IMG/VR virus record: IMGVR_UViG_3300028888_005256
Origin: a virus
Lineage: Duplodnaviria; Heunggongvirae; Uroviricota; Caudoviricetes
Direction: 5' to 3' (one strand)
DNA length: 64,000 bases
Shown here: one piece after another, positions 1-64,000 of the stretch
How positions within the stretch are numbered: position 1 is the first letter of the stretch
How the letters are laid out: each line of letters starts with the position of its first letter
The notes under the pieces: generated by a model
The model's input: the letters and a program-made list of their open reading frames with translations, nothing else
The model's database searches: none
What the model was told of the DNA's origin: nothing
Program-made: the position numbers and the translations under genes

Positions 1-1342
1 AGTCCTCTATAAGAGCATTCATTGTCTCTGAGACAGTATCTTTTTCTTGCACGTACTTTTCTGAAACAAAGTCTTTTAGAGGAGCAGTCTTCGGAATATA
101 TGGCATAGAAGTAGCAGATGAGTCTGCATCTTCTGTGTCTGCTGAATCTTCTGAAGAAATTTTATCGTATCTGTTGAAGTCTGCTGATTCATTTCTAACA
201 AGAAGATTTTTGAATGCTACGCTTGCATCTTGATTAAGCGACTGATTAAAGTCTTTTGGATCTACATAGTCACCTGCAGCTGCAAGTCTAATCCAAACAT
301 AAGTGTTCTTAAGCCAATACTGCAGGCCAGCAGGAAAGCTTAATGTATTATCCTCTGCTTCTGAACTATACTTGGAATTGAGAAACTCTTCAAAAAGTGT
401 TCTACCATTAGAGTCAGCGAACAAGTTTTCTCTAAGACTGCTAGCACTTATCCTATCATGGCCAACTATAGAGTTGATAAGAGACTGTGTTATGATTCGT
501 TGAGTCCAATTATCTGAGTCAAAAAGATTGAAGCAAATTCTAGTGTAGACAGAAAAATCTGAGCCAAATACAAGAGACTTTTCAAATACGGTATCTTTGT
601 TTGAGAGAATAATGCTAGAACTTTTGCATATAGACAAAAGACTGTCTTCTGCTGCAACTGTTGGGTATACATGACCATCATCAACAAGTCGTCCAAGATT
701 TAATGGAACTCTCTCTGGTCTAAAAAAAGAAAAGATTGGCCTATCGTTACTTGTTCCTGCCTCTTTGTTGAAAGTAGCTTCGTAAGAGTCTGTGTCTACC
801 TTTTCAGACACAGAGCTGTATGCTTTCATGTCAGCAAAATCTTTTGTATCTCTTGGCTGTATAGCAGAGTCTTTTTTAGCTATTTTTAAGGTTATTTTAT
901 TAGATAATACGGATAATGATCTATTAAGCAGGTCTACATTAGTAGAGAGGCTAGAATTAGGAATACTTATTGGGTTCTTGACATCGATCTTTTCACTTTT
1001 AGCTCTAAGATCGTAAATCGGAGGTGTTGCATCAATTGCGTAAGTATTGAAGTCTTCTACTTTTGAAGTAATGCTCAGTTTGCCGCCAGAGTACAAAGAC
1101 TTCTGGAAAAGGAAAGTATCTCTATCAAGTTTTGTGCCTCTGACAATACCATCATTGGCAACCATGTCTTCATTAAACTTTTTGCACCAGAGAATAGGAT
1201 AGCCGTCACTATCGTATCCTTCAATAAGCAAATCATGCAAGTTTGCTAGACAGATGCTAGCTTTATCTTGAGTAGGGGCTAAAGAAGCTCTCCATTCATC
1301 TTTCTTTATCGCTGCAAAGTTATTCTCATCTAATACTGCCAT
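1..1342 (-). CDS. hypothetical protein, 5'-complete, runs off the left edge of the window (>446 aa)
   Basis: Manual minus-strand translation from ATG at 1342..1340 is open to position 1. Frame checked by hand at several places. The track ORFs 303-503, 490-696 and 792-1016 are short overlapping shadow frames. No obvious SD. Confidence 0.45.
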   Translation of the reverse strand, partial: MAVLDENNFAAIKKDEWRASLAPTQDKASICLANLHDLLIEGYDSDGYPILWCKKFNEDMVANDGIVRGTKLDRDTFLFQKSLYSGGKLSITSKVEDFNTYAIDATPPIYDLRAKSEKIDVKNPISIPNSSLSTNVDLLNRSLSVLSNKITLKIAKKDSAIQPRDTKDFADMKAYSSVSEKVDTDSYEATFNKEAGTSNDRPIFSFFRPERVPLNLGRLVDDGHVYPTVAAEDSLLSICKSSSIILSNKDTVFEKSLVFGSDFSVYTRICFNLFDSDNWTQRIITQSLINSIVGHDRISASSLRENLFADSNGRTLFEEFLNSKYSSEAEDNTLSFPAGLQYWLKNTYVWIRLAAAGDYVDPKDFNQSLNQDASVAFKNLLVRNESADFNRYDKISSEDSADTEDADSSATSMPYIPKTAPLKDFVSEKYVQEKDTVSETMNALIED

Positions 1343-1368
1343 ACTAAAAATTAGTAAAGCAGAAGACT

Positions 1369-1746
1369 CTAATATGAATCAATTACATTTTCTGTGACAG
1401 GCTTAATGTACTGTTCTTCTATGAATTCTGCCAATTCAGTTTCTGCTTCAGCGTCAATCTGACCGAGCATTTTAGAAAATTCTGGATTAAGCTCAATTGA
1501 GCTTTCAGTGTTTGTGATAAGATTTCCGTTTGCGTCTTCTTTTTCATCTTTTACTGATACGCTTAATGTACCGATGTAAGGGATCTCGATCTTTCTGACA
1601 GGACCTTCTTGGCTCGAAAGCTTCATGAACCATGAGAACAATGTATAGTCCCAGATTTGTTTTACTATCGACTGCTTAACGCCGAAGAGACTGCAAACAT
1701 CTTGCATAAGGTCTTTTGTATTTTTAGACTCGAAGAATTCTTTCAT
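1369..1746 (-). CDS. hypothetical protein (about 125 aa)
   Basis: Track ORF 1369..1821 trimmed to the internal ATG (MKEFFESK...) so that it does not overlap the upstream helicase stop at 1766. Confidence 0.4.
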   Translation of the reverse strand: MKEFFESKNTKDLMQDVCSLFGVKQSIVKQIWDYTLFSWFMKLSSQEGPVRKIEIPYIGTLSVSVKDEKEDANGNLITNTESSIELNPEFSKMLGQIDAEAETELAEFIEEQYIKPVTENVIDSY

Positions 1747-1765
1747 AATAATTAATATTAACTCA

Positions 1766-3661
1766 TTATAATGACATAGACTCTTGGAAATTGAACAGTT
1801 TCTTCCACATGTCTGCTTCAATGTAGTCTTTATTCATAAGAGAGTTCATAGTCTCGCCCTTTGTCTTCAAGTTCAACTCCTGAAGATTATCGATGCTGTC
1901 ATTATATCGCACTTTATATGTATTTACTATGTGATCTACGCCAGGCCTATGAATTCGTCCTAAAGACTGGTCGTAGTCTACATAATTGTAAGTAGACTCT
2001 ACATACACTGCAAAAGCACATTCAATCAAAGTAAGAGAAGTGTTCATAACATTTATAGATGCTATAAGCAATTTTTTGTCTGGGCTTTTAAGAAAGTCAT
2101 TTACAATTGTTAGTCTACTCTCTTTTTCAGTCTCAGCACCTATTTGAACTGGCTTATACTTTGCAAACTTTCTCATAAGAGATGTAGCAGTGTCTGGGTG
2201 ATAATACCAAAGAATTCCTTTCTCTTCGTATTCATTCACTCTTTCATCGACTATTGTGTCAACCAGATCAAGCTTAGTAGAGTCTTTCTCATAATTAAAG
2301 TTCTGAATTGCTTTTTTCAAATCATCAGGCATATTCTTGAATTGAGCACTTCTAAGCAAAGATGATGGGTTGTCTACACTTAATTGCAAGAATGGGAAGA
2401 TGCTGACAATTTTATGTGTGACATTGGCGCCTGTGAATTTTGCAGCTTCTTGTGCTTGTTGGACGCCCCACTGAGACAGCTTCTGATAGATTTCTCTCTG
2501 TTTCTTGCTCATGTCTACATAGAATGGCTTATGAATAATATGCTCAGGCAAGTCGAGACACTCTTTGCCTCTTTTAGTGCCATATACATCAAGAAGTTTT
2601 TTGTTCAATTCTCCGATTTTGTCTAGACGCCATTTCTCTGGATTTATAGCCCATTGAGAATAGACTGTGCCAACTTCATTGTATTCTGCACACCACTCTT
2701 GATATCCAAGACCATCTACAAGATCTTTGTCTAGATTCTTGCAAAGAGGATAAAGTTTTTCATATCTATCTGCAGGTGTAGCTGAGAACAGATATCTGAA
2801 CTTAAACTCCTGAATAGCCCAATTCATGATAGCTGAACGCCTTGAGCTTACGTGAGAAAGACAATGAACCTCATCAAGGAAAATGCACCCGTCTTTGCCG
2901 CCAAGCCACTCTTTAATTGGCATAAAAGACTTTCTGTAGTCTACTTTTGCAGACGGCTTCGGCTTCCTTTTTGTGCCTTTTGCTTTATCATAATAAAAGT
3001 TGCTTACTGTTTTCAAGAAGTCATAAGTCATTACAAAAACTTTTTGCGGGTACTTTTCTGTGTTGAAGATGTCTCTATCTTCATAGTCTGCACTTGCTGC
3101 TGACGAAAATGTAATAATGTCCTCTGGCTTAAGAGTCTTTGAAAACTTTAAAATCTCATTCTGCACATTAAGAACGCCGATATTCGAGGAGAACACGATG
3201 CACTTGTCAAAATCATTATAAAACCAACCATGAGACAAAATTGCAGAAAGTGCGTAACTTTTACCGAGGCCCATTCGCCAGTTGAACAGAAAACGATTCT
3301 GATTCATTGAGCGCACTATGTCTACTATTTGGAAGTCTTCATACGGGTGTTTCCCTACAAGAGGCGGAAAGTTGAGGAGCTCTTGATGCCAAGACTTTCT
3401 TTTTCTAGACAAGACTAATTCTTTCAAAGATGCCTTATACTTTTCAAGCTCTTTTTCTGACTCATAGTCAATGTCTACATAATCACCCATAGCTTCTGCA
3501 CGTTCTTTAAGCATTGAGTACTTTGTTATAGGGAGTTCCCATTTCTTTGTATCAGGCTTAAAATTTGCTCTAAACGACTTGAGCAAATCAATCATTTCAT
3601 GAAAATTATCACCTGATACTGCAGCGTAAACTTTATCTTTCTCAATTTCAATGCTAATCAT
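1766..3661 (-). CDS. SNF2/DEAD-like superfamily-2 helicase
   Basis: Motif I GLGKS (WRMGLGKSYA), motif II DEVH (FLDEVHCLSH), C-terminal helicase motif VI QSLGRIHRPG. 631 aa. Confidence 0.8.
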   Translation of the reverse strand: MISIEIEKDKVYAAVSGDNFHEMIDLLKSFRANFKPDTKKWELPITKYSMLKERAEAMGDYVDIDYESEKELEKYKASLKELVLSRKRKSWHQELLNFPPLVGKHPYEDFQIVDIVRSMNQNRFLFNWRMGLGKSYALSAILSHGWFYNDFDKCIVFSSNIGVLNVQNEILKFSKTLKPEDIITFSSAASADYEDRDIFNTEKYPQKVFVMTYDFLKTVSNFYYDKAKGTKRKPKPSAKVDYRKSFMPIKEWLGGKDGCIFLDEVHCLSHVSSRRSAIMNWAIQEFKFRYLFSATPADRYEKLYPLCKNLDKDLVDGLGYQEWCAEYNEVGTVYSQWAINPEKWRLDKIGELNKKLLDVYGTKRGKECLDLPEHIIHKPFYVDMSKKQREIYQKLSQWGVQQAQEAAKFTGANVTHKIVSIFPFLQLSVDNPSSLLRSAQFKNMPDDLKKAIQNFNYEKDSTKLDLVDTIVDERVNEYEEKGILWYYHPDTATSLMRKFAKYKPVQIGAETEKESRLTIVNDFLKSPDKKLLIASINVMNTSLTLIECAFAVYVESTYNYVDYDQSLGRIHRPGVDHIVNTYKVRYNDSIDNLQELNLKTKGETMNSLMNKDYIEADMWKKLFNFQESMSL

Positions 3662-3697
3662 AAGATTTAAAATATTAACAAAGAGAACTAATTTTCT

Positions 3698-4543
3698 ATG
3701 AATGAACGTTATATGCCATCAAGTGACTTGCATTACAGTCAAGAAGTGCTGAATGCATTCAATAATGACATAATAGACTACTTATACAATCTAGAACCAG
3801 CTTCGAACAATTTGTTTTGGGCAGGAAACTTCTGCAACCATGAAGTTGACACTGGCAAAGATAATAATCACGAACAGCTTAGATCTACTGCTACTTATGG
3901 AAAAATGTTCTCAAATGCACAGTTCAGAATACAAGCGGTCTCTTTTAATTTTCCAAAATTTGAATATAAAGAGCATGAGCAGCTTCGAATTAAGTTGATT
4001 GACTCAATATCTGACGCAAAAGAAGTGACTATTGAATGGAAGGAAGACGTCTGGCGATCTGTGCAGAAGTATCATTTAGACTGGCAAAACAGATGGTACG
4101 ATAGACATAATGATGTTTTAAGAGTCGGTCCAATAAATAAGTATCGTGGCTTAGATGTTGTCTTGTTTCACTATATAGACTCTGTCTCTACTGATGCAGG
4201 AATTGTTGTACCACACGCTGAGCCTATTTGTATGTTCAGAATTAGAGGTCTTACACCGCAAGACATTGGCGACATGAATCTTAAATTCAATGAGAGCGGG
4301 AATGCTGATGCGTTAGTTTGTAAATACGGCGTAAACAAAATTGAGTGGCTCTTCAATGAAAATTTGATCGGTGCTGCAGGACAAAACTATACTATTGCAG
4401 ACATGAAAGATCCAAAAGAAAAAGGCACTGTATGGAATCCTTCTATAGGCCATGAAACTGCAGATGCAAAGAAGCTTTCAGAACTTGGAAGAATTCAGCA
4501 AACATTGCTTAGCACTCTCATATCTGAAGGAGTCATTACATAA
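3698..4543 (+). CDS. hypothetical protein
   Basis: 281-aa ORF with no antisense competitor; first of a co-directional block. Confidence 0.5.
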   Translation: MNERYMPSSDLHYSQEVLNAFNNDIIDYLYNLEPASNNLFWAGNFCNHEVDTGKDNNHEQLRSTATYGKMFSNAQFRIQAVSFNFPKFEYKEHEQLRIKLIDSISDAKEVTIEWKEDVWRSVQKYHLDWQNRWYDRHNDVLRVGPINKYRGLDVVLFHYIDSVSTDAGIVVPHAEPICMFRIRGLTPQDIGDMNLKFNESGNADALVCKYGVNKIEWLFNENLIGAAGQNYTIADMKDPKEKGTVWNPSIGHETADAKKLSELGRIQQTLLSTLISEGVIT

Positions 4544-4992
4544 TGTCAAGTAGCATAATAGAAAGAAACTTAGCAGAACTTAGCTCTGCTATGGCAGCAA
4601 ACATCAGCTATACAGATTTGAGTTACAAGCCTCTTGGAAAAGACGGAATAGCACTTTCTCTTGAAAAACCGATTCTCAATGCATACAAATTGTGGCTCCA
4701 GTCTGTGAAGAGAGACTACATAAGAGAGCCTAATAAAGGCGGAATATTCTCAAATATGCTTCGTGAATATCCATTTGATCCTTCATCAGAGCCTCTTATA
4801 GAGACATTGATACGACAAACTACTGAAACAGAATATCCATCTATAAAGCTTCTTGACGTGAAAGTAAAATGCAATCGTAAAGAAAGAAAATGGGAGATTG
4901 CTGTAGTTGTTTCCGATAAGCTTACAGGTCTTGTCTCTTTTGAAGACATGGCAAATATGAATTTTTCTATAGATGCAGTAGAACACTACTAA
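4543..4992 (+). CDS. hypothetical protein
   Basis: GAAGGAG SD upstream; start overlaps previous stop (TAATG coupling). Confidence 0.55.
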   Translation: MSSSIIERNLAELSSAMAANISYTDLSYKPLGKDGIALSLEKPILNAYKLWLQSVKRDYIREPNKGGIFSNMLREYPFDPSSEPLIETLIRQTTETEYPSIKLLDVKVKCNRKERKWEIAVVVSDKLTGLVSFEDMANMNFSIDAVEHY

Positions 4993-4998
4993 ATTTTT

Positions 4999-5475
4999 AT
5001 GAATGAAGAAAATTTGCAGCTTGAAGAAGCTCCTGCACCAACAGATAATCAGCAACCAATTGACTCAAAGCAAGTAGATGCCGCTCTCGATGCTCAAGCA
5101 GAGCCTGCTATTCAATTTGAATCTGGCAATTTCGATTCTATTGACACTCTTGCAGAGAGAATAGCAACAAAGTCTACTGCTATCTCTAAGACAATAATTC
5201 CGCTTATCTATGCAGCTTTGATTGAGCTTCTCGGCAACTCTCAAGCTTTTACAGCTACAATGTTTCAAGCAGATTTTGATGAGACATCGGGTTCTTTCAA
5301 TGTAGAGACTCAATTCGATGTACCGCTTTGGATTGGTCTAGATATTCCAACAGATGCAATTCAAAAAGATAGCACATACGTACTTGAGCGAATAAGTGCT
5401 GTGAAAGATGCAAAGTTTACTAAATGCGAAATTGACTGCAAAGAGGGAACACTTAAAGTAAACTTTACAATCTAA
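4999..5475 (+). CDS. hypothetical acidic protein
   Basis: 158-aa ORF followed by an intrinsic terminator. Confidence 0.5.
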   Translation: MNEENLQLEEAPAPTDNQQPIDSKQVDAALDAQAEPAIQFESGNFDSIDTLAERIATKSTAISKTIIPLIYAALIELLGNSQAFTATMFQADFDETSGSFNVETQFDVPLWIGLDIPTDAIQKDSTYVLERISAVKDAKFTKCEIDCKEGTLKVNFTI

Positions 5476-5508
5476 ACAAAAATATCTTGACATATTAGAA
5501 AATTTTAG

Positions 5509-5537
5509 AAGTCGGAAGTAACATTCCGACTTTTTTG
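5509..5537 (+). terminator. rho-independent terminator
   Basis: GTCGGAA-gtaaca-TTCCGAC hairpin followed by TTTTTTG. Confidence 0.7.
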
Positions 5538-5573
5538 TTATTCTCATATTAAGGAAATTTGAAAACTCTTCAG

Positions 5574-5600
5574 TTTTTCTATTATATTATTATCGTAACT
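5574..5600 (+). promoter_or_regulatory. conserved phage promoter motif TTTTTCTATTATATTATTATC (extended -10 class)
   Basis: Same about 20-nt motif recurs seven times in the window, always 15-25 nt upstream of an SD and start codon. Here it is followed by GGGAGG and ATG 5624. Confidence 0.55.
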
Positions 5601-5623
5601 ATACTTTGGGAGGTTTTTCAAAG

Positions 5624-5815
5624 ATGGAAAAGACAATAAAAATCTTGATGGATAGAGACGGGATCTCTTATGAAGAGGCAAAGAAAGAAGTTCTTGCTTT
5701 TATTTCTGATGCGCAGGAAGCTCTTGCAAATGGTGAAGACGGTGATTACATTGATGAGCTGTTGATGGACACTCTTGGTCTTGAGCCTGATTTCATTCCT
5801 GATTTGCTTTTTTAA
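5624..5815 (+). CDS. small hypothetical protein (63 aa)
   Basis: Track start 5606 is TTG; ATG at 5624 sits 9 nt after GGGAGG. Confidence 0.45.
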   Translation: MEKTIKILMDRDGISYEEAKKEVLAFISDAQEALANGEDGDYIDELLMDTLGLEPDFIPDLLF

Positions 5816-5826
5816 GGAGATTGCTC

Positions 5827-6459
5827 ATGACTTACGAATCAAAAACATTTGAAGAAATCTTTGCAAATGAGATTTCTAAGATTTCAGATCCCTCTGTAAA
5901 AGAAATTGTATCTAAAGTTTTTGCTCATGTAAATGAAGCACACAAAACAGAACCTGCATCAGCTACTGGCAAGTATCACCCTCTTTGTTCTACTGGCAAT
6001 GGTGGTCTTGTTCGACATACAAAATTTGTTGTCCAAGTTCTTGTAGACTTTTTGCGAGCAACACCTTCTCTTGAATATGAAAGTGATTTGCTTATTGCTG
6101 CAGCTATCCTTCATGACATGATGAAGTATCCCGATGGTGCAGACAGCAAAACAAACTTTGGACATCCAACTGATATGGCAAATCTTATTCGTACGACTTG
6201 CCCTAATGATGAGAAAGCAGATACTATCGCTCGTCTTGTAGAGTCTCATCAGGGCATCTGGACAACTGCAAGATATGCACCCGGCAAGCACAATCGAGCA
6301 CCTGAGAAGTTTGATGAGTATGTTTTGCATTATGCAGACTATGTTGCATCAAGACCTTATCTAAATGTCTTTTTTGATGAGTCTGGCGAGATGATTCTTG
6401 ACACAGACAAAAGAGACGCAATTATTGCAGAGAGGTCGAACAATGATAAATCTAAGTAA
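5827..6459 (+). CDS. HD-domain phosphohydrolase-like protein
   Basis: AAGGAGA SD; H...HD signature (AAAILHDMMKYPDG) with additional His residues. Family assignment is by motif only. Confidence 0.5.
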   Translation: MTYESKTFEEIFANEISKISDPSVKEIVSKVFAHVNEAHKTEPASATGKYHPLCSTGNGGLVRHTKFVVQVLVDFLRATPSLEYESDLLIAAAILHDMMKYPDGADSKTNFGHPTDMANLIRTTCPNDEKADTIARLVESHQGIWTTARYAPGKHNRAPEKFDEYVLHYADYVASRPYLNVFFDESGEMILDTDKRDAIIAERSNNDKSK

Positions 6460-6760
6460 ATTCAATGCTGAAGATGTTGTTCGTCTTCTCAATGGCACAG
6501 AAACATACTTTGAAAGATGTGTTGGCTACTGCAATCTTCATTACACTTTCTTGACTATCACGCAATTGAAAAGCAAACAGTGTCTTCGTAAGCAATGCAA
6601 GCATCTTCAAAAAATCGAAACTCATCAGTTCTGGATTGATCGAGAAGCGAAGAAGCAAGCAAAGAAAGAAAAGAAAGAATGGGACAAATATGTTGAGCAG
6701 AACAAAGCTCGACATTCAAAGAAAGAATACAAGACAATTGAGGGAAAGCAAGAGAAATAG
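6443..6760 (+). CDS. hypothetical Cys/Lys-rich small protein
   Basis: Start at ATG 6443 with GAGAGG SD; overlaps upstream gene end by a few codons; C-terminal Lys-rich tail. Confidence 0.35.
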   Translation: MINLSKFNAEDVVRLLNGTETYFERCVGYCNLHYTFLTITQLKSKQCLRKQCKHLQKIETHQFWIDREAKKQAKKEKKEWDKYVEQNKARHSKKEYKTIEGKQEK

Positions 6761-6812
6761 AGAATATTTTTACTAAATTTCCGAAAACATTGTTAATTTA
6801 ATTTATATATAC

Positions 6813-6841
6813 TTGCAAAATATGAGTTTAGCATCTATAAT
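6813..6841 (+). promoter_or_regulatory. sigma70-like promoter
   Basis: TTGCAA, a 17-nt spacer, then TATAAT; followed by a leader about 125 nt long containing the palindrome ATCTCAattcTGAGAT before gene 6974. Confidence 0.55.
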
Positions 6842-6973
6842 GAGTGATAAACAGTAGTTGGCGTTGCCATACGAAAAACTTCATTCTTAGCTTTACTCAT
6901 AAAAATAATCTTTTTTTATTAGCTGCAAACTATCTCAATTCTGAGATTACCTGTAGCTTAAGGAGAAACAAGT

Positions 6974-7669
6974 ATGGATAATACTTTTTCTATGGCACGC
7001 GTTATCGATCCGCGTACAACTCTTATGTCAACTGTCCTTGAAAATGACAGAAATCCCTCAGACAGTAAAAAAGGCTTCTTTTGTCAAAAAGAAAATGGCA
7101 AATTTGACAAGAAAGAACGAATTTCTCGCCTTTCAAAAGCTCTTGTAGACAACATCAATCGTCTTACACCGCAGTTCAAAGCAGTTTATGTTCACAAGCC
7201 AGATCAGGAAGTTTTGCGTCTTGACAAGACCAATGCATTCTACACAATTGAAGTTTACAATGCAAATTGCAACTACGAAGGCTATATAAAGCCAATCATT
7301 CGTCTTGGTGCAGATGGTCTTCCTTCTATCAATTACAAGTTTGCTTTCACATCAGTTGGCTGTAAGCATATCAGTCCGAGAAAGAATGGCGTCGATTGTC
7401 AGCCGCAGCAACTCGCAAGATATGGAAACAAATTTGTTCTTCTTGCAAGCTACAATGCCGACTTTACATTCAAGTACATTGTTCTCATAAATCTTGCAAA
7501 ATTGATTGATTGGCATCAGAATGAGTACAGCAAGACAAATCCAGTAGGCTTCAAGGGTCAGGGCTTTGGCTACAAAGAGTACAAAGTTCTTCTTGAAGAG
7601 AACAGAAAAGATGTTTTCTATCCGCTGTACGGAGAAACGCAGCTAATCGCAGACTCAGCAAGCTGGTAA
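6974..7669 (+). CDS. hypothetical protein
   Basis: AAGGAGAAA SD; 231 aa; followed by a terminator. Confidence 0.55.
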   Translation: MDNTFSMARVIDPRTTLMSTVLENDRNPSDSKKGFFCQKENGKFDKKERISRLSKALVDNINRLTPQFKAVYVHKPDQEVLRLDKTNAFYTIEVYNANCNYEGYIKPIIRLGADGLPSINYKFAFTSVGCKHISPRKNGVDCQPQQLARYGNKFVLLASYNADFTFKYIVLINLAKLIDWHQNEYSKTNPVGFKGQGFGYKEYKVLLEENRKDVFYPLYGETQLIADSASW

Positions 7670-7697
7670 TTGCTTTGTCATAGATAAAATCCCTTAA

Positions 7698-7730
7698 AAA
7701 GCTCTCTCAAAAGGAGAGCTTTTCTTTTTC
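7698..7730 (+). terminator. rho-independent terminator
   Basis: AGCTCTCTC-aaaa-GGAGAGCT hairpin followed by TTTCTTTTTC. Confidence 0.7.
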
Positions 7731-7761
7731 TCCACTAATTTTTATTATAGGAAGATTTTTA

Positions 7762-8223
7762 ATGCATAGACGAAGTGCTGATGATGAAGAATGGCAAAAG
7801 ACTAAAAAGATCGTAAGAGAAAGAGACAAATACTCATGCCGTCTATGCGGTTGCTTAACGCCTGGCGAATACAAGCTCTCATCCTCGAATTGTGCAAATA
7901 AACAACTATTGCAAGCGTCAGATTGTGCTCATGCTGAAGCAGTTGGGACTCATCCAGACAAAGTCTATGATGCAGACCAAATTTTCTTTCTTTGCAGATT
8001 CCATCATAGGTCTATGGATAGTGGAACAAATCCTGTAACTCTAGAGCACATGGGCTATAATGAGCAATGGTACTGGTGGTATCGAATAAAAAATAGAACA
8101 GCAGAAAAGTACGATGAGACAATAGACTATAATGAACTGTTTTTAGAGAATAAAGTATTAGAAAAGCCCAAAGAAGAAGAAAAACCAAAAAAGTCTTTGA
8201 GTGACATCATTGCATATTTGTAA
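7762..8223 (+). CDS. HNH-family endonuclease-like protein
   Basis: CxxC...CAHAE...LCRFHH pattern (Cys pairs plus His/Asn/His spacing typical of HNH); free-standing between two terminators. Confidence 0.5.
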   Translation: MHRRSADDEEWQKTKKIVRERDKYSCRLCGCLTPGEYKLSSSNCANKQLLQASDCAHAEAVGTHPDKVYDADQIFFLCRFHHRSMDSGTNPVTLEHMGYNEQWYWWYRIKNRTAEKYDETIDYNELFLENKVLEKPKEEEKPKKSLSDIIAYL

Positions 8224-8255
8224 AAATAAGCCGAGCATTTAGCTCGGCTTTTTAA
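8222..8255. terminator. bidirectional intrinsic terminator between convergent genes
   Basis: AAGCCGAGC-attt-AGCTCGGCTT hairpin flanked by an A-tract on the 5' side and a T-tract on the 3' side. Confidence 0.7.
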
Positions 8256-8258
8256 TTG

Positions 8259-8840
8259 CTACTTCAATACATCAATCATCATTGACTGAGAGAAGAACTC
8301 GTTTCCTGCATCTTTCAAAGTTTTGAATTCTCCATTTCTGTAGTCATTCATAAACAAAATTGCTGGTGAGTTCATTTTATATCTTACAAACGGACCAATT
8401 GGTTTTCTTGTATTCGGATCCAATTCTTGCAAGATAAAGATGTCTTTCAATGCAATGACTTTATCAATCTGCCAAAGTTTATAGACTTCTCTTTTCTCAG
8501 CTTTGAAAAGCTTGTTAATTGGTGTGCCAGACTCTACTTTTTTTGCAAGTTCTTCTTTTGAAAGCTCATGCACTTCGTAAGTTGTCTCAATAAGCAAAGG
8601 ATAATGCTTCTCTACTAAGAACATCTTAATGTCATGCACAAAGTCTTTCGGCTGCTTTGAGTAGTCCCATTCGAAGAAGTACTTCTGACCAGTGTTCTCA
8701 TGAATGATAAAAACACCATCTTTCCCGTTGTTCAAGCAGGTCTGAATGGAAAACATTACGGGACATTTATCACAGAAGCCAAGAAGTTTTTTCATGGTCT
8801 GCTGTTTCCATTTCTGACCATTTATTGATGAATATACCAT
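8259..8840 (-). CDS. hypothetical protein
   Basis: ATG 8840 preceded by AGAGG SD; 193 aa. Confidence 0.5.
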   Translation of the reverse strand: MVYSSINGQKWKQQTMKKLLGFCDKCPVMFSIQTCLNNGKDGVFIIHENTGQKYFFEWDYSKQPKDFVHDIKMFLVEKHYPLLIETTYEVHELSKEELAKKVESGTPINKLFKAEKREVYKLWQIDKVIALKDIFILQELDPNTRKPIGPFVRYKMNSPAILFMNDYRNGEFKTLKDAGNEFFSQSMMIDVLK

Positions 8841-8853
8841 TAAAGCCTCTTAC

Positions 8854-9153
8854 TTACTCAGCTTTCTCATTCTCAAGATACAGGTCAATCTTTGCAAGAA
8901 TGTCGTACAATGCGTCATCAACATTTGAAGGATCATCTGCATCTTTAGCCGACTTCCAATGTTTGTAAGCCTCTTTAATATGCTTTGGCTTCATTCCATG
9001 AGATTTTGCATACTCAGCAAAAGCATCATTGTTGTCTTTCTTTAGCATCTTAATCTGTGAATTGAGAGCTGTAATGCGCTCTTCCTGCTCAAATGCTTTC
9101 TCAAACTCACCAATAAGACCTGCTACTGAAAAATCTGTTACGACTTCGTCCAT
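8854..9153 (-). CDS. hypothetical protein
   Basis: AAGGAG SD upstream; 99 aa. Confidence 0.45.
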   Translation of the reverse strand: MDEVVTDFSVAGLIGEFEKAFEQEERITALNSQIKMLKKDNNDAFAEYAKSHGMKPKHIKEAYKHWKSAKDADDPSNVDDALYDILAKIDLYLENEKAE

Positions 9154-9194
9154 ATAATCATATTCTCCTTAAAATGATTTTGTTATTATAAATA

Positions 9195-9569
9195 TTAACT
9201 GATTGTTGCATTCTGAACAACTTCGTTAATATGTCCAATTACCTTTTTGAAAGACTCAAGAGCCGACTTTTTGTCGTGAAAAAGACCTGCAGTAACATCA
9301 AGTCTTACAGTCATAAATGTCTCTTTTCCTGCACTGTTTTTCTGCTTGATTCTATGCATCTTACCATTTTCTTCTACGAGTGCATAGAAATTTGCAATCT
9401 TCTCTGTAGTTGTATGCTGCTTGATATACTTGTCAAACTCGTATGCATCAAAGCTTACTGAGTCTGAAGCTGCTTCGTATGCTACGCTATAAAGCACATC
9501 ACCAGCTTTCAAATTAGAAAAATTGCTCTTTCCAGTCTCCCCAGAATCTGCACCTGTTCTCAATTTCAT
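9195..9569 (-). CDS. hypothetical protein
   Basis: 124 aa; 4-nt overlap with the primase gene stop (translational coupling). Confidence 0.45.
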   Translation of the reverse strand: MKLRTGADSGETGKSNFSNLKAGDVLYSVAYEAASDSVSFDAYEFDKYIKQHTTTEKIANFYALVEENGKMHRIKQKNSAGKETFMTVRLDVTAGLFHDKKSALESFKKVIGHINEVVQNATIS

Positions 9570-10789
9570 TCTTGAATTATTCTCCTTTTCCTAGTAGTAG
9601 AATCATCAACTATGACTCTTCTCTTCTTTGTTTCAGTTTTCTTTAGTTCAGCAAGCTCTGTTACTTTCGCTTTAAGAAATTCTTCTGAAGTTTTGAACTG
9701 TCTTTCTCCTTCAAGCCATCTCATAGAACGAATTTCTTCTATAGACCGACCAGCTTTTACAGGAATGTCACCAACATCTTTTACGCCAATGTCTTTGTAT
9801 GGAGGAATGAGGAATCTCCAATTGCACTTTTCAAGTCTATCAGGACATAGTTCTTTCAATTTATTATAAAGTCGCAAAGCAGACTGGAATCCTGCCAAGT
9901 CGTTATCTACAATCTGTACAAAGCTGTCAAATTGAGACAAAAGATACACTTGTCTCTCTGCAAGAGATGCACCGAAAATAGCAGTAGAATTTTTCTCATT
10001 GAAGAATTTATCACTTCTAAGAACTGCTAAGTCCATCAAGCCCTCAACAAAATAGATTGTCTGAGTCTTGTCTAACTTTTCTAATTGATAGAGAGTACTT
10101 GTACTTGCGCCTATCGGATAAAGACACTTTTTATAGTCTACTTTCAAGCCTTCAGCTTTAATTCTTTTCTCAAAAGCATCTTCTCCTTCAATGTCTCTTG
10201 CCTCACAAGAAATCATTTTCCCATTCTCATAAATAGGAATAAGAAGTCGTTTTGAGAAATCTACTTGCTTCTTGAAATTATTCGGCTCTAAGGAATCGAA
10301 AGTTCTTGCAGAGATAGCATAAGACATTCTCATTCTGTCTGCAACTTTCAGAGGAATCTTTCTCTTATTAAGATACTCAATTGTTCTCTCATTTTTTGAT
10401 GCTGGCACTAAAGTTCCAGACAAGCCAATATGAACATCTGGAGTCTTAATTTTGTCAAGAGAGATTGCTTCTTGCACTTTTGTTTTGATAAAAAGACTTT
10501 TTAACAAAGAGGGCTCAGCTTCTTCTTGCTTTTCGTACGGAATGTCTAGTGCTCTATTTATTGAAATGCCTCTTAGCTCTTTGAAAAGAGCTCGTCCAGT
10601 TCCGTGCTTTCCGCAAGAGAAGCATTTGTAAATCAATCCGCCAGTTTCTACAATTTTCATTGAGCAGGACGGTTTATTGTCTCCGTGAAAAGGACAAGAA
10701 ACCATCTCTTTGTCACCAAATGAATATAGTCTTTTTCGATGAATACCCAAACGATTGAGTATTGCTTGTGATATCTCAAGCTCAGTCAT
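9566..10789 (-). CDS. DnaG-like DNA primase (zinc-binding plus Toprim domains)
   Basis: CHC2 zinc-finger CPFHGDNKPSCSM...KCFSCGKHG; Toprim signature YFVEGLMDL...IVDNDLAG. Confidence 0.75.
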   Translation of the reverse strand: MTELEISQAILNRLGIHRKRLYSFGDKEMVSCPFHGDNKPSCSMKIVETGGLIYKCFSCGKHGTGRALFKELRGISINRALDIPYEKQEEAEPSLLKSLFIKTKVQEAISLDKIKTPDVHIGLSGTLVPASKNERTIEYLNKRKIPLKVADRMRMSYAISARTFDSLEPNNFKKQVDFSKRLLIPIYENGKMISCEARDIEGEDAFEKRIKAEGLKVDYKKCLYPIGASTSTLYQLEKLDKTQTIYFVEGLMDLAVLRSDKFFNEKNSTAIFGASLAERQVYLLSQFDSFVQIVDNDLAGFQSALRLYNKLKELCPDRLEKCNWRFLIPPYKDIGVKDVGDIPVKAGRSIEEIRSMRWLEGERQFKTSEEFLKAKVTELAELKKTETKKRRVIVDDSTTRKRRIIQE

Positions 10790-10809
10790 ATTAAGTAAAA
10801 TTAACTCTT

Positions 10810-11289
10810 TTATCTAAAGCTATAATTCACAAATCCTGCACCTGTGCTTACATTTTTCTGTATTCCAGAATTTTTTATTCCTGCATTTTTATCAAAGAAA
10901 TCTTGGAAAACATTTCTCTTAAACTCATTTTCTTTATTTTTCTCTATAGACGCATGAAGCTCTTTTGCAATATCTGCAGGGTTTAGATGCTCATTTACTT
11001 TTGTTACATGAAGTCTCTGAACTGTCTTAGCGTATCTGTCTAATAAAAAATACTCTCCATAGACAGTGCAAGCATTCTGTACATAGCCAAGAATACTTTT
11101 GCCCATTACAGATTCTATCAAATTGTAAAATCTTTCTCGTTTCATTGAGAACTTCAAGTGACCCTCATCTACAATGACTCTTACATTATCTGTAGCTGGG
11201 TTTGGCTGAAAAATCAAAAAGTAAAAGTTCTTCGTAAGCTGCTCTAAAGATTGCTGTTCTGCAACAGGCAATTGCTGATTATTTTCCAT
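10810..11289 (-). CDS. hypothetical protein
   Basis: 159-aa ORF in the same operon as the primase. Confidence 0.45.
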   Translation of the reverse strand: MENNQQLPVAEQQSLEQLTKNFYFLIFQPNPATDNVRVIVDEGHLKFSMKRERFYNLIESVMGKSILGYVQNACTVYGEYFLLDRYAKTVQRLHVTKVNEHLNPADIAKELHASIEKNKENEFKRNVFQDFFDKNAGIKNSGIQKNVSTGAGFVNYSFR

Positions 11290-13138
11290 TTACAAAATCC
11301 TCCAAAGCTGCATTGTCTCCATAATAAGCTTTCTTTACAATTTGAGAAGCAAACTGAAGATCAGCATTCAAATCGAATACTTTGTTGCAGAAAAACTCAT
11401 CATAGACATTTCCACAATAAAGGCCCTTTCTTGTGTTCTTTACACATATAATGAGCTCAAGCAATGACTCCCAGAAAAATACTAATGAAGAAGAGTCATT
11501 TCCGCAAAGCTCATGAACTGCTTTATAAATTCCAGTCCAGAATGCAATTTTCTGTTTTCCGTCATTTGAGTTAGACCATTTGCTTGAAAGCAAGAAGCTA
11601 TCATCATTTATGAAAACATAGGGAAATGCTTCACAGTTTTCATCTTTAGCAGCTTCTGCAGCGTAAGACATTCTCATTGCAGTTAAAAATTTGCCAAGAG
11701 ACTTAGAGAAATGTGCCCTCAAGAACATTATTTTCATCGCATCTCTTGAAATTTTCTGGCCTGTCTCGCTAAAAACTCTATCAGACATCATAGTGTAAAT
11801 GTCTTCTTGTTTGAAGTCATTGTCTGTGCTCAAAAATCTAAGCAAATTTGGTATCATCGATGATACATCTTGTCTAAAGCAGAGATTATTGTCTTCTACA
11901 ATTTTTTCTCGAGTACCATCTTCGTCTGAAGAAGAACATATATTCGACCAGATTCTGCAAGAGTACTTATTCTTCTTTATATGCAGATTCATTCGTTTAT
12001 GGAACTCATCTACTGGGACTGAATTATTGTACTCATCAATAAGCTTAAATGCTAAATCACTTGCTTTATTTGTTTTCTGCGAAAAAGCTACTTTCAACAA
12101 TTTTACAGAAGCACTTTTTACGCTTGCGTCATCTTCTATATCGCATTCTTTAAGGATATTTTTAATATCTGTAAATGCATCTGATTTTTTAGCTTCTTTG
12201 ACATTTGAGTCAGACAATAGAAGAGAAAGACAACAGTTAACTGCATTGTCTAGAGACTTCTTAGCAGAAATCTTTGCAAAAATGTCTTTGTCATTAGAGA
12301 AAAATGACTCTATTTTCTTAGAGGGCTTAAAATTAGAGTAATGAACAAGATCGAAGTTTCTGTCTTGCATTCTTCTTACAAATGATCTAGAGTTGCTTGC
12401 ATTTTTCTTATCGTACAATTCCTCAAAATCTTCTTTGCCAAGCAAGCCCTTGATTGCTTTCAAATTGAGAAGATACGCTGTAGCATAGCTTGCTTTTTTA
12501 TTTACAGAATCGAAACGATAATTCTTGCGTACTTCAAATGTCTGTCTGTCAATATAAGTATTTGGGACTACAAGACCCTCTTCTGCAAGCACATCTACTA
12601 AGCGAGTAAGAGACCTCAAGCCTAAATCAAAATTGTATCGTTCTTTGAGAAAATCAAGAGTAAAATTCGTAAAGCAACAATAGAAAGTGCGTCTATCTAG
12701 ATTCCTCTTAGAATACTTGCCTTCAGTGTCTTTTGCAAGCAAATAGCTCGTCTTGATAAGAGCTTTTATTTGATCCCACTTCTCATTTCTCTTATACTTA
12801 AAGTGGCTTAAAATATTGTCTTTCAATACATTAGGGCTTATTTTAAGTGATCTCAAATATGCATCGGATCTCTCAATTTTAAGACGAGTTCCCTTTGAAC
12901 TATACGCATTTCTCATCTTAAAGCCAAAATTGTAGTAAGTGACAACATCTTGACGAGAAGCTTGCTTTTCTATAATTTTTTGACGAGCATCATTTATTTT
13001 TTGCATGTAAGAAATTCTTTTTGCTCTTGATTTCTGTGCATGCTCATAAAAAGGAATAAAATCTTCAGTAAATACTTTTCTGTCTAAAAGGCTTTGAAGA
13101 AGTGAGTTGTTATGTGATGTACTAGATATATAGGTCAT
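11279..13138 (-). CDS. hypothetical large protein (619 aa); possible replication-associated protein
   Basis: ATG at 13138; three tandem conserved elements lie in its upstream region and the primase lies downstream in the same orientation. No catalytic motif recognised. Confidence 0.5.
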   Translation of the reverse strand: MTYISSTSHNNSLLQSLLDRKVFTEDFIPFYEHAQKSRAKRISYMQKINDARQKIIEKQASRQDVVTYYNFGFKMRNAYSSKGTRLKIERSDAYLRSLKISPNVLKDNILSHFKYKRNEKWDQIKALIKTSYLLAKDTEGKYSKRNLDRRTFYCCFTNFTLDFLKERYNFDLGLRSLTRLVDVLAEEGLVVPNTYIDRQTFEVRKNYRFDSVNKKASYATAYLLNLKAIKGLLGKEDFEELYDKKNASNSRSFVRRMQDRNFDLVHYSNFKPSKKIESFFSNDKDIFAKISAKKSLDNAVNCCLSLLLSDSNVKEAKKSDAFTDIKNILKECDIEDDASVKSASVKLLKVAFSQKTNKASDLAFKLIDEYNNSVPVDEFHKRMNLHIKKNKYSCRIWSNICSSSDEDGTREKIVEDNNLCFRQDVSSMIPNLLRFLSTDNDFKQEDIYTMMSDRVFSETGQKISRDAMKIMFLRAHFSKSLGKFLTAMRMSYAAEAAKDENCEAFPYVFINDDSFLLSSKWSNSNDGKQKIAFWTGIYKAVHELCGNDSSSLVFFWESLLELIICVKNTRKGLYCGNVYDEFFCNKVFDLNADLQFASQIVKKAYYGDNAALEDFVNGK

Positions 13139-13171
13139 TCAATAATTCCTGGTTATTGTTTGATTTAGAGG

Positions 13172-13205
13172 AAAACCAGTATTTTGAGGGTACTGGTTTT
13201 TCTTG
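13172..13205. promoter_or_regulatory. stable hairpin in the leader of gene 11279-13138
   Basis: AAAACCAGTA-ttttgaggg-TACTGGTTTT flanked by T-runs; lies between the upstream repeat elements and the start codon. Confidence 0.35.
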
Positions 13206-13266
13206 TCTTTAAATTAGTACTAAATCGAAAATACTTAAAAATATTAACAGAAATCTCATCTTAAAA

Positions 13267-13359
13267 AATTTAAATTAATAATTAATAGCGAATATCCTTC
13301 TGCTCCCCCCTCCCCACCAATCTATGCGTACTCGTGGCCATTAATAGTTGACGAATTCG
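13267..13359 (+). repeat. conserved bipartite intergenic element, copy 1 (L-box 24-mer, 48-nt C-rich core, R-box 22-mer)
   Basis: L-box AAATTTAAATTAATAATTAATAGC at 13267-13289 and R-box CCATTAATAGTTGACGAATTCG at 13338-13359; core contains CTGCTCCCCCCTCCCCACC. Confidence 0.85.
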
Positions 13360-13395
13360 TGATATTAGTGGTATCAGTTTTCTTAAAAAGAAATA

Positions 13396-13483
13396 AATTT
13401 AAATTAATAATTAATAGCTATACTCGCAGCAGCCTACTGCTCTGCAATCAGTGAGCGGAGCCCCATTAATAGTTGACGAATTC
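13396..13483 (+). repeat. conserved bipartite intergenic element, copy 2
   Basis: Identical L-box; R-box variant ending AATTCA; core TATACTCGCAGCAGCCTACTGCTCTGCAATCAGTGAGCGGAGCC. Confidence 0.85.
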
Positions 13484-13535
13484 AAGAATAAAAAAACACT
13501 CTACAGTAAAAATTCTTTAAAAATTAATTAATAAA

Positions 13536-13626
13536 AATTTAAATTAATAATTAATAGCTAGCTATCCCCCCCCTGCACCCTCTTCCCACTAGTGCTGATC
13601 GTCCCCATTAATAGTTGACGAATTCG
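13536..13626 (+). repeat. conserved bipartite intergenic element, copy 3
   Basis: Identical L-box and R-box; core contains ATCCCCCCCCTGCACCCTCTTCCCAC and ends TGCTGATCGTCC. Confidence 0.85.
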
Positions 13627-13657
13627 TTTTAAGAGACTGAGATGTTAATATAAATAA

Positions 13658-13999
13658 ATGTTCAAAGAGTACTTTTCAAAATATGTAGCTCTCAAAGAAT
13701 CTTTTCCTGTAAGGCTTATAGATGTCGAAGACAACAAGATTTACTGTCCATATTGCAAGCAAGAACTAAAGCCAGTTGGTCCGGGCTCAAAATGTGATTG
13801 CCAGGATTCTCTTAGAATCGAAGATGCTATTAAAGAGTCTCAGATGATTACAGAAGAGTACAAAAATAAGCTTGAAGCTGTAAAAGCAAAAGTAAGCGAT
13901 TGTATGAGAAATTCTTTTATTAGAGATTTTCTTTGGTACAAATATTCAGTAGACGAAAAAGCACAATTCTTTGCTGAAGCAGAGAAAGAAGGCTTTTAA
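13658..13999 (+). CDS. hypothetical zinc-ribbon protein
   Basis: CPYCKQ...C.C motif; no clear SD; sits immediately upstream of the chaperonin gene. Confidence 0.4.
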   Translation: MFKEYFSKYVALKESFPVRLIDVEDNKIYCPYCKQELKPVGPGSKCDCQDSLRIEDAIKESQMITEEYKNKLEAVKAKVSDCMRNSFIRDFLWYKYSVDEKAQFFAEAEKEGF

Positions 14000-14016
14000 G
14001 AGATATAGGAGATATA

Positions 14017-15687
14017 ATGTCGGCGAAAGAATTTTTATTTGGTGAAGCTGCAAGAAAGCGAATGCTTGAGGGCATCAATCAGCTTGATAGAATAGTCACT
14101 TGCACACTTGGTCCTTCTGGACGAAATGTTCTTATTAGTAAAGGGACTGCTCACCCTGTCATTACAAAAGACGGTGTTTCAGTAGCAAGAGAAGTTGATT
14201 TTGATGACCCTTACATGAAAGCTGGCTCAGATACAATCAAAGAAGCTGCAGAAAGAACAAACACAATGGCTGGTGATGGAACGACAACTACAATTCTTTT
14301 GAGCTCAGAATTGTCTCGTCAGGGTGTAAAGCTTATTTCTTCTGGATTTGACCCTATTGAAGTCCAGAAAGGCTTTGATGCAGCTTGCAATCTCGTTCTT
14401 GAAGAACTCGACAGTTTTAAGATTCCTGTAGAGTCTGGCGAAGACATTGAGCATGTAGCATTTGTCTCAGGAAACAATGATAAAGAAGTAGCAGCAATTG
14501 TTCGTGAAGCTTTTGAAGGTGTTGGTGACGGTGGCGTAGTAAATCTTGATACTTCACAGTCTAAGACAGGCAGAACATTTGTAAGATTCACTGATGGTAT
14601 GTCTTTTGGCAAAGGTATCAATGGCGGTGCTTATGTTACAGATTTGAAGAAAGAATCTTTTGAAGCAGACAATCCTCGTGTATTGCTCTCAAATTACACT
14701 CTTACTTCTAAAGAGATTCAGACAGAATTATCGAATGCATACAAAGACAAAGTGCCACTTGTAATTATTGCTCCTCACATTTCAGAGCAGGGTGAGACTG
14801 CTATGATTATGCAGGCAAAAAAGAAAACTGTCACTTGTGCACAGATCATTCCACCAGGAAACTCTCTTTATGAAGTTCAGGAAAAGATGAAAGACCTCGC
14901 TGCTATTCTTGGTTGTAAAGTGATTGAATCAGCTGATGATTTGTTTGAGTACAAATACGGTACTTGTGACCATATCTCATCAACACTTTACAAAACTGTC
15001 ATCTCAGGTTCTCATGGTACTGAAGAGCTCATCAATGAACGTGTAGAAGACCTCAAGAAACAGATTGAGAACGGCACTGCAGAAGACGTTGAAGTCGGAA
15101 TGTCTGAAGCAGAGATTAAAGCAATCAAAGAACGAATTGCAGCTCTTACAGGCGGTATCGCAATTATTTGCATCGGCGGAAACTCTGAAACTCGTGTAAA
15201 AGAGCTTAAAGACCGCTATGAAGACGCTATTCGAGCAGTAGAGTCTGCTATTGAAGAAGGCATTGTACCTGGTGGTGGATGTGCTCTTCTTAAAGCTGGT
15301 GCAAAAGTACGAAAAGAAGCAGCTTTGCAGGATGTGACAAGAGATTTTGAAGCTGGATTTGAAGCATTCTTGAAAGCTTGTAGAAAGCCTGTTACAAGAA
15401 TCATTTCTTCAATTTCAGATGATTACTCATACATCATTTCTAAGATCGAAAATGAAGCAGGCAAAAACTTCGGCTACAATGCAAAAACTCAAGAGTATGA
15501 AGAAGACATGATTGCTGCTGGAATTGTAGATCCGCTCAAAGTTACAAAATGGGCATTGAAAAATTCTACAGCAGTAGCTGGTATTTTCATTACTACAGAA
15601 TGTGCAATCGTTCCATCAGCAAGAAATGTTTCAGTTGAGCCAATTGACCCACTGAAAGATAGAAATTTCGGTATTGAGGGCATCTAA
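14017..15687 (+). CDS. groEL: GroEL/Cpn60-family chaperonin
   Basis: Matches GroEL along its length from memory of the E. coli protein (ITKDGVSVAREV, AGDGTTTT, TLGPSGRNV). GGAGATATA SD. Lacks the C-terminal GGM tail. No GroES-like gene adjacent. Confidence 0.9.
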   Translation: MSAKEFLFGEAARKRMLEGINQLDRIVTCTLGPSGRNVLISKGTAHPVITKDGVSVAREVDFDDPYMKAGSDTIKEAAERTNTMAGDGTTTTILLSSELSRQGVKLISSGFDPIEVQKGFDAACNLVLEELDSFKIPVESGEDIEHVAFVSGNNDKEVAAIVREAFEGVGDGGVVNLDTSQSKTGRTFVRFTDGMSFGKGINGGAYVTDLKKESFEADNPRVLLSNYTLTSKEIQTELSNAYKDKVPLVIIAPHISEQGETAMIMQAKKKTVTCAQIIPPGNSLYEVQEKMKDLAAILGCKVIESADDLFEYKYGTCDHISSTLYKTVISGSHGTEELINERVEDLKKQIENGTAEDVEVGMSEAEIKAIKERIAALTGGIAIICIGGNSETRVKELKDRYEDAIRAVESAIEEGIVPGGGCALLKAGAKVRKEAALQDVTRDFEAGFEAFLKACRKPVTRIISSISDDYSYIISKIENEAGKNFGYNAKTQEYEEDMIAAGIVDPLKVTKWALKNSTAVAGIFITTECAIVPSARNVSVEPIDPLKDRNFGIEGI

Positions 15688-15689
15688 TC

Positions 15690-16025
15690 ATGGCAGACTT
15701 CTTTGACAAAAGCGGAAAGTTCAAGACTCAAGGCTCTTCTAAGAAGTCTGCAGCTATGCCAGATGGTCTCTGGCAAGCTGTTGTAGTCTTCAATGACAAA
15801 GTGAGATTTGGATTCAAGAAAAAAAGTCTTGCGTATCCATTCTATTGTCCAGTAGTTTTCTTTACAAAAGAAGATGCTCTTCACTACTTTCCAAAATTCC
15901 TAGATGATCTTGTAAAAAGTGGAGACATCCCGCAGGATGCAGTAGCTGGCAAAATTGATGAATCAAGAATCAAAACATTAGTTCAGAAGCTTACTATCGG
16001 ACTACTGGAGAGAACAGATGGTTAG
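15690..16025 (+). CDS. hypothetical protein
   Basis: Start 2 nt after the groEL stop (coupled); 111 aa. Confidence 0.5.
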   Translation: MADFFDKSGKFKTQGSSKKSAAMPDGLWQAVVVFNDKVRFGFKKKSLAYPFYCPVVFFTKEDALHYFPKFLDDLVKSGDIPQDAVAGKIDESRIKTLVQKLTIGLLERTDG

Positions 16026-16380
16026 TCGTCTTATCATCACTTTTGGTTATGTAGCTGGAATCTCAGCAGTAGTAAGCGCAATTGTTGCAATTCTCACGAA
16101 TTTCTCTATTGGCTTAGTTTTGTATCTTGCATTGAATATCTCATTAGACCTCTTCTTTGCAAGACTATTCTTCAAAATTAAAGAAAAATATGAAGCTCTT
16201 GAAGTTGAAAACAAAGAGCATGAAGAATGGGCAAAAGAGAATAATAAAGAGTATGCGTCTCTTTCTGAAGAAGAAATGAAAAATTTCAAAAAGAAAGGCT
16301 TTATAATTCTTAAAAGTGGAAAGACAATTTTTTATAAGGATGTGAAACAGACATGGCATTCAAAGAAAGAAAACTCATAG
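16018..16380 (+). CDS. hypothetical membrane protein
   Basis: GAGAGAA SD; N-terminal hydrophobic helices followed by a charged tail. Confidence 0.45.
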   Translation: MVSRLIITFGYVAGISAVVSAIVAILTNFSIGLVLYLALNISLDLFFARLFFKIKEKYEALEVENKEHEEWAKENNKEYASLSEEEMKNFKKKGFIILKSGKTIFYKDVKQTWHSKKENS

Positions 16381-16646
16381 AAATCCCTGAAGGAAAAGAG
16401 ATTAAAGAGTATCGTCTTATTTGTAAAAAGCATGGAGATGTCTCTGAAGGTACTGTTGCTTTTGAGTACAATGAGACAGATAAAGACGATAAAGTCACAG
16501 TAAAAAGAGCTGTATATTGTCTTGCTTGCATTAACGAATTTCTTCAGAGTCTTCAGAAAGAAGGCAAGCTCAGTACAATTGGAGTGCTTCCTGTGCTTGT
16601 AGACAAAAACTCTAATGAAGACAAGAAAGAAGAACCTAGCAACTAA
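16353..16646 (+). CDS. hypothetical protein
   Basis: 97-aa ORF overlapping the previous gene end; weak RBS. Confidence 0.35.
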   Translation: MAFKERKLIEIPEGKEIKEYRLICKKHGDVSEGTVAFEYNETDKDDKVTVKRAVYCLACINEFLQSLQKEGKLSTIGVLPVLVDKNSNEDKKEEPSN

Positions 16647-16660
16647 TTTCATAATTCAAT

Positions 16661-18820
16661 ATGAGCAATACGTATTTTTCAGGAAAAAAGCCTATTAGTG
16701 CTATATTGCAGTCTTCCTTTGTTGGAAGACTTTCTTCTCTCTTTGGCTATAGAGCTGTTGATAAGACTACAGCTAAGACGGAGTTAGGCAAACAGTACGG
16801 ATTAGACTTTGTAAGAGTAGATCTAGACAATCAGAGCTATAGATTAAAGAATGCTTCAGTCGGCTCTATATTTGATTCAGAGCAGCTTTCACAGCCTTTA
16901 AGCAGACTATTCAGAGCATATCTTGATGATACTACTTTTTCTTATGACGATGTCATTGACCGACAAAAGCGACTTAATGAGCTTACTTTCTTGTGTGATA
17001 ACAACTTCTTTGCAAGACGAGTAGTAGAACTTGTCGGTAATGAAGCTACTCAAGTAGCAAGTCAGAATCGTCTTATTTCATGTGAATCACCTAATCTGAA
17101 TTTTGTAAATAGAGTTTATGAGCTCCTGTCTCTTTGGGGCATAACTCCTCCAAGAATTCAAGCTGTTTTTAGAGACCTCGAGGAATACGGTGAGCATTTC
17201 TGGACTCACAAAATTGGTCTTGGCGGAATTGAGAAGATTATGCCAATCGGTGTCAATTCTGTAGTTGAGAGACTTGAGTTTAATCCAGTCCACATGAGTC
17301 AGTATCTTGCTCAAAGAGATGGCTATCTTGCTAATGACAAGAATAGAGCTGGAAAAATTGCTAAACTTGTAGATCAGCTTTTAAGTGAATCAGCTCTTGA
17401 CACATCTGAAAATGTAGCAGATTACTATGATACAAAACTGTTAGGCTACGAGCTTGAGGGCCAGATTATGGCTCCGCCGTGGACAGTAACTCACTTTAGA
17501 GTTGATGCTGACGCAGCCTCTGATGAGTTCTATCCGTACGGAAGACCGCCTCTTCTTGGCTGTCTTACACCTTTTAAGCAAGCATTCTCTGCTGCAACAT
17601 TGCAAGCTCTTGCAAGACAGATGTCATTCCCTGTAACTGTCTATTCAGTAAAAGGTACAGAGGGATTAGGACCAGACCTTGCATTTGAGACTCTTAACAA
17701 TGTTCGTCAAGGCTATGATAATATTGGCGTATCTCCTGCTACTGTGGGCTCAGAGATGTACACTGTCAATACTAAGCTTTGGGTTCCAGAAGGTCTTCTT
17801 TCAGTTGATGTGAAATCTGCAAAATGCGACATAGACTTCATTGAAGACATTAAGATGTACAATGACCATGTTGCAATTGCTGCTGGCGTTCCTAAAGCAT
17901 ATCTTGACCAAGAGTACGGTGGGTTCGGTAACTCAGGCGTATCTTTAAAAGAGCAGTGGAAGCCTTTCAACGATCATATTTATAAATTGCAAACAGTCTT
18001 CTTGCAGGGTCTTGGAGAACTTATTCGTCTTCATTTTGCAATTACTGGTGAGTTTGACTATAACACACCATTCTTGCTTTCTATGCGTTTCCCGATTGAA
18101 GAAATGTCCGATGACAAGAGAAATGCTAGAAAAGACTCTCTTGAGATGGTTAGCTCTATTGTAGAGCTATTGCAAACATCTCTTGGCTTGGAAGATGATG
18201 AAGCACTTCCTGAAGACGTAATGGTTGACATTCTCTCTAAGTACTCATTCCTTGATCCAACTGATATTCAAAGATGGATGCGATTGTCAAGCTATCTTAA
18301 GCCTGTTAAGAGCTCTAGTGATGAAGAGGGCGGCGATGAAGATGCCGACTTTGGCTTTGACGATCTTGGTGGTGATGATGGCGGAGCTGCTGATGACTCT
18401 GCTGATGCTCTTCCAGAAAGCTTAAATGTTGCTGATAGAAAACGACTTATCGAAAGACAAGCTCGTATGAAAGAAGCAAAACGACAAAGACTCAAAGAAA
18501 TTCGTTCAAAATATAGAGAGACTAAGAATCAGATTTACTTTCACTTCCTTGAAGCAAATCATCTTACAGAATTCAAAAATGCTTCAAAAGCAGAGCATAG
18601 TTTGATGATTGAGCCAGTAAGAGAAAATTCTCTTATGTACGAAGCAGTAAAAGCTCTTACTTCTGGAAAGAATGATGCAGGCTCAAAAAAACGATTGAAT
18701 GAAGGTCTTTCTCTTTCTGTTGCAAATCTTACTAATGAGCTAGAGATGGACGTTATTGGTGAAGACGAGATAGCAAGAGAGAATGAAGTCTCTGAAGAAA
18801 TCAAGGGAGCTATTGCATGA
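16661..18820 (+). CDS. putative portal protein
   Basis: 719 aa, immediately upstream of the terminase block, acidic Asp/Glu/Gly-rich C-terminal tail. Size and position are consistent with a portal; no diagnostic motif, so this is inference. Confidence 0.4.
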   Translation: MSNTYFSGKKPISAILQSSFVGRLSSLFGYRAVDKTTAKTELGKQYGLDFVRVDLDNQSYRLKNASVGSIFDSEQLSQPLSRLFRAYLDDTTFSYDDVIDRQKRLNELTFLCDNNFFARRVVELVGNEATQVASQNRLISCESPNLNFVNRVYELLSLWGITPPRIQAVFRDLEEYGEHFWTHKIGLGGIEKIMPIGVNSVVERLEFNPVHMSQYLAQRDGYLANDKNRAGKIAKLVDQLLSESALDTSENVADYYDTKLLGYELEGQIMAPPWTVTHFRVDADAASDEFYPYGRPPLLGCLTPFKQAFSAATLQALARQMSFPVTVYSVKGTEGLGPDLAFETLNNVRQGYDNIGVSPATVGSEMYTVNTKLWVPEGLLSVDVKSAKCDIDFIEDIKMYNDHVAIAAGVPKAYLDQEYGGFGNSGVSLKEQWKPFNDHIYKLQTVFLQGLGELIRLHFAITGEFDYNTPFLLSMRFPIEEMSDDKRNARKDSLEMVSSIVELLQTSLGLEDDEALPEDVMVDILSKYSFLDPTDIQRWMRLSSYLKPVKSSSDEEGGDEDADFGFDDLGGDDGGAADDSADALPESLNVADRKRLIERQARMKEAKRQRLKEIRSKYRETKNQIYFHFLEANHLTEFKNASKAEHSLMIEPVRENSLMYEAVKALTSGKNDAGSKKRLNEGLSLSVANLTNELEMDVIGEDEIARENEVSEEIKGAIA

Positions 18821-20160
18821 CATACATACTTACATTCATAAAAGACGCTGATCCAGTAAATCTTGCATTGCAACAAGAAGCAATAAGAGATGAAAGTTTT
18901 GAAGATTGCTTCTTTAAGAATATTGACAATTATGAAGACTACCCTGTAATTGACGAATGTGCAGAAGAAGCGATTGAGCATGGTTTTGACAAATTTGTGC
19001 TTTTAGCACCAGAAGACGAATGCGATGAGCTCGATTATGTCTTGAAAGAATCCTACGGTTCAAGATTCAGAGAAGTTTCTGCTACGCCTGAGCAGTTTTT
19101 CAGAATGAGAGAAGTTGGAGCAGCTCCAGCTCAGCCAGCAGCACCTCAACAAGCACCTCAGCCAAAAAAACCTGTTGAGCCAGCAGTCAATTCTGCTGTA
19201 AGTCTTTTGTCTTGTGATGTAAACTATCCATCTAATTGGGGCTGGAAGACTTTTAGGTCTCAGTTTAAGAATGGATTTTTAGCGCTCTCTCAGGTAAAAC
19301 TTCAAGGACAGTACCTTGATCCTCATCACATGATAGAGATGTTGAAAGTATTCCCTGACAAGACTATTGCAGCAGATGCTTCTAATGTTTTTGAGAAAAG
19401 AGGTATTTTGTCTACATTTGACCCGAGACAAGAGCTCTCTTTGAAGAACTGCATTGAAGAGATACAGAGAAAAACAAAGTTTAAAATATCTCAAGCAAAC
19501 ATTTATTGTAATTCGATTGCTACACCAATAAAGCAAGTGACTCTTGATGATGGCAGTGTTGTTAAGTTGACATTCTTCAGTTCTACTCCTGGCTGGAATT
19601 CAGGTGTAAATGCAACAGTATGGAAAGCACTTGTAGAGTTGAGCAATGACAAGAAGAACGCTTACAAGACTCTTGCAAAAGCAAAAGTAAAGACAGACAA
19701 AGTAAACAAAGAACTTGAAAAAGATGATAAGACTAGTGACAAACGAGCTTTTGATCCTGACGATATAAAAAGACTTCAAGATGAGATTCAATCTGGCTGG
19801 CTTAGATTTGTTTCAGGTCTTATTGATACTGTGCCTGTTCACATGAAGAATGGATATCGAGCACCTTTACTCGATGAGAAGCAGGCTACAGACTACATGA
19901 AGAAGATTAATGATGCTTTCAAAAAACTTCTTCCAGGAATTGATAAAGACATAAAAGCTTTTAGTGATGTTATGGAGCAAGGTGGTCTTGACCTTCTTTA
20001 TAAGGGCGCAGCTGGCATTGTAGACATTGCAAAAATTGGCAAGAATGATAGAAAGAAGACTGCTAAAGAGAAAGCTCTTACTGCAGAGCAAGAATCAGCA
20101 TACAATCTTGTTCTCACAGAACAGTACAAAATCATAAAAGAAGCTTTAGGAAAAGGCTAA
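18817..20160 (+). CDS. hypothetical protein (447 aa) in the packaging/head module
   Basis: ATGA overlap with the upstream gene; Pro/Ala/Gln linker; sits between the putative portal and the large terminase. Confidence 0.5.
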   Translation: MTYILTFIKDADPVNLALQQEAIRDESFEDCFFKNIDNYEDYPVIDECAEEAIEHGFDKFVLLAPEDECDELDYVLKESYGSRFREVSATPEQFFRMREVGAAPAQPAAPQQAPQPKKPVEPAVNSAVSLLSCDVNYPSNWGWKTFRSQFKNGFLALSQVKLQGQYLDPHHMIEMLKVFPDKTIAADASNVFEKRGILSTFDPRQELSLKNCIEEIQRKTKFKISQANIYCNSIATPIKQVTLDDGSVVKLTFFSSTPGWNSGVNATVWKALVELSNDKKNAYKTLAKAKVKTDKVNKELEKDDKTSDKRAFDPDDIKRLQDEIQSGWLRFVSGLIDTVPVHMKNGYRAPLLDEKQATDYMKKINDAFKKLLPGIDKDIKAFSDVMEQGGLDLLYKGAAGIVDIAKIGKNDRKKTAKEKALTAEQESAYNLVLTEQYKIIKEALGKG

Positions 20161-20161
20161 T

Positions 20162-22534
20162 ATGACAGAAGAGAAGAGACTTGAAAGAGAAAAAGCAAAG
20201 CAAGAAGAAGCAAAGCAATCTGAGTTCTGCACTTCAACAGATTCTTTTGTCAAGTCTTCTATCCTTAATCCATTTGCAATAAATACTGATTGCGTAAGAG
20301 AAGCAAGCAAAATCGAAATTGCGTCTGATATGAGCAGTGTAGCAACTACATTAGATTCATCAGGCATAAATACAGAAGTCGAGATCTCTAATGCTTTTGC
20401 AAATCTTGCGCCTATTCTTACAGACATCATGGCAGGAGATGTGCAAGCTCTTAACAGACCTGAGTTTGCTTGTATGAACTTCCCTGCTATTTTGAAAGCA
20501 ATTAAATGGCTGTCAGAAACAGATGCTCTTAATGACTTCTTGAGATCAGACTTAGCTCTCAACGCATGGAAGTTGAACTTCAAATGTAGACCGCCTACAA
20601 TGGAAGAATTTTTGACTCCAAAGTACATAGGTCCTACAGCAGAATCACTTCGTCCTTTCATTAAAGACACCCTCATAAACTTCACAGATCCTACAAAGCC
20701 GTACAGAACTATTGCTCTTGCATCTTGTATCGGTGCTGGTAAATCTACATTTTCTGTATTGCTTCAGCTATTCATATCAGTTCACTATGCATATATGTGG
20801 GCTCCTTACAAGTACTTTGGTCTAGGTGCAGCTACTCAATTCACTCAATGTCTTGGTGGCTGGAATATCAAAAAAGCAACTGAACTTTTGCTTGAGCCAT
20901 TCATGAATATTCTTGAGTATGCACCATTTTTTCATAAAGCAAAATTCGCACAAGATGTTCTTGATGCTAGGGAATCTACAAATCTTGATGAAGAGGGCTT
21001 ACTCTGGACGACTGCTACGAAAACTTCTGCTCTGCAAATGCAGAATGGCGTAAACTACAAAGTCATAAATGGTCCTGGTGCAATCTTGGGTCAGTGTATC
21101 ATAAGCGCTGTTCTTTCTGAGTTGACATACTTTACGCAAAATGGTTGGTCTGACGAAAAAGTTCTTACATTCTTCACAAAGCTTAGAAAAAGAATCCAGT
21201 CTCGTATTGGATCGAACTATTACGCTCGATTCATAATCGACTCTCAGCCGAACTCTCTTGAATCACCAATTGATAAATGGGTTTGGGAAGAGGCTCCCAA
21301 ATCAAAAGAAAACTTTATTTTCAAGGGCTCTAGATGGGAATTGTTTCCTCATGAATTTGAAGAAGCTTGGGAAGAGCCTAGAACATATTGGACACAGCCT
21401 GTAAATGTAAAGCATGACTTTGATGTAGCATTCCCAGTGTTCAAAGGCGGCAATGGACAGATTCCGACTGTAATAGAAGTCCCTGCTCAGCTAGAGATGT
21501 ATGACCAGCATGACATTCTTTGGGCTCCAATAATGCAGGTTACTGATAATGGTCCTGTAAACTTCAAAGACATGGCTCTTGAAAACCCAATAGAATTCCT
21601 AAAAGACTGGGCAGGCATTCCATCAGGTGCAGCAGACAGACTGTTCTATGATACAAGAGTAATTGAAAGAATCTTTGACAATGACTTACGAAATGTCTTT
21701 GGCGGCTTAGACTGTCCTGCTTCAGAAGAGCCTGAGCATCTTATTTGGAATAAAATTCGAGATAAGTTCTTCAACAAGATATTTGACAAATGGTATTTCT
21801 ACTATGAGCCTGATTTGCCTCGTGTCGCATCAATCGACTTAGCTATCACAGGAGACGTTGCGTCTATCTCAGTTTCTCATGTAGAGAAGAGCAATGACAT
21901 TAAAGACTCATTCGGTCAGCCTGCAAAAATTTATGTAACAGACTTCAGTATCCCAGTTGTTCCTAAAAACTCTATTATCAATATGGACGCATTCAAATTT
22001 TTCTTGCTAGACCTTGTAAGAGTCGGAAATATGAGAATAAAGCATGTCTCATTCGATGGCTTTCAATCTCGTGCTATGATGCAGTCTCTTGAACGATCTG
22101 GATTCTTAGTAGATTTGCTTTCTGTTGATAAAGACAATACGCCGTATCAGAATATGATAGATTACGCATTCCATAGAAGATGGGTTACTGGAAAATCAAT
22201 AATGATGAAGAACAATCTTCTTTCTCTTGAAGTGCATTCTAGAAAATCAGGCTCAAAGAAAATAGAACATAAAGTTGGAGATAATCTCTATGCAGACCAG
22301 TTCTGTCCAATCAATGGCGTCTATAATGACAAAGCATGGGAATTGTCTCAAGTTGGCTATTATGCAAAAGACCTGTCTGATACAGTAGCTGCAAATATTT
22401 CTTTGCTAGACAAATATGACAATGAATTCTTCCCTACGCATACTTGGCAGCCATGTGCCATTAAACCAAGAACTCAGGAAACTGTAGTGCAGGGAAGAGA
22501 CGATGTGCTTCGAAAAATCGGTCTTGCAATTTAA
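20162..22534 (+). CDS. terL: terminase large subunit
   Basis: Walker A ASCIGAGKST. C-terminal RNase-H-like nuclease motif ASIDLAITGDVASISVSH (hGhDhA..GD pattern). 790 aa. Confidence 0.7.
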   Translation: MTEEKRLEREKAKQEEAKQSEFCTSTDSFVKSSILNPFAINTDCVREASKIEIASDMSSVATTLDSSGINTEVEISNAFANLAPILTDIMAGDVQALNRPEFACMNFPAILKAIKWLSETDALNDFLRSDLALNAWKLNFKCRPPTMEEFLTPKYIGPTAESLRPFIKDTLINFTDPTKPYRTIALASCIGAGKSTFSVLLQLFISVHYAYMWAPYKYFGLGAATQFTQCLGGWNIKKATELLLEPFMNILEYAPFFHKAKFAQDVLDARESTNLDEEGLLWTTATKTSALQMQNGVNYKVINGPGAILGQCIISAVLSELTYFTQNGWSDEKVLTFFTKLRKRIQSRIGSNYYARFIIDSQPNSLESPIDKWVWEEAPKSKENFIFKGSRWELFPHEFEEAWEEPRTYWTQPVNVKHDFDVAFPVFKGGNGQIPTVIEVPAQLEMYDQHDILWAPIMQVTDNGPVNFKDMALENPIEFLKDWAGIPSGAADRLFYDTRVIERIFDNDLRNVFGGLDCPASEEPEHLIWNKIRDKFFNKIFDKWYFYYEPDLPRVASIDLAITGDVASISVSHVEKSNDIKDSFGQPAKIYVTDFSIPVVPKNSIINMDAFKFFLLDLVRVGNMRIKHVSFDGFQSRAMMQSLERSGFLVDLLSVDKDNTPYQNMIDYAFHRRWVTGKSIMMKNNLLSLEVHSRKSGSKKIEHKVGDNLYADQFCPINGVYNDKAWELSQVGYYAKDLSDTVAANISLLDKYDNEFFPTHTWQPCAIKPRTQETVVQGRDDVLRKIGLAI

Positions 22535-22821
22535 GATTTGTAGTAATTCTTCAACTGAATAATGTTGTAGACTTCAAAGTCTTTAAAGTCTTCTCCAAGA
22601 TTTATCATAGAGCCAATCTCTTTATAGCCAGACTGCTTAATTGCTGAATCCAGACTTTTTGTATCGTATGGAATATTCTTGTCTGTAGTGTAGTTTGCAT
22701 AAGCCTGCTTTACAAGTTCTTCAAAGCCTTTTCTTACGTCTGATACAATTGCAATGATTTTTGACTGAACTTGGTCGTTATAAGAAAAAACAACTTCAAT
22801 AAGTCTAGGATATTCATTCAT
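22531..22821 (-). CDS. hypothetical protein
   Basis: ATG 22821 with TATAAT, then AGGAGAA, upstream; convergent with terL. Confidence 0.45.
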   Translation of the reverse strand: MNEYPRLIEVVFSYNDQVQSKIIAIVSDVRKGFEELVKQAYANYTTDKNIPYDTKSLDSAIKQSGYKEIGSMINLGEDFKDFEVYNIIQLKNYYKS

Positions 22822-22860
22822 AGTCTAGTTCTCCTATTATAAAATAAGATTAACTCGACT

Positions 22861-23160
22861 TTTTACTGTAAAGGGATGCCGTTCTTGGTGGAGACCGTTG
22901 AGCAAATTTACCAAGAACGCTTTGCACATATATTGCAAAGTGGAAGCCTTCAGTCAGCGGTAACAGCTTCTCCTCTCTACCCTCTTTTTTCAACCGCTAT
23001 TAGAGCACCTATTAAAAGACCAAAAGTTCCCCTGTCTTCTAAGGTAAGAAAACCAGCTTAGATATGATTGTCTAAGCCGCATCAATCTATTAGATTGACT
23101 GGAGGCCTTCAGCACTTGGTAGCAGCCTCACCTCTCTTCTTATTTCAACCAAGTTTGAGT
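22861..23160 (-). ncRNA. putative structured non-coding RNA (about 300 nt) with duplicated stem-loop module
   Basis: GC-rich island in the AT-rich genome. Conserved promoter motif at 23163-23186 points into it on the minus strand. Several perfect hairpins, including a 10-bp stem CGTTCTTGGT/ACCAAGAACG. Two about 55-nt modules at roughly 70% identity whose stems carry compensatory changes (GGAAGC/GCTTCC versus GGAGGC/GCCTC). The only ORF (22876-23061, +) has no RBS. Confidence 0.4.
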
Positions 23161-23162
23161 TT

Positions 23163-23186
23163 GTATAAGTAATATAATAAAAAGTT
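23163..23186 (-). promoter_or_regulatory. conserved phage promoter motif (minus strand reads CTTTTTATTATATTACTTATAC)
   Basis: Member of the TATTATATTA motif family; no CDS downstream, only the structured GC-rich region. Confidence 0.5.
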
Positions 23187-23196
23187 TCTACTTTTT

Positions 23197-23613
23197 TCAA
23201 ATATTGTAAAATCTTTTTACATTTCCTAATTCATCTGCATTGTTTTCTGGCCAATGAGAGTAATACCACTCGCCTTTTTTAAGCGATTCCCATTTTCGAT
23301 GAGCAATTCTATGATAGACATTTCTCACAGCACTTGGGAGTCCAACAATAAGTAAATACAACGGACCAAATCTCATGCTCTGCACTTGATGGCCATGCTC
23401 ATGTTTTACAGTATTCTCTGTCACTTGTCTATCGCCGTCGATGAAGATGAACTTCCCAAGAGAGACACCTGCATCAAAGCAATGCTTTACTTTGAAGTAG
23501 TCTATGCCTGCTATTGAACATTTTGAATGACTTCTGACATTCACCAGAAGTACAATCAAACCAAATACATTCTGCGGCAATTGCCATATAAATTGTAATA
23601 TCTTTAGTAGCAT
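23197..23613 (-). CDS. putative membrane-anchored zinc metalloprotease-like protein
   Basis: HExxH motif (VKHEHGHQV); N-terminal hydrophobic helix. Confidence 0.4.
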   Translation of the reverse strand: MLLKILQFIWQLPQNVFGLIVLLVNVRSHSKCSIAGIDYFKVKHCFDAGVSLGKFIFIDGDRQVTENTVKHEHGHQVQSMRFGPLYLLIVGLPSAVRNVYHRIAHRKWESLKKGEWYYSHWPENNADELGNVKRFYNI

Positions 23614-23628
23614 AGTAAGATAGTAATT

Positions 23629-23883
23629 CTACAAGTAAATGTTTATGTAATTTTTGACAGTTTGGAGATTTCTTTTCTTTTGTGATTCTTCAGAGAGAAA
23701 CTTCTCAAGTAAGTCTTCATATTGTTTAGACTCATCTTTCTCAAATTCAAGCTCTTTGTCTTCTTCCCATAGCAAAAAGATTCTTTTTCTGTAAGTGTCT
23801 GCGTGGAAAGCTACTAAGACAGACTCAAGTTCTTGTCTATCTTTGCATTCTCTCATTGCTGCAATTGCTATTTCTTTTCTCAT
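23629..23883 (-). CDS. hypothetical protein
   Basis: 84-aa ORF in the operon. Confidence 0.35.
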   Translation of the reverse strand: MRKEIAIAAMRECKDRQELESVLVAFHADTYRKRIFLLWEEDKELEFEKDESKQYEDLLEKFLSEESQKKRNLQTVKNYINIYL

Positions 23884-24155
23884 TCTGACAAGTCCTTGCA
23901 GTAGTCAATCCAGTTAATGATCTGTTCTAATGAGTATGAAGTTGTCCACTCAAGATTCTTGATTTTCAAAACTGGGTCTTTTGCTGGATGGGAAGAGAGC
24001 ACTTCAAGAATAAGAGAAATATCATCTTCTGAGAAGTCTACATCTTTATTGAGAATAAATTCATTTTCTCTTTTTTCTGCATTAGAGAAAGCTGCTTCAA
24101 GAAATTTGACAATTGAGTCTCTTGCAGCTTGTGCAGCGTAGCCAAAGCCGTACAA
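23880..24155 (-). CDS. hypothetical protein
   Basis: 91-aa ORF; ATGA overlap with the downstream gene. Confidence 0.35.
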   Translation of the reverse strand: MYGFGYAAQAARDSIVKFLEAAFSNAEKRENEFILNKDVDFSEDDISLILEVLSSHPAKDPVLKIKNLEWTTSYSLEQIINWIDYCKDLSE

Positions 24156-24190
24156 TTTATAGTTTGATGTGTCTTGTACGACTTTCTTTA

Positions 24191-24742
24191 CTATTGCTCG
24201 TTGCTGATTGTTCTCTTTAATTTTTTTTTATGAGCACTTTTAAGATAGCGTATTGCCTTGCGCATGAGATTGCTGTACATTTCTTTCTGAGCTTTAAGCT
24301 CTGATTCAAGAGTTTCAATTGTTTTATCTCTAGGATCTGTTTCTGAAACTGTGTCAATTTCACTTAAAAGACTTTCAACGCTTTCTTCAATAGCTGTTCG
24401 CTTTTTCTCAAGAAGACTCTTGCTGTCTTTCAAACTTGAATTTTCAGAAAGAAGAGAATTTACTTTTGAGAGAAGTTCTTCTTTGTTTGAATTAGAACCA
24501 TCAAGCTCTTTTGTCAATTTCTCTTTCTCAGATATCTCATTAGCCAGATTCTCTTCAAGAGAAGAAACTTTCTCAAGAAGCTTTTCATTCTCATTAGAAA
24601 GCTCTGAGATTAAAGTCTTGTCTTTTGATCTCTCTTCTGAAGAAGTCTCAATCTCTTTGCTAAGAGTTGCGATCTTGTTGTTCTTGTCAATAAGTGCTTT
24701 TTTGAAAAGCTCAAGTTTGTCTAGTACTTCATCTTCTGTCAT
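24191..24742 (-). CDS. coiled-coil protein
   Basis: Continuous heptad-like Glu/Lys/Leu/Ser pattern. The opposite-strand track ORF 24351-24842 is a low-complexity shadow. Confidence 0.45.
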   Translation of the reverse strand: MTEDEVLDKLELFKKALIDKNNKIATLSKEIETSSEERSKDKTLISELSNENEKLLEKVSSLEENLANEISEKEKLTKELDGSNSNKEELLSKVNSLLSENSSLKDSKSLLEKKRTAIEESVESLLSEIDTVSETDPRDKTIETLESELKAQKEMYSNLMRKAIRYLKSAHKKKLKRTISNEQ

Positions 24743-24755
24743 TTCTATGCTCTCT

Positions 24756-26504
24756 TTACTTTGCGAGTTCTTCGACCTCTTTAATTACTTTTTCTACAGC
24801 AGGACTGAATCCCTCATCTATTTTTCTTTTTTGTGTATTTAAATTAACTTCAGGCTCAATCATTGAAGAAATCATTTTTCTCTTATCAGCGAAATTTGCT
24901 CTATCAAGAGGCACCTCTACTGCTAATTTAGAAATATTAGCTGGCGAAGCGTTTGCAAGCTTTATGATGTCTATTGCTTTAGTATCATCTTTTTTCTTTG
25001 GGCCGTATTTGTCATATAGAGATGCTTTAGTAAGACTTGTAAGCTCAATTGCTTTCTTCACTTTTCTGTCAAATACGCTTCTATCAATTACACCAAAATT
25101 CAGCTGGTCTAGATACAAGTCTATCATAAAGTCATTTACATTGAAATCATTGCTAAAGTACTCACTGAATTGAGAAAGCATTTTTCTTGAGATATTCGTT
25201 TTCGGTGAAAATAGATTGATCGCTAATTCACACAATAATGACAAGAATAAAAGCATTCCCATCATCATAATCTCTGTAGCGCCAAAGCTTCCTTCAGCTT
25301 TTACATTCAATGCAGCCTGCAGGTCTTTGTCACCAAGTTTTTTCGATGCAAAGATCGAACCAATCTGCATAAAGATTTTAGATGAAGAACCGATGTCACC
25401 GCTATCATTTTCTACATCAACTCTCAATGCTTTAAGAATCTGAGTAGCTGATTTGGCAAGAACATTTGCAGGCTTTTCTGTAGAAGTGTCAAATGTGATA
25501 GTTTCTGATGTTTTTGGATTTACCAAGCCAAGAGCATTCAATGTCTCAAGCCAAGACATAATTTCAGTATTCGTATTGTCTTTTAATTCGCCAAGTTTCT
25601 CTACTGCAATGTCATTTGAACTGTCTTGCAAGTATTCCAATCTTTTCGACTTAATGTCAGATGCAAGATTCATTGTATTGAAAGCAACAATCTCATCAAA
25701 TGTTCTAGCCCTATATCCTGCACCACGAAGAATATTGTTTATTTTTGTTCGTCTTGCTTCATAAGGCTTTAATGCATCTGCTTTTTTCTGCTTTGCAGTA
25801 AGGCCATTCTCATCATCTGTGTACTTTGCATTTACAATAGGTGAAACTGTAGCTATAAAGTCTTCAATCTCGAGAACTGCATTCTCTGCATACTCTCTAG
25901 CATCTTTCTCAGAAGTGTCAGTTGCTTTAGAAATAAGACTTTGTCTTGTAACTGCATCAGCACCAGCATTGATGTTTGTGTAGCCTTCGCCTTGAATGAT
26001 GTATTCATCAATTTGACTTATAAGATTAGCGTTTCGAGTAATTCCTGCACCAATTGAAATAGAAGACAATGAGACTGATGTAATGACAGACAACATAATA
26101 AATGTTATGTAGACCGACTTCCACCAAATTGCAGCTTTCTTTACATTCTTTACCCAATCAAATCCCGACAATTTCCTGATAAGCTCATCAAGAGTGTTTA
26201 CTTGAATTGCCAGAAGAAACTTTGCAATATCAAGACCGACAGACAATGAGCCAAGGAGAATTGCAGCAGGAACAGCAATCAAAGTTCCAATGTTGTAGTC
26301 CGACTTTGTCAAATTGGAAATAAATACAAGATTGATAAAAGCAGAAACAAGAGAACAAAATACAAATACAACAAGCTTACCGTTTATAAGGACTTGCGCT
26401 GATGTTGTTGGTCTTTTCTCTTCGGGATTTTTGCCTTTCCAAAAAAATAAAAATGGGATTCGTATTGCTTTTTTAGCAATTTCAATTTCTTTTCTTTTTC
26501 TCAT
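24756..26504 (-). CDS. multi-pass membrane protein with long coiled/extended domain
   Basis: AAAGGAG SD; at least four hydrophobic helices in the N-terminal half; 582 aa. Confidence 0.5.
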   Translation of the reverse strand: MRKRKEIEIAKKAIRIPFLFFWKGKNPEEKRPTTSAQVLINGKLVVFVFCSLVSAFINLVFISNLTKSDYNIGTLIAVPAAILLGSLSVGLDIAKFLLAIQVNTLDELIRKLSGFDWVKNVKKAAIWWKSVYITFIMLSVITSVSLSSISIGAGITRNANLISQIDEYIIQGEGYTNINAGADAVTRQSLISKATDTSEKDAREYAENAVLEIEDFIATVSPIVNAKYTDDENGLTAKQKKADALKPYEARRTKINNILRGAGYRARTFDEIVAFNTMNLASDIKSKRLEYLQDSSNDIAVEKLGELKDNTNTEIMSWLETLNALGLVNPKTSETITFDTSTEKPANVLAKSATQILKALRVDVENDSGDIGSSSKIFMQIGSIFASKKLGDKDLQAALNVKAEGSFGATEIMMMGMLLFLSLLCELAINLFSPKTNISRKMLSQFSEYFSNDFNVNDFMIDLYLDQLNFGVIDRSVFDRKVKKAIELTSLTKASLYDKYGPKKKDDTKAIDIIKLANASPANISKLAVEVPLDRANFADKRKMISSMIEPEVNLNTQKRKIDEGFSPAVEKVIKEVEELAK

Positions 26505-26639
26505 AAATTAATTTACTGACTCCTTTGAGTTCTGTCAATTAAAGATTAACATTAAGAAATTAGTGCTAGACTACTAGAAATCTTCGGAATTAATTTATGA
26601 GTTTACTCTGTTTTCAAAGAAGCTTCTCTTTCAACAAGT

Positions 26640-26891
26640 TCACTTAATTGTTTTGAAATAGCCTTCACTATCATCGCAAGGACCGTAGCAATTTTCAAAC
26701 TGCTTTTTATCTCTTGAAGACACAAGGCTGAATACTTTTGGACCATCTTCAGATTCATTGCCGTAGCCTTCAAAGCCGTTTACAATGATATCTGAAACGC
26801 CATCTGCATCAGCTTGTACTTCAATAACTGCATCTCCGTATCCGTCAGCAATCGCTTTTTCACAAAGTTCCTTCAATTTTTCAACTGTCAT
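26640..26891 (-). CDS. hypothetical acidic protein
   Basis: 83 aa; abuts the next gene. Confidence 0.4.
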   Translation of the reverse strand: MTVEKLKELCEKAIADGYGDAVIEVQADADGVSDIIVNGFEGYGNESEDGPKVFSLVSSRDKKQFENCYGPCDDSEGYFKTIK

Positions 26892-26893
26892 TT

Positions 26894-27262
26894 TTAGTCC
26901 TCCGAATAGGTTTGAATAGTTACAGAACCCAAAGCTTTTTTATCCCAATAAAGAACAGCTTCTGAAGAATACGGATCGTTTCCATCTCCTAGTCCTAAAT
27001 GCTCGCAAACAACCTTTTCAATCAAACGCTCCATCTGAAGGTTTGGATTTGCAAGGAGCTTTTCCTGTTCTTCAATTTTTGCTTTCAACCTTGCAATTTC
27101 TTTTTCCTTATCTTCAAGAGCCTCCTGAATTTTCTCCTCAACATCCCGTTTTGGAGTCATATATTTGCAAGCAATCTGCTCTATTTCTTTTGCACGAGAT
27201 TCAGAAATTTTTAACTTTCGAACCTCTGAATAAACGTCCCAACAGCTTTCCTTATACCACAT
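26894..27262 (-). CDS. hypothetical protein
   Basis: AGGAGG SD 9 nt before ATG 27262; conserved promoter motif and bipartite element 4 upstream. Confidence 0.5.
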   Translation of the reverse strand: MWYKESCWDVYSEVRKLKISESRAKEIEQIACKYMTPKRDVEEKIQEALEDKEKEIARLKAKIEEQEKLLANPNLQMERLIEKVVCEHLGLGDGNDPYSSEAVLYWDKKALGSVTIQTYSED

Positions 27263-27288
27263 TTTCTCATACCTCCTGAATGAAATAC

Positions 27289-27312
27289 ATTAATAATATA
27301 ATAGAGAAAAGA
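27289..27312 (-). promoter_or_regulatory. conserved phage promoter motif (CTTTTCTCTATTATATTATTAATG)
   Basis: TATTATATTA motif family member, between element 4 and the SD of gene 26894-27262. Confidence 0.55.
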
Positions 27313-27314
27313 TT

Positions 27315-27393
27315 AATTTTTAAATTAATAATTAATAGCAACCAACCTACCCTCTAATATGCTGATCGTCCCCATTAATAGTTGACGAATTCG
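27315..27393 (+). repeat. conserved bipartite intergenic element, copy 4
   Basis: L-box 27315-27339, R-box 27372-27393, 32-nt core AACCAACCTACCCTCTAATATGCTGATCGTCC. Confidence 0.85.
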
Positions 27394-27437
27394 TATATTA
27401 TAAATTTGTATACCATAATTCAAGATGTATAATATAC

Positions 27438-27456
27438 GAATGTATATATGTTTTAG
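27438..27456 (+). promoter_or_regulatory. conserved GAATGTATATATGTTTTAG unit (extended -10-like TGTATATAT)
   Basis: Same unit is present twice on the minus strand at 43211-43230 and 43249-43267. About 60 nt after the R-box here and at 43.2 kb are co-conserved. Confidence 0.4.
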
Positions 27457-28820
27457 GCTGCTGTTTTCAGATAGAATTCGTAGAATCTGTAAGTTTTCTC
27501 AAGATTGTAGAGAACATTTTCTAACGCCTCTAAGTCTTTCCTTTCTGAGAGAAGACCTATGAGAGTATTTACAGACTCAATGTCGGCTTTGAACTCTGCA
27601 ATTGAGACTTGGCGTTCTTCTGCAGTTTTTGAGTTGTCTGCTGATGCTTGAAGAACATTGACTGCTTTATCCCCTGTAAGAGGGAGACTTGTCGTTATTT
27701 GTGTGTAAATGTCTAGGAGCTTTTCATTGAGCTGCTCCGCATTGAGTGACTTTACAGAGTCAAATGCCAGTCCAAGAGCTTGGACTTTTTGAGAAATTGT
27801 CTCTGCGTCTTTGAAGAACTCTTCAAGAGAAGACTCTTCTTTAGCAGAATTAGTAAAGCCTGCACGAGCTTGGATTTCTACAATTATAGACTTTACAGTC
27901 TGCTCAGCAATGTCTCTCCATTTCTCAAGCTGCTTTGGCTCAAAATTTCCTGTGCCTGCACCAATAAGACCATCACTCATTGCACGGATCCAACTAGGGG
28001 ACGTGATTGAGTACCTAGCACAAGCTGTGACCATTTTTACAAGCATACCAATTGTTCGAATGCTAAAAAAGTTCAACACATGCTCGTCTTTTGCGTTCAT
28101 TGCGTCATACAAATCGCTTAAATGCTTATTTGAAGGATCAAGGTAGCCAGACGAGGAGCTCCTAGACGAGTAAGCTTTGCATAAGTCTCCAAGCTTGTCA
28201 TGGACTATTTTGAGAATGTCTTTTTCTGAGACATTAAAGTCTTTAATTTCTTTAAAAGTCGGAAGTTTTTCTGAGCGTTCTTCAACAGTCTGAAGTGCCT
28301 CATCAAGCATAGACTGCATAGAGTCAGCTTCGATATTTACAATGCAAAATCGGTTAATTGACGGTGCAGTTACTTCAAATGCAGGAGGAAGATTCCACCT
28401 GTAGTTTGCTGCTGACACAATAACACAATTGTCTGGAAGTGTTCGTCCTTTACCGTCACAACGATTAAAAATCAATCTGTAAAGGGAGCCCTGAACATCA
28501 ATAGGCGCTGTAGAAATCTCATCAATAAAGAGGACTGTTGGTATGTCTTTTTTTGCATATTCTTCAACCTCTTCAAACCAGTTTGGCTTCATAATTTCAA
28601 GGTAGTCTTTTCCAGTGTTTACCATATAGCCCATCAATTCTGAGCGGTCATACGCTGAGCCAATCAAGGTAACTACATGGTACCCTTTCATTTTTGCCCA
28701 GTTTTCAACATTTGTTGTTTTAGCAAGACCAGGGTTCGAGATAAAAAGAACAGGAACTTCAGACTTGACTGATGCTTCAATTGCATGAAGAAGTAGATCT
28801 CGAATTTTATTTTTAGCCAT
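27453..28820 (-). CDS. MoxR-like AAA+ ATPase
   Basis: Walker A SNPGLAKTT; Walker B VLFIDEIS; start moved to ATG 28820, 9 nt after GGAGG (track start 28889 lacks an RBS). Confidence 0.7.
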   Translation of the reverse strand: MAKNKIRDLLLHAIEASVKSEVPVLFISNPGLAKTTNVENWAKMKGYHVVTLIGSAYDRSELMGYMVNTGKDYLEIMKPNWFEEVEEYAKKDIPTVLFIDEISTAPIDVQGSLYRLIFNRCDGKGRTLPDNCVIVSAANYRWNLPPAFEVTAPSINRFCIVNIEADSMQSMLDEALQTVEERSEKLPTFKEIKDFNVSEKDILKIVHDKLGDLCKAYSSRSSSSGYLDPSNKHLSDLYDAMNAKDEHVLNFFSIRTIGMLVKMVTACARYSITSPSWIRAMSDGLIGAGTGNFEPKQLEKWRDIAEQTVKSIIVEIQARAGFTNSAKEESSLEEFFKDAETISQKVQALGLAFDSVKSLNAEQLNEKLLDIYTQITTSLPLTGDKAVNVLQASADNSKTAEERQVSIAEFKADIESVNTLIGLLSERKDLEALENVLYNLEKTYRFYEFYLKTAA

Positions 28821-28848
28821 AAAAACCTCCAATTTAGTGTATTGAATG

Positions 28849-28872
28849 TTATAGTAATATAATAAGAAAAGT
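28849..28872 (-). promoter_or_regulatory. conserved phage promoter motif (CTTTTCTTATTATATTACTAT)
   Basis: TATTATATTA motif family member, upstream of the AAA+ ATPase gene. Confidence 0.55.
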
Positions 28873-29050
28873 TTAGTCTTTTCTAGCAAACATAACTAAG
28901 TACTTATAATTGAAATCTTTTTAGCGGTTTCATATGCAAAGGACTTGCAGTATATTGCAGGCGAAGAACTTCGTAATATCGAAAGTCGGGAAAAGTCGTT
29001 TAAGAAGACAGAGATTAGAAATCTTACAACAAAAAGGAAAACTCAAGAAA

Positions 29051-30823
29051 ATGGGTACAGTAACAGATAAAATGACAGAGCGCAAAAACGCTGCTGCAAA
29101 TAGAGACGCTGTTAGAAAGCAGCTTTACTTGAATGAGCGTGAATATCGTGCTTCAAAAGCAATCGATGCTTGGTCAAAAATCGCTCGTATTGGTGCAGGT
29201 CTTAAATCGCTCCCTCTCAAAGAGCAGCAGAACGTAGCTTTCAACCTTTCTCAGCAGGCTACATACATGAGCAAATTGAATGAGGCACAGTTGAGCCAGT
29301 CATTCAGCCAGTTTGCTCCTGAGAATATGTTGAGACTTGTTCGTCTTTCAATGCCTGGTGTATGTCGTAACAAGGTATTCACTGAGTTCGCTATGGAATC
29401 TGCAAAAGATTCTATCAAATACATCAAACCTGTAATTGATAAGACTCAGGGTGGATTCGACACAAACGATAAGCACACTCTTTACGGTCGTGAAGATGAT
29501 CCTTTTGGATATGACAACGGCAGCGGAGACCTCGTAAACACAGCTAACGTTGGTGATTACGATGCAGACTATCGCAAAGCTCTTTATGAGACACAGGAAG
29601 ATCGTCTTACTGGTGAGCTCACAAACTATCCACACGGTTCAGCTAACGGCAAAGTAGTTACATTCGACTTCACAAAGGTTGACAATGGTGACGAAATCAA
29701 GCTCCTTAAGTGGACTACAAAGGGCGGAAAAACTGGTGACAAACTTCTTCGTGGTTACACAGTAGTTTACGGCGACAATGAGACTGACCTCGTTGCTATG
29801 GAAAACAAGAGAGTTCCTGGAACATTCTTGGTTGGACACAAATACGAAGGCACTAAAGTTTCATACAAAGACGCTACAGACACAACTGCAGGTAACGAAC
29901 TTGTAGTAGACTTCACAAAAGCAAAGGCAATGCCTGCTAAGGTTTCTGCTTATGCTCGTGTTGATCTTGAAGACGATTTTGAGGGCACAGCTCTTGGTGA
30001 AGTTCAGTTGATCATGACTGACCACGACTTCAAGCCTCGTCCTACAATGGTTGGTGTTACTTGGTCACAGATGGCTGAAATCGTACTTGATGCTTCATTT
30101 GGTGTTTCTGCACAGGAACTCCTCCTTCAGTACGCAGCTGAATCTATCAGAGTAAACCTTGACTACCGTGCATTCAAACTTGCATACTTTGCTGCAAAAA
30201 CAAACAGCGATGCACACTATGTTGAATTCGATGCTGGCTACAACAGCTCAAAAGATGTAACTACAAAAGAGGGTTACATCCACAATGCTCAGACATTTGG
30301 TTCAGCAATCGATACTCTTTCTGACAATATGTTGAATGAAATCAACCGTGGTGGTGTTTCTCGTCTTGTAGCTGGTCCTTCAGCTGGTTCATACTTGAAA
30401 CTCAACGGTGCATTCAATACTCGTGGTAAGCAGGCTAACATCGGTATCCACCAGATTGGTGAATTCGATGGAATCCCAACATTCAAAGCTCCTTCACAGA
30501 TTATTCCTTCTGATGAGATCCTCACAGTTTGGAAGAACGATGAGAATGAGGGCGATGTTGCTATCGCATTCGGTACTTTGATCCCATTTGTAAACTCTGG
30601 TGTTATCCAGCGTAAGCAGATGTACAAAGAAGCTGGAATCGCATCTTACGGTGACTGGTCACTCTTGAACAAGAGATATCTCGGTATCATCCGCATCAAG
30701 AATATGAAAGATGTTACAGCTGATTTGAAGAATGTTAAAACACAGACTTCAGACAGCACAGTAGTTCTCGACAACGGAAACGCTGATCCTGAAACTCCTG
30801 ACACACCTGCAACTGGTGACTAA
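29051..30823 (+). CDS. putative major capsid protein (abundant structural protein)
   Basis: AAAGGAAAA SD then ATG 29051. Strongly biased codon usage (ggt/gct/cgt/ctt/atc/ttc), characteristic of highly expressed genes. Followed by one of the strongest terminators in the window. 590 aa. The capsid assignment is inference from expression signals and the nearby packaging genes. Confidence 0.45.
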   Translation: MGTVTDKMTERKNAAANRDAVRKQLYLNEREYRASKAIDAWSKIARIGAGLKSLPLKEQQNVAFNLSQQATYMSKLNEAQLSQSFSQFAPENMLRLVRLSMPGVCRNKVFTEFAMESAKDSIKYIKPVIDKTQGGFDTNDKHTLYGREDDPFGYDNGSGDLVNTANVGDYDADYRKALYETQEDRLTGELTNYPHGSANGKVVTFDFTKVDNGDEIKLLKWTTKGGKTGDKLLRGYTVVYGDNETDLVAMENKRVPGTFLVGHKYEGTKVSYKDATDTTAGNELVVDFTKAKAMPAKVSAYARVDLEDDFEGTALGEVQLIMTDHDFKPRPTMVGVTWSQMAEIVLDASFGVSAQELLLQYAAESIRVNLDYRAFKLAYFAAKTNSDAHYVEFDAGYNSSKDVTTKEGYIHNAQTFGSAIDTLSDNMLNEINRGGVSRLVAGPSAGSYLKLNGAFNTRGKQANIGIHQIGEFDGIPTFKAPSQIIPSDEILTVWKNDENEGDVAIAFGTLIPFVNSGVIQRKQMYKEAGIASYGDWSLLNKRYLGIIRIKNMKDVTADLKNVKTQTSDSTVVLDNGNADPETPDTPATGD

Positions 30824-30865
30824 TCCGGCTAGAGCTTCTTAATTGAAGCTCTTGAAGTCAAATAA

Positions 30866-30898
30866 AAAGGGACTCCTTTTGGGGTCCCTTAATTTTTG
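30866..30898. terminator. bidirectional intrinsic terminator
   Basis: AAGGGACTCC-tttt-GGGGTCCCTT followed by AATTTTT; the A-rich 5' flank serves the convergent minus-strand gene. Confidence 0.8.
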
Positions 30899-30905
30899 CA
30901 ATTTT

Positions 30906-31463
30906 CTAATTACTGACTGTCTTCGGTTTCGTTGGCTCGCCTTCAGGCACAATCATTGTATCACCATACCAGTAATCTTGTGGTTCTTTATCTGGACTAG
31001 TAGGTGACACCCATAGCAGTAATGGGAATATCTTGAAATCTTCTTTTTTAAACTTTAGACAAAAGTTCTTCTCAAAGTAATTTTGCAATGTATCTGCAAG
31101 TTCTACTCCATCTTCTTTCTTCTGAAAAGAGCTTTTAACTTGCAATGCTCTCTTTTCGCCCGCTTTGTTGTAATACTCAAACTCTGCTATAGCAGCTGGT
31201 AATACAAAAATGTTTTCTGGAAAAGCTGTAGCAAGCTTCTTGAACTCTTGACAAGTAAAATCTAGAACATCATAAGGGCTAGATTGGCCCATCTGTGCCA
31301 CTGTAAGTCTGCTTAAATGTTGCATTTGATTATTGAGAAGAAGAGCTAAGTTTCTTTTGTTATGGTTGCTCAAGCTATCAAACCAAGAGCTAAATGCACC
31401 TTCTTTGAATTTTTCAACAAGTGTATCAGCTTGTTGCTTTTGTTTTTCATTAAGATAATTCAT
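30906..31463 (-). CDS. hypothetical protein
   Basis: AGAGGG SD; 185 aa. Confidence 0.45.
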   Translation of the reverse strand: MNYLNEKQKQQADTLVEKFKEGAFSSWFDSLSNHNKRNLALLLNNQMQHLSRLTVAQMGQSSPYDVLDFTCQEFKKLATAFPENIFVLPAAIAEFEYYNKAGEKRALQVKSSFQKKEDGVELADTLQNYFEKNFCLKFKKEDFKIFPLLLWVSPTSPDKEPQDYWYGDTMIVPEGEPTKPKTVSN

Positions 31464-31488
31464 TTATTGCCCTCTAATCTTTTGTAAT

Positions 31489-31520
31489 GAAAAAAAAGAG
31501 AGGGCAGTGCACCCTCTCAT
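31489..31520 (-). terminator. rho-independent terminator (minus strand)
   Basis: GAGAGGGTGCACTGCCCTCTC followed by TTTTTTTT on the minus strand, after the SPFH gene. Confidence 0.7.
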
Positions 31521-31532
31521 CTCTTTTAATTA

Positions 31533-32453
31533 CTATTTCTGTGCAGGAATGTTAACAATTCCGCCAGCTGCTGTCAAAGGAATGTACTGTGGTACCAGAT
31601 GTCCGTCCCATTTCTCTTCATGAATCTTTTTAATTTCAAGTTCCTTCAACTGAATTTCCAATGCCTGATTCTGTGCAACCAATCTGTTATAAGCCGCAAT
31701 GCCTTCACCTTCAAGTCTCTTTGCTTCTGCTTCACCTTTGGCTTTAGCAATAGCTGACTGAGCATCAAGTTCTGCAGCCTGACGATTTGCTTCAGCTTCT
31801 TTTACAAGTTTCTGTGCCTTAGCAGCTGCAATATTTGCTTCCTGTTCTGCCTGCTTTACTTGCTGAGTGCGATTTGCTGTTTCTTTGATCTGCTTATCGA
31901 AGTCGTCAGACCAGTCCCAGTTTGTAATAGTTGTCTGACTGATTGCGATAGGGTACTTTGACATTCGATTTAGCATAGCATTTGCGACTTCTGATGTGAT
32001 TTCGTTCTGCTGAGCAACCAAATCGTAAATAGAATACTTACCTGTAGTTTCCTTCAATGATGCCTTAACATTGTCTCTCATTGCACTTTCAATAACGGAT
32101 CCATTTGCATACAATGTTACAATATCCTTTAGACGAGTCTCATCATATACATAGCGAACTGCAACTGTCGCGCCGACTGTCTGCATGTCTTTTGTAATTG
32201 CACCATCATTTCCAACACTGAATGTAACTTCATAAACTTTTGGCTCAAGACGGAATATGCGAGTATGAGTAACAAAAGGTGCTTTCCAATGCAAACCAGG
32301 CTGGATAATCGTATCCTGCATCTGACCAAGCTTTACATCAATACCACGTTCATTTGGATCAATTACAGAACAAGAATTGCAACAAGTAACGAGCAATACA
32401 AGTGCTGCAATTGTACCAATGACCAATTTCTTAATAAGTTTTTCCATATTCAA
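31533..32453 (-). CDS. SPFH/band-7 (stomatin/prohibitin/HflK-C-like) membrane protein, probable lipoprotein
   Basis: N-terminal signal/lipobox-like LLVTCCNSC; SPFH core (GIDVKLGQM...PGLHWKAPF...); C-terminal Ala/Glu/Lys/Gln-rich coiled coil. Confidence 0.65.
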   Translation of the reverse strand: MNMEKLIKKLVIGTIAALVLLVTCCNSCSVIDPNERGIDVKLGQMQDTIIQPGLHWKAPFVTHTRIFRLEPKVYEVTFSVGNDGAITKDMQTVGATVAVRYVYDETRLKDIVTLYANGSVIESAMRDNVKASLKETTGKYSIYDLVAQQNEITSEVANAMLNRMSKYPIAISQTTITNWDWSDDFDKQIKETANRTQQVKQAEQEANIAAAKAQKLVKEAEANRQAAELDAQSAIAKAKGEAEAKRLEGEGIAAYNRLVAQNQALEIQLKELEIKKIHEEKWDGHLVPQYIPLTAAGGIVNIPAQK

Positions 32454-32465
32454 TGGACCTCCAAT

Positions 32466-32735
32466 TTATATTGCACCGACAGAATGCATCTTATCGGCAA
32501 AATTTGCAAAATCATAACCCATAATGTCAGACATAATATCATGAGTTTCTTTCCAAGAAACTTTTGGTTGAGCATGTTGCAGCTTCTTACCATAAACAAA
32601 GTCTTCTGTCCCAAGCTTTTCTTCAAAGAGCTTTGCAGCTTCTTCATCAGAAGCTGCTTTCACTGAAAATATCTGGTTTTCACCTTTTCGATGTGCATAA
32701 TACTTTGTCAATTTCATATGTACGGATTCCCCCAT
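32466..32735 (-). CDS. hypothetical protein
   Basis: 89 aa; GGAGG-like RBS; same operon. Confidence 0.4.
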   Translation of the reverse strand: MGESVHMKLTKYYAHRKGENQIFSVKAASDEEAAKLFEEKLGTEDFVYGKKLQHAQPKVSWKETHDIMSDIMGYDFANFADKMHSVGAI

Positions 32736-32880
32736 TCATTCACATCAAGCTCACCATAATCAGCAAGGCAGGCAATGTTATTTTTTAGATTATTAACAAA
32801 GTCTTTGAATTTCTCAGCAGTCTCACTGTTAAGACTAACAAGAATTTCTGCATACTGCTTTTCAAGGTCTTCACTGTCTA

Positions 32881-33981
32881 CTAGTTCCACAAGTCTTTCT
32901 CCTTAGCTCTCAATTTTTCTGAAGTCAATGGACACTTATTTCCGCAGACATTACAAGTTGAAATAATGTTCATAGCTCCAAAGATATTGTAATGAGCAGA
33001 ACATTGTGTTCGCTGCTGACCCTTTACTTCTAGTACTCTTTTTTCTGCTTGATTCCCAGCCCATTCAGCTCCATCCATAGTGCAATCAACTACAGTTTCG
33101 GCAACTTTCCATTTTTTAATCTCGTCTTCAACATCATCGACATTTGGAAGCTCAATATGCTCTTTACGTGAAAGCATGCATTCAACCTGAATATTAAGCA
33201 TCGTTACTTTACGAGTAAGAGTGTAGCCGATAATTGCATTCAATTCATCAAAGCCATTTACAGCATCTGTAAGAAGAGGACCCATTGCGCAAATTTTTCG
33301 ACTTCCACAAATGCTTTCATAGTCTTTTAAGTTCCAATATCGAACATGACCAAGAGTTTCAAGATAGACTGATGCTTCAGAAGCATTTTTGATTTTTCCT
33401 GCATTTCGCAAAAGACTTATTGCTCTATCATAGAAATCGCATGCAAGCTGTAAGTCTTTGACTGTCCATTTTGAAAGTTTTTCTTCACATGCACCTGGAC
33501 GAAGAGATGTTCCAATAAAAATTTCTACATCATGCTCAATGCAAAATGTTACAATTTCTACCCAATTTGGAATAATTGGATTGTACTCTATGTCAGCAGA
33601 AAATATTCCGCCTCTTGAATTGACAATAAATCCATCTTTGATTGCATCATTGATAAGTTCTACAGGTGTTACATGAAAAGTCATTGCTCTTACACCGTAA
33701 GAATAGTGACGCTTGATTGTGTCCATGATAGGCTCATCAAACATCACAGACTCATACAAAGGCGCAGAACACAATTTGAAGTTAGCTTGAGGCTTGACTG
33801 AAACAGAGTTAGTCCAGTTGAAATGATCGCTCACTAATTCCCAAAACCACTTTGTTCGTTCTTCATCAATTGAAATGACTGACACATAATCAATTCCATA
33901 CTTGTTCGCAAGCTCAATTTTTCTGAGCTCATCTTCAGCAGACTGTTCGCTATAAGATAATCCACAATTCAATTTGAGCAT
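32881..33981 (-). CDS. compact ThiC/BzaF-family enzyme (HMP-P synthase-like, Fe-S cluster-binding)
   Basis: Conserved ThiC-family blocks as I recall them: SRGG (FIVNSRGGIF), LRPG (IGTSLRPGA), GPLLTD...GFDELNAIIGY, and a C-terminal CxxCxxxC cluster (CNVCGNKC). N-terminal region parallels the ThiC NANIG...EEEVEKL block. Only 366 aa. Confidence 0.55.
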   Translation of the reverse strand: MLKLNCGLSYSEQSAEDELRKIELANKYGIDYVSVISIDEERTKWFWELVSDHFNWTNSVSVKPQANFKLCSAPLYESVMFDEPIMDTIKRHYSYGVRAMTFHVTPVELINDAIKDGFIVNSRGGIFSADIEYNPIIPNWVEIVTFCIEHDVEIFIGTSLRPGACEEKLSKWTVKDLQLACDFYDRAISLLRNAGKIKNASEASVYLETLGHVRYWNLKDYESICGSRKICAMGPLLTDAVNGFDELNAIIGYTLTRKVTMLNIQVECMLSRKEHIELPNVDDVEDEIKKWKVAETVVDCTMDGAEWAGNQAEKRVLEVKGQQRTQCSAHYNIFGAMNIISTCNVCGNKCPLTSEKLRAKEKDLWN

Positions 33982-34006
33982 TTTTTTTTCTACCCCCTCT
34001 CTAAAA

Positions 34007-34465
34007 TCATTTTTTTAAAGAAACTTTCAAGAAGTCTCTTAATCGGTTAAGTTGTCTTATAAATTCTCTCTGTGTAAGCACTGTTTCTTGGATCTTATTT
34101 TTACCCATTGAATGAGTAAGCGTAGCATCTCCAGTAGCGAGCAAAGCTTTCTGAAAACCTGAATTTTTGCAAAGTTCGTCATAAGCTCTGGTAAGAAGAG
34201 CTTGATACTCTTCGCTGTCCCTTTTCATAGGAAGTCCTTGCCAATAAAGAGTTTGAGTTCTCCACCACTTCTTTTTCTTGCCCCTGAACTTGGCAGCTTT
34301 ACCAACAAGCTTACATACTTCTTTCTGCATGTCTGGATTTTCAAATTTCAATGATTGAAGAAATCCTTCCATTGAGTTACACTCTATGCCGTCTATGGTA
34401 AAAGGGTGCGGAGCAAAATTACTTAATGAGGCTGATGGGTAGCCTGTTTCACTTCCTATGTCCAT
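34007..34465 (-). CDS. NADAR (YbiA/DUF1768-like) domain protein
   Basis: LSNFAPHPFTIDGIECNSMEGFLQSLKF matches the NADAR signature (SNF.P.PF..DG....S.E..FQ..KF). Confidence 0.55.
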   Translation of the reverse strand: MDIGSETGYPSASLSNFAPHPFTIDGIECNSMEGFLQSLKFENPDMQKEVCKLVGKAAKFRGKKKKWWRTQTLYWQGLPMKRDSEEYQALLTRAYDELCKNSGFQKALLATGDATLTHSMGKNKIQETVLTQREFIRQLNRLRDFLKVSLKK

Positions 34466-34468
34466 TGT

Positions 34469-34840
34469 TCAATCTCTCCAAAATCCCAAGAGCTTCAAAG
34501 TATCTTCCATATCGATGTCTGAGTAGTATTCTTTCCAAGTGTCATAAGCGTCTAAAGGCTTATCTGGCTTTGTAAAGCGTGCGCTTTCCCAATCAATTGC
34601 TGCTTCAATTTTATTTGGAATATCGCGATAAACATTGCAGTGAATGTCTGCGTATTCGTGAGCGTGATGGCCTGAAAAAGCTCTGTGAAGCTTAGTTGCA
34701 ATTTTGTCGCCGAATAAAGCAATGTTTATCATCTTCATGAAATCGTGAAAAGGAAATGAATAGCCATGCTCCTTTGCAATTAGCTGAACTTCTTTACGAT
34801 GGCGCATTACATATTTTATGTCTTCAATTCGTTTCATCAT
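34469..34840 (-). CDS. hypothetical His-rich (HD-like) small protein
   Basis: Start moved to ATGATG at 34840; FPFHDFMKM...HHAHEYADIHCNVY His cluster. Confidence 0.35.
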   Translation of the reverse strand: MMKRIEDIKYVMRHRKEVQLIAKEHGYSFPFHDFMKMINIALFGDKIATKLHRAFSGHHAHEYADIHCNVYRDIPNKIEAAIDWESARFTKPDKPLDAYDTWKEYYSDIDMEDTLKLLGFWRD

Positions 34841-35420
34841 TCGACTCTTCTTTGAATCTTTTTGCAAGAAATTCGTCAGCTTTGTGAATTGCATTCCAAA
34901 TCACTGGCAAGTCTTCATTACTGATATTCTCAAAAAGGCGTGAACCACAAGAATGGAACTCATAGCCTTCTTCATCTCGTGACCAACTTCCAATCTGGAA
35001 GCAAGATGAGTTGAAGTCACCTTCAAAGCAAACAATCTCGAGTGGCACATATTTTGGCTCTTCACCCAAGTAAGAACAATCACAAATCTTATAGCAACGT
35101 TTGCTGTAGTGAGACTGATACTCCCAGAAAAATTCTTCTTTTACATAGGTTTTCGCCTCGCCTTCAAAAGGATGCTTGTAGACATATGAAGGCATATAAT
35201 CGTAGCAAATTGTGCCTTTCTTATTGAGCTCTTCTTTCAAAGCAGAGTGAAGCTCTGCAGTGCTTGTTATTGGCTTTCTGCGCGGAGAATGATAAACTCC
35301 ATTTTTTCTCCAGTCCCAGTCTTCAGGCTCATCATTTGGCTCAAAGTACACTGCATAGTCTTCTGAGTTTACCATCTGAATAAGCTTACTTATCGTAATA
35401 TGACCATTTGGACAAATCAT
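34824..35420 (-). CDS. hypothetical Cys-containing protein
   Basis: GGAGAA SD before ATG 35420; 198 aa. Confidence 0.45.
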   Translation of the reverse strand: MICPNGHITISKLIQMVNSEDYAVYFEPNDEPEDWDWRKNGVYHSPRRKPITSTAELHSALKEELNKKGTICYDYMPSYVYKHPFEGEAKTYVKEEFFWEYQSHYSKRCYKICDCSYLGEEPKYVPLEIVCFEGDFNSSCFQIGSWSRDEEGYEFHSCGSRLFENISNEDLPVIWNAIHKADEFLAKRFKEESNDETN

Positions 35421-35455
35421 AAAGTTCTCCTTCTATGATTCTAGATTAACAGAAT

Positions 35456-35713
35456 CTAGCTAAGCAAATTTGAGATTAGTGCAAAAATGCATATAAATAC
35501 AAAGAAAAAGACAAATAAAGCTACAAATAAAATCAGAGGCGATAACCAAAGAATTATAATAGCTGACCATGGAACTGTCTGCAAGCCCTCAATACCGCAC
35601 AACTTCAAAATTGCCAGAACTGCTGCAACAATTGTTGTCAAGCCAACACCTTTCTTCGTAGTCTCTACTTTGTGTCCGCTGTTGTCGTCAAAGATTTCTT
35701 TAAGCTCATACAT
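35456..35713 (-). CDS. two-pass membrane protein (holin-like topology)
   Basis: Start moved to ATG 35713, 9 nt after AAGGAGA; two hydrophobic helices. Confidence 0.4.
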   Translation of the reverse strand: MYELKEIFDDNSGHKVETTKKGVGLTTIVAAVLAILKLCGIEGLQTVPWSAIIILWLSPLILFVALFVFFFVFICIFALISNLLS

Positions 35714-35732
35714 AGTCTCAATGTCTCCTTCT

Positions 35733-35867
35733 TTAATCCAAAATTTCTGTCCAATGACAGCCATACTCTGAATAAAATTCTGCTGACAAAGCAGCTAATT
35801 CTTTGTCTGATGCATATTCGCTGCTTGCCAAGTCGGCAATTTCACGCGCTTTTTCAATCATAGACAT
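35733..35867 (-). CDS. small ORF (44 aa) not in the track
   Basis: GGAGAG SD, ATG 35867. Stop TAA lies immediately before the SD of the next gene, and a start at 35764 for that gene would overlap it. Confidence 0.3.
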   Translation of the reverse strand: MSMIEKAREIADLASSEYASDKELAALSAEFYSEYGCHWTEILD

Positions 35868-36022
35868 TTCTGTATTCTCTCCTCTGGATTGGCCCAAGGT
35901 TTTTCAACTATTGGAAGATTAAATTCTGTCACTTCACTAAATGGAAGAACAACAGTTGCGATAGGCTCATTTGGGATGGGCTTGCCGTCGCGTATTTCAC
36001 CAAATAATGATTTCTGTTCCAT
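35858..36022 (-). CDS. small hypothetical protein (54 aa)
   Basis: ATG 36022 preceded by GGAG. Confidence 0.3.
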   Translation of the reverse strand: MEQKSLFGEIRDGKPIPNEPIATVVLPFSEVTEFNLPIVEKPWANPEERIQKCL

Positions 36023-36032
36023 GTTTCTACTC

Positions 36033-36263
36033 CTAGATTCTTTTGTACTCCATGTCACCTGTTTTGAAGTATTCCTCTTCTCTGATTTCCATCTTTATCT
36101 TGAATGAAATTGCTTCAGGATGATCTTCGATAAACTGAAACTTTGCGGAATTCATAGCAGAATGCAAAGTAGTATCTACTGTTAAGAGTCTACTTAAATT
36201 CAACTCCCAATGATAATCGGCACTATCATTTTCTACATTGTATACAACTACTGCAAAAAACAT
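36033..36263 (-). CDS. hypothetical protein (76 aa)
   Basis: Track start 36272 is TTG; ATG 36263 is 9 nt after GGAGG; conserved promoter motif upstream. Confidence 0.45.
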   Translation of the reverse strand: MFFAVVVYNVENDSADYHWELNLSRLLTVDTTLHSAMNSAKFQFIEDHPEAISFKIKMEIREEEYFKTGDMEYKRI

Positions 36264-36288
36264 TATTATCAACCTCCTAGCAATAAAA

Positions 36289-36312
36289 GATGATAATAAT
36301 ATAATAGAGAAA
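36289..36312 (-). promoter_or_regulatory. conserved phage promoter motif (TTTCTCTATTATATTATTATCA)
   Basis: TATTATATTA motif family member. Confidence 0.55.
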
Positions 36313-36876
36313 CTAAAAAATTTTTGAAATTTGATTGTCTTTTAAGAGATAAAGTGTTCGAGGTGCTAGTATACAAGATTTGCCGATTTTGAGTTCTTTA
36401 TGAAAATGACCGATTATAAAAGAATTTCTCACAAGTATATGAATGATTCTATCTGGCAATCGTTTCTTGTTTATGCCTCTATAGGTTTCTGGCTTTATAA
36501 AAGATAAGATTTTTGCTATAAAAGAGTAGACTTTTGGGAATAACAAAAAACTCAGCTCAAGTTGATGGCCATGCATAAGAATTTTGTCTTCATACAATAA
36601 GCCTTCTAAACCACAATCAATGTCGTTGTTTCCCTTTACCATGATGTAGTTGTGGTTAATGAATTCTATGTATAGATCAGGATGTGCAACAGCTGCTTTG
36701 ACTCTGTCTCCTTGGAATGTGTCACCCAACAAAATCAAAGTTTTCGAGTTCTCTCTAAGCTGCTTAATAAGAGATTCTTCATTGTCGATCTTTTCTTGAC
36801 TCATGTGCAGATCAGCTAAGATCAAATAGTCGTCTTTCTTGAGTCTAAGAAACTTTTTGAAAAACAAATCCCTCAT
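36313..36876 (-). CDS. calcineurin-like metallophosphoesterase (YfcE/MJ0936-type)
   Basis: ATG 36876 after GGAGAA; motifs LADLHM, LGDTFQGD, GNNDID, HGHQL, GHFH. Confidence 0.6.
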   Translation of the reverse strand: MRDLFFKKFLRLKKDDYLILADLHMSQEKIDNEESLIKQLRENSKTLILLGDTFQGDRVKAAVAHPDLYIEFINHNYIMVKGNNDIDCGLEGLLYEDKILMHGHQLELSFLLFPKVYSFIAKILSFIKPETYRGINKKRLPDRIIHILVRNSFIIGHFHKELKIGKSCILAPRTLYLLKDNQISKIF

Positions 36877-37339
36877 TTGTGTTCTCCACAACTGTCAAGA
36901 AGTCTTTGTACTTTGTAGACAAAAGTGTCCACAGCTCTTTACTGAATTTGTTCCAGTCTTTGCGTTTTGCAATCACTCTATCATCGTCAGCTCTACCACG
37001 CGATGTAAAGTCGACATTTGTTCTTTTGTCATTAATCCAGATAATCGAGAATGGGCGCTTCCACTCATTATACATCTCTAGCACTTTTGAAGCTTGACAA
37101 GTGTCTTTGAAAGCATTGTCTATGATGTTTGAATGACCGAACATGATATTTTCACGAATTATGTCTGCTAAGTCATCGCAAGAAATCTTCATAGGGACTT
37201 CCTCTCCCCATTCTTTGTATTTCTTTCTAACACAATCACCTACATGAATTTCGTTTGCAGCTACAAATTGCTCAATAACTTTGCATAGTTCACTTTTGCC
37301 GCAGTATGATGGGCCTACTAAAAAAATGTCTCTTCCCAT
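36845..37339 (-). CDS. P-loop nucleoside/polynucleotide kinase-like protein
   Basis: Walker A GPSYCGKSE near the N-terminus; 164 aa; overlaps the downstream phosphoesterase gene by about 30 nt. Confidence 0.55.
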   Translation of the reverse strand: MGRDIFLVGPSYCGKSELCKVIEQFVAANEIHVGDCVRKKYKEWGEEVPMKISCDDLADIIRENIMFGHSNIIDNAFKDTCQASKVLEMYNEWKRPFSIIWINDKRTNVDFTSRGRADDDRVIAKRKDWNKFSKELWTLLSTKYKDFLTVVENTNEGFVFQKVS

Positions 37340-37341
37340 TT

Positions 37342-37914
37342 TTATTTTCCGTCTAGAGCTACAAAAATTGCTGAATGCTTTTCGTTAAGCTCTTTTCTCT
37401 GCTTTTTATAGTAGTATGAAGATTTTAATGCTAAACCAAAGGTGCATCTTGCATCTCTATTGTAAATAGAGTTAATGTTGCGTTCAACATTCAATTCATT
37501 AAAATTGTCAATGAGATAGTGAAGCACTGATTCTGAAACTTTTAAGAGATAATTCTCCACAAAAGCATCTTTAGACTTGCTTGGATCAAAGTTTACACAA
37601 GCATTTGGTACAGTCCACTCAAATTTGTGATGTTTCTTTGACCATGTGAATTTTGGCTCTGCAGAATACTTAAATGCGCACCAAACTCTCTCTCCATCAC
37701 TGTTCATCCAATCGTCTGCACCGTAGAAAATCCCATGTCTTGTAAAGCGAATATCAACAATTGCACCAGTGCTCGTATGCACATGATCTTCAGGAGCCCA
37801 AGTTGGCTTTGCCGGAGTTCCAAAAATATCTTCATAATGATCGTCTAATAGATGAGTTGATGACTCCAACAATTTTAAGATTCTAACAAACTTATTTTTC
37901 TCTTTTCGTGTCAT
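37342..37914 (-). CDS. hypothetical protein
   Basis: 190 aa; tightly packed operon member. Confidence 0.45.
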   Translation of the reverse strand: MTRKEKNKFVRILKLLESSTHLLDDHYEDIFGTPAKPTWAPEDHVHTSTGAIVDIRFTRHGIFYGADDWMNSDGERVWCAFKYSAEPKFTWSKKHHKFEWTVPNACVNFDPSKSKDAFVENYLLKVSESVLHYLIDNFNELNVERNINSIYNRDARCTFGLALKSSYYYKKQRKELNEKHSAIFVALDGK

Positions 37915-38219
37915 GATATTGCCCAGCCTACAAAGTCTTTTGCAAATTTTGGTTTTTCACATTGTTCATAGCCAAGACACATTTTCTTCTCTTTGTCGTA
38001 TTTAGCTGCAAACCAAATGTCTTCACCTATAATAGGATTAATTAACCCTTCATAGTGAGGCTCAATGACTGCATATTTGTAATATCCAGCTTCATTCATG
38101 TCTGTCCAATTTTCTGTAACAGCTTGAATTGCTTTGTCTTTAGAAGTGAAAAAGCCCCAGCAACGAGAATCATGATTTTCATCATCGCTAACTGAAGCAA
38201 TAAAATAGTACTTTATCAT
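37911..38219 (-). CDS. hypothetical protein
   Basis: 102 aa; ATGA overlaps at both ends. Confidence 0.45.
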   Translation of the reverse strand: MIKYYFIASVSDDENHDSRCWGFFTSKDKAIQAVTENWTDMNEAGYYKYAVIEPHYEGLINPIIGEDIWFAAKYDKEKKMCLGYEQCEKPKFAKDFVGWAIS

Positions 38220-40342
38220 AAAACTTCCTGACGTTCAGTACTTTTCCATTCAATGTTATCTACGATAAATATTGATCTGTTGCCTGTTTTAGGATCTACT
38301 ATGTGCTCAATTGGGAGCCTTATAGACATTTTGCTACACACACCTTGTGTTTTACGATTCAAGTAGTCACCATTTAGGCCTGAATTAATCCCAGAATCGC
38401 CTTCTGATAGATAAAGCGTATGATGAGCGCCTATATCAGGAGTATCTAGTCTTAATGTCACATTTGTAAATTTTTTTAAATTGCCTATATTCTTATTGTA
38501 GTTATGGCCAAGAGATTCTCCAAAAGGCGCTACAAAGAATCCAAATGCATTATGAAAATCATCACCGCTTGGGCAAAACGGCAACACAGCATATCTGCTT
38601 GCTTTACCACGTGCAGCAAAATCTTCTGAATAAAGACTAAAAACTTCACCCTTATAGCTAGAACATCTAGACCATTTACTGAAAACTTTGCAATCTTCGT
38701 AGAACACAGGTATATAGTCTTCATTGTTGCAAGCACATGTATCATCATCGGGAGAAACTTTATGTAGCATGCTACTAAAAATAGACGATGCGCCTCTCAT
38801 TGTAAAAGCTTGGTCATTGAGCTTATCAGACTCAACTCCTACTGGCATAAGCAATGGCATCGCAACTGCCCAAACTCTATAATACAGATAACCACAATTA
38901 ACGCCAGGCTCTGCCATGTGCACCTGCAGATAAGCATGAGGACCCATTACTATAGGGTGCATAAAGTATGTATCGATCATTGCTTTTGATCGAGATTGCA
39001 CAAATATGTAAACCAACTTTAAATGAGATGAATAGTTGTACATATGAATCCACTTGTTTGCGTTCTTTTTAGTAGGACCCAGCCAATTTCGCTCAGCTAC
39101 AGATATGCTACGAAGATCCCCATTGAAGCTGAAATCCCACAAAACGCTGCTGCTTATACAGAGCGCGCACTTACCAGCAGTGAAGAGTGTGTTGTCTTCG
39201 CCGCATATTTCCTGTGTAAGCTCTTTACGAGAGACATACTTTGTGTAAGTTTTCTCTACACAATTATAGTAATTTCCAATTACAGACATACTGTCTAGAA
39301 TCGTATTCTTGGAGTCTAAAAGCGGTATTGCAACAACTATTGAGTTCTGCCATATTGCATCTGGAATTTTTTCGTCATTGCTTACAGTCATGTAGCTTAC
39401 ACCGTTTGCGTCTACAACCGCATAAGATGAATCTCCTATACATAGAACAAGCAAATCTTTGTTACTATAGAGTCCTTCAGAACAATCAGAAATACCGTCA
39501 CTTGTGCAACACGGATAGCCTAAGTATCTGACGGCTTCTGCAGTCACACCACCTGATACAACAAGTATTGACCTCTCACTGCTGTCATTGCCCAAACTTA
39601 CAGCAAGATCTCTAGTACAACCAAAAGTAATGCATGGCAGCTTAAATGTCTCTTCATCACTTTGTAGCACAACTGGCAGATGCGCATCACCTGAAATTGT
39701 ATAATCGTCAAAACTGTCTGTCCTTGGTTTTGTTGTTAGCAGACCTTCACCGCAGCTAAATGACTCTTTCACTTTTCCGAGATCAGATTCCAAGCACCAA
39801 GAGTCATCACAAAAGCATTTGCGCTTAAAAACGGGTGTAGTGACCACTTGCAAAGTGAGGCCCTCAAAGCAATACTCTCTGCTATTATAGTTATCTAGGT
39901 GTTTGTACTGTGCTAAAATTTTTTTTGTTGCATACGCATACTCTGGTCTTTTAAAAAAGTCGTTCGAATCGTATTTCTTGAAATTCTCTCTTTCTACCAA
40001 AAGTGCATGCGCAGATGCGCCTGGTGCTAGAATAAAAGGGGCTATGCTATACCTAATAAATTGACCATCACCATAGAATCCTCCTGTGCCCATAACCATT
40101 CTAGGATATCTAGAATTATTATGTATAATGAAACCATTGAAGTGATACATGTCCTTTTGCGGCATTAAACGATGATATGTAATTTGATTTGCTGCTATTG
40201 AAGCCGGCACCTCTGTACTCATTTCTAAGTCATGCCTGAAAGCAAAGTCCTTGTAAACAATGTATCCCAAACCACTGACAGTATGATTGCTTTTATTATA
40301 AGTTACATTTAATTGTTGTCCACTTCCAAATTCAATTCTCAT
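38216..40342 (-). CDS. large Cys/Tyr-rich hypothetical protein (708 aa); paralog of 60876-61931 at the N-terminus
   Basis: About 35 Cys; N-terminus MRIEFGSGQ resembles MQIEFGNTA of gene 60876-61931. Confidence 0.5.
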   Translation of the reverse strand: MRIEFGSGQQLNVTYNKSNHTVSGLGYIVYKDFAFRHDLEMSTEVPASIAANQITYHRLMPQKDMYHFNGFIIHNNSRYPRMVMGTGGFYGDGQFIRYSIAPFILAPGASAHALLVERENFKKYDSNDFFKRPEYAYATKKILAQYKHLDNYNSREYCFEGLTLQVVTTPVFKRKCFCDDSWCLESDLGKVKESFSCGEGLLTTKPRTDSFDDYTISGDAHLPVVLQSDEETFKLPCITFGCTRDLAVSLGNDSSERSILVVSGGVTAEAVRYLGYPCCTSDGISDCSEGLYSNKDLLVLCIGDSSYAVVDANGVSYMTVSNDEKIPDAIWQNSIVVAIPLLDSKNTILDSMSVIGNYYNCVEKTYTKYVSRKELTQEICGEDNTLFTAGKCALCISSSVLWDFSFNGDLRSISVAERNWLGPTKKNANKWIHMYNYSSHLKLVYIFVQSRSKAMIDTYFMHPIVMGPHAYLQVHMAEPGVNCGYLYYRVWAVAMPLLMPVGVESDKLNDQAFTMRGASSIFSSMLHKVSPDDDTCACNNEDYIPVFYEDCKVFSKWSRCSSYKGEVFSLYSEDFAARGKASRYAVLPFCPSGDDFHNAFGFFVAPFGESLGHNYNKNIGNLKKFTNVTLRLDTPDIGAHHTLYLSEGDSGINSGLNGDYLNRKTQGVCSKMSIRLPIEHIVDPKTGNRSIFIVDNIEWKSTERQEVL

Positions 40343-40344
40343 TT

Positions 40345-41382
40345 TCAGCTCTTGAAAAATAATTCAAAGTACTCATTTCCAATGTCGCCAAACTCTTCAA
40401 CAAGTTTCTGTCTTTTGTCACTATCTGAAACTTTCTCACCAGTCTCAGATTCAATCATGCCAAAAGTAGACTTAATATTGTTAAGTTTCCTGTCTAACTG
40501 TTTAGTTCTGCGATTCCACTCTAATTCTGTAATTGGCTCTACTGGAAGTTTCTGTGTATCAAAAATATCGTAGACTCTATGATTTCTGCTATCACAAATA
40601 ACTACAATATTCTCATTTTTCTTCCAAGCAGTGTAATTTCCAAAGCAGTATTCAGTGTGGCCTACAACCTGTCTAGGATAGTATGCGTCTTCAAGAAGTG
40701 AATGCGGTCGAATCCACAAGCAAAATTGTGTCTTTTCGTCTCCGCTTCCTGAGAAATATCCATCCCAATCAAGTTTTTCATCGAATGAGCTTGAAAAATT
40801 AGTGGTTCCAGGAAAATGTGTTCTCTCATGCCAGCATTTATTCAAGAAATCTATAGAGTACTCTTTTGAGTCCCATTCTTTCACATCTTTATAGAGCTCT
40901 GCAAAATATGCATCAGCTTCTTCTTTAGAGTCAAATGCAGTCTTCTCCGCTTTCGGGTATTTTGTGTAAATATTATGCATGACATCACACATCAACTTCA
41001 CAGCAGTTTTAGAAAATCCTGCATGGCTAAAAACCCATCCGTCACATTCAAAAGCAAGATCTATAATGTCTTTGTTTGAGATAAATAAAGCTCTATATAA
41101 AGCTGCCATATTAGACTGATGACCACTACAGTTAGAGCCTTCTCTAGAACCTGAAAAATAACTCCAATCATGGTTCCCTAAAAGCAATTTTACTTTGTCT
41201 GGATTCTTTCTTTTGAAGTCAAAAATGTCTTTTACGTTCTCTTCTTGGTCAGGATGCTTGTTATTCCATGAGTCTACATAGTCTCCAAGAAAAACTACAT
41301 AATCTACTTCAGAAATTTTTTCTTTTGCAATTTCCCATTCATGAGAACCATGCACATCTGGTACTATAAGAATCTTTGCCAT
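40345..41382 (-). CDS. PPP-family (lambda-phosphatase/ApaH-like) metallophosphatase with C-terminal extension
   Basis: Motifs PDVHG, GDYVDSW, GNHDW (GDxHG / GDxVDRG / GNHE pattern). Start moved to ATG 41382; track start 41403 is TTG. Confidence 0.6.
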   Translation of the reverse strand: MAKILIVPDVHGSHEWEIAKEKISEVDYVVFLGDYVDSWNNKHPDQEENVKDIFDFKRKNPDKVKLLLGNHDWSYFSGSREGSNCSGHQSNMAALYRALFISNKDIIDLAFECDGWVFSHAGFSKTAVKLMCDVMHNIYTKYPKAEKTAFDSKEEADAYFAELYKDVKEWDSKEYSIDFLNKCWHERTHFPGTTNFSSSFDEKLDWDGYFSGSGDEKTQFCLWIRPHSLLEDAYYPRQVVGHTEYCFGNYTAWKKNENIVVICDSRNHRVYDIFDTQKLPVEPITELEWNRRTKQLDRKLNNIKSTFGMIESETGEKVSDSDKRQKLVEEFGDIGNEYFELFFKS

Positions 41383-41396
41383 AATTAGAAATATTA

Positions 41397-41428
41397 ACAG
41401 CAAAAGGGAGACAAACTTGTCCCCCTCT
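41397..41428 (-). terminator. rho-independent terminator (minus strand)
   Basis: GGGGGACAAGTTTGTCTCCC then TTTTGC on the minus strand, between the AAA ATPase and the phosphatase genes. Confidence 0.55.
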
Positions 41429-41454
41429 TAAAAAGCGATAAATTTTAAGTAATT

Positions 41455-42597
41455 TTACTCCATAGTCAAGCTAGAGTAGCCCACTACTCTGTCTGCTTTA
41501 GTGAAAGCACCCTCTTCGTAGATTTCTACTTTAAGAACTCGAAGATTTGCTTTCTCTTTGTCAGCGCACCAGTTGTTCACTCGAGCTACATCAGAAACAT
41601 CAAGAGTGTTGTATGCAGGAATTTTCTTTCCCTTCATAGGAATTGCTATCTGGAAGTAGTAGTCTTTGTCTTCTTTATCTTCTTTTTCAGTGCTTTCGAA
41701 CTCTGAAGTCAGTGTTGACTGACCAGGATAGAAATATCCGAAGCCTTGCTCTTCTGTATGTTCGACACCATAAACAGAGTATGTGACTTTTCCATAGACT
41801 GAAATACGGTCTGTCTCAATGTTGAGGTACTGCATAGCTTCATCGACTGTAACATCGAAATTGTTTACTTCATCGACGAGGGCTTTTATGATGTCAAGAG
41901 ACACATATCGATTTGCAAGCAATGCATCGACAATATCATCTCGAAGCTCTTTTTTCTGTAAGTGGTCTTCACAATAAGCTTTGATTGTGTCAGCACCCTC
42001 TGTATCGTATCTGTAGTGATACTTAATTCTGCCTGGACGAGACTTCAAGTTCTCATCAATTTTACTGAGGTTATTGACAGTCATAATGTACAGATTGTGA
42101 GTGCCGATTGAAGTTCCGTCAAGAAGTGAAAGCATTTCTTCCTGCTTTGAAAGAGTGTTACCTTCTGACTCTTCATTCACTTTGCCGCTGAAAACTTTCT
42201 CAAACTCATCAAGCAAAATAACACAATTTGACACATTCTTCAGAAAGTTGAACAAATCTGGTAAATAGTCATTCACTACAATAATTGGAATTTTTTCATT
42301 TACTGCATGCTCAATTACAAGACGAGCAGTCAAAGATTTTCCAAGGCCCTTTCCACCAGAAAGCAATACGCCAAGATTTGAATCTGCTTTCTTAAAAGCT
42401 TCAAATACATGGTCAGCAATTTTCTGTGACTTGCCGTAAATTTTCCCGTGGCTCAATTTGTAATCGTACTTTTCGAGAAATATACCCCGAAATTTGTCAA
42501 AAACAGGCGTCCACACTCCGTCAGGCAACTCTTTTCGAATGTCAATAGCTGACTCATCGATAAGAGAAGCTGTCGTCTTGTTGATTAAGAAAGACAT
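41455..42597 (-). CDS. AAA-family ATPase
   Basis: Walker A GGKGLGKS; Walker B VILLDEFE. Confidence 0.6.
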   Translation of the reverse strand: MSFLINKTTASLIDESAIDIRKELPDGVWTPVFDKFRGIFLEKYDYKLSHGKIYGKSQKIADHVFEAFKKADSNLGVLLSGGKGLGKSLTARLVIEHAVNEKIPIIVVNDYLPDLFNFLKNVSNCVILLDEFEKVFSGKVNEESEGNTLSKQEEMLSLLDGTSIGTHNLYIMTVNNLSKIDENLKSRPGRIKYHYRYDTEGADTIKAYCEDHLQKKELRDDIVDALLANRYVSLDIIKALVDEVNNFDVTVDEAMQYLNIETDRISVYGKVTYSVYGVEHTEEQGFGYFYPGQSTLTSEFESTEKEDKEDKDYYFQIAIPMKGKKIPAYNTLDVSDVARVNNWCADKEKANLRVLKVEIYEEGAFTKADRVVGYSSLTME

Positions 42598-43176
42598 TTA
42601 AAATTCTCCTCTAAAGTTTGCTTCGAAATCTTCTACTATTGAGTCATATCGTGGTGATAGAGCATTTATGCTGATGAGGAATCCAGATAATTTTCCATTA
42701 TCAAGATACGAGTAAAGCACTGCAGGCTTGAATTTCTGCCATACACTTTTCTCAGTGCCAGAAAACGGCTCTCTGGCCCATACATCATACACTCTGCTCT
42801 CAATACAATTATGCTCAATTCTATGTATTCGATTGTCTATACCATAATAATATAATTGTTTTTCTGAGAGTTTTTCAATATCTAAAGACAAATATGGATG
42901 TGTTCCTGATTTAATGTAATTAAGTGGTGCTCGAAAATTTCTGAGGTCTTCTTCATTTGCATGAGGGTACACTTCTTTCACAAGATATTTTGAAGACACT
43001 CTCACAACTGACAATTCACCTCTATAGCTTATGATATTGAAATACACTGAATCATAGAGAAGATTGCCATTTAAGTCTACTCTAAAGCACAAGTCGTACT
43101 TACTAAAGTCTTTAGCAACTCTCCATTTGTTTTGAAAGAACTCTTCAAGTTTTTTAACAATCTCTTCAATCTTCAT
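42598..43176 (-). CDS. hypothetical protein
   Basis: 192 aa; stop abuts the AAA gene start. Confidence 0.45.
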   Translation of the reverse strand: MKIEEIVKKLEEFFQNKWRVAKDFSKYDLCFRVDLNGNLLYDSVYFNIISYRGELSVVRVSSKYLVKEVYPHANEEDLRNFRAPLNYIKSGTHPYLSLDIEKLSEKQLYYYGIDNRIHRIEHNCIESRVYDVWAREPFSGTEKSVWQKFKPAVLYSYLDNGKLSGFLISINALSPRYDSIVEDFEANFRGEF

Positions 43177-43275
43177 AATCTCTTATATGAAATTAACATA
43201 GATTGAATATCTAAAACATATATACATTTGTATAATTATATTCGATCAAAAACATATATACATGTGTTTATTATA

Positions 43276-43355
43276 CGAATTCGTCAACTATTAATGGGGA
43301 CGATCAGCATATAGTAGGAGGGTTAGAACTGCTATTAATTATTAATTTAAATTTT
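43276..43355 (-). repeat. conserved bipartite intergenic element, copy 5 (inverted orientation)
   Basis: Reverse complement gives an exact L-box and R-box with core AGTTCTAACCCTCCTACTATATGCTGATCGTCC. Confidence 0.85.
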
Positions 43356-43393
43356 AAAGATTAGAATCATATTAGTAGTTCTACTAATTTCTT

Positions 43394-46300
43394 ATGTTAA
43401 ACGAGAAGCAACAATCATCTTTACTATACAAGCATTTTATGGGCATGGGCTCTACTCGTCTTCAGAGAGAATTCTTCGAGGAGTCTGCTAAATCTGCTTT
43501 CGCTGTTCTTCCAAAAGATATTTGGATGTATGCAGAAATGATTCCTAATGGATCTGAAGTTTCAGGTGGACTTGAATCTCTTGAAAAGATCAGAGACCTT
43601 TCAGCTGAGAATCCTTTGTTCACTTGGTTCAAGACTGAGTCTCAGCCAAAGTACCCAATTGTAAAATTTTGGGATAAACTTAGACTTACGCCTGTCGATG
43701 ATGGCACTGACAATTCATTCTATGTAAAAGACGAGAATGGTAATTTTATACGCAATGCGATCCCATTCAATTACTATGAAGACTATTATGCGTACTCTCT
43801 TTATACAGAAGACGGACGACAAATTCCTTTCGGCGTAGGTGATTGGACTTTTGATGCATCTTCAGGCATCTTGTCTTTCTTTGACATTATTCCTGATGGC
43901 ATAGACCATAATCATCCACCATTGTTCTCTTTCTATCAGTACGCAGGTGAATGTGGCATCAAGAGTTCTCTAGATGATTTGTTTGAGTCTGCAGTTTTGC
44001 CAATTACAAATTTCTGCATCCCAGAAGGCTCACCATTCATTTCTCTGAATAAAGACAATGAAAAGACTCTTCTTGAGCATATCAAAGATCAGACAAACAA
44101 AGTAGAAGACAATTATCTCTCTACTTATGGCTTTGACGGTGGTGATAAGAATGAAGGTGTTGCTTTCTCATGGGAAAGAGTCTTTCCTCTAATCTACACA
44201 AAGACAAAAGATTACGTAAAGGGCTATGATTCTAGTGCGACAGCTCAGATTGTTGTTACTTACTCTAGCAAATATGCAGTTTCTGAAGCAGAAAATGATT
44301 TCTTCTCTGTAGGCTTCGTTTCACATAATTGCTCTGATGAGAAGTTCACTCTCAAGCTTTCTGAGGGAAATATCGAATCTTGGGCAGACGGTGAGCTGAT
44401 TGATTCTAAAGCATTCAATTCTCAGCCAGATACAGCAAACATAAAGCTTGCATTGAACAATGGCTTCTGTTATGTACAGAAAAAGTCGAGCTTCACAGAA
44501 GATGCTGAATTTGAATTCTCTGTAGCAAACAGCATTGGTGAAGACGGAAAAGTAACTGGATTGCTTTTGTACTGGTCTTCAGCTAAGATGGACTATCTCC
44601 CATTTGTGCCTAAAGAAGAAGACCACTATGATTTCGGCTTCCCAATTGTAAGCCTTATTGGTAAGATTCCTCCTTCAATGAAGATGGACTCTACAGCTCT
44701 TACATCATTTGAAGATCAGATTACGCCAGATTACTATGGTCCTAGAGTTGCAGTTGCAGTAATTGGTCTTGAAGACGGTGATGCAACAAAATCTGCTGAC
44801 TACATTGTAAAGAATAAGCCTGGTTTCTATTTAGATGAGATTCTTACGGCAGTAAGAGAAGACCATCACTACGGAAAAGTTTATCTTCGTTCTGGCATCT
44901 ACAAGACAACGGGCACTCTTGATTTAAGTGATATCATCATTGAGGGCGAGGGCGACACTAAGATTGAAGGAGACACTCTTACAATAAGCAATGGTGAGAG
45001 AGACTACAATCATACATGCATTTCTCATATTGAACTTGACTTCAAAGACATAAGCATCTCTAATGACAACTGTATCATTGCAAATGTTTTCGCAAATTCT
45101 GCTACAATCACTGTAGAAGCAGATGTACAGAAGTTCATTCTTGAAAATGCTACAGTAGACACATTAAAGATTAAAGCTTCTAATCCAGCTGATTTTAGTC
45201 TAAAAGTTTTCAGCAGCAGATTCAGAAATGTAGAGATTGAATCAGCAAATGTAGTATTTGCAGATAATGTTGTAACAGGTTCATTGACTCTTCCAGAGAA
45301 TTTTAATTCTTACATCAAGTCTTCTTACATCAATAAAGTCTTCAATTTTAGCACAAAAGCAAAAGTTGACGGCACTTTCATAAATGAATATGATTTAGAG
45401 TCAGTTGCTGAGCATGGCATTACACCTATCGGTTCAGACAAAGAAGATACAACTGGACGATTTGCAATTTTTGATAAGAATGATTTCAAAAGCACTCGAT
45501 ATGCTGAATTCAAAGAGCCATTCCACTACAATAGAGACACTGATGTAATTGAGCTTCTTTATGACAAAGACTATGTAGACCTTGATGCAGATGGCAGACT
45601 TTATGTTACAGCAGACACAAAGCATTTGCACCCTGCACCAGATACAGTATTCTCTCGTGGAGATAATGCTTCAGATGATAATAAAGAATTCTTGCCTGCA
45701 AAGCAGTACAATTACAAAGATCATACAATAGACGATGTTCTTAAAGATTTGTGGCATGAAAAGGCCGACTTGACTGCTAGTGGAAAGATTCCTTTGCAGC
45801 AATTGCCAGATGCAGTAGCTTATGGTGGATTGATGTATGTAGGAAACTGGTCATTTGAAGACCATGATGGTGAGTACCCTACATTCAATGATGCAAACCA
45901 ATTCTTGTCTGCTGACAACACTAATAAAGCAATTCAGCGTGGTTGGTTCTGGGTTGTATCTGCTTCTAAAAATAAAGATAGCGATAGCGAAGAAGAAAAC
46001 ACTCCAGTAGCAGTTCAAGTTGCTAAAGATGGTGTAGAATATACTGCAGGTGACTGGGTAGTTTACTGTGGCGGTGAGAAACAATGGGATAAGCTTGATA
46101 GAGCATTCTCTGATCCAGCATACTCACCTCTCCCCTCTTCATCAAAAGCAACAGACGAGCCAGATAAGCCTTGGTACTGGAAAAACGATAGAAGGGGTGG
46201 AGCTCTTGAGCTTGGTGGCGATACAATCATCACTGCTTTCAATAAAGTAAATGATCAGCTCAGAAAACTTGAGCCTAGAAAGCCAGACAGTATCAATGAC

Positions 46301-47830
46301 AGTGAGCTCGTTCTTGATGATAAAGACATTCCAAAAATTAAGTTCCGCAAAATGACTTCCGGTGACACGCCAAGCGAAGAAGTTTATGAAGCTTATGATG
46401 GTTCTTACTTTGATGGTGAGAAGTCACTTCACTACACATTGAAGAACAAAAGTCCTTCTGACTCTAATTTGATTTACTTTGGCGATAGCGCAAAAGTTTC
46501 TGTAGAGCTTAATGAGCAAACTATTCTAGATGATTACAATGTAGGTGAAGCTTATAATGCTGGCGGAATTCATATCTCTGCACCAAAAGATGCATTTGAG
46601 AATGAAGTAATGGGCAAGAGCTTCTGGAACGGTATCTCAATTGATATTGATGTTCCAGTAAGAGACTACAATAAGCTTGAAGAGTCAGACACATCAGAAT
46701 TCGTACCTGGTGTAGATAATAATTCTCTAAAAGTTTCTCTTACAAATGTAAGAATTGACGGAGATGATTCTGAGCAAATGTCTTCTTACAATGGAAATGC
46801 TTTTGCAAGATTCAGTTCTGTGATACCATACTTCTATCTTAATGATAGCTCGTTATTCAATGTCAGAATTGCAAATCAAGACAGAATAAATGCTTTGATG
46901 AAAAGAGACATTTGTTCAGGAATAGAACAAACTACTCTTGACAAGATTGAGAAACTTGAATTCTCTGGTGAGCTGACAGGCATTTGGTCTAACATTCTTC
47001 ATGAAAGTCGTTTAATAGACTTCAAGGTAATGCTCAATGACAAAGATGTATTCTGTGAGACAGTCAATGGCGATACTGCTTTGAGTTTCAAGAACACTGC
47101 ACAAAGTGGCAGCCATGCAAATTACAGTGCCGACTTTGACATTGATATGCCAATTACATTTGACAAAGACATTATTCTTACTGAAGATGATGAGCTTGAA
47201 TTGTATGCTACTTTCTATAGTGTAAAAGGAACTACAGAAGTGAAGATTGCTTCATTCAAGAATGTCTTTAGAATTGATGGAGTGTCTGAGAAAGAAAGAC
47301 TTACTGCAGGCTCATTTGATGAGATTCATGACATCAATTATGGAGAAGCATTCAACAGCAATTCTCCTGAAGATGGTGCAAGCATTAAGAAAGGCAGAAT
47401 GCTTGAGAATGGAAAACATATTTATGAGTACTCTCCTGGTACTGCATGCTTCTATCTTGGCGAATTTGACAACATTGCAGGCTTTACAGTAGAGATTCAC
47501 ATCCCAGAAGATAAAGAAGTCCCTGCTGTAGATAAATTTACTGGTTCTACTGAAGGCCTTAGACTTCAATGTAGATTTGAGACTGAGCATGAAGATTCTG
47601 GCTCAGGATTGACAATGAGAGATGCAGCTTCTCCTTGGCTTGATTGCAACTCTCCAGTTGGCTGGTATAATAAGCCTGCTAATGATTTAGATCCAGTTAT
47701 GTATGCAGCAAAGTCTACAGCTCTTAGAAAGAGAGTTTCTTTCGGAAGACTACTTTACTCTGGAAAATTGTACATTCGCTTGAAGACAGAGTTTGAATTC
47801 ACTAGTGTTGAGTTGGTTGAGGTTGTTTAA
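43394..47830 (+). CDS. very large structural protein, probable tail fibre/tail spike (1478 aa)
   Basis: Repetitive beta-strand-like blocks (ISNDNCIIANVFANSATITVEADV...) suggest a beta-helix. Assignment is inference from size and composition. Confidence 0.45.
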   Translation: MLNEKQQSSLLYKHFMGMGSTRLQREFFEESAKSAFAVLPKDIWMYAEMIPNGSEVSGGLESLEKIRDLSAENPLFTWFKTESQPKYPIVKFWDKLRLTPVDDGTDNSFYVKDENGNFIRNAIPFNYYEDYYAYSLYTEDGRQIPFGVGDWTFDASSGILSFFDIIPDGIDHNHPPLFSFYQYAGECGIKSSLDDLFESAVLPITNFCIPEGSPFISLNKDNEKTLLEHIKDQTNKVEDNYLSTYGFDGGDKNEGVAFSWERVFPLIYTKTKDYVKGYDSSATAQIVVTYSSKYAVSEAENDFFSVGFVSHNCSDEKFTLKLSEGNIESWADGELIDSKAFNSQPDTANIKLALNNGFCYVQKKSSFTEDAEFEFSVANSIGEDGKVTGLLLYWSSAKMDYLPFVPKEEDHYDFGFPIVSLIGKIPPSMKMDSTALTSFEDQITPDYYGPRVAVAVIGLEDGDATKSADYIVKNKPGFYLDEILTAVREDHHYGKVYLRSGIYKTTGTLDLSDIIIEGEGDTKIEGDTLTISNGERDYNHTCISHIELDFKDISISNDNCIIANVFANSATITVEADVQKFILENATVDTLKIKASNPADFSLKVFSSRFRNVEIESANVVFADNVVTGSLTLPENFNSYIKSSYINKVFNFSTKAKVDGTFINEYDLESVAEHGITPIGSDKEDTTGRFAIFDKNDFKSTRYAEFKEPFHYNRDTDVIELLYDKDYVDLDADGRLYVTADTKHLHPAPDTVFSRGDNASDDNKEFLPAKQYNYKDHTIDDVLKDLWHEKADLTASGKIPLQQLPDAVAYGGLMYVGNWSFEDHDGEYPTFNDANQFLSADNTNKAIQRGWFWVVSASKNKDSDSEEENTPVAVQVAKDGVEYTAGDWVVYCGGEKQWDKLDRAFSDPAYSPLPSSSKATDEPDKPWYWKNDRRGGALELGGDTIITAFNKVNDQLRKLEPRKPDSINDSELVLDDKDIPKIKFRKMTSGDTPSEEVYEAYDGSYFDGEKSLHYTLKNKSPSDSNLIYFGDSAKVSVELNEQTILDDYNVGEAYNAGGIHISAPKDAFENEVMGKSFWNGISIDIDVPVRDYNKLEESDTSEFVPGVDNNSLKVSLTNVRIDGDDSEQMSSYNGNAFARFSSVIPYFYLNDSSLFNVRIANQDRINALMKRDICSGIEQTTLDKIEKLEFSGELTGIWSNILHESRLIDFKVMLNDKDVFCETVNGDTALSFKNTAQSGSHANYSADFDIDMPITFDKDIILTEDDELELYATFYSVKGTTEVKIASFKNVFRIDGVSEKERLTAGSFDEIHDINYGEAFNSNSPEDGASIKKGRMLENGKHIYEYSPGTACFYLGEFDNIAGFTVEIHIPEDKEVPAVDKFTGSTEGLRLQCRFETEHEDSGSGLTMRDAASPWLDCNSPVGWYNKPANDLDPVMYAAKSTALRKRVSFGRLLYSGKLYIRLKTEFEFTSVELVEVV

Positions 47831-48705
47831 TGAAAGAGTATGTTTCTAATGTAGAAGATTCAAGAGTTGCAGAAGAGGAGCTTGTTTCTACTAAAGGTCA
47901 GCATATCAACCCTGAGCAAATTTGGAGAGACGGGAGCTTCATTCCCTCATCCCCAGATTACCTAAGCTTTACAGAGTTTAGAGATGCTAAGGGTGACACA
48001 GGCACTTACTTTTTTAGAAAAGCTTTTATTTTTGATGGCTCTAAAGAAATTCCAGTTGTTGAGCATATAAAAGGCCTTAAACTTGTGAGAGTGCCTGGTA
48101 CGCTAAATTCTTTCAGATCAAATAGACTTATTGATTTGATTGGTTCAGAGTTCAATGAAGATGCAAGAGAAGCATTCTATGAGGATTCTTTTGAAGAACA
48201 GCCAATTGCTACAGTCATAGCACCTGAAAGTGAGTCTCTTAAGAAAAGACGAAAATGGGAGTTTGTGCTCTCAGATGAAGATGGCACAGAGTTTGCTTAC
48301 GGTATTGGTGACCCTATAGTAGACTCTGCAGCTGGTGTACTTACTTTTAGATCAAAAGACTTTGTAGAGTCTATTAAAGATAAAGAAGCTGTCTATATAG
48401 ATTTCTATAGATACATTGGTCGTAAAGGCTTCTTTGGCAGTGATTTGGGAATTGATCTTCCATTCAGAGACGATTTGACTCTTTTGAAAAGTGCATCTGA
48501 TGAAAATAAGACTGCATCTTTTGAACTAGCGGGTGAAAGTAGACACACAGTCTATGTATTGCCAAACAATCTTGGCGTATATGTCCCGTCTCAGCCTGAC
48601 AAAGGCGTGGTAATGCTTCAAGAGAATTACAATGAAATAGACTGGAACATAGGCCATCACAATGGTGGACATTTCAGAGATGACGGAACAATAACAAAAT
48701 CTTAA
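47830..48705 (+). CDS. hypothetical protein
   Basis: TAATG coupling to the fibre gene; followed by a terminator. Confidence 0.45.
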   Translation: MKEYVSNVEDSRVAEEELVSTKGQHINPEQIWRDGSFIPSSPDYLSFTEFRDAKGDTGTYFFRKAFIFDGSKEIPVVEHIKGLKLVRVPGTLNSFRSNRLIDLIGSEFNEDAREAFYEDSFEEQPIATVIAPESESLKKRRKWEFVLSDEDGTEFAYGIGDPIVDSAAGVLTFRSKDFVESIKDKEAVYIDFYRYIGRKGFFGSDLGIDLPFRDDLTLLKSASDENKTASFELAGESRHTVYVLPNNLGVYVPSQPDKGVVMLQENYNEIDWNIGHHNGGHFRDDGTITKS

Positions 48706-48710
48706 ATAAG

Positions 48711-48746
48711 CGAAAGGCTCCCTTTTGAGGAGCCTTTATTTTTTAA
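48711..48746 (+). terminator. rho-independent terminator
   Basis: AAAGGCTCC-cttttga-GGAGCCTTT followed by ATTTTTT. Confidence 0.7.
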
Positions 48747-50041
48747 TTTTTAGCAGCTGCTGCTATTGCAGGAAGCCCTTTTTCTTGATAAGCAAGATTC
48801 TTGACTTTGAATGAAACTCCGATATTTTTCATTTTATCGCAGTTCATTGAGCGGACTACTACGCCTTCATGCTGCATATAGTCTTTCCAAAGAACTTCAT
48901 TTTCAGCAGGCTTGTAGTTTAGAATAAGCTCACCATCTTTGATTTTCCATGAAGCACTTTCTGCGTATTTGACTGCAGCCTCAATGTTTGGCATAATGCT
49001 GCCAAGACGAACATCTCTTTCAAGAATAGGAACTGTCTTAAGACCAAGCTCATTACAAGCAGCAATCATATCATCAAGATTGAGCTGAGTTTTTGTTACC
49101 ATGTCTTCAATAAGATAGACATACCAGTCAACTTCTTTAAGATTGTAGATGTTGTTCTGAATTCCTGGACCACACTGTTCAGCTTGTATAATGAGAAGCT
49201 TGCCTGTTTCTTTGTAGAATTTAAGCAATTTCTTTTCAAGGTCATGCTTTATGCAAAAATTCCAAAAGTCATTGTTGCATTTGAGCTTATACGCATTGTT
49301 GCGAGAACATACATAAAAATTCTTGACTTTCTTAAGTCTTCCATTTAATCGAAGAACATCAAAAGCAGTAGTTGCAGATTGTCCTTCCATCTTCGCAGAA
49401 ACATAGACTTTGTCACCTGCAAAAATAGTAGTAGCATGCTTCATATTCTGGATTGTTGTCTCGTCAGATTTGTGTACTTCGCCAACAGGGAATCCGCCTG
49501 CTGAATTCTGATGATTTCTTTGCCAAATAACACCGATCCATCTTGTCAATTTATGTGACAAACAAAATTTCACCCATTTAGGATAAGCTTTTTTAGACTT
49601 TGTAGTCGGAGATGCTTCTTCCTCAGTCTCGTATTTACGAATCTCAAGAAGGTCTGTTACATCATCGCCAGCTTTAAGCTTTTTGACAATGTTTTCATCT
49701 AAGCCAGCTTCATTGAGCTTTACGATAAGTCCCCAAGACTTTACACGGTCGCCTTCAATCTCTTCGCCGTCTACGATAACTGCTTTCTTTCCCATAGTCA
49801 TTGGTTTGATGATAAAACCATTCCAAGATTCGTTGAAGCAGCGTTTGCGCAAAAACTCCCATTGCTCTTTTACAGGAAGGATAGAGCCCTCTTGGATAAA
49901 AATAGCAAGGTCTTCTGGCTTAAGGTCTACAGACGTAATAGCCTCGTAGCCATTCTCTTTCATTGTGACACATTGAATTTTGTCTTTCTGAAACATTTTC
50001 TGAGTTGACTCAATTGTCACAACACTAGCAAGATCTCTCAT
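48743..50041 (-). CDS. ATP-dependent polynucleotide ligase-like nucleotidyltransferase
   Basis: Candidate motif I KxEG (VSAKMEGQS), motif IV-like EGVVVR, motif III-like LLIIQAEQCGPG. Confidence 0.4.
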   Translation of the reverse strand: MRDLASVVTIESTQKMFQKDKIQCVTMKENGYEAITSVDLKPEDLAIFIQEGSILPVKEQWEFLRKRCFNESWNGFIIKPMTMGKKAVIVDGEEIEGDRVKSWGLIVKLNEAGLDENIVKKLKAGDDVTDLLEIRKYETEEEASPTTKSKKAYPKWVKFCLSHKLTRWIGVIWQRNHQNSAGGFPVGEVHKSDETTIQNMKHATTIFAGDKVYVSAKMEGQSATTAFDVLRLNGRLKKVKNFYVCSRNNAYKLKCNNDFWNFCIKHDLEKKLLKFYKETGKLLIIQAEQCGPGIQNNIYNLKEVDWYVYLIEDMVTKTQLNLDDMIAACNELGLKTVPILERDVRLGSIMPNIEAAVKYAESASWKIKDGELILNYKPAENEVLWKDYMQHEGVVVRSMNCDKMKNIGVSFKVKNLAYQEKGLPAIAAAAKN

Positions 50042-50109
50042 ATATCATTTGCTCCTTTTGTGAATAAAAGTTTTCATTAAAAAATTAACCTAGGCTTAAT
50101 AGCTTTAAG

Positions 50110-50412
50110 TTAAATATTTACAGACGAGTAAAGACTGCAGAAGTCTTCTACGTCCATCATTTTGAATCGGCCATCAATTATAGCACCAACACTTTCAATA
50201 TCTGAATGCGGTACAGTTGTTTTAAGAGAATCAAGGCCCTCATCTTCTGTAGCATAGAAAGATCGTCCCTTATTGCCAGCAAACATGTACTCGCTGCGTA
50301 TGCCTTTGCTTTCTTTGCGTCGTTTGTAGAAACTTGCATCCTTGTTGAGTTTTACAAGAACGACTCCTTTAATTACATGATTTCTTCTTATAGTAGTGCT
50401 CTCTTCAGACAT
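50110..50412 (-). CDS. hypothetical protein
   Basis: AGGAG SD; conserved promoter motif and element 6 upstream. Confidence 0.45.
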   Translation of the reverse strand: MSEESTTIRRNHVIKGVVLVKLNKDASFYKRRKESKGIRSEYMFAGNKGRSFYATEDEGLDSLKTTVPHSDIESVGAIIDGRFKMMDVEDFCSLYSSVNI

Positions 50413-50438
50413 AATCTTTGCTCCTAATTCTCTATTGA

Positions 50439-50462
50439 TAGTAATATAATAGAAAAATAGTA
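50439..50462 (-). promoter_or_regulatory. conserved phage promoter motif (CTATTTTTCTATTATATTAC)
   Basis: TATTATATTA motif family member. Confidence 0.55.
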
Positions 50463-50466
50463 AATA

Positions 50467-50548
50467 TTTTTAAATTAATTAATAATTTAATAGCAACCAA
50501 CCCACCCTTCAATATAGCGCTCGTGGCCATTAATAGTTGACGAATTGG
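50467..50548 (+). repeat. conserved bipartite intergenic element, copy 6 (diverged)
   Basis: L-box variant with small insertions (TTTAAATTAATTAATAATTTAATAGC); R-box CCATTAATAGTTGACGAATTGG; core AACCAACCCACCCTTCAATATAGCGCTCGTGG. Confidence 0.8.
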
Positions 50549-50556
50549 TAATCATA

Positions 50557-50586
50557 GGGTAACAATTGTTAACCATGGGTAACAAG
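50557..50586. promoter_or_regulatory. operator-like site: GGGTAACAA direct repeats around the perfect 12-bp palindrome TAACAATTGTTA
   Basis: GGGTAACAATTGTTAACCATGGGTAACAAG, about 160 nt upstream of gene 50745. Confidence 0.4.
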
Positions 50587-50744
50587 TTCTGAAAAATGTC
50601 TTAGAGAAGAGTACAAACTAATTATTCAAAATCTTAATCTTATATGAAGCGGCTACCATGCGATCGTGATATTGAGAAATCAATGAAAACTGCAAAATAT
50701 GATAAGTGCTCAAATTTAAGCAGTGGCATGAGAAGGAATACATA

Positions 50745-52016
50745 ATGAGAGTAACAAACAACTCTGTAAAGTTCTCAGATGTTCTCAGAGAGGCATCAAG
50801 AGTAAAAAAAGCTAATGGTGAAGATCCTAGAATCACAGCCAAAGAGTTCAAAGCATTGAGAGAAGAGTACAAAAAAGTGCTCGGAAAAACTTCTGAGAAA
50901 CTCAATGAATCAAAAGATGAAGATCCTGTCTTCACAAAAGCTTGTGAAAAGCTTTCTGAAAAGAAAGTTGAAAAAGGTCTTCCAGCAAGATTGACTGAAT
51001 CAGAGAAATCTGCTATCAGAGCAGAGATTGATGCATTCAATACACTTCAGCCAAATGTTATCAAAGCATTCCGCGAAGCTAAACTTGCTAAAGGTCTTTC
51101 TCCTGTTATCTCAGAAAATGAGAGAAAAGTTCTTCTTGAAGAGCAGCAGAAAGCATACCTCAATGAGAATGCAAAGCCTGCTGAAAACAAAGAACCTCTT
51201 AAAGAAGAGAAAACAGATCACAAAGCAGCTATTCGTGAAGCTCGTGTAAATATCTACAAAGCTAAGAAAGCTCTCCGTGAGGGTGACTTGAATGCAGCAG
51301 CAGATGCAACTCAGGCAGCAGATGCAAGTCTTAATGCAGTTGATGCAGCACAGGAAGCAGTTCCTCAGAACATTGCTGATACAGTGGCAGAACTTGGCGC
51401 AGTAGTTGACGACCTTAAAGCACAGTGTGGTGTACAGGACACACCTGATATGGGTGCAAATCCTGAAGCAAATCTTCCACCAGTAACTGGCGCACCAGCT
51501 GATAATGCTCCTGCAGCAGATCCAAATGCAGCACCAGCTCCAGCAGCTCCAGCAGCTCCTATTCAGGAATCTACAGAGCCAAAAGGTGCTTCTAAGCTTG
51601 AAGAGATTAAAGCTCGCCTCGCTCAGAGAGAAGCTGCTCTTGCAAAAATCAAAGAATCTGTAGCACAGGATTTTGGAAAGAATGCTCTTGCTGATATTGG
51701 AACAAAACTTCCTGAAGCAATGATCGACGATCCAAAGAAAGTTGACAAGAAAGACAGTCCAGACACAATGACTCTTCCTACACAGAAAGAGCTTGCAGCT
51801 GGCACAGCAAAGGACGTTGTAAGATGGCCTACTGAAAAGACTAAGGGTCTTCCAACAACTTTGACTGAGTCTAAAGAAGAGCCTGCTGAAGAGAAACTTG
51901 AGGAATCTCTTGCAGAACAGTTTGTTACAAAGAAACTTCAGGAAAATGAAGATTCTAAGAACTGGAACTGGAGCAAGATTCTTGCAAGCGGAATTCTTAG
52001 CCCAACACTCGGCTAA
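50745..52016 (+). CDS. Ala/Pro/Lys/Glu-rich low-complexity protein (possibly scaffold-like)
   Basis: ATG 50745 after GAGAAGGAA; PAPAAPAAP tract; followed by a bidirectional terminator. Confidence 0.5.
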   Translation: MRVTNNSVKFSDVLREASRVKKANGEDPRITAKEFKALREEYKKVLGKTSEKLNESKDEDPVFTKACEKLSEKKVEKGLPARLTESEKSAIRAEIDAFNTLQPNVIKAFREAKLAKGLSPVISENERKVLLEEQQKAYLNENAKPAENKEPLKEEKTDHKAAIREARVNIYKAKKALREGDLNAAADATQAADASLNAVDAAQEAVPQNIADTVAELGAVVDDLKAQCGVQDTPDMGANPEANLPPVTGAPADNAPAADPNAAPAPAAPAAPIQESTEPKGASKLEEIKARLAQREAALAKIKESVAQDFGKNALADIGTKLPEAMIDDPKKVDKKDSPDTMTLPTQKELAAGTAKDVVRWPTEKTKGLPTTLTESKEEPAEEKLEESLAEQFVTKKLQENEDSKNWNWSKILASGILSPTLG

Positions 52017-52029
52017 TAAGTTCTAGACA

Positions 52030-52068
52030 ATAAAAAAGCCGCTCCAAAAGAGCGGCTATTATTTTGCA
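52030..52068. terminator. bidirectional intrinsic terminator
   Basis: AGCCGCT-ccaaaag-AGCGGCT with A-tract 5' and T-rich 3'. Confidence 0.7.
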
Positions 52069-52080
52069 TTTTTCTAAATT

Positions 52081-52683
52081 CTATATGCCAGTGCTTCCGA
52101 ATCCGCCAGAGCCTCTAGAAGTTTTTTCTGAGTAGAAAGACTTCTGCAGCTCAGGATTCGTAAACCCATCTACAAATTCAGGCTTTGTCAAATCAATAAG
52201 CTTAGGAATAAGCTGAACCATCTTCTGGCCAAAGTCGAGATGAGTGCAAAGGTCTTTAGAGTAGTTTATGATATGAATCCCAATCTCACCTTGATAGCTT
52301 GAATCAATAATACAAGCACCACACTGAAACTTCTGTTTGCGGCAGACTCCTGATTTGTTGTTCACTTCAAGCTCGATATTGTTGTTGAAGCTAGACTTTA
52401 TTCCAGACGGGATAAGAATGTCATCGCCGGGCATAACAAAAATGCCAGATTCAGAAGCAGTTGTTCTTAAACGGTTATTTCGAAGCTTCACACCATAGAA
52501 AGGCGTTTCAACAATCTCAATCCAAGGGTTGAGCTCTTTAAGCTCTTTCAAGAACTCAAGTGAAAATTCTGGTACAAAGAAGTCAAAACCAGCATCTTCA
52601 CCAACATTTCTATTTGGGAACTTTACGTCCCGAATTCGCATAAATTTCATCATAATAAGATTATTAACATCTATTCGAGACAA
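52081..52683 (-). CDS. dut: trimeric dUTP diphosphatase (dUTPase)
   Basis: All five dUTPase motifs: AGFDF, NKSG, GACIIDSSYQGEIG, QKMVQL, SRGSGGFGSTG. Confidence 0.85.
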   Translation of the reverse strand: MSRIDVNNLIMMKFMRIRDVKFPNRNVGEDAGFDFFVPEFSLEFLKELKELNPWIEIVETPFYGVKLRNNRLRTTASESGIFVMPGDDILIPSGIKSSFNNNIELEVNNKSGVCRKQKFQCGACIIDSSYQGEIGIHIINYSKDLCTHLDFGQKMVQLIPKLIDLTKPEFVDGFTNPELQKSFYSEKTSRGSGGFGSTGI

Positions 52684-52694
52684 ACTAATTTTTT

Positions 52695-55526
52695 ATGGCA
52701 AATGTAACTCCTTATATAATGGATGAGACTGGCGCTCTTTCTGCTGTTAGTGCAAATAAAGAAGTTCAGTTCACATCTGCAGACAATAATAGTGAGTATG
52801 AGACTGCTAGACTCACTGATGCTATAAAAACTGCTGCTACTAGTAGACCTGCTGAAGCTGCTGAGACTGTTCCGACTTTCACTAATGAAAGAAATTTTGA
52901 TGGCTTGAATGATGCAGTCAACAGAATCGCTGATAAGCTCAATATTCTTACTTCAGAAGTAAACGGAAAAGATGATATTCTCATAGGACCAAGAAATCTA
53001 GACAGACTTAGAGACAATGTAAGAATACTTATAAAAGAGCTTTATAGGCAAGATTACGAAGACACAGGTGCTGCAAATTCTAAGAGATTCTCTGTAACAG
53101 CGAATACAAGATCTAGACTAGACTATCTTGACAAGAGTCTTTATCAGCTCAGTTTCAGAACCGCTGCTAATGAAGTGCCTTTTAAAGCAGGAGCTACTTA
53201 CAACGGCAAGTCTCTTTATAATGAGCCAACCAGTGATTTTCAAACTTATTCTACAAGTGTAGAGAATATTACAGATGCAAATGCATTCTATGGCTATGCA
53301 AATATTATAGACATTTTGATTGATGCAGTAGCTGGTGGTCAAAACAATCTGCTTAGAAAGAAGCAAAATGCTGATTACTTTAACACATCAGCTAAGCTTC
53401 TTGAGACTGGCTTGCTCACTACAACTGCTGAAAGCAAAACTGTAACTCAGCTTTCTGATTATCAAAATGCAGCGACAAAATACAGAGATTCGTGTACCCT
53501 AAAAGACAGACTTACTCGACTCGAGAATGCTTTAGATAAGATTTCTCTTAGAACAGTTGGCCGAGCAATCTTTGATCCTATAGGAGCTCCAGCTCTCTCT
53601 ACTTCATACTCTGCTAATGCAAGCAGCAATTCTTTTTTGACATTCTATAATGGTCTTTCAAGTGCTGATATGTTCCTTCAAAGCATATCTCAAATTCTTG
53701 GTCTCACTGTTTTGAATGTAGAAGACAGAACAAGACTTAATGGCGGAAAAAGTCCTTCTAACACAAGCCTCATTCAGCTTCAAAGCACTGATTATAAAAC
53801 TTCAGCTAATTCTTTAAAGACAAACAAAAAAGTAGGTCTCGAGGGTTTTGCATATACATTGCTAGACCATGAAGACAGGACTACAGAGATTGAGGCTTAC
53901 AAAACCTGTCTTAGTGTAAATTTGAATGGCTACTACAGTCCTTTAAAGCAAAGCAATGGCACTTTTAAGTCTACATACTCTATTGGCAATGAAGCTCGTT
54001 ACATGATGGACCTTTTGTACCCGACTATCACACAATCTGTGGAAAGTATTACTGAAGTGATAGATGGCGAAAATAATGGTCTTAGAGACTATGGTATGAC
54101 TACTTCTTCTGATAGCTCTCTTGACAAAGTTTTGGGAAGTGTCTATGACAACTTGCCCGCTACAACATCTAAACTTGGAAAAGACAAGAAAGGATTTATA
54201 GCTGGTTATGATTTCACTTCTTCTAGCAGAAGAAACAACTTTGTAGCTACGGGAACAGTGCTTAACAAAGTCAGAAAAATCATGAGAAATGATTTAGAGA
54301 CAAGATTTGACGGCATCTATACAGAGCTTGCAAAGATTCAAAATGCTCTTGGTTTCTCTGTTTATAATGGTAAGAGCGGCAACACAATTCTCAACACTAG
54401 CAATTTTCTTTCACTTGTAGATTCTATCTCTGTTGAAAATTCTCCAGGCTCTATATCATTTTCAACGCCTTGGAAATCTGGATATACAGAAAAAAGCTGT
54501 CCAGGTGCTGCAGTCAAGATTGAGTGTTTTGATAAGAGTGGCAATAAGATTAGCTCAGTCAATTCAGCTGCTAGTAGAGTCCTAGACACTAAGAATAAAT
54601 ACTCAATCGCAGACTATGCTTTGTCTGCTTGGGCTAATTCTATCTATTTAAGAAATTCACTTGAAACTCACTACTCATTTGTTCAGTCAGAGATGGAAGA
54701 TATTAATCAAGGCTTTCTATCATTGGCTGGTATGCTAAGAACGTTAGTAGGTGACGATGACTACAGTGCTGCGACAACTAATGCTAGCATTGCCTACGCT
54801 ACTCGTGTTTCTAAGCAGAGTCTTGCTAATAATTACACTCTTGAGCAACTCAAGTACTTCTCCACTTATGCAATTGACAATGCAGTAAGGTATAAAGCAG
54901 ACAGTCAGTATGAGACAAAGTTTCCCAATACGAATGCTGAAAGACGACTGCCTCTTAAAGAAACATACTTCTTGACAGGTAGAGTGTACAGTTCTGCTAA
55001 GACAATGCCGACAAAGTATCACACAAATGCTAAAGAAGCTGATGTCTTTATGCCAATGAGTGAGTTTGATGCTTGGGCTACTAATACAGAACAATCTTTC
55101 TCTGATACAATTACAACTTACAAAAATGCTATTGACAAAGATCTGGCTTCATATAAAAATGACGTTGATTCTTCAATTGCAACTTGCACAAATACTGTAA
55201 ATACATTTGCAGACAGAGTTTCTATGCTTGAGTCTCAGTCTTTGTCAACTGACAAAGCTAACACTCTTGGTATCGTCTACAGAAAGAAGAAAGGCACAGA
55301 CAGTAAAGATGATGCTGAAACATGCTTTGACCAAGCAACTCCTAGCACTACAATGTTCGATCTAGAGTGGAAAGACAATACACTTAGCACAGCAGGAAAG
55401 CAGGTTTTAACAAAAGCTTCTGATCTTAATGACGATGAGAAGGCAAGCTTAAAAGTCGACGGACTCTTTGTAAACTTTGCAAAAGACACTGTTCTTAGAA
55501 CTACTAAACTTTGGAGTCTTCAATAA
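52695..55526 (+). CDS. large Ser/Thr/Asn-rich structural protein, probable fibre/receptor-binding protein (943 aa)
   Basis: Compositional bias and size; co-directional with the following small gene. Confidence 0.45.
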   Translation: MANVTPYIMDETGALSAVSANKEVQFTSADNNSEYETARLTDAIKTAATSRPAEAAETVPTFTNERNFDGLNDAVNRIADKLNILTSEVNGKDDILIGPRNLDRLRDNVRILIKELYRQDYEDTGAANSKRFSVTANTRSRLDYLDKSLYQLSFRTAANEVPFKAGATYNGKSLYNEPTSDFQTYSTSVENITDANAFYGYANIIDILIDAVAGGQNNLLRKKQNADYFNTSAKLLETGLLTTTAESKTVTQLSDYQNAATKYRDSCTLKDRLTRLENALDKISLRTVGRAIFDPIGAPALSTSYSANASSNSFLTFYNGLSSADMFLQSISQILGLTVLNVEDRTRLNGGKSPSNTSLIQLQSTDYKTSANSLKTNKKVGLEGFAYTLLDHEDRTTEIEAYKTCLSVNLNGYYSPLKQSNGTFKSTYSIGNEARYMMDLLYPTITQSVESITEVIDGENNGLRDYGMTTSSDSSLDKVLGSVYDNLPATTSKLGKDKKGFIAGYDFTSSSRRNNFVATGTVLNKVRKIMRNDLETRFDGIYTELAKIQNALGFSVYNGKSGNTILNTSNFLSLVDSISVENSPGSISFSTPWKSGYTEKSCPGAAVKIECFDKSGNKISSVNSAASRVLDTKNKYSIADYALSAWANSIYLRNSLETHYSFVQSEMEDINQGFLSLAGMLRTLVGDDDYSAATTNASIAYATRVSKQSLANNYTLEQLKYFSTYAIDNAVRYKADSQYETKFPNTNAERRLPLKETYFLTGRVYSSAKTMPTKYHTNAKEADVFMPMSEFDAWATNTEQSFSDTITTYKNAIDKDLASYKNDVDSSIATCTNTVNTFADRVSMLESQSLSTDKANTLGIVYRKKKGTDSKDDAETCFDQATPSTTMFDLEWKDNTLSTAGKQVLTKASDLNDDEKASLKVDGLFVNFAKDTVLRTTKLWSLQ

Positions 55527-56054
55527 ATGGTAGATTTAATTTTTTGTAAGACAAAAGACTTCTCTCTAGCAAAGAGCTCTTTGTCAGAGAATGGCACAAT
55601 ATGGGTTGAATGTTCTTCTGGAGAGAAGTTGAATGACTTAGGTGACTTTCATTTAGAGAACAGTCTTGTTGTTTGTAATGGCGAAGAGACAAAAACCTTC
55701 TACCATTACTCTAAGTCAGATAAATACATTTGGAATTCTGTAGAAGTTCTTAGAGAAGTTGTTGTGCCATATACTGTAAAGGGCGAGAATGGTGAAAGAA
55801 TTAAGCGTGGGTGGGACTACTTAGACGGAAAACCGATGAGATGGACTAGTCTTGGTAATGCTTTGTACTGCTCAGATGAGAATTTTCTAAAGCAACTTTT
55901 AGTCTTGACATCATCAAACAAATCTTCTTCAGTTATAGAGTTCCCAGACATTAAAATAGAAAGAGACTACTCTATGCTAAGAGGAAAAGCTTCTACATCT
56001 GAAGACTGTGAACTATCTTTTAAGAACAGAAGTTTTCTCCCAAAAGAGAAATAA
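55527..56054 (+). CDS. hypothetical protein
   Basis: Start 1 nt after the previous stop; 175 aa. Confidence 0.45.
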   Translation: MVDLIFCKTKDFSLAKSSLSENGTIWVECSSGEKLNDLGDFHLENSLVVCNGEETKTFYHYSKSDKYIWNSVEVLREVVVPYTVKGENGERIKRGWDYLDGKPMRWTSLGNALYCSDENFLKQLLVLTSSNKSSSVIEFPDIKIERDYSMLRGKASTSEDCELSFKNRSFLPKEK

Positions 56055-56069
56055 GAAAGGAAACATACT

Positions 56070-56915
56070 TTGATTAGCTTATACAATAAAAATTGTTTTG
56101 ATGTGATGAAGTCTTTGAAGAATGCTTCAGTAAAAATGATTTTTGCAGACCCACCATACGGCATATCAATTCAGTCTAAGAAGCAAAATACAGAGTGGGA
56201 CGATCTCTCTGACAAAGATCTTTCCAATCTTCTAAACAATTTACTGTCTGAAGCAGAAAGACTTCTCACAGAAGATGGTGTTCTTTGGATGTGCTATGGT
56301 CCCACTAAACAAGCAATTGTAGATTCAGTTATTGAGAACTCTAATCTGCTAGAGATCAAAGAACTTCACTCTTACTACACAAGACAAAAAGGAAGAGGCG
56401 CTAAGACAAAACTTAAGTCTTTGAGAGAAGACATTGTTTGTCTTGCAAAGAAAAACTTTAGACCAAACTTTAGCAGAATTAAAGAGCTTGCAAAATCTAG
56501 AAAAGAAAATGATCTTCCTGTTGGTCATGCATTAGATATTTTTACAAGCAAAAGAGTTCCTGTATACAGCTCTATTGGAAATTGTTTCTTCTATACAACG
56601 CCTTCTTATGTGAATGTAAGTGAAAGACAGATACACACATGCCAGAAGCCAGTAATGCTCATTCATGATTTGATTGAATTGTCTACTGAAGATAAAGACT
56701 TGATTCTAGATCCTTTTGCAGGCTCTTGTGCAAGTGCTATTGCAGCAAGTCTTTCTGGAAGAGACTATATTGGATGCGAAATGGATTCAGACATGTTTGC
56801 AAAGTCTAAAGAATGGGTAGAAGAATTTACCGACATGTCTTCAAGAGTTTATGCAGGCTTGTCTAAATTTTCTGACTGTCCTTTTGCTGATCCCGACGTC
56901 AAATGTTTTTTGTAG
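56070..56915 (+). CDS. DNA methyltransferase, DPPY (N6-adenine or N4-cytosine), beta-class motif order
   Basis: Motif IV IFADPPYG precedes motif I LDPFAGSCAS. TTG start after AAGGAAA (ATG 56109 is an alternative start). No nuclease partner nearby. Confidence 0.8.
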   Translation: MISLYNKNCFDVMKSLKNASVKMIFADPPYGISIQSKKQNTEWDDLSDKDLSNLLNNLLSEAERLLTEDGVLWMCYGPTKQAIVDSVIENSNLLEIKELHSYYTRQKGRGAKTKLKSLREDIVCLAKKNFRPNFSRIKELAKSRKENDLPVGHALDIFTSKRVPVYSSIGNCFFYTTPSYVNVSERQIHTCQKPVMLIHDLIELSTEDKDLILDPFAGSCASAIAASLSGRDYIGCEMDSDMFAKSKEWVEEFTDMSSRVYAGLSKFSDCPFADPDVKCFL

Positions 56916-57435
56916 CTGCAGACATTGCATCTGAAAAAGAATCACTATCAAAAACTTTTGCAAAGAAGTTGTTTGGCTTGTCTTCTTCAATATTATGATT
57001 TACTCTTTTGTACTCAAGATACTTAATCAAGTTACTGTACAAATCTTCTTCTAAAGAACATGAAGCAATCTCTACAGTTTCAGTGTTTATAGAAATAAGA
57101 GCTTCTTCAAACCATCTTGTATTTGACGACATAACAGAAACATTGCTCTTGAAGAAAGAGATCTGACAAGTATTCTTTGCGTCCACTACAGCAAAAATCG
57201 GATATGTCAAGCCCATTTCTGCAAATTCAGCATCTAGACTGAATTTCAAAAAGTATCGTACTTTTTTCTTATTGTCTATAGAGTCTACATTAGCGCTTGC
57301 TTCGAAGTCTAGATTGTCAAGCAAAAGAACTACATGTTCTAAAAATGCTTTTGAATGCACTACTTCTGTAAAGCTCACATTTTTGAATTTTGATTTGATC
57401 TCTAAATCTTTTACAAAATCAGATAGCTTGCTCAT
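56899..57435 (-). CDS. hypothetical protein
   Basis: 178 aa; convergent with the methyltransferase gene. Confidence 0.4.
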   Translation of the reverse strand: MSKLSDFVKDLEIKSKFKNVSFTEVVHSKAFLEHVVLLLDNLDFEASANVDSIDNKKKVRYFLKFSLDAEFAEMGLTYPIFAVVDAKNTCQISFFKSNVSVMSSNTRWFEEALISINTETVEIASCSLEEDLYSNLIKYLEYKRVNHNIEEDKPNNFFAKVFDSDSFSDAMSAATKNI

Positions 57436-57601
57436 TCTATTTCCCTCTTTTCTTTACTTGCTTGTTGTACTCTGTAGCAGCTTTGCCTAGGTTTATTCTA
57501 GCTCGTTGCGAGCCAGTCTTCAAAAATTCTATAGCTGCTTCTAGAAGCTTTAATGACAGTGGGTACAAAGCTTTATAGTCTTCTTCTTTCATAAAAGAAA
57601 A

Positions 57602-57805
57602 TTAACTTTTTGAAAGAGCGTCTTTTATCAGAAGAGAGATTCCAATAAGAACATTAAGAATCATCAAGATTCCGATAATGAACGTAACAAAATAGCCAGC
57701 TCCAAAAGCTAATCTTTCATAAGAAGCTTTAGCAAGCAAAAGCGCCACGAACAATGCAAATGAGTAAAATATTGCATGTATAGCAAAGCTTTTCTCATCA
57801 ATCAA
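57602..57805 (-). CDS. small membrane protein (67 aa)
   Basis: Two hydrophobic helices. Confidence 0.3.
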   Translation of the reverse strand: MIDEKSFAIHAIFYSFALFVALLLAKASYERLAFGAGYFVTFIIGILMILNVLIGISLLIKDALSKS

Positions 57806-57817
57806 ATAATACTCTCA

Positions 57818-58006
57818 CTACAAATCTAATCTTTTTACTGCTTCTTGCAGATTACAATACGGACATAATCTTACTTTGTAAAGTGTTTTAGTCTTAGGAC
57901 TGTTGTACTGCTCTCTTCGTATGTATCTATAGTAGTAAGACCTTCCACAGCAGTCACACATCTCATATTCTTCAGGTTTAGGTTCTTCTATTTTATCGTT
58001 TGACAT
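57818..58006 (-). CDS. small zinc-ribbon protein (62 aa)
   Basis: CDCC...CPYC four-Cys pattern. Confidence 0.35.
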   Translation of the reverse strand: MSNDKIEEPKPEEYEMCDCCGRSYYYRYIRREQYNSPKTKTLYKVRLCPYCNLQEAVKRLDL

Positions 58007-58077
58007 TTTAGTTCTTCTTAGAAAAAAGCTTTTACTAAATAATTAACATACTTATATCTCATAATGGAGAAATTTAC

Positions 58078-59730
58078 ATGGAGAATACAGAATACAATGT
58101 GCCAGAAGTAGAAGAGACTGACTCACAGTACTCTGAAACTGGCAAATATGGTGATGGTGTTCCTACTATTGACAGTTCTGATATTGAAGAAAAAGTAGAA
58201 TCAGATTCTGGCTCTTGGCAGGACGCAATTGAAGAAGCTACTGAAGACAGAATTCAGTACGACTTCTCTGCAGACGATGATGCAGATGACACTACAGAAG
58301 AAAGCACTGCTGAAGCTGGTGATACAGTTGTAGAGCCTTCCCTTGAAGATGTTGTAAAAAGTCGTCTTGAAGACGCAAGGGCAGACATTGTCGAAGATGT
58401 AGACAATATTTTTGCAAACATCATAATGAAGTTCGAAGACGCTGGCGGCTCTTTTGAGAATGAAACAGGCGATGAGCTTGTAAAAAATGCAGAAGAAGAG
58501 TTTGGTGTTGATGATGTTGATTACGGTGACACTGACAACAGCTTTGACAAGGTCGTCGTTCTTAAAGAAGCAGTGATTGCAAAGAGATTAAGAGAAGCTG
58601 AAGGTCTCTTCACTGTTGAAGAGGCTCTTAAGAAAGCTGATAAGAAAGACTGGGATAGAGCTTTGGCACACTACTCTGAGGCTCAAGTTGAAAGCATGTT
58701 CAATAAGATCACTGATCCACGAAAAAGGATTGGTAGAGCAATTGCTTTCTATACTGCATCAATGCTCACTAAAGGCTACACAGCGCATGGGGAATACAAA
58801 TATCTTCGTGGCTTCATTGATCAGTCATCTTTGGATGAGTTTTTCCATGAAGGGGACGGTTACTATGACTCTTGTGAGAAATGCATAGTCGACCTTTGGC
58901 CAAAAGTCAAAGATCTCATTAATGCTTCACCAGAGGCAGTTGGCAAGTTTGAAGAAGCTTATGAAGAAGCTTTGAAGAAGATCGACCAGAAAGCTGCTGA
59001 GAAAAAAGCTGCTGAAATGAAAAAAGCTGCTGAAAAGGCTAAGAAAGAGAAAGAAACTGAATGGCTCAAAAAGCAGTATCAAGCTGCTGGAGCTGCAGTT
59101 TTTCAAGTTTCTAGTGAATGGAATTCCTTTGGCGGTTATATTGGCCAGTATGGAAAAGTTGCATACACACCTTCTGGAAGAAAGATGTCTGATGAAGAAA
59201 TCTATAGAAAAATCCAGAAATACAATGATGAAAACTACTATGAGCCAAAATACTTTGCTGTAGCAGGCTTCCATGGTGGATATGATAGAGACTTTGGTGT
59301 AGAGTACGAAGGCAAAACAATCTATACTCTTGACATTGCAAAAGCTTATGAGGACTACATAAATTACTCAACAGATGGCTATCTGAGCGTCTACAAAATC
59401 TCTAAGAGAATCAAAATGGAAGAATCTCTTGAAGCTGAGAACGAAGATCCTACTTTGACAGATTATCAGAAAGACGTAGTCAAAGAGATGGTCAAATGTG
59501 ATTTTGAATGCGGCAAAACTGAAAACGATTACGATGAGCTTGTAGGACTTCTCAAAGAAGATGAAGACTTTGCTGGTGTAGAATCAGCTGCTGCCGACTA
59601 CTATATGGAACTTTTGGACTACGGCCCTGCAGGCTTCTATGAAGAGTTCAAAGATGAGCTTGACTTCGATCCCGACTTTATTGCTGAGTACGGTGATGAA
59701 GATGACGAAGAAAACTTCGAAGAAGACTAA
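58078..59730 (+). CDS. highly acidic protein (550 aa)
   Basis: TGGAGAAA SD; Asp/Glu-rich N- and C-termini; central KKAAEKKAAEMKKAAEKAKKEKE helix. Confidence 0.5.
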   Translation: MENTEYNVPEVEETDSQYSETGKYGDGVPTIDSSDIEEKVESDSGSWQDAIEEATEDRIQYDFSADDDADDTTEESTAEAGDTVVEPSLEDVVKSRLEDARADIVEDVDNIFANIIMKFEDAGGSFENETGDELVKNAEEEFGVDDVDYGDTDNSFDKVVVLKEAVIAKRLREAEGLFTVEEALKKADKKDWDRALAHYSEAQVESMFNKITDPRKRIGRAIAFYTASMLTKGYTAHGEYKYLRGFIDQSSLDEFFHEGDGYYDSCEKCIVDLWPKVKDLINASPEAVGKFEEAYEEALKKIDQKAAEKKAAEMKKAAEKAKKEKETEWLKKQYQAAGAAVFQVSSEWNSFGGYIGQYGKVAYTPSGRKMSDEEIYRKIQKYNDENYYEPKYFAVAGFHGGYDRDFGVEYEGKTIYTLDIAKAYEDYINYSTDGYLSVYKISKRIKMEESLEAENEDPTLTDYQKDVVKEMVKCDFECGKTENDYDELVGLLKEDEDFAGVESAAADYYMELLDYGPAGFYEEFKDELDFDPDFIAEYGDEDDEENFEED

Positions 59731-59782
59731 TTTCTAAGTAGATGAGGAGACACTAAGTCTCCTCTCAATTTTTGGAGATACT

Positions 59783-59965
59783 ATGGACAAACTTGATTAC
59801 TACACAGAAGAACTTTGTGGAATCTACGAGCTCACAAGAACTGATGAGACACTTACAGACGAAGATGTAAGAAAAGTTTATGAAGCAAAAGACTACGCAG
59901 AAGAAAATAACTGTGAAGAACTTTTGAACTTGGCAAATATTCTTATTGAGAGGATTGAAAAATGA
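59783..59965 (+). CDS. small hypothetical protein (60 aa)
   Basis: TGGAGAT SD. Confidence 0.35.
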   Translation: MDKLDYYTEELCGIYELTRTDETLTDEDVRKVYEAKDYAEENNCEELLNLANILIERIEK

Positions 59966-60258
59966 AAGAATGTACATGCAATTGCAAAGACGGAAAATGC
60001 ACATGTGGTGCTGCAGAAGAGAACTTGAATGTTATCAGAGAATGCGTTCTTGAGGCTTTGAAAGAAGTTGGTGTAAGAGGCTTTCTTAATGTTTTTCTTA
60101 AAGCACCATCTGGAAGACTTTTCCCAGCTCAAGTAGACGGTCGGCAGATCAATACAGCACCTGATGAAAAATCAAAGAATGAAGCTCTTGCAAAAATAAA
60201 TGCAGCTTATCACAAGAACTACACTCTAGACCAATTGGTTTTCCAACCAGCAGCCTAA
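59962..60258 (+). CDS. small Cys-rich protein (MKECTCNCKDGKCTCG)
   Basis: GAGGATTG SD; ATGA overlap with the previous gene; followed by a terminator. Confidence 0.4.
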   Translation: MKECTCNCKDGKCTCGAAEENLNVIRECVLEALKEVGVRGFLNVFLKAPSGRLFPAQVDGRQINTAPDEKSKNEALAKINAAYHKNYTLDQLVFQPAA

Positions 60259-60260
60259 AT

Positions 60261-60298
60261 TAAAAAGCCACTCATTTAGAGTGGCTTATTTTTTTTTT
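60261..60298. terminator. bidirectional intrinsic terminator
   Basis: AAGCCACTC-attta-GAGTGGCTT followed by ATTTTTTTTTT. Confidence 0.75.
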
Positions 60299-60842
60299 AG
60301 AAATAATTGTTGTCTTCATTTCGCTCCAACTCATAATTAAGAGCAAAATGACTTCCTTCAGTAGATGCATACTTCCATCCAAGAAGATTTTCGATTGAAC
60401 TGATCTCTCTAGAATCAATAAGACGAGAGCAAATGTTATTTTCTTTATTTTTGTAGTAAACTAAGATTGTGGGAGAAGACTCTTCACTCAATTTCGGCAG
60501 TTTATAATTTGCAGAATCTACAAAATGAACTTTCTCTTCATCAAAGAAATCACCGTACTTTTTAGAAACTTTTTCTGCATAAAGACGAATTTGTCGAAGA
60601 ATCTTCTCATTCATCTCTTCAAGAGATTTTTTCTCTATTTCACCATTGAATAAGAATACTTGAAATCTTCGTTTTTTAAGAGAAACAAATTCATAAGCTT
60701 CATCACCAATAGACCACCAGAAGTGTGGGATTGGCGTGCAAAGAGGGCTGAATCTTGCGGGTATTGCATGAATCTTTACATTAAGCGGATTTCTAATCCA
60801 TGCTTTTAATGCTTCAATAAGACAATTGCTGTGCATAGTCAT
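60297..60842 (-). CDS. hypothetical protein
   Basis: GGAGG SD; conserved promoter motif upstream. Confidence 0.45.
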   Translation of the reverse strand: MTMHSNCLIEALKAWIRNPLNVKIHAIPARFSPLCTPIPHFWWSIGDEAYEFVSLKKRRFQVFLFNGEIEKKSLEEMNEKILRQIRLYAEKVSKKYGDFFDEEKVHFVDSANYKLPKLSEESSPTILVYYKNKENNICSRLIDSREISSIENLLGWKYASTEGSHFALNYELERNEDNNYF

Positions 60843-60855
60843 TATGTCCTCCTTG

Positions 60856-60880
60856 CTATAATAATATAATAAAAGTTACA
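60856..60880 (-). promoter_or_regulatory. conserved phage promoter motif (CTTTTATTATATTATTATAGC)
   Basis: TATTATATTA motif family member. Confidence 0.5.
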
Positions 60881-61931
60881 TAGTGATTTTAGTTATTATA
60901 CGAGCTATTTTGTAATGATAGTCTGGCCTATAGCTACAAGGGATAATCACCATACCATAATTTGCACTTAAACTGTCTGCTTTTTGTTTGATGGCAGTGT
61001 TTCGTTTATATATTGAGCTGACACCGTCTCTTTTGTACGCATAATCAATTGTACAATCACCCACAGAATCAGCATTTGACGGTAAGACGAACTCTAAAAT
61101 TATAACATTTCTTAGATCTTTTTTTGTGCATTTATAAGGCATATTGAACAATACTTTATTGGGACCAGTTCCAACTGGTATGGCCTCATAAGGACATTGG
61201 TTTATAGAATGAAGAGTGTCACCAAAGCTCAATTTGTTTGTTGAAGTTGGAGAACCAAAACAGAAAGTATTTCTGATGCTATCATATACCAGGTCTGATA
61301 CAGTACTTAGATCTAATGTCACATTCTGATAGAAAACAACATTCTGCAAGCCAGAATAATAATTCTTAAGTTTGTTAAGATCATCTTTGTAGTCAAATAG
61401 CCTGTTGTAAAAGAGTCTTCTATCAGGTCCCTTATAATCTATGGTGTTGCTCCCCCCTTGTTTTCCAGCTACGAATACAGGTGTAGATACTATAAGCAAA
61501 TGTCCGCTAAAGGCAGTTACTGATGTTGCTGTAGCTGTGCTTGAGTTCTCAAGCTTTTTAATGTCTTTATCAACTGTGGGGAACAGGAGTGTTATAGTTA
61601 CATTAGGCAATAATATAAACGGATGAATCGTTGATCCGCCTGCATTTATAATTTTTTGTATGTGGATAGCTTTTGGGTATTTAGTAGAATTTTTGATTGT
61701 GAGCTCTTTTACATAGTAGTTTGGATCTGTAGGACGAGCACTATTGAAAGAACACATAAACGCATAAAAAGATTTTGGCTCATTATATGGATCTGTGATT
61801 TTTACTGTAACTTGCCCATCAAAGGTGGCGTTATCAACAGTTTTACAGCTCTTTCTTATGCATCTGTAGTCAAAAGCATCATAGCTGCTTATTATTCCAT
61901 GAGAAGCAGTGTTGCCAAATTCAATTTGCAT
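60876..61931 (-). CDS. hypothetical protein; N-terminus paralogous to 38216-40342
   Basis: MQIEFGNTA...; 351 aa. Confidence 0.45.
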   Translation of the reverse strand: MQIEFGNTASHGIISSYDAFDYRCIRKSCKTVDNATFDGQVTVKITDPYNEPKSFYAFMCSFNSARPTDPNYYVKELTIKNSTKYPKAIHIQKIINAGGSTIHPFILLPNVTITLLFPTVDKDIKKLENSSTATATSVTAFSGHLLIVSTPVFVAGKQGGSNTIDYKGPDRRLFYNRLFDYKDDLNKLKNYYSGLQNVVFYQNVTLDLSTVSDLVYDSIRNTFCFGSPTSTNKLSFGDTLHSINQCPYEAIPVGTGPNKVLFNMPYKCTKKDLRNVIILEFVLPSNADSVGDCTIDYAYKRDGVSSIYKRNTAIKQKADSLSANYGMVIIPCSYRPDYHYKIARIITKITM

Positions 61932-61976
61932 AAAAAATTAGTTTCATCTGCAAAAATCTAAGAAAACTAATTTTTT

Positions 61977-63248
61977 ATGCAAATTTCTATAGATCTGTCA
62001 AACAATGAATTGCCAGCAGGCATGACATTGCTACATGAAAACGTAGTTGACAAGCTTAAAGAGCATGAACAAATAGAGTGGAAAGACACTCTTAAAGAGC
62101 TAAACCCAAAAAGTCCCGCTTCAGTGGGCGTGTCATCTGCAATTGTGCTGAACGGCTTTGTAAAATCTATAGATGTCAGAAACTGGGTAGTGAAGAAGTT
62201 TGAGAAAAAGACTGATGACTTTGTAGAATGGGTAGATAATACTCTTATAAAAGACAATTTAGAGAACTTTGCAAATGTCTGGTGGGACAAAGGCATTGAC
62301 TACTACAATAAGAAAATTGAAGAGAAGACAGGCATAAAGAATGCATTTTCAAGCTTCAAGTTAAATCTTGGCTACTCTAACAAAGAATGGGCGATCATAG
62401 GTGATTTGAAAGCTTTAGCTGCAGAAGATGAGATGAAGTATAATGCAGCGCATCCAAGCAAATCTACATGGAACAGACGAGTGTTCCCTTTAAAAAAAGT
62501 TGTGCCACCTGACAAAAAGTTCACAAATAAAGCTGTACAGGCTCTTATAGATGCAGGACCAGATTCAATGTCTCACATGTTTGATGTCTTTTTCTATGTA
62601 GACCAAGCATCTATTGGACGAGCAGGATATGATGCATCTAAAGAAACAGATAAAGAAATTACAAATCAGATTATTCTGTCTTCAAGAATTCTATCTATAG
62701 AAATACCAAACTATCTTATAGACGAATATGATGAGATTCTTCCAGTGGGCGCTATCAAAAAAGGTGCATCGACAGTGTCTTTTGAGAATAAGTCTTCTTT
62801 CTCATTTAGAGTTGACAATGACTTCATAATAAAAGATATGTTTGACGCATATAGTCTCACATCTTGGAAAATAGACTCTAACGGAACACTCAATAGTTCA
62901 GAGCCAGTCCCATATTCTTTTGCAAGAAAATGTGGAAGAAGCAGTAAAGGCAAGCTTACTATCATAGTAAAAAGAGCTACGCCTACGCCAGCTACAGGCA
63001 ATACATTTGTGTCTGACAACATAAAAAAAGCTATGGGACCATTTTTTAATTTTGATAATAGTACTGATGTGAGTCCTTCTGAAGAAGCTACCATGTCTCA
63101 GTACTTGAATGATTGGTTTGTGTTTGAAGATGTAAAGATTCTTGGTTCTGATGGACCAATTTCTTTTACTAGAGATGATGCAAACACTTCAAGTCTTACT
63201 GAAGAGTTTATTTTCAAAAGATTCTATAGATTTACTTCAAGAGGATAA
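61977..63248 (+). CDS. hypothetical protein
   Basis: 423 aa; weak RBS. Confidence 0.45.
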   Translation: MQISIDLSNNELPAGMTLLHENVVDKLKEHEQIEWKDTLKELNPKSPASVGVSSAIVLNGFVKSIDVRNWVVKKFEKKTDDFVEWVDNTLIKDNLENFANVWWDKGIDYYNKKIEEKTGIKNAFSSFKLNLGYSNKEWAIIGDLKALAAEDEMKYNAAHPSKSTWNRRVFPLKKVVPPDKKFTNKAVQALIDAGPDSMSHMFDVFFYVDQASIGRAGYDASKETDKEITNQIILSSRILSIEIPNYLIDEYDEILPVGAIKKGASTVSFENKSSFSFRVDNDFIIKDMFDAYSLTSWKIDSNGTLNSSEPVPYSFARKCGRSSKGKLTIIVKRATPTPATGNTFVSDNIKKAMGPFFNFDNSTDVSPSEEATMSQYLNDWFVFEDVKILGSDGPISFTRDDANTSSLTEEFIFKRFYRFTSRG

Positions 63249-63253
63249 TGTTT

Positions 63254-64000
63254 ATGGACATTAAGATAGACAACAGCTTAGGATTCCATGTATCTCTAGA
63301 TAGCATAAAAGCTTCAAAAATTGTGAGTTCTGAGAATCTCCAAGTCAGAGATGTTGCTATAGACAGAAACTACTCTTTTTTCGACTTTTCTATAGAACTT
63401 GATGATGAGACAAAAGACAATTACTTGAAGCCAAGAGCTTTGCAGGATATTTTCAAAGTCTATGACAAGAGCTTCTACACTTTAGACAAAGTAGAGTCTG
63501 ACACATTGTACAGCACACTGATGACTCAAGATATCAAGACAACTACTTCAGTCTCTAATATCAAGATACATGTGCCGAAGCAGTCATTCGCTGTCTCACC
63601 AAGCATAAGAATGATGAATAAGTTCGAATCTAATAATGAGCTTGTGTCTATGGAAAATAAAGAAGAGTGGGCGAAAGTAGACACTTGGAAGGAATTCGCA
63701 GCGACTTTAAAAGAAGAGTTCGGCGGCATACAGAAGTGGAAAGACTTGTCTACAGAAGTAGGTCATTTTACTCTTAATGCATTCAAAGATGTTTTAGTAA
63801 GCTGGCTTAATGATGCGTCTGTAGATGATTTTCTCAATGATACTTATAAGTCTCAAAGAAGTGCCAAGACTGGTGCAGAAGCTTTAGAAAAGTCTCTTAA
63901 AACAGAATACGTAATACATACTCCACTTTCTGCATTAAGTGAAGTCTCAGCAATGCACAACCCAGTGTGGACTTTAGTCAATCAAAAGCAAGATTTGATG
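63254..64000 (+). CDS. hypothetical protein, 3'-truncated by the window edge
   Basis: AGGAT RBS, ATG 63254; open through position 64000 by manual translation. Absent from the track because no stop codon falls inside the window. Confidence 0.45.
   Translation, partial: MDIKIDNSLGFHVSLDSIKASKIVSSENLQVRDVAIDRNYSFFDFSIELDDETKDNYLKPRALQDIFKVYDKSFYTLDKVESDTLYSTLMTQDIKTTTSVSNIKIHVPKQSFAVSPSIRMMNKFESNNELVSMENKEEWAKVDTWKEFAATLKEEFGGIQKWKDLSTEVGHFTLNAFKDVLVSWLNDASVDDFLNDTYKSQRSAKTGAEALEKSLKTEYVIHTPLSALSEVSAMHNPVWTLVNQKQDLM

Follow-up and report, generated by a model that had tools for sequence, protein, structure and literature searches.

A dispersed family of conserved intergenic units in an uncultured jumbo phage and its possible role as phage-specific promoters

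This study analyzed a 64,000-nucleotide stretch of DNA (hereafter, the window) from an uncultured, GroEL-encoding jumbo phage with a 326,542-bp contig. The GroEL gene lies at 14017-15687, a primase gene at 9566-10789, and a SNF2-type helicase domain at 1766-3661; a Mre11-like nuclease, an RNA ligase, a DNA methylase, and a dUTPase were also identified in the window. Protein searches revealed a clade of 240-330-kb phages known only from metagenomes. Among cultured phages, no related DNA and no portal-protein match were found, and GroEL identity did not exceed 35%. The phage GroEL grouped in a phage clade with 40-75% identity, and the nearest cellular GroELs were those of Treponema/Spirochaetota (36-38%), a weak hint on the host. 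Shine-Dalgarno (SD) sites were present before many genes but absent from several operon-first genes. Homologues of a 1478-aa protein (43394-47830) occurred in more than 100 metagenomic jumbo-phage contigs at 29-41% identity; the protein had no Pfam or PDB match, even when a 27-sequence profile was compared with the PDB, and was not recognizable as a polymerase.

The locus under study is a 519-bp noncoding gap (13139-13657), hereafter the hub, between a gene on the minus strand (11279-13138) and one on the plus strand (13658-13999). The minus-strand gene encodes a 619-aa protein that the preliminary description had taken for a helicase. The primase also mentioned there was confirmed, but the 619-aa protein contained no Walker A or other NTPase motif and matched no family or PDB entry, and its predicted structure was poor (pLDDT 49). 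The protein adjoins the primase also in the relatives L004 and L006, and it may be an unrecognized replication protein. Between the unit array described below and the gene start at 13138 lies a strong hairpin (13169-13203) with 13-nt arms (12 of 13 positions paired), enclosed by an A run and a T run; it belongs to the leader of the gene for the 619-aa protein and could act as a bidirectional terminator or an attenuator.

The hub contains three tandem plus-strand units, each comprising a left box (L-box), a core, and a right box (R-box). U1 (13266-13359) consists of L-box 13266-13289, core 13290-13337, and R-box 13338-13359; U2 (13395-13483) of L-box 13395-13418, core 13419-13462, and R-box 13463-13483 (21 nt); and U3 (13535-13626) of L-box 13535-13558, core 13559-13604, and R-box 13605-13626. 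The 24-nt L-box AAATTTAAATTAATAATTAATAGC was exact in all three units, as had been claimed, although U1 begins one position away from the start given earlier. The R-box CCATTAATAGTTGACGAATTC was exact over 21 nt at 13338, 13463, and 13605, with start-to-start spacings of 125 and 142 bp; the 22nd base included in the preliminary description is G only in U1 and U3 and A in U2. Neither box was expected by chance (L-box, zero matches expected from 100 shuffles), and shuffled sequence yielded no such matches; the units thus lie far above chance. The shared 8-mer ATTAATAG and both reported palindromes were also found.

The measured core lengths (48, 44, and 46 nt) agreed with the 44-48 nt reported. 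The cores differ from one another, though not as completely as described: their 3' 12-15 nt were semi-conserved between units, reading ..ATATGCTGATCGTCC in U3, U4, and U5 and ..GC.CTCGTGG in U1 and U6 (U4 to U6 are located below). The view that the cores are always C-rich was correct, and to an extreme degree, for U1 (42% C) and U3 (48% C, with a C8 run); no other 30-mers in the 64 kb are as C-skewed as these two. It failed for U2 (32% C, 25% G), whose core instead holds a small hairpin.

The family extends beyond the hub: further units were identified at 27316, 43354 (minus strand), and 50467, and a seventh lies left of the window. U4 (27316-27393, plus strand) sits between two minus-strand genes and has an L-box variant with two mismatches (27316-27339), a core at 27340-27371, and an R-box at 27372-27393. 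U5 (43276-43354, minus strand) occupies a divergent gap, with L-box 43354-43331, core 43330-43298, and R-box 43297-43276. U6 (50467-50548, plus strand) carries an L-box variant with a 4-nt insertion (50467-50494), a core at 50495-50526, and an R-box at 50527-50548 that ends in ..AATTGG. The seventh unit (U0), approximately 1.3 kb beyond the left edge of the window, was found on a Logan contig that stops within its R-box. All seven copies were intergenic, and the R-box was identical over 20-21 nt in each. The 9-mer TATTAATGG, taken from the reverse strand of the R-box, occurred six times in the window, every time inside a unit. The boxes were identical in six to seven copies, whereas the cores and the inter-unit spacers were unrelated, which argues that selection acts on the boxes and that the copies do not reflect recent duplication. 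The units are thus a real, non-random, evolutionarily conserved family of cis-elements.

Two further repeats were observed beside the dispersed units. An exact 15-mer, ATGTATATATGTTTT, was present three times, at 27440-27454 (plus strand), 43213-43227 (minus strand), and 43249-43263 (minus strand), always 14-50 nt downstream of the U4 or U5 R-box. The sequence GGGTAACAA occurred twice directly downstream of U6, at 50557-50565 and 50577-50585, 20 bp apart in an operator-like arrangement. Logan short-read contigs ended inside units in L003, L007/L008, L010, L006, and L062. Since contigs of both the phage and its relatives end within units, the repeats fragment assemblies, and contig ends can reveal more copies.

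Read on the reverse strand, each unit runs AATT-(variable)-CTATTAAT|GG, after which come a semi-conserved GGnnACGA, an SD-like G-rich stretch, and an A/T tract. The CTATTAAT|GG segment was invariant in 13 copies. Pairing energies between the reverse-strand cores and the anti-SD sequence were -7 to -11.5 kcal/mol, placing 10 of 11 units in the top 0.2-5% of background windows. The L-boxes were the six longest pure A/T runs of the 64-kb window (26-41 nt).

We further compared the units with related phages and found homologues of the R-box in three other lineages, namely L010, L061 (three copies), and L006. On the forward strand, the R-box reads CCATTAATAG, six lineage-specific bases, and AATT; CCATTAATAG and AATT were invariant in all four lineages, and the middle was uniform within each genome but different between genomes (TTGACG, TTGCCA, GTGACA, and TGGACA). 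In L061, a 240-kb phage, an A-run, a C-run, and CCATTAATAGGTGACAAATTGCCAA occurred together three times, two of them in tandem 115 bp apart, with the "core" shrunk to approximately 10 nt. In L006, CCATTAATATGGACAAAATTCGT lies 60 nt upstream of a 5'-3' exonuclease gene heading a replication module that includes a homologue of the 619-aa protein. In L010 (GroEL 60% identical), CCATTAATAGTTGCCAAATTCGG was found at a contig end, and no unit was present at the GroEL genes. In the closest relative, L009 (GroEL 75% identical), the orthologous Zn-ribbon/GroEL genes are preceded by only 50 nt, which contain no unit. These comparisons point to the R-box as the conserved core of the element.

A C-rich, G-poor tract preceded the R-box in every lineage. 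Conservation of the cores among relatives, the outcome named beforehand as damaging to the original interpretation, was not what we found, the tract upstream of the R-box being again variable and C-rich. Of the architecture, the R-box and its variable C-rich tract thus recurred in related phages but not the L-box, which is specific to this lineage, though AATTTAAATT recurs in L006. The element was absent from approximately 66 kb examined in more distant relatives (34-47% identity). Exact and degenerate searches with the R-box and L-box in IMG/VR, JGI metagenomes, and GTDB genomes returned chance matches only, either to AT-rich DNA or to a coding region conserved in marine bacteria. A search of IMG/VR with the back-translated 619-aa protein and GroEL yielded no relative, and a full-text literature search for the motifs returned nothing relevant.

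Several other promoter-like motifs were present in the window. The extended -10-like motif TGTTAATAT occurred four times (0.76 expected). One copy (13241-13249, minus strand) points left just beyond the U1 L-box and may be the proximal promoter of the leftward operon. Another (13643-13651, plus strand) ends 6 nt before the ATG at 13658 and is a candidate promoter of that gene's own, which suggests that the gene does not need the units; the L009 orthologue, which lacks units, is likewise preceded by a TGTTAATAT motif.

A sigma-70-like motif (TTGAAA..TCTATTATATTA, or TTGAAA or TTGAAC followed by (T)CT(A/T)TTATATTA) occurred in six copies against 0.49 expected, at 5578 and, on the minus strand, at 23181, 27305, 36308, 50453, and 60873. 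It was also found in L010 (3640-3670), L011 (1419 and 16294), L063, and L064; it is conserved clade-wide and probably marks host-polymerase promoters. A third motif, (A)ACTAATTT(T/C)TT, was located at 3686-3697, 43382-43393, 52683-52694, 61935-61943 (minus strand), and 61965-61976, with further sites at 1354 (minus strand), 7735, 13217 (minus strand), 16643, 26563 (minus strand), and 59727. It directly precedes the ATG of several first genes without an SD site and probably represents a promoter class giving leaderless or near-leaderless mRNAs. In addition, a 22-nt inverted repeat, AAACTAATTTTTTATGCAAATT (61931-61977), precedes the divergent genes 60876-61931 (minus strand) and 61977-63248 (plus strand) and takes in the first three codons (M-Q-I) of both.

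On the basis of these findings, we propose, at a probability of roughly 0.45, that the units are phage-specific promoter cassettes that are dispersed over the genome and present in part of the clade. The functional core would be the reverse strand of the R-box, that is, AATT, approximately six to seven lineage-specific bases, CTATTAAT, and GG (AATT-N7-CTATTAATGG). A phage-encoded RNA polymerase or sigma-like factor would recognize this asymmetric box of approximately 21 bp, and transcription would begin on the reverse strand at or near the invariant GG of CTATTAATGG. The C-rich core would then be the template for a G- and purine-rich 5' leader resembling an SD sequence, which might act as a STAB-SD stabilizer. 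Farther downstream in the direction of the transcript, the L-box would form an A/T-only tract; in U1, U4, U5, and U6 it would also cover approximately -35 to -60 of another promoter of that gene, one of the host type, and might serve this proximal promoter as an upstream A/T element. Under this proposal, the three tandem hub cassettes would drive the leftward operon encoding the 619-aa protein, a 159-aa protein, and the primase and would not drive the GroEL operon.

The repeats, with their positions, composition, and pattern of conservation, were observed directly; promoter function, the direction and start of transcription, and the polymerase are what we infer from the specificity of the units and boxes, the pattern across lineages, the reverse-strand layout, and the SD-like composition of the leader. 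The box is asymmetric, approximately 20 bp long, nearly identical in every copy, and intergenic; its conserved ends enclose a lineage-specific middle, an arrangement that phage polymerase promoters typically show. The presence of promoter-like motifs belonging to the flanking genes themselves also argues for the promoter reading, as does the occurrence of the element at the replication module in two lineages, yet not at the Zn-ribbon/GroEL genes of the relatives. Several weak arguments favor the reverse strand: the association with the replication module; the L side, which faced a gene start at seven of eight loci, compared with five of seven for the R side, a difference that was not significant; and the placement of U4 and the L061 copy L061a, each lying between two genes that run in the same direction as its reverse strand.

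Other findings count against the promoter reading. U0 would fire antisense into an 850-aa gene, and the proposal accounts only loosely for a 24-nt L-box that is perfectly conserved. The element was missing in the more distant relatives. No RNA polymerase or sigma gene was found among approximately 60 window open reading frames, and approximately 80% of the genome lies outside the window.

The units share several properties with the promoters of T7, T3, and SP6. Both have an asymmetric box of approximately 20 bp repeated nearly exactly many times per genome, both comprise an AT-rich part, a specificity part, an AT-rich melting part, and, as proposed for the units, a G start and a purine-rich initial transcript, and in both the specificity bases vary between related phages. 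The SP6 promoter shares TAGGTGACA with L061, but on the forward strand, opposite to the favored one, and this match may be chance. The units differ in that no gene for a polymerase of this type was found in the window, in having a start only proposed from sequence, and in carrying an extra C/G-skewed tract and a long A/T tract, neither of which T7-type promoters are known to have.

A second comparison concerned the early promoters of jumbo phages with multisubunit virion RNA polymerases, such as phiKZ and AR9; these promoters are AT-rich motifs of approximately 10 nt near -10 that can be detected bioinformatically (PMC7598289). As with the units, a conserved AT-rich motif stands upstream of operons and differs from phage to phage, and this match to the published description further suggests a promoter (PMC7598289). 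The box of the units is twice as long, and no beta/beta'-like genes and no DxDGD motif were found in the window. The proposed leader resembles STAB-SD, a 5' mRNA stabilizer of Bacillus cry3A, in that an SD-like sequence lies close to the proposed 5' end but is not followed by a suitably spaced start codon (PMC4113751).

Transcription in the opposite direction, rightward from the units, is rather unlikely. In this case, the R-box would provide a -35-like TTGACN or a T7-like box starting at ..AATT|CG, and the hub would hold three tandem promoters for the Zn-ribbon/GroEL/portal-like genes, comparable with A1/A2/A3 of T7, which are tandem early promoters with a spacing of approximately 125 bp; the 125/142-bp spacing of the hub R-boxes is in keeping with this. 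A forward-strand hexamer matching TTGACA at five of six positions in four lineages favors the rightward direction and counts against the reverse strand. So do the gene starts on the R side, the sense orientation of U0 after the 850-aa gene, and a good TTGCCA-17-TATACT arrangement in L010. However, the best -10 sequences at 16-18 bp averaged 3.2 of 6 matches, compared with 3.27 in shuffled flanks, and sigma-70 scans remained at or below chance. Rightward transcripts from U4 and L061a would run into convergent genes at their 3' ends, the orthologous GroEL operon of relatives lacks a preceding unit, and gene 13658 has its own TGTTAATAT. Moreover, the copies within a genome all depart from TTGACA in the same way, which would not be expected of host sigma-70 sites. 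A canonical sigma-70 promoter was rejected, the -35 hexamer being present (5/6) but a matching -10 element being absent. Of the functions first suggested for the array, that of tandem promoters provided the best fit, but the elements are dispersed, centered on the R-box, probably directed along the opposite strand, and not of the canonical sigma-70 kind.

An alternative that we likewise regard as improbable is that the R-box, perhaps together with ATTAATAG of the L-box, is the site of a phage-encoded transcription regulator (an activator, a repressor, or an insulator) acting on adjacent host-type promoters, the box being no promoter in its own right. Another promoter-like motif stands beside every copy, an observation that weighs against the promoter reading because it suits an activator or operator site equally. 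A TGTTAATAT-type promoter has its inferred start approximately 70 bp downstream of the box center in L006 and L061a; the tandem copies resemble enhancer-like site arrays, and uniformity within genomes with change between them would also suit co-evolution of a regulator and its site. Nevertheless, the box is long (approximately 21 bp) and asymmetric for such a site, its ACGAATTCGT palindrome is not preserved in L061 or L010, and the distance to the neighboring promoter varies from approximately 45 to approximately 115 bp. A plain operator would leave the constant C-rich and A/T tracts unexplained, and the sole hint of a regulator was a weak GapR-like match at 8854-9153.

A transcription-primed origin, although compatible with the promoter reading, is more doubtful still. 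According to this explanation, the G-rich RNA made from the promoter would stay hybridized to its C-rich template beside the easily melted A/T tract. The primary origin of T7 has two tandem phage promoters (phi1.1A/B) and an AT-rich region, and T4 ori(uvsY) and ori(34) combine a promoter with an unwinding element. Like these origins, the units have promoter-like boxes, tandem in the hub, followed on the reverse strand by the most meltable DNA of the region near replication genes: the L-boxes are the longest A/T runs, C skew peaks in the cores of U1 and U3, the primase operon directly adjoins the triple array, and an element precedes the L006 replication module. The units differ from the T7 and T4 origins in their many dispersed copies and an interposed G-rich segment. 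Furthermore, seven copies in approximately 65 kb are dense for origins, the relatives show short C runs and A-rich tracts but no A/T-only box, and the GC-skew minima near the units simply reflect gene orientation.

The resemblance to iterons noted in the preliminary description was not borne out. Origin iterons form a cluster of direct repeats, each of approximately 17-22 bp, that keep helical register at a single locus beside an initiator gene. The units share with them only the nature of intergenic direct repeats near replication genes; they are spaced at 125-142 bp and not at approximately 22 bp, are dispersed over at least five loci in both orientations, and keep their box in distant relatives across 31-60% protein identity, and no initiator was identified.

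Mobile or recombination-prone miniature repeats with little function of their own are a very improbable explanation. Such repeats could be MITE-like or resemble PeSLs, the promoter/stem-loop repeats of T4-type phages. The units are indeed missing at the orthologous site of the closest relative, vary in copy number by lineage, and coincide with breaks in assemblies. However, their ends are unrelated, with no terminal inverted repeats or target-site duplications; these ends are exact while the interiors diverge, and the R-box has been kept over the same range of protein identity as stated above.

The least credible of these explanations is an array of small-RNA genes, as had also been proposed, with forward transcripts whose C-rich, anti-SD-like seeds would bind ribosome-binding sites. 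The CCUCC-like tracts in the cores and the conserved flanks would suit such genes. By contrast, Rfam and tRNA scans were empty, no terminators were found, forward-strand folds were like those of shuffled sequences (z-scores of -1.4 to +1.3), and neither strand showed a consistent structure. No forward-strand promoter was recognized, the L061 core is only approximately 10 nt long, and core matches elsewhere in the window did not exceed chance, leaving the cores without targets there.

Further candidates were rejected. A CRISPR-like array does not agree with an L-box that differs from the R-box or with core matches elsewhere of at most 9-12 nt, the length expected by chance. A sigma-32 promoter was considered on account of the similarity of CCCCATTA to CCCCATnT and the nearby GroEL gene, but only CCATTA is invariant, in L061 the C run lies directly against CCATTA, and the GroEL operon of relatives carries no unit. 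A sigma-54 promoter was dismissed on its wrong spacing and the presence of TGG in only two units, and mini-ORFs starting from the invariant ATGG on their mutually unrelated predicted peptides of 5-32 aa. Looping between the two ATTAATAG copies was discounted because their spacings of 43-59 bp are out of helical phase, and site-specific nicks and IHF sites were unsupported.

The statement that the array fits no standard feature class was too strong as worded. Most likely, the units are not a new kind of element but a new version of the phage-specific promoter cassette in an unstudied jumbo-phage clade. If a transcription-primed origin proved to be the true explanation, the phage would have a dispersed set of origins, with a triple one before the primase operon, which would show how so large a genome is copied. 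If the promoter reading is confirmed, it would predict a phage polymerase or specificity factor co-evolving with the box, the boxes would mark operon heads, and the fragmentation of short-read assemblies at the units would be explained. For a clade with almost no nameable proteins, the box of approximately 21 bp would provide a first handle on the gene-expression programme.

What the first reader, a model, noticed from the sequence alone, without database searches (positions are those of the whole stretch)
22861..23160. GC-rich, highly structured ~300-nt non-coding island transcribed from a phage promoter, with a duplicated stem-loop module showing compensatory changes
Between two minus-strand genes lies a region much more GC-rich than its surroundings. 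It has no credible ORF; the 61-aa + ORF lacks an RBS. The conserved promoter motif (minus strand CTTTTTATTATATTACTTATAC at 23163-23186) points straight into it. Predicted minus-strand RNA contains a perfect 10-bp stem (CGTTCTTGGT...ACCAAGAACG, 21-nt loop), 7-bp stems (CTTTGCA...TGCAAAG, GCTTAGA...TCTAAGC, TCAATCT...AGATTGA) and two about 55-nt modules. Module A is GGTTGAAATAAGAAGAGAGGTGAGGCTGCTACCAAGTGCTGAAGGCCTCC. Module B is GGTTGAAAAAAGAGGGTAGAGAGGAGAAGCTGTTACCGCTGACTGAAGGCTTCC. The central stems are GAGGC/GCCTC in one and GGAAGC/GCTTCC in the other, with similar 18-nt loops (TG.TACC...GCTGA.TGAAG). The stem thus differs between the copies by paired, structure-preserving substitutions, which argues for a functional RNA structure rather than a protein-coding remnant. 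It does not fold into a tRNA cloverleaf and I do not recognise it as tmRNA, 6S RNA, RNase P RNA or a group I intron.
Basis: seen in the sequence. Interest (0 to 1): 0.75.

Follow-up and report, generated by a model that had tools for sequence, protein, structure and literature searches.

The report
Tandem pseudoknotted phage RNA, possibly Y-RNA-like
The gap holds two tandem copies of a previously uncatalogued, pseudoknotted non-coding RNA found in giant gut and rumen phages and in crAss-like phages, where it sits directly after the gene for a Ro60-type RNA quality-control protein, so it may be a new kind of phage Y RNA.

Summary
A 375-nt gap (22822-23196) lies between two minus-strand ORFs. 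One of seven copies of the phage's own promoter motif points into it. The gap contains two tandem modules, A at 23045-23162 and B at 22870-23006.

In each module, the 7 nt just upstream of 'UGAAA' pair with the apical loop of that stem, forming a pseudoknot.

I found homologues in jumbo-phage tRNA islands and in crAss-like phages, giving nine distinct core sequences. All seven pseudoknot pairs and two pairs of the central stem covary, and every pair stays a standard pair. G·U pairs fix the transcribed strand as minus. No reading frame is conserved. Rfam 15 has no match.

In seven crAss-like contigs the RNA starts at the stop codon of a Ro60/Rsr (TROVE) gene, on the same strand. One jumbo phage carries a TROVE gene in the same tRNA island as its module. 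The invariant RCUGAAG resembles the Ro-binding GNCGAA motif.

My best reading, about 40% likely, is a new pseudoknotted Y-RNA-like partner of phage Ro60. The rivals are a cis-acting leader, a ribozyme, or another tRNA-island RNA. No TROVE gene lies within this 64-kb window.

The parts
23163..23200 (-). Promoter: -35 TTGAAA (23195-23200), 18-nt spacer, -10 TATATT (23171-23176). The conserved phage motif CTTTTTATTATATTACTTATAC lies at 23163-23184. The inferred transcription start is near 23164.
   Evidence: There are seven copies of the motif in the window. The other six are followed by an SD and ATG within about 20-45 nt.
23045..23162 (-). Module A (118 nt), containing:
- leader AAACUCAA, 23155-23162
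- S1 5' strand ACUUGGU, 23148-23154
- UGAAA
- closing-helix 5' strand UAAGAAGA, 23135-23142
- GAGG
- S2 5' strand GAGGC, 23125-23129
- UGCU
- S1 3' strand ACCAAGU, 23114-23120
- GCUGAAG, 23107-23113
- S2 3' strand GCCUC, 23102-23106
- hairpin P3, 23082-23098
- hairpin P4, 23054-23079
- closing-helix 3' strand UUUUCUUA, 23045-23052
   Evidence: The CM match scores 77.6 bits.
23007..23044 (-). 38-nt spacer between the two modules. It is not conserved in the homologues.
22870..23006 (-). Module B (137 nt), containing:
- leader GCUCUAA, 23000-23006
- S1 5' strand UAGCGGU, 22993-22999
- UGAAA
- closing-helix 5' strand AAAG(A)GGGU, 22979-22987
- GAGAGGA
- S2 5' strand GAAGC, 22966-22970
- UGUU
- S1 3' strand ACCGCUG, 22955-22961
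- ACUGAAG, 22948-22954
- S2 3' strand GCUUC, 22943-22947
- hairpin P3, 22920-22940
- hairpin P4, 22880-22919 (10 bp, 20-nt loop)
- closing-helix 3' strand AUCCCUUU, 22870-22877
   Evidence: The CM match scores 88.7 bits.
22531..22836 (-). SD (UAGGAGAAC, 22828-22836) and the downstream 96-aa ORF (ATG 22819-22821, stop at 22531). This ORF has no homologue other than itself. It lies on the same transcript, or on a read-through of it, and converges on the 3' end of the terminase-like gene.

Best explanation
The gap encodes two tandem copies of a small structured non-coding RNA, each about 120-140 nt, from a family that is not in Rfam. The phage's own sigma-70-like promoter transcribes them on the minus strand.

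Each copy folds as follows.
- A 5-bp stem (S2) is extended by a U·G pair and a 2-bp helix, with an invariant UGAA bulge.
- The apical loop of that stem pairs over 7 bp with a strand about 30 nt upstream (S1), forming a pseudoknot.
- Two variable hairpins, P3 and P4, follow.
- A purine tract in the linker pairs with a pyrimidine tract after P4 and closes the fold.

These structural points are shown by covariation. What follows is inferred.

The RNA most likely works as a Y-RNA-like partner of a phage Ro60/Rsr (TROVE) protein. The helix followed by the invariant RCUGAAG would be the Ro-binding site, analogous to GNCGAA or GGUCCGA in known Y RNAs. The purine-rich single strand and the variable hairpins would recruit or gate an effector such as a host exoribonuclease, as in Ro-Y RNA-PNPase complexes. 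The result would be a change in RNA or tRNA quality control during infection.

The modules could be released by termination at the P4 hairpin plus U-tract (module A), or by processing.
For: Structure:
- Nine distinct cores come from the window, jumbo-phage loci (L012, L138, L137, L141, L144) and crAss-like phages (cr111_1, L186/L196, L224, L226, L228). All of them keep S1 and S2 fully paired.
- All 7 S1 positions and 2 of the 5 S2 positions show two to four pair types.
- The closing helix covaries: UAAGAAGA/UUUUCUUA, AAAG-GGGU/AUCCCUUU and AGAAAAG/CUUUUCU. Single-sequence MFE folds recover it.
- Several helices contain G·U pairs, which would be mismatches on the other strand.
- No ORF is conserved.

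Link to Ro60:
- The CDS immediately upstream of the module in crAss-like phage cr111_1 is a TROVE + vWA_Ro60 protein.
- In seven contigs (cr111_1 plus six IMG/VR contigs) the RNA's closing stem overlaps the rsr stop codon on the same strand. That stem itself covaries: UGAUUCAC/GUGAAUCA against CUAAUCUC/GGGGAUUAG.
- The 300-kb phage of L012 has a TROVE gene (E = 2.5e-11) on the same strand, in the same tRNA island, 9 kb from its module.
- In L229, the RNA right after a related TROVE gene has the canonical Y layout. It has a long 5'/3' stem with ACUGAGG at the top of the 5' strand.
- Bacterial Y RNAs are defined in part by lying within 4 kb of rsr on the same strand and by carrying a GNCGAA motif (PMC4201824). 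Phage Yrl RNAs were found the same way (PMC12135203).

Context: the window phage encodes an RNA ligase and a Metallophos phosphoesterase, which are RNA-repair functions.
Against: - No TROVE gene is found in the 64-kb window by tblastn or by an HMM built from seven Rsr proteins. The rest of the roughly 326-kb genome could not be read.
- The crAss-like adjacency is essentially one evolutionary lineage, with Rsr 80-98% identical across those contigs.
- Two jumbo-phage TROVE loci (L220, L222) have no module within 10 kb. Among 80 TROVE loci from IMG/VR, only the cr111-like group has it.
- The motif is RCUGAAG, not GNCGAA, and it sits after the 3' strand of the helix.
- There is no tRNA-like T/D-arm domain as in YrlA.
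- No Rfam model matches at E <= 10.
- Binding has not been tested.
Confidence: 0.4

Rival explanations
1. The modules are a cis-acting 5' leader, that is a tandem riboswitch, attenuator or processive antiterminator. The pseudoknot would sense a ligand, a factor or RNA polymerase, and would control read-through of the P4 hairpin plus U-tract into the downstream genes.
For: - The element is always co-oriented with, and upstream of, something: the 96-aa ORF here, a 50-aa ORF followed by a tmRNA and 24 tRNAs in L012, tRNA-Ser 7 nt downstream in the L137 type, and an 82-aa ORF in cr111_1.
- P4 followed by a U-tract is terminator-like in module A, L012, L137 and cr111.
- Tandem arrangement is known for riboswitches.
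- Long untranslated tRNA operons could benefit from antitermination.
Against: - The downstream genes share nothing.
- In module B the U-tract is replaced by CCCUUU, with compensating changes in the purine strand. The pairing is therefore what is selected, not the terminator.
- P4 lies inside the closed fold.
- I found no conserved alternative pairing, such as an antiterminator.
- In crAss-like phages the element begins at the stop codon of rsr, which looks like a gene-linked RNA and not a leader.
Confidence: 0.2
2. The modules are a structured RNA of phage tRNA islands, with a function unrelated to Ro60. They would be comparable to ROOL, GOLLD or the T4 species 1/2 RNAs. One possibility is a scaffold or decoy acting on ribosomes, tRNA enzymes or tRNA-targeting defence nucleases.
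For: - L137-type copies sit between tRNA genes. L012-type copies head a tmRNA/tRNA island.
- ROOL and GOLLD are likewise phage RNAs of unknown function found near tRNA islands (PMC12286853).
- An SD-like GAGG(U/A)G is present in all but one of the cores (L226 reads GAGAAG).
Against: - There is no sequence or structure match to ROOL, GOLLD or the T4 rnaC/rnaD RNAs.
- The window copy is not in a tRNA island; no tRNA is found in the 64 kb.
- This reading does not explain the tight rsr adjacency in crAss-like phages.
Confidence: 0.2
3. The modules are a new class of self-cleaving ribozyme that processes phage transcripts or tRNA precursors.
For: - The core is a compact pseudoknot with invariant unpaired nucleotides (UGYU, RCUGAAG, GAGG, CA).
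- Phage tRNA regions are known homes of small ribozymes such as the HDV-like theta ribozymes (PMC10879173).
- Tandem copies would excise a defined fragment.
Against: - The strand order differs from the HDV fold. There is no P3 hairpin before the P1 3' strand, and S2 spans it.
- No match to hammerhead, twister, pistol, hatchet or HDV models at E <= 10.
- In the L137 type the neighbouring tRNAs are 7 nt and about 95 nt away, not abutting a plausible cleavage site.
Confidence: 0.1
4. The region is a DNA-level element, such as a packaging site or origin next to the terminase gene, or it is a small protein gene.
For: - It lies about 300 nt from the 3' end of the terminase-like gene and holds direct and inverted repeats.
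- The antisense frame stays open across the core in the jumbo types.
Against: - The helices keep G·U pairs that would be A·C mismatches in DNA or on the other strand.
- The pseudoknot covaries as RNA does.
- The element is absent next to the terminase genes of relatives (L001-L004, L216) and occurs elsewhere in tRNA islands.
- The open antisense frame follows from the purine-rich sense strand. It has no conserved start, is broken in cr111_1, and its variable codons are exactly the covarying S1 positions.
Confidence: 0.03

Closest known systems
Bacterial and phage Y RNAs (YrlA/YrlB, D. radiodurans Yrn1, Thermus phage phiLo Yrl1/Yrl2), the RNA partners of Ro60/Rsr
   Same: - Small size, about 100-150 nt.
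- In crAss-like phages the RNA lies directly next to a TROVE/Ro60 gene on the same strand.
- A closing stem is formed by 5' and 3' sequences.
- An invariant purine motif, RCUGAAG, next to a helix resembles GNCGAA, GGUCCGA and CGAA.
- It occurs with tRNA and RNA-repair genes.
- Multiple copies per locus are usual for Y RNAs.
   Different: - The core is a pseudoknot, which is not described for Y RNAs.
- The motif has U where Y RNAs have C, and it follows the 3' strand of the helix.
- There is no tRNA-like T/D-arm domain.
- No Rfam covariance model matches.
- In this window no TROVE gene is nearby.
- Binding is untested.
ROOL and GOLLD RNAs
   Same: They are structured phage or prophage RNAs of unknown function, typically near tRNA islands, with pseudoknots. 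Some come from rumen and gut samples.
   Different: They are four to six times larger (about 580 to more than 800 nt) and share no sequence or structure similarity with these modules (no Rfam hit). They form homo-oligomeric cages, and nothing here suggests that.
T4 species 1 and 2 RNAs (rnaC, rnaD)
   Same: They are stable small RNAs of about 120-140 nt and unknown function, encoded in tandem at the end of a phage tRNA cluster.
   Different: The family CM finds no similarity in the T4 tRNA region. The T4 RNAs end in tRNA-like stems, and no pseudoknot is known for them.
HDV-like (theta) ribozymes of gut phages
   Same: Both are found in gut phages near tRNAs. Both are nested pseudoknot folds with a 7-bp first helix.
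   Different: The order of strands differs. Here the 3' strand of S1 lies inside the loop of S2, and there is no P3/L3 hairpin. There is no catalytic-C context and no model match.
Tandem riboswitches and leader attenuators
   Same: A position in the 5' leader directly after a promoter, two similar structured units in a row, and a hairpin plus U-tract at the end of module A.
   Different: There is no consistent regulated gene and no conserved alternative pairing. The U-tract is part of a covarying helix.

Membership tests
Y RNA / YrlA-like (Ro60/Rsr-binding RNA) | Binds Ro60/Rsr | not testable with these tools
   This needs a gel shift or co-immunoprecipitation with phage Rsr.
Y RNA / YrlA-like (Ro60/Rsr-binding RNA) | Encoded within about 4 kb of the rsr (TROVE) gene on the same strand (criterion of PMC4201824) | tested here: inconclusive
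   - Met in seven crAss-like contigs, where the RNA starts at the rsr stop codon.
- In L012 the TROVE gene is 9 kb away on the same strand.
- Not met in the window, where no TROVE gene lies in 64 kb. The rest of the genome was not seen.
- Not met in L220 or L222.
Y RNA / YrlA-like (Ro60/Rsr-binding RNA) | A stem formed by the 5' and 3' ends, flanking an internal loop or bulge that carries GNCGAA(N)G / CGAA | tested here: inconclusive
   Closing helices exist and covary. The invariant motif is (G/A)CUGAAG, in a bulged helix, and differs at one or two positions from GNCGAA. In L229 the related RNA has ACUGAGG at the top of a 5'/3' stem.
Y RNA / YrlA-like (Ro60/Rsr-binding RNA) | tRNA-like domain with T- and D-arms (YrlA subfamily) | tested here: not met
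   ARAGORN and Rfam find no tRNA-like part in the modules. There is only a T-loop-like UGNAA pentanucleotide in the jumbo types. It is therefore not a YrlA.
Any Rfam 15 family (4227 models, whichever Y RNA, riboswitch, ribozyme, ROOL/GOLLD, tmRNA and T-box models that release holds) | Match to the family covariance model | tested here: not met
   No hit at gathering score in the window or in six related loci, apart from tRNA and tmRNA. No relevant hit at E <= 10 on four module regions.
HDV-like / theta ribozyme | Strand order P1-P2-P3(hairpin)-P1'-P1.1-P4-P2', with catalytic C in J4/2 | tested here: not met
   The observed order is S1(5')-closing(5')-S2(5')-S1(3')-S2(3')-P3-P4-closing(3'), and no hairpin lies between the closing 5' strand and the S1 3' strand. 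The family description was taken from PMC10879173 and from my own knowledge of the HDV fold.
Metabolite riboswitch | Conserved aptamer upstream of a consistent set of functionally related genes, with an expression platform that has mutually exclusive pairings | tested here: not met
   The downstream genes are unrelated: ORFs without homologues of 96, 50 and 82 aa, and tRNA-Ser. I found no conserved alternative pairing.
Intrinsic terminator | GC-rich hairpin immediately followed by a U-tract | tested here: inconclusive
   - Module A's P4 qualifies in the scan, and cr111_1 has a 12-bp stem followed by UUUUU.
- Module B has no U-tract, yet keeps the pairing.
- In the L137 type a tRNA starts 7 nt after the tract.
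T4 rnaC/rnaD stable RNAs | Sequence or structure similarity | tested here: not met
   The CM search of T4 69000-75000 with filters off gives nothing at rnaC or rnaD.

The most novel reading that the evidence does not exclude
The module is not a Y RNA. It is a new functional class of pseudoknotted RNA, either a self-cleaving ribozyme or a sensor of tRNA, a ligand or RNA polymerase, that giant and crAss-like phages use to process or gate transcripts of their tRNA and RNA-repair islands.
Probability: 0.2. Interest if true: 0.85.

Novelty: new variant of a known kind. Interest (0 to 1): 0.7.

Why it matters
Ro60 and Y RNAs are a conserved but poorly understood RNA quality-control system. In phages only a handful of Y-like RNAs are known.

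If this reading holds, crAss-like phages and a large clade of giant gut and rumen phages would be brought into that biology. TROVE genes are very common in that clade: 3668 homologues were found. It would also give a defined, testable RNA-protein pair and show that Ro partners can be built on a pseudoknot.

Even if the Ro link fails, this is a well-supported structured RNA family that is missing from Rfam. It has a clear covariance signal, so it can be modelled, searched for and probed directly.

Tried and rejected
Identifications that failed:
- tRNA and tmRNA (ARAGORN).
- Every Rfam family, at gathering score and at E <= 10.
- blastn against 50,697 phage records with the 1.3-kb region gave no hit.
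- T4 rnaC/rnaD gave no CM hit.
- ROOL and GOLLD gave no Rfam hit.

Searches for relatives that did not help:
- Terminase synteny. The relatives L001-L004, L216 and L218 have no module next to TerL, so the element is not tied to the terminase or to a packaging site.
- The 96-aa ORF has no homologue other than itself, and its contig could not be fetched.
- Looser DNA patterns gave only chance hits (the genome hits L145 and L146; L280 and L285, which look coding).
- Walking out of the window to look for a TROVE gene gained only 3 kb.

Readings considered and dropped:
- A small peptide starting at CUG after the SD-like GAGG. The frame is broken in cr111_1, and the variable codon positions are the covarying S1 positions.
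- The HDV-like fold, because the strand order is wrong.
- A type III toxin-antitoxin layout (repeats, then a terminator, then a toxin). Single copies without any ORF occur inside tRNA arrays.
- K-turn and hammerhead cores, because the conserved letters do not fit.

Technical limits:
- MAFFT could not place the crAss-type S1 strands in register, so their pair counts were done by script.
- The motif TTAATGCAG-N-GTTACTTC near TROVE genes looked like a Y-RNA motif. Because it sits a few bases before tRNA-like genes, it is more likely a promoter.

Full report
**What is in the window.**
Between the minus-strand ORFs 23197-23613 (138 aa) and 22531-22821 (96 aa) lies a 375-nt gap. It belongs to a family of seven sites in the window that share AAAA...TTTTYCTATTATATTAYTAT. 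All seven are intergenic. The other six are followed by an SD and ATG within about 20-45 nt.

The promoter scan reads this copy as TTGAAA-18 nt-TATATT, matching 10 of 12 positions. This copy is instead followed by about 345 nt before the SD of the 96-aa ORF.

GC content is only moderately raised. It is 0.427 for 22861-23160, against a window mean of 0.373 (sd 0.033), and 0.384 for the whole gap. One claim is wrong: the second 'central stem' is 5 bp (GAAGC/GCUUC), not 6.

**It is not a known RNA.**
ARAGORN finds no tRNA or tmRNA in the window. Rfam 15 has no match at gathering score in 64 kb. It has nothing relevant at E <= 10 on the region itself or on homologous regions. The region has no blastn match in 50,697 phage records.

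The phage itself is poorly known. The neighbouring 790-aa gene has no Pfam or PHROG hit. It does have hundreds of homologues on 200-430-kb contigs, so this is a giant phage from gut-type samples.

**Finding relatives.**
Terminase synteny did not help. Relatives have no such element next to the terminase-like gene.

A DNA pattern taken from the two modules did find true homologues:
- in IMG/VR: L010 and L012, the latter on a 300-kb contig;
- in JGI metagenomes: L137-L144 except L140, which was a chance hit;
- by blastn and then a covariance model: the crAss-like phage cr111_1;
- further crAss-like contigs.

Hits in bacterial genomes were chance.

**Structure.**
Comparison shows that 7 nt of that loop pair with 7 nt lying just upstream of the conserved UGAAA.

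The S1 pairs are:
- ACUUGGU/ACCAAGU in module A
- UAGCGGU/ACCGCUG in module B
- AACAGGU/ACCUGUU in L012
- CAACGGU/ACCGUUG in L137
- UCAACCA/UGGUUGA in cr111_1
- UCAAAAACUG/CAGUUUUUGA in L224
- UCAAAAACCG/CGGUUUUUGA in L226

On the five jumbo-type cores, S1 and S2 give 100% paired cells and 6 pairs with changes on both sides. No shuffle in 500 reached the covariation score, and slid controls fall to 22-48% paired.

Adding U·G, G-C and Y-R pairs at the top of S2 gives a seventh covarying pair and leaves an invariant UGAA bulge. Across the nine distinct cores, all seven S1 positions and two S2 positions show two to four pair types.

After S2 come CA, a variable hairpin P3 (7 bp here, expanded to about 90 nt in the L137 type) and a hairpin P4. 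A pyrimidine tract then pairs with a purine tract in the linker. This closing helix covaries: module B has CCCUUU opposite AAAG-GGG where the others have U-tracts opposite A-tracts. Plain MFE folding of single modules recovers it.

In the crAss type, the closing helix is formed by the leader, including the stop codon of the upstream gene, and the segment after S2. It also covaries: UGAUUCAC/GUGAAUCA against CUAAUCUC/GGGGAUUAG.

Several helices contain G·U pairs, which would be A·C on the other strand. The RNA is therefore read from the window's minus strand.

**Not coding.**
I anchored all six frames on the invariant CUGAAGG. Every frame has a stop in at least one homologue. The antisense frame that gives the 61-aa ORF here stays open only because the sense strand is purine-rich. 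It has no conserved start and is broken in cr111_1. The positions that vary are the ones that covary in S1.

**Context.**
- In the L137 type, the module lies inside a tRNA array, on the tRNA strand. tRNA-Ser starts 7 nt after it.
- In the L012 type, it precedes a 50-aa ORF, a tmRNA and 24 tRNAs.
- In cr111_1, it lies between a 552-aa CDS and an 82-aa CDS.

The downstream ORFs are unrelated to each other. The 96-aa ORF here has no homologue other than itself.

**The Ro60 link.**
The 552-aa CDS of cr111_1 is a TROVE + Ro60-vWA protein, with TROVE at E = 1.4e-18. A tblastn search then showed four things:
- the same gene lies directly before the module in L186 and L196;
- a TROVE gene lies in L012, 9 kb downstream of its module on the same strand, inside the same tRNA island;
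- one unrelated TROVE locus, L096, has no module;
- the window has none.

I fetched 80 TROVE loci from IMG/VR and searched them with the model. Hits lay only directly downstream of the TROVE gene, in the cr111-like group (L224-L228, L230).

In L229, on a 235-kb contig, the TROVE protein is 58% identical to that of cr111_1. The RNA right after its gene has a long 5'/3' stem with ACUGAGG at the top of the 5' strand, and folds with z = -2.9. That is the classical Y RNA layout carrying the module's motif.

Bacterial Y RNAs were defined by lying within 4 kb of rsr on the same strand and by a GNCGAA(N)G motif resembling the vertebrate GGUCCGA (PMC4201824). Phage phiLo Yrl RNAs were found by proximity and a CGAA motif, and they bind the phage Ro60 and host PNPase (PMC12135203). 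TROVE proteins in jumbo phages have been noted as part of RNA-repair systems (PMC7824862).

**Limits of that link.**
- The crAss-like contigs are one lineage.
- Two jumbo TROVE loci, L220 and L222, have no module within 10 kb.
- The window has no TROVE gene by tblastn or by an HMM of seven Rsr proteins.
- I could not read beyond the window, apart from 3 kb.
- The module lacks the tRNA-like domain of YrlA and matches no Rfam model.

So 'works like a Y RNA' is a reasoned hypothesis, at about 0.4. Membership of the YrlA family is rejected.

**Rivals.**
- *Cis-acting leader.* This fits the position after a promoter, the tandem layout, and the terminator-like end of module A. It does not fit the unrelated downstream genes or the covarying replacement of the U-tract in module B.
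- *Ribozyme.* This fits the invariant unpaired letters and the phage tRNA setting (PMC10879173). The strand order is not that of the HDV fold, and no ribozyme model matches.
- *tRNA-island RNA of another kind.* This would be comparable to ROOL and GOLLD (PMC12286853) or T4 rnaC/rnaD (no similarity). It remains possible.
- *DNA-level or coding readings.* The G·U pairs, the RNA-type covariation and the broken frames exclude these.

**Verdict.**
The gap holds two tandem copies of a pseudoknotted RNA family with strong covariation, absent from Rfam, shared by giant gut and rumen phages and by crAss-like phages. In the crAss-like phages it is physically tied to a Ro60 gene. Function is inferred, not shown.

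Noticed in passing
window 5579(+), 27293(-), 28854(-), 36296(-), 50441(-), 60861(-), and 23169(-): Seven copies of a phage promoter-like motif, AAAA..TTTTYCTATTATATTAYTAT. All are intergenic. Six of them sit 20-45 nt before an SD and ATG.
   Followed up: partly
window 20162-22534 (+): A 790-aa terminase-like protein with a Walker A motif (GAGKST) has no Pfam or PHROG hit. Its homologues sit on 200-430-kb contigs, and some carry inteins (PF05203, PF05204, PF14528).
   Followed up: partly
window 48743-50041 (-), 40345-41403 (-), 14017-15687 (+), 32881-33981 (-): The window also encodes an RNA ligase (PF09414 plus an OB fold), a Metallophos phosphoesterase, a GroEL-like chaperonin and a ThiC-like radical SAM protein.
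   Followed up: no
L222 9377, 9548, 9701, 9958; L220 9784; L012 3417: The motif TTAATGCAG-N8-10-GTTACTTC is repeated four times in the 725-nt gap upstream of a jumbo-phage TROVE gene. Each copy sits a few bases before a tRNA-like sequence with a T-arm. It is either a candidate promoter for a phage polymerase or part of unrecognised tRNA-like or Y-like RNAs.
   Followed up: partly
L229 11680-11835 (+): The RNA directly after a TROVE gene on a 235-kb contig has a 10-bp terminal stem, AGAACGGUUG/CAACCGUUCU, with ACUGAGG at its top (z = -2.9). It looks like a canonical Y-like RNA and is not detected by my model.
   Followed up: partly
L196 398-478 (-): A tRNA-like sequence scoring 27.3 bits, just below Rfam's 29-bit threshold, lies about 100 nt after the module. 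ARAGORN does not call it.
   Followed up: no
L012 1197-1575 and 7903-7975: The 300-kb phage encodes a tmRNA (tag peptide DANCYEDVRMAA) and a tRNA with anticodon UUA, which would read the UAA stop codon, among 24 tRNAs.
   Followed up: no
window 23135-23154 versus 22880-22919, and the stretch about 10 nt upstream of the SD at 22828-22836: Module A's S1 strands (ACUUGGU/ACCAAGU) share CUUGGU/ACCAAG with module B's P4 stem. Module A's AAAUAAGA is complementary to UCUUAUUU just upstream of the SD of the 96-aa ORF, and the MFE fold of the whole leader pairs them. This could be cross-talk between the modules, or chance.
   Followed up: no
L220 6683-15408: In a 378-kb phage, the TROVE gene sits among a beta-CASP RNase, a CCA-adding enzyme (PolyA_pol + HD), a Metallophos protein and EF-Ts.
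   Followed up: no
window 23197-23613 (-): The 138-aa ORF upstream of the promoter has an HEHGH motif, which looks like a zinc protease signature, but no family match.
   Followed up: no
L216 7514-9686 versus window 20162-23613: The closest terminase relative with flanking sequence (76% identity) has no promoter, modules or 96-aa ORF after the terminase-like gene. The cassette here therefore looks like an insertion, in the manner of a moron.
   Followed up: partly

Follow-up and report, generated by a model that had tools for sequence, protein, structure and literature searches.

A composite intergenic repeat of an uncultivated jumbo phage contains a short box conserved across distant relatives

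Results

Genomic setting

The window, the whole 64,000-nt stretch of DNA analysed here, derives from an uncultivated jumbo phage; its ORFs are identical at the protein level on a 326,542-nt contig. It encodes GroEL, a primase, a helicase, an RNA ligase, a DNA methyltransferase and gp30.3, together with a weak match to a T4-type portal. Catalogued phages include no near relative (megablast and blastn against 50,697 phage records returned nothing significant). Logan contigs with 0 mismatches to the window allowed us to extend the genome, bringing the coverage to ~71 of at least 326 kb; the right-hand extension (64.0–69.7 kb) contained nothing new.

Pfam searches of the 63 window ORFs (64 of at least 326 kb) revealed no obvious sequence-specific regulator, and no RNA polymerase (RNAP) or sigma factor is recognisable in these ORFs or in the extension and relative loci (~71 of at least 326 kb). 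One ORF, 43394–47830 on the plus strand, encodes a 1478-aa protein of β-helix-like repeats lacking any Pfam or PHROG match. More than 100 homologs (28–39% identity) are found on contigs of up to ~295 kb, making this protein a marker of a large uncultivated jumbo-phage clade. We considered it as a hidden RNAP and rejected the idea, given the β-helix-like repeats and the lack of a catalytic DxDGD motif. The true starts of four ORFs with mechanically assigned TTG/GTG starts (27453–28889, 40345–41403, 50706–52016 and 52081–52683) are probably further downstream than listed: within the listed 5′ ends there are promoter motifs and better ATGs, for example ATG 50745 with the Shine–Dalgarno (SD) sequence GAGAAGGAA.

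Anatomy of the repeat family

Six copies of a bipartite element are present in the window, at the positions claimed by an earlier, sequence-only reading, and a seventh lies in the left-hand extension. Each window copy comprises an A+T-rich L-box, a variable core and an R-box, and all copies are intergenic.

Copy 1, 13265–13359, plus strand: L-box 13265–13289, core 13290–13337, R-box 13338–13359
Copy 2, 13394–13484, plus strand: L-box 13394–13418, core 13419–13462, R-box 13463–13484
Copy 3, 13534–13626, plus strand: L-box 13534–13558, core 13559–13604, R-box 13605–13626
Copy 4, 27315–27393, plus strand: L-box 27315–27339, core 27340–27371 (32 nt), R-box 27372–27393
Copy 5, 43276–43355, minus strand (inverted): R-box 43276–43297, core 43298–43330, L-box 43331–43355
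Copy 6, 50467–50548, plus strand: L-box 50467–50494, core 50495–50526, R-box 50527–50548
Copy 7, 14762–14857 of contig L012: same genome, 1.2 kb beyond the left edge of the window, 0 mismatches in the overlap
R-side extension common to copies 4 and 5, 27394–27457, plus strand: AT-rich 11–14 bp hairpin, ending in TGTATATATGTTTTAG
R-side extension of copy 5, 43213–43275, minus strand: homologous to 27394–27457, with TGTATATATGTTTT twice

The repeat family is real: all six window copies carry the R-box 20-mer CCATTAATAGTTGACGAATT without a mismatch (0 expected in shuffles), and a nhmmer profile run over the window recovers exactly these six, with no degenerate copies. The L-box is ~24 nt long and ~96% A+T, its 21-mer TTTAAATTAATAATTAATAGC being exact in five copies. 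Between the boxes, the cores vary from 32 to 48 nt and are only 48–78% identical to one another, which, set beside the exact boxes, points to selection on the boxes and not on the spacer. The resulting L-box-to-R-box spacing is variable and shows no helical phasing. Read from L to R, every core has more C than G (copy 1, 48 nt, C20/G7 with runs of C6 and C4; copy 2, 44 nt, C14/G11; copy 3, 46 nt, C22/G6 with a C8 run). On the sense strand of the L-side gene the cores are G-rich, as the sequence-only reading had stated.

Copies 1–3 form a triple array at 13.3 kb with tandem spacings of 125 and 142 nt, adjoining an operon with a 619-aa gene, the primase and the helicase. The R-box of copy 2 ends in TTCA in place of TTCG. 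Copy 6 had been described as diverged, and is so: TAAT is inserted in its L-box, TTGG replaces TTCG in its R-box, and its core is a mosaic of a copy-4-like L half and a copy-1-like R half. Copy 7 has an A-rich tract (AAAAATAAAAATATTAGC) where the L-box would be, then a 44-nt C-rich core and a perfect R-box, at which the contig ends. L side first, it starts 2 nt past the TAA that closes an 850-aa gene.

A unit of ~140 nt is common to copies 4 and 5, including an extra ~60 nt beyond the element as first described. The extension at 27394–27457 overlaps the stop codon of the minus-strand gene 27453–28889; 3′ of the copy 5 extension come TGTTAATT (43191–43198) and then ATG 43176. The 14-mer TGTATATATGTTTT occurs three times (27441–27454, plus; 43213–43226 and 43249–43262, minus), each time flanking copy 4 or 5 on the side of the R-box. 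At 50556–50590, between copy 6 and the gene from 50745, two direct GGGTAACAA repeats overlap a near-palindrome, GGTAACAATTGTTAACC, in an arrangement that looks operator-like. Across the window the palindrome ATTAAT occurs 31 times, 21 of them inside or beside elements; outside the elements (63 kb) it is ~3-fold depleted, at 10 against ~33 expected. CATATG, TGATCA and CTTAAG are likewise depleted in the window.

Promoter motifs beside the cassette

According to the sequence-only reading, the interval from L-box to start codon always holds a TATTATATT-type −10 and an SD. This is wrong. TATTATATTA with GGAGG or AGGAG follows the L-box at copies 4 and 6 only; copy 5 has neither a TATTATATT motif nor an SD across the 38 nt from its L side to ATG 43394, and after the L-box of copy 1 comes another motif, TGTTAATAT. 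The claimed L-box-to-start distances themselves (52, 38, 54 and 126 nt) are confirmed. The motifs beside the elements are as follows.

27294–27324, minus strand: sigma-70-like early promoter of gene 26894–27262 (TTTAAA, 15-nt spacer, TATTATATTA, SD GGAGG)
50442–50474, minus strand: sigma-70-like early promoter of gene 50110–50412 (TTTAAA, 17-nt spacer, TATTATATTA, SD AGGAG)
13242–13249, minus strand: TGTTAATA motif between copy 1 and the 619-aa gene (11279–13138)
13643–13650, plus strand: TGTTAATA motif between copy 3 and ATG 13658

In both early promoters, TTTAAA is the outer end of the L-box. Six element-free early promoters carry TTGAAA, TTCAAA or TAGAAA at the same −35 position. At copies 4 and 6, where TTTAAA is in register, the L-box therefore probably also serves as the −35/UP region; the proposal that it does so as a general rule is not supported. 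TATTATATTA recurs at seven exact sites and one near-exact site in the window, defining an early-promoter class of TTGAAA, a 15–16 nt spacer and TATTATATTAYTAT, usually followed by a GGAGG-type SD and an ATG (clear at six of the eight).

Sites of the early-promoter class: 5580 (plus), 23170 (minus), 27294 (minus), 28855 (minus), 36297 (minus), 42846 (minus), 50442 (minus), 60862 (minus)

Sites 23170 and 42846 lack a clear SD and ATG, and an ordinary terminator hairpin (GTCGGAA...TTCCGAC and a T-run) lies just upstream of 5580. Motifs similar to this class occur in two relatives (L013 and L019).

The R-box contains a −35-like hexamer, TTGACG, for which no copy had been credited with a correctly spaced −10. 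We find no good −10 at 17 ± 1 nt, in agreement; copy 6 has a weak match (9/12), and among the relatives described below only L009 places a −10 (TATACT) at the right spacing. Sigma-70 scans of the four intergenic regions returned hits at or below shuffle expectation, the L-box/TATTATATT pairs excepted.

ATG 13658 opens the 113-aa ORF that immediately precedes the GroEL gene. TGTTAATAWW, a second motif class, occurs at 3673 (minus), 13242 (minus), 13643 (plus), 41392 (minus), 43191 (minus) and 52662 (minus), and also in L007, L008, L010 and L013, its conservation extending to distant relatives. It usually ends 7–17 nt before an ATG, with no Shine–Dalgarno at the sites inspected; at 13242 the ATG is ~100 nt on, past a weak AGGA. 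This class may represent a phage-specific promoter, or else an extended −10 promoter whose mRNAs would be almost leaderless. Between the TGTTAATA motif and the SD, the 5′ leader of the 619-aa gene contains a hairpin (13176–13200; CCAGTA...TACTGG, then TTTTCC) that may be an attenuator or a stabilising structure.

Gene context and orientation

The element had been read as obeying a strict orientation rule, with R-box, G-rich core and L-box (as UP element or −35), then promoter, SD and ATG, on the sense strand of the nearest downstream gene. The rule is not borne out; statistically it is close to empty, and copies beyond the window violate it. At 13.3, 43.3 and 50.5 kb, three of the four window loci, the flanking genes diverge, and the R-box therefore faces a gene start as well: 31 nt to ATG 13658 for copy 3, 100 nt to ATG 43176 for copy 5 and ~196 nt to the probable ATG 50745 for copy 6. 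The 27.3 kb locus lies between two minus-strand genes and is thus the sole window locus able to test the rule. Its R-box had been said to face a convergent gene, but 27453–28889 is on the same strand as 26894–27262 and is its upstream, co-directional neighbour. In the triple array, the L-boxes of copies 2 and 3 face the next array copy, with no gene or −10 after them.

Copies in an extended genome had been named as a check on the rule, and copy 7 breaks it: its L side abuts the end of the 850-aa gene (we judged its orientation against this one known flanking gene). Over all loci, the L side meets seven gene starts and one gene end, and the R side five gene starts, two gene ends and one unknown, counts without a meaningful difference. 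Co-directional contexts occur in both orientations, copy 4 and L013_A (a copy in a relative) one way and copy 7 the other.

A directional upstream cassette does account for several observations. The order is kept at four of five loci in this genome and at L013_A, L013_B and L007; both clearly co-directional contexts (copy 4 and L013_A) agree with it; and TTTAAA is in register with the early-promoter −35 at copies 4 and 6. Against this, three of the four window loci are divergent, with a gene start faced by the R-box equally often, copies 2 and 3 have neither gene nor −10 past the L-box, copies 1 and 5 lack the TATTATATT motif (copy 5 also the SD), and the L side of copy 7 falls 2 nt past a stop codon. 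At the L013 locus orthologous to copy 5, moreover, the R-box points towards the ortholog of the 1478-aa gene, opposite to copy 5, and the part conserved in evolution is the R-box, the L-box being lineage-specific. The data thus do not support a generalised directional module upstream of the L-side gene, and we consider this explanation unlikely.

Conservation of the R-box in relatives

Homologs of the R-box occur in relatives. In L013, a 240-kb phage whose 1492-aa protein is orthologous to the 1478-aa protein (39% identical), there are three copies of AAATCTAGAAG-AAATAAAAAAAATAT-TCCCCCTA-CCATTAATAGGTGACAAATTGCC, with an exact 23-mer (0 expected by chance). Two form a tandem pair in the divergent region upstream of the 1492-aa ortholog, R-box towards that gene and so opposite to copy 5; the third has a co-directional gene on either side, the arrangement of copy 4. 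R-box homologs are also found in L007 (619-aa homolog, 33% identical), L009 (GroEL, 60% identical) and L014, as partial copies at contig ends (L007, …GTCATTAATAGTTGACAAA; L009, CCATTAATAGTTGCCAAATTCGG…; and L014).

Aligning 12 sequences gives 14 invariant columns, CATTAATAG.TG.C.AA, within the motif CATTAATAG-[G/T]-TG-[A/C]-C-[A/G]-AA, followed by TT wherever sequence is available. Upstream of the R-box, C exceeds G in 10 of 10 full copies (this phage and L013), although the C-run of the L013 version is only 5–6 nt. The base before the R-box is C in all lineages except L007, where it is G. Every lineage retains a −35-like hexamer inside the R-box (TTGACG, GTGACA, TTGACA or TTGCCA).

The element is absent from the GroES/GroEL upstream regions of relatives with 75, 60 and 58% GroEL identity, and L019, a 35%-identity relative, has no copy in 24.6 kb. 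Exact and gapped box scans of IMG/VR, JGI metagenome contigs and GTDB genomes yielded only chance matches, in coding DNA or an unrelated bacterial promoter, and searching the literature for the box sequences gave nothing relevant. By the alignment, the R-box is ancient and common to jumbo phages whose proteins are only 33–60% identical, and the L-box and long spacer are lineage-specific elaborations. Copy 7, with its A-rich tract in place of an L-box, looks like the ancestral form.

In four different samples, Logan contigs break off inside the element. Of the five broken ends, the end of L012, the start of L007, the end of L009 and the start of L014 fall in the R-box, and the start of L011 falls in the core, 10 nt before the R-box. 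Contigs ending within a repeat imply that it is multi-copy in each of those genomes and fragments their assemblies.

Such breaks are what a selfish or neutral dispersed repeat (MITE-like), or a mere recombination substrate without a regulatory role, would also produce; the presence/absence differences between related genomes, the mosaic copies and the inverted orientation at an orthologous locus fit that explanation too. The element, however, has no terminal inverted repeats and no target-site duplications, its ends having only a direct 8-nt ATTAATAG in common, and there is no transposase in the window. The 20-bp core of the R-box is invariant while the accompanying proteins have diverged to 33–60% identity, which argues for purifying selection on a function. 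We therefore hold a functionless repeat to be distinctly unlikely. Two specific repeat types were tried and rejected. A MITE or IS-derived repeat is contradicted by ends formed of unrelated, non-inverted boxes and by the lack of a transposase family in the window Pfam summary. A CRISPR mini-array or solitary repeat would require related boxes, and L-box and R-box share only the 8-nt ATTAATAG; the stretches from R-box to next L-box, 34 and 49 nt, are not conserved.

The sharp edge of the R-box raises a further prospect, that it is a promoter for a phage-specific RNAP or sigma factor, firing from R to L. The geometry would be T7-like, with a ~20 bp block ending before the GG or G-run that starts the transcript, and with tandem copies like T7 early promoters. 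Read in this direction, the block AATT-YG-KCA-M-CTATTAAT ends sharply, GG is next in 11 of 12 sequences and G-rich sequence follows; a gene start lies downstream at seven of eight loci, and the tandem copies are 125 and 142 nt apart. The block partly resembles the T7/T3/K11 promoter pattern (AATT...CAC.TAT...GG), a resemblance we treat as a lead. Set against these points, transcription from copy 7 would run antisense into the 850-aa gene at its 3′ end, and neither a single-subunit RNAP, a sigma factor nor a DxDGD-type motif is found in the window, the extension or the relative loci. The L-box would fall at +35 to +60 and need a separate explanation, and copies 4 and 6 already have a complete sigma-70-like promoter after them. 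We rate this promoter as improbable. The same holds for its broader form, in which the R-box would be the promoter or specificity site of unrecognised phage-encoded transcription machinery in a large clade of uncultivated 240–330 kb jumbo phages, with starts at the G-run and with G-rich leaders expanded in this lineage into G-quadruplex or R-loop formers.

RNA structure, G-rich cores and small ORFs

There is no conserved RNA fold on either strand. Rfam and tRNA/tmRNA (ARAGORN) searches of the 64 kb gave no match, and terminator-like sites (a GC-rich hairpin with a U-tract) number zero in all four intergenic regions. Fold z-scores of single sequences range from −2.76 to +0.59 and are mostly non-significant, −2.76 being reached only by copy 4 on the plus strand. 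RNAalifold predicts, over both strands, only a 5-bp TCGTC/GACGA hairpin (−0.8 and −4.1 kcal/mol), which shows no covariation and cannot form in L013.

These results weigh on the idea of a small-RNA gene read from L to R, with an L-box promoter, a C-rich anti-SD-like seed (CCCUC/CCUCC), the R-box as scaffold and a hairpin terminator. The cores are indeed C-rich and G-poor, with CCCTC or CCTCC in five of six copies; the early genes use strong GGAGG SDs; each of the six window copies has AATAAT, a potential −10, 7 nt ahead of its core; and a hairpin with a U-rich tract lies past the R-box of copies 1, 4 and 5. Only copy 2 passes a promoter scan, though (TTAAAA-17-AATAAT), the −35 elements being poor or absent in five of six copies, and copy 3 lacks a terminator and continues into the next gene. 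With no Rfam match, no conserved structure and no covariation, with no conserved seed in the short C-run of L013, and with L007 carrying G and not C before its R-box, a small-RNA gene seems very unlikely.

In an origin or R-loop reading, transcription from R to L, with a G-rich non-template strand, would produce a stable R-loop or G-quadruplex beside the AT-rich L-box, which would serve as the unwinding element. Such an arrangement recalls T4 oriF/oriG and mitochondrial CSBII. Cores 3 (−2.08) and 1 (−1.96) give the two strongest G4Hunter peaks in the 64 kb, the L-box is ~96% A+T and the triple array sits beside the operon of the 619-aa gene, primase and helicase. Only two of seven cores pass the usual G4 threshold, however, and copy 2 has no G4 signal; no upstream promoter is defined, five loci in 71 kb are dense for origins, and the GC-skew profile merely tracks gene orientation. 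This reading, too, appears highly improbable.

A micro-ORF was rejected as well. The ATG of TTAATGG is present in 12 of 12 sequences, but the ORFs it opens (6–32 codons) have no SD and no common frame, length or sequence; we treat this ATG as incidental.

Discussion

The explanation we favour, tentatively and with a probability of roughly 40%, is that a clade-specific protein recognises the R-box as double-stranded DNA, the box being carried by a cassette that resembles the promoter-early stem-loops (PeSLs) of T4-type phages. The exact boxes, the diverging spacer, the intergenic and promoter-bearing position, the occurrence in both orientations and the deep conservation of the R-box all point to a DNA site; it is from this anatomy, conservation and placement that we infer protein binding and a regulatory role. 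The cassette would be built round an old R-box of ~20 bp, common to distantly related jumbo phages, with a spacer in which C exceeds G and then an A/T tract on one flank. In this phage, the tract may have turned into the ~24-nt L-box while the spacer grew to 32–48 nt. A sequence-specific protein would read the R-box in transcription-control regions, where it may act as an operator, an activator site or an architectural site. The whole unit would behave like a PeSL, adjoining promoters, recombining between copies and coming and going between related genomes. At 27.3 and 50.5 kb only, the outer end of the L-box would also supply the −35/UP of a sigma-70-like early promoter.

Some observations sit less easily with a protein-recognition site. 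Pfam over the 63 window ORFs (64 of at least 326 kb) gives no candidate for the binding protein, and a spacing of 32–48 nt that is not helically phased fits poorly with one protein complex in contact with both boxes. The strand asymmetry of the C-run is conserved, yet a simple binding site has no need of it; it may point to a process confined to one strand, for example transcription, an R-loop or a G-quadruplex. The −35-like hexamer, together with the sharp end of the block before GG, could mark a promoter instead of an operator.

The closest analogue described so far is probably the PeSL of T4-type phages (Arbiol et al. 2010, PMC2839356; Comeau et al. 2014, PMC4122927), in which a stem-loop precedes an AT-rich tract and a sigma-70 promoter that lead into an SD and an ATG, and whose copies recombine with one another. 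The two kinds of cassette are alike in being composite, ~100 bp long and present in several intergenic copies in large lytic phages; both contain G/C homopolymer tracts, and both show mosaic copies and presence/absence between relatives. At copies 4 and 6 the likeness extends to the order of parts (upstream module, AT-rich tract, sigma-70-like early promoter, SD and ATG), the AT-rich L-box lying directly upstream of the −35 and overlapping it. The phage also carries T4-like genes (gp30.3, RNA ligase and the weak T4 portal match). The upstream PeSL module, in contrast, is a stable polyG/polyC stem-loop acting as terminator or attenuator, whereas the spacer here is C-rich on one strand only and has no predicted stable hairpin. 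The most conserved part here is the 20-bp non-promoter R-box, absent from PeSLs, and most copies (1–3, 5 and 7) are not followed by an early promoter. PeSLs mediate shuffling between copies, seen as indels between close relatives and as mini-circles; recombination here may be suggested, indirectly, by the mosaic copies and by the lack of the element at the GroES locus of relatives. Since the terminator stem-loop was tested for and is absent, we do not file the element as a PeSL.

Two other kinds of phage site invite comparison. Promoters of T7/T3/SP6-type RNAPs are likewise strictly conserved, asymmetric blocks of ~20 bp with several intergenic copies per genome; in both, the block ends sharply just before a G-run, and the tandem spacing of ~125–140 bp fits. 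They differ from the R-box in having a cognate RNAP, which is not found in the available sequence, and copy 7 would point into a convergent gene; the sequence similarity to the T7 class appears only partial. Binding sites of phage-encoded regulators form the second kind. The phi29 p4 sites and the T4 MotA box are short conserved motifs in divergent promoter regions or just upstream of promoters, recognised by a phage protein and present in few to many copies per genome. Here, by contrast, the distance to the nearest −10 is not constant, the flanking C-run and A-tract are without counterpart in such sites, and the cognate protein was not found among the 63 window ORFs.

The regulatory DNA of uncultivated jumbo phages is almost unknown. 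What is new here is an R-box that, across the sequences compared, is conserved among distant jumbo phages. An invariant non-coding motif of ~20 bp is a handle for finding the protein that would read it, and the R-box offers a way to chart control regions in related genomes from metagenomes. It also flags assembly break points, as in the contigs from four samples. With an attractive orientation rule corrected, two promoter-like motif classes are now defined for annotating this clade.
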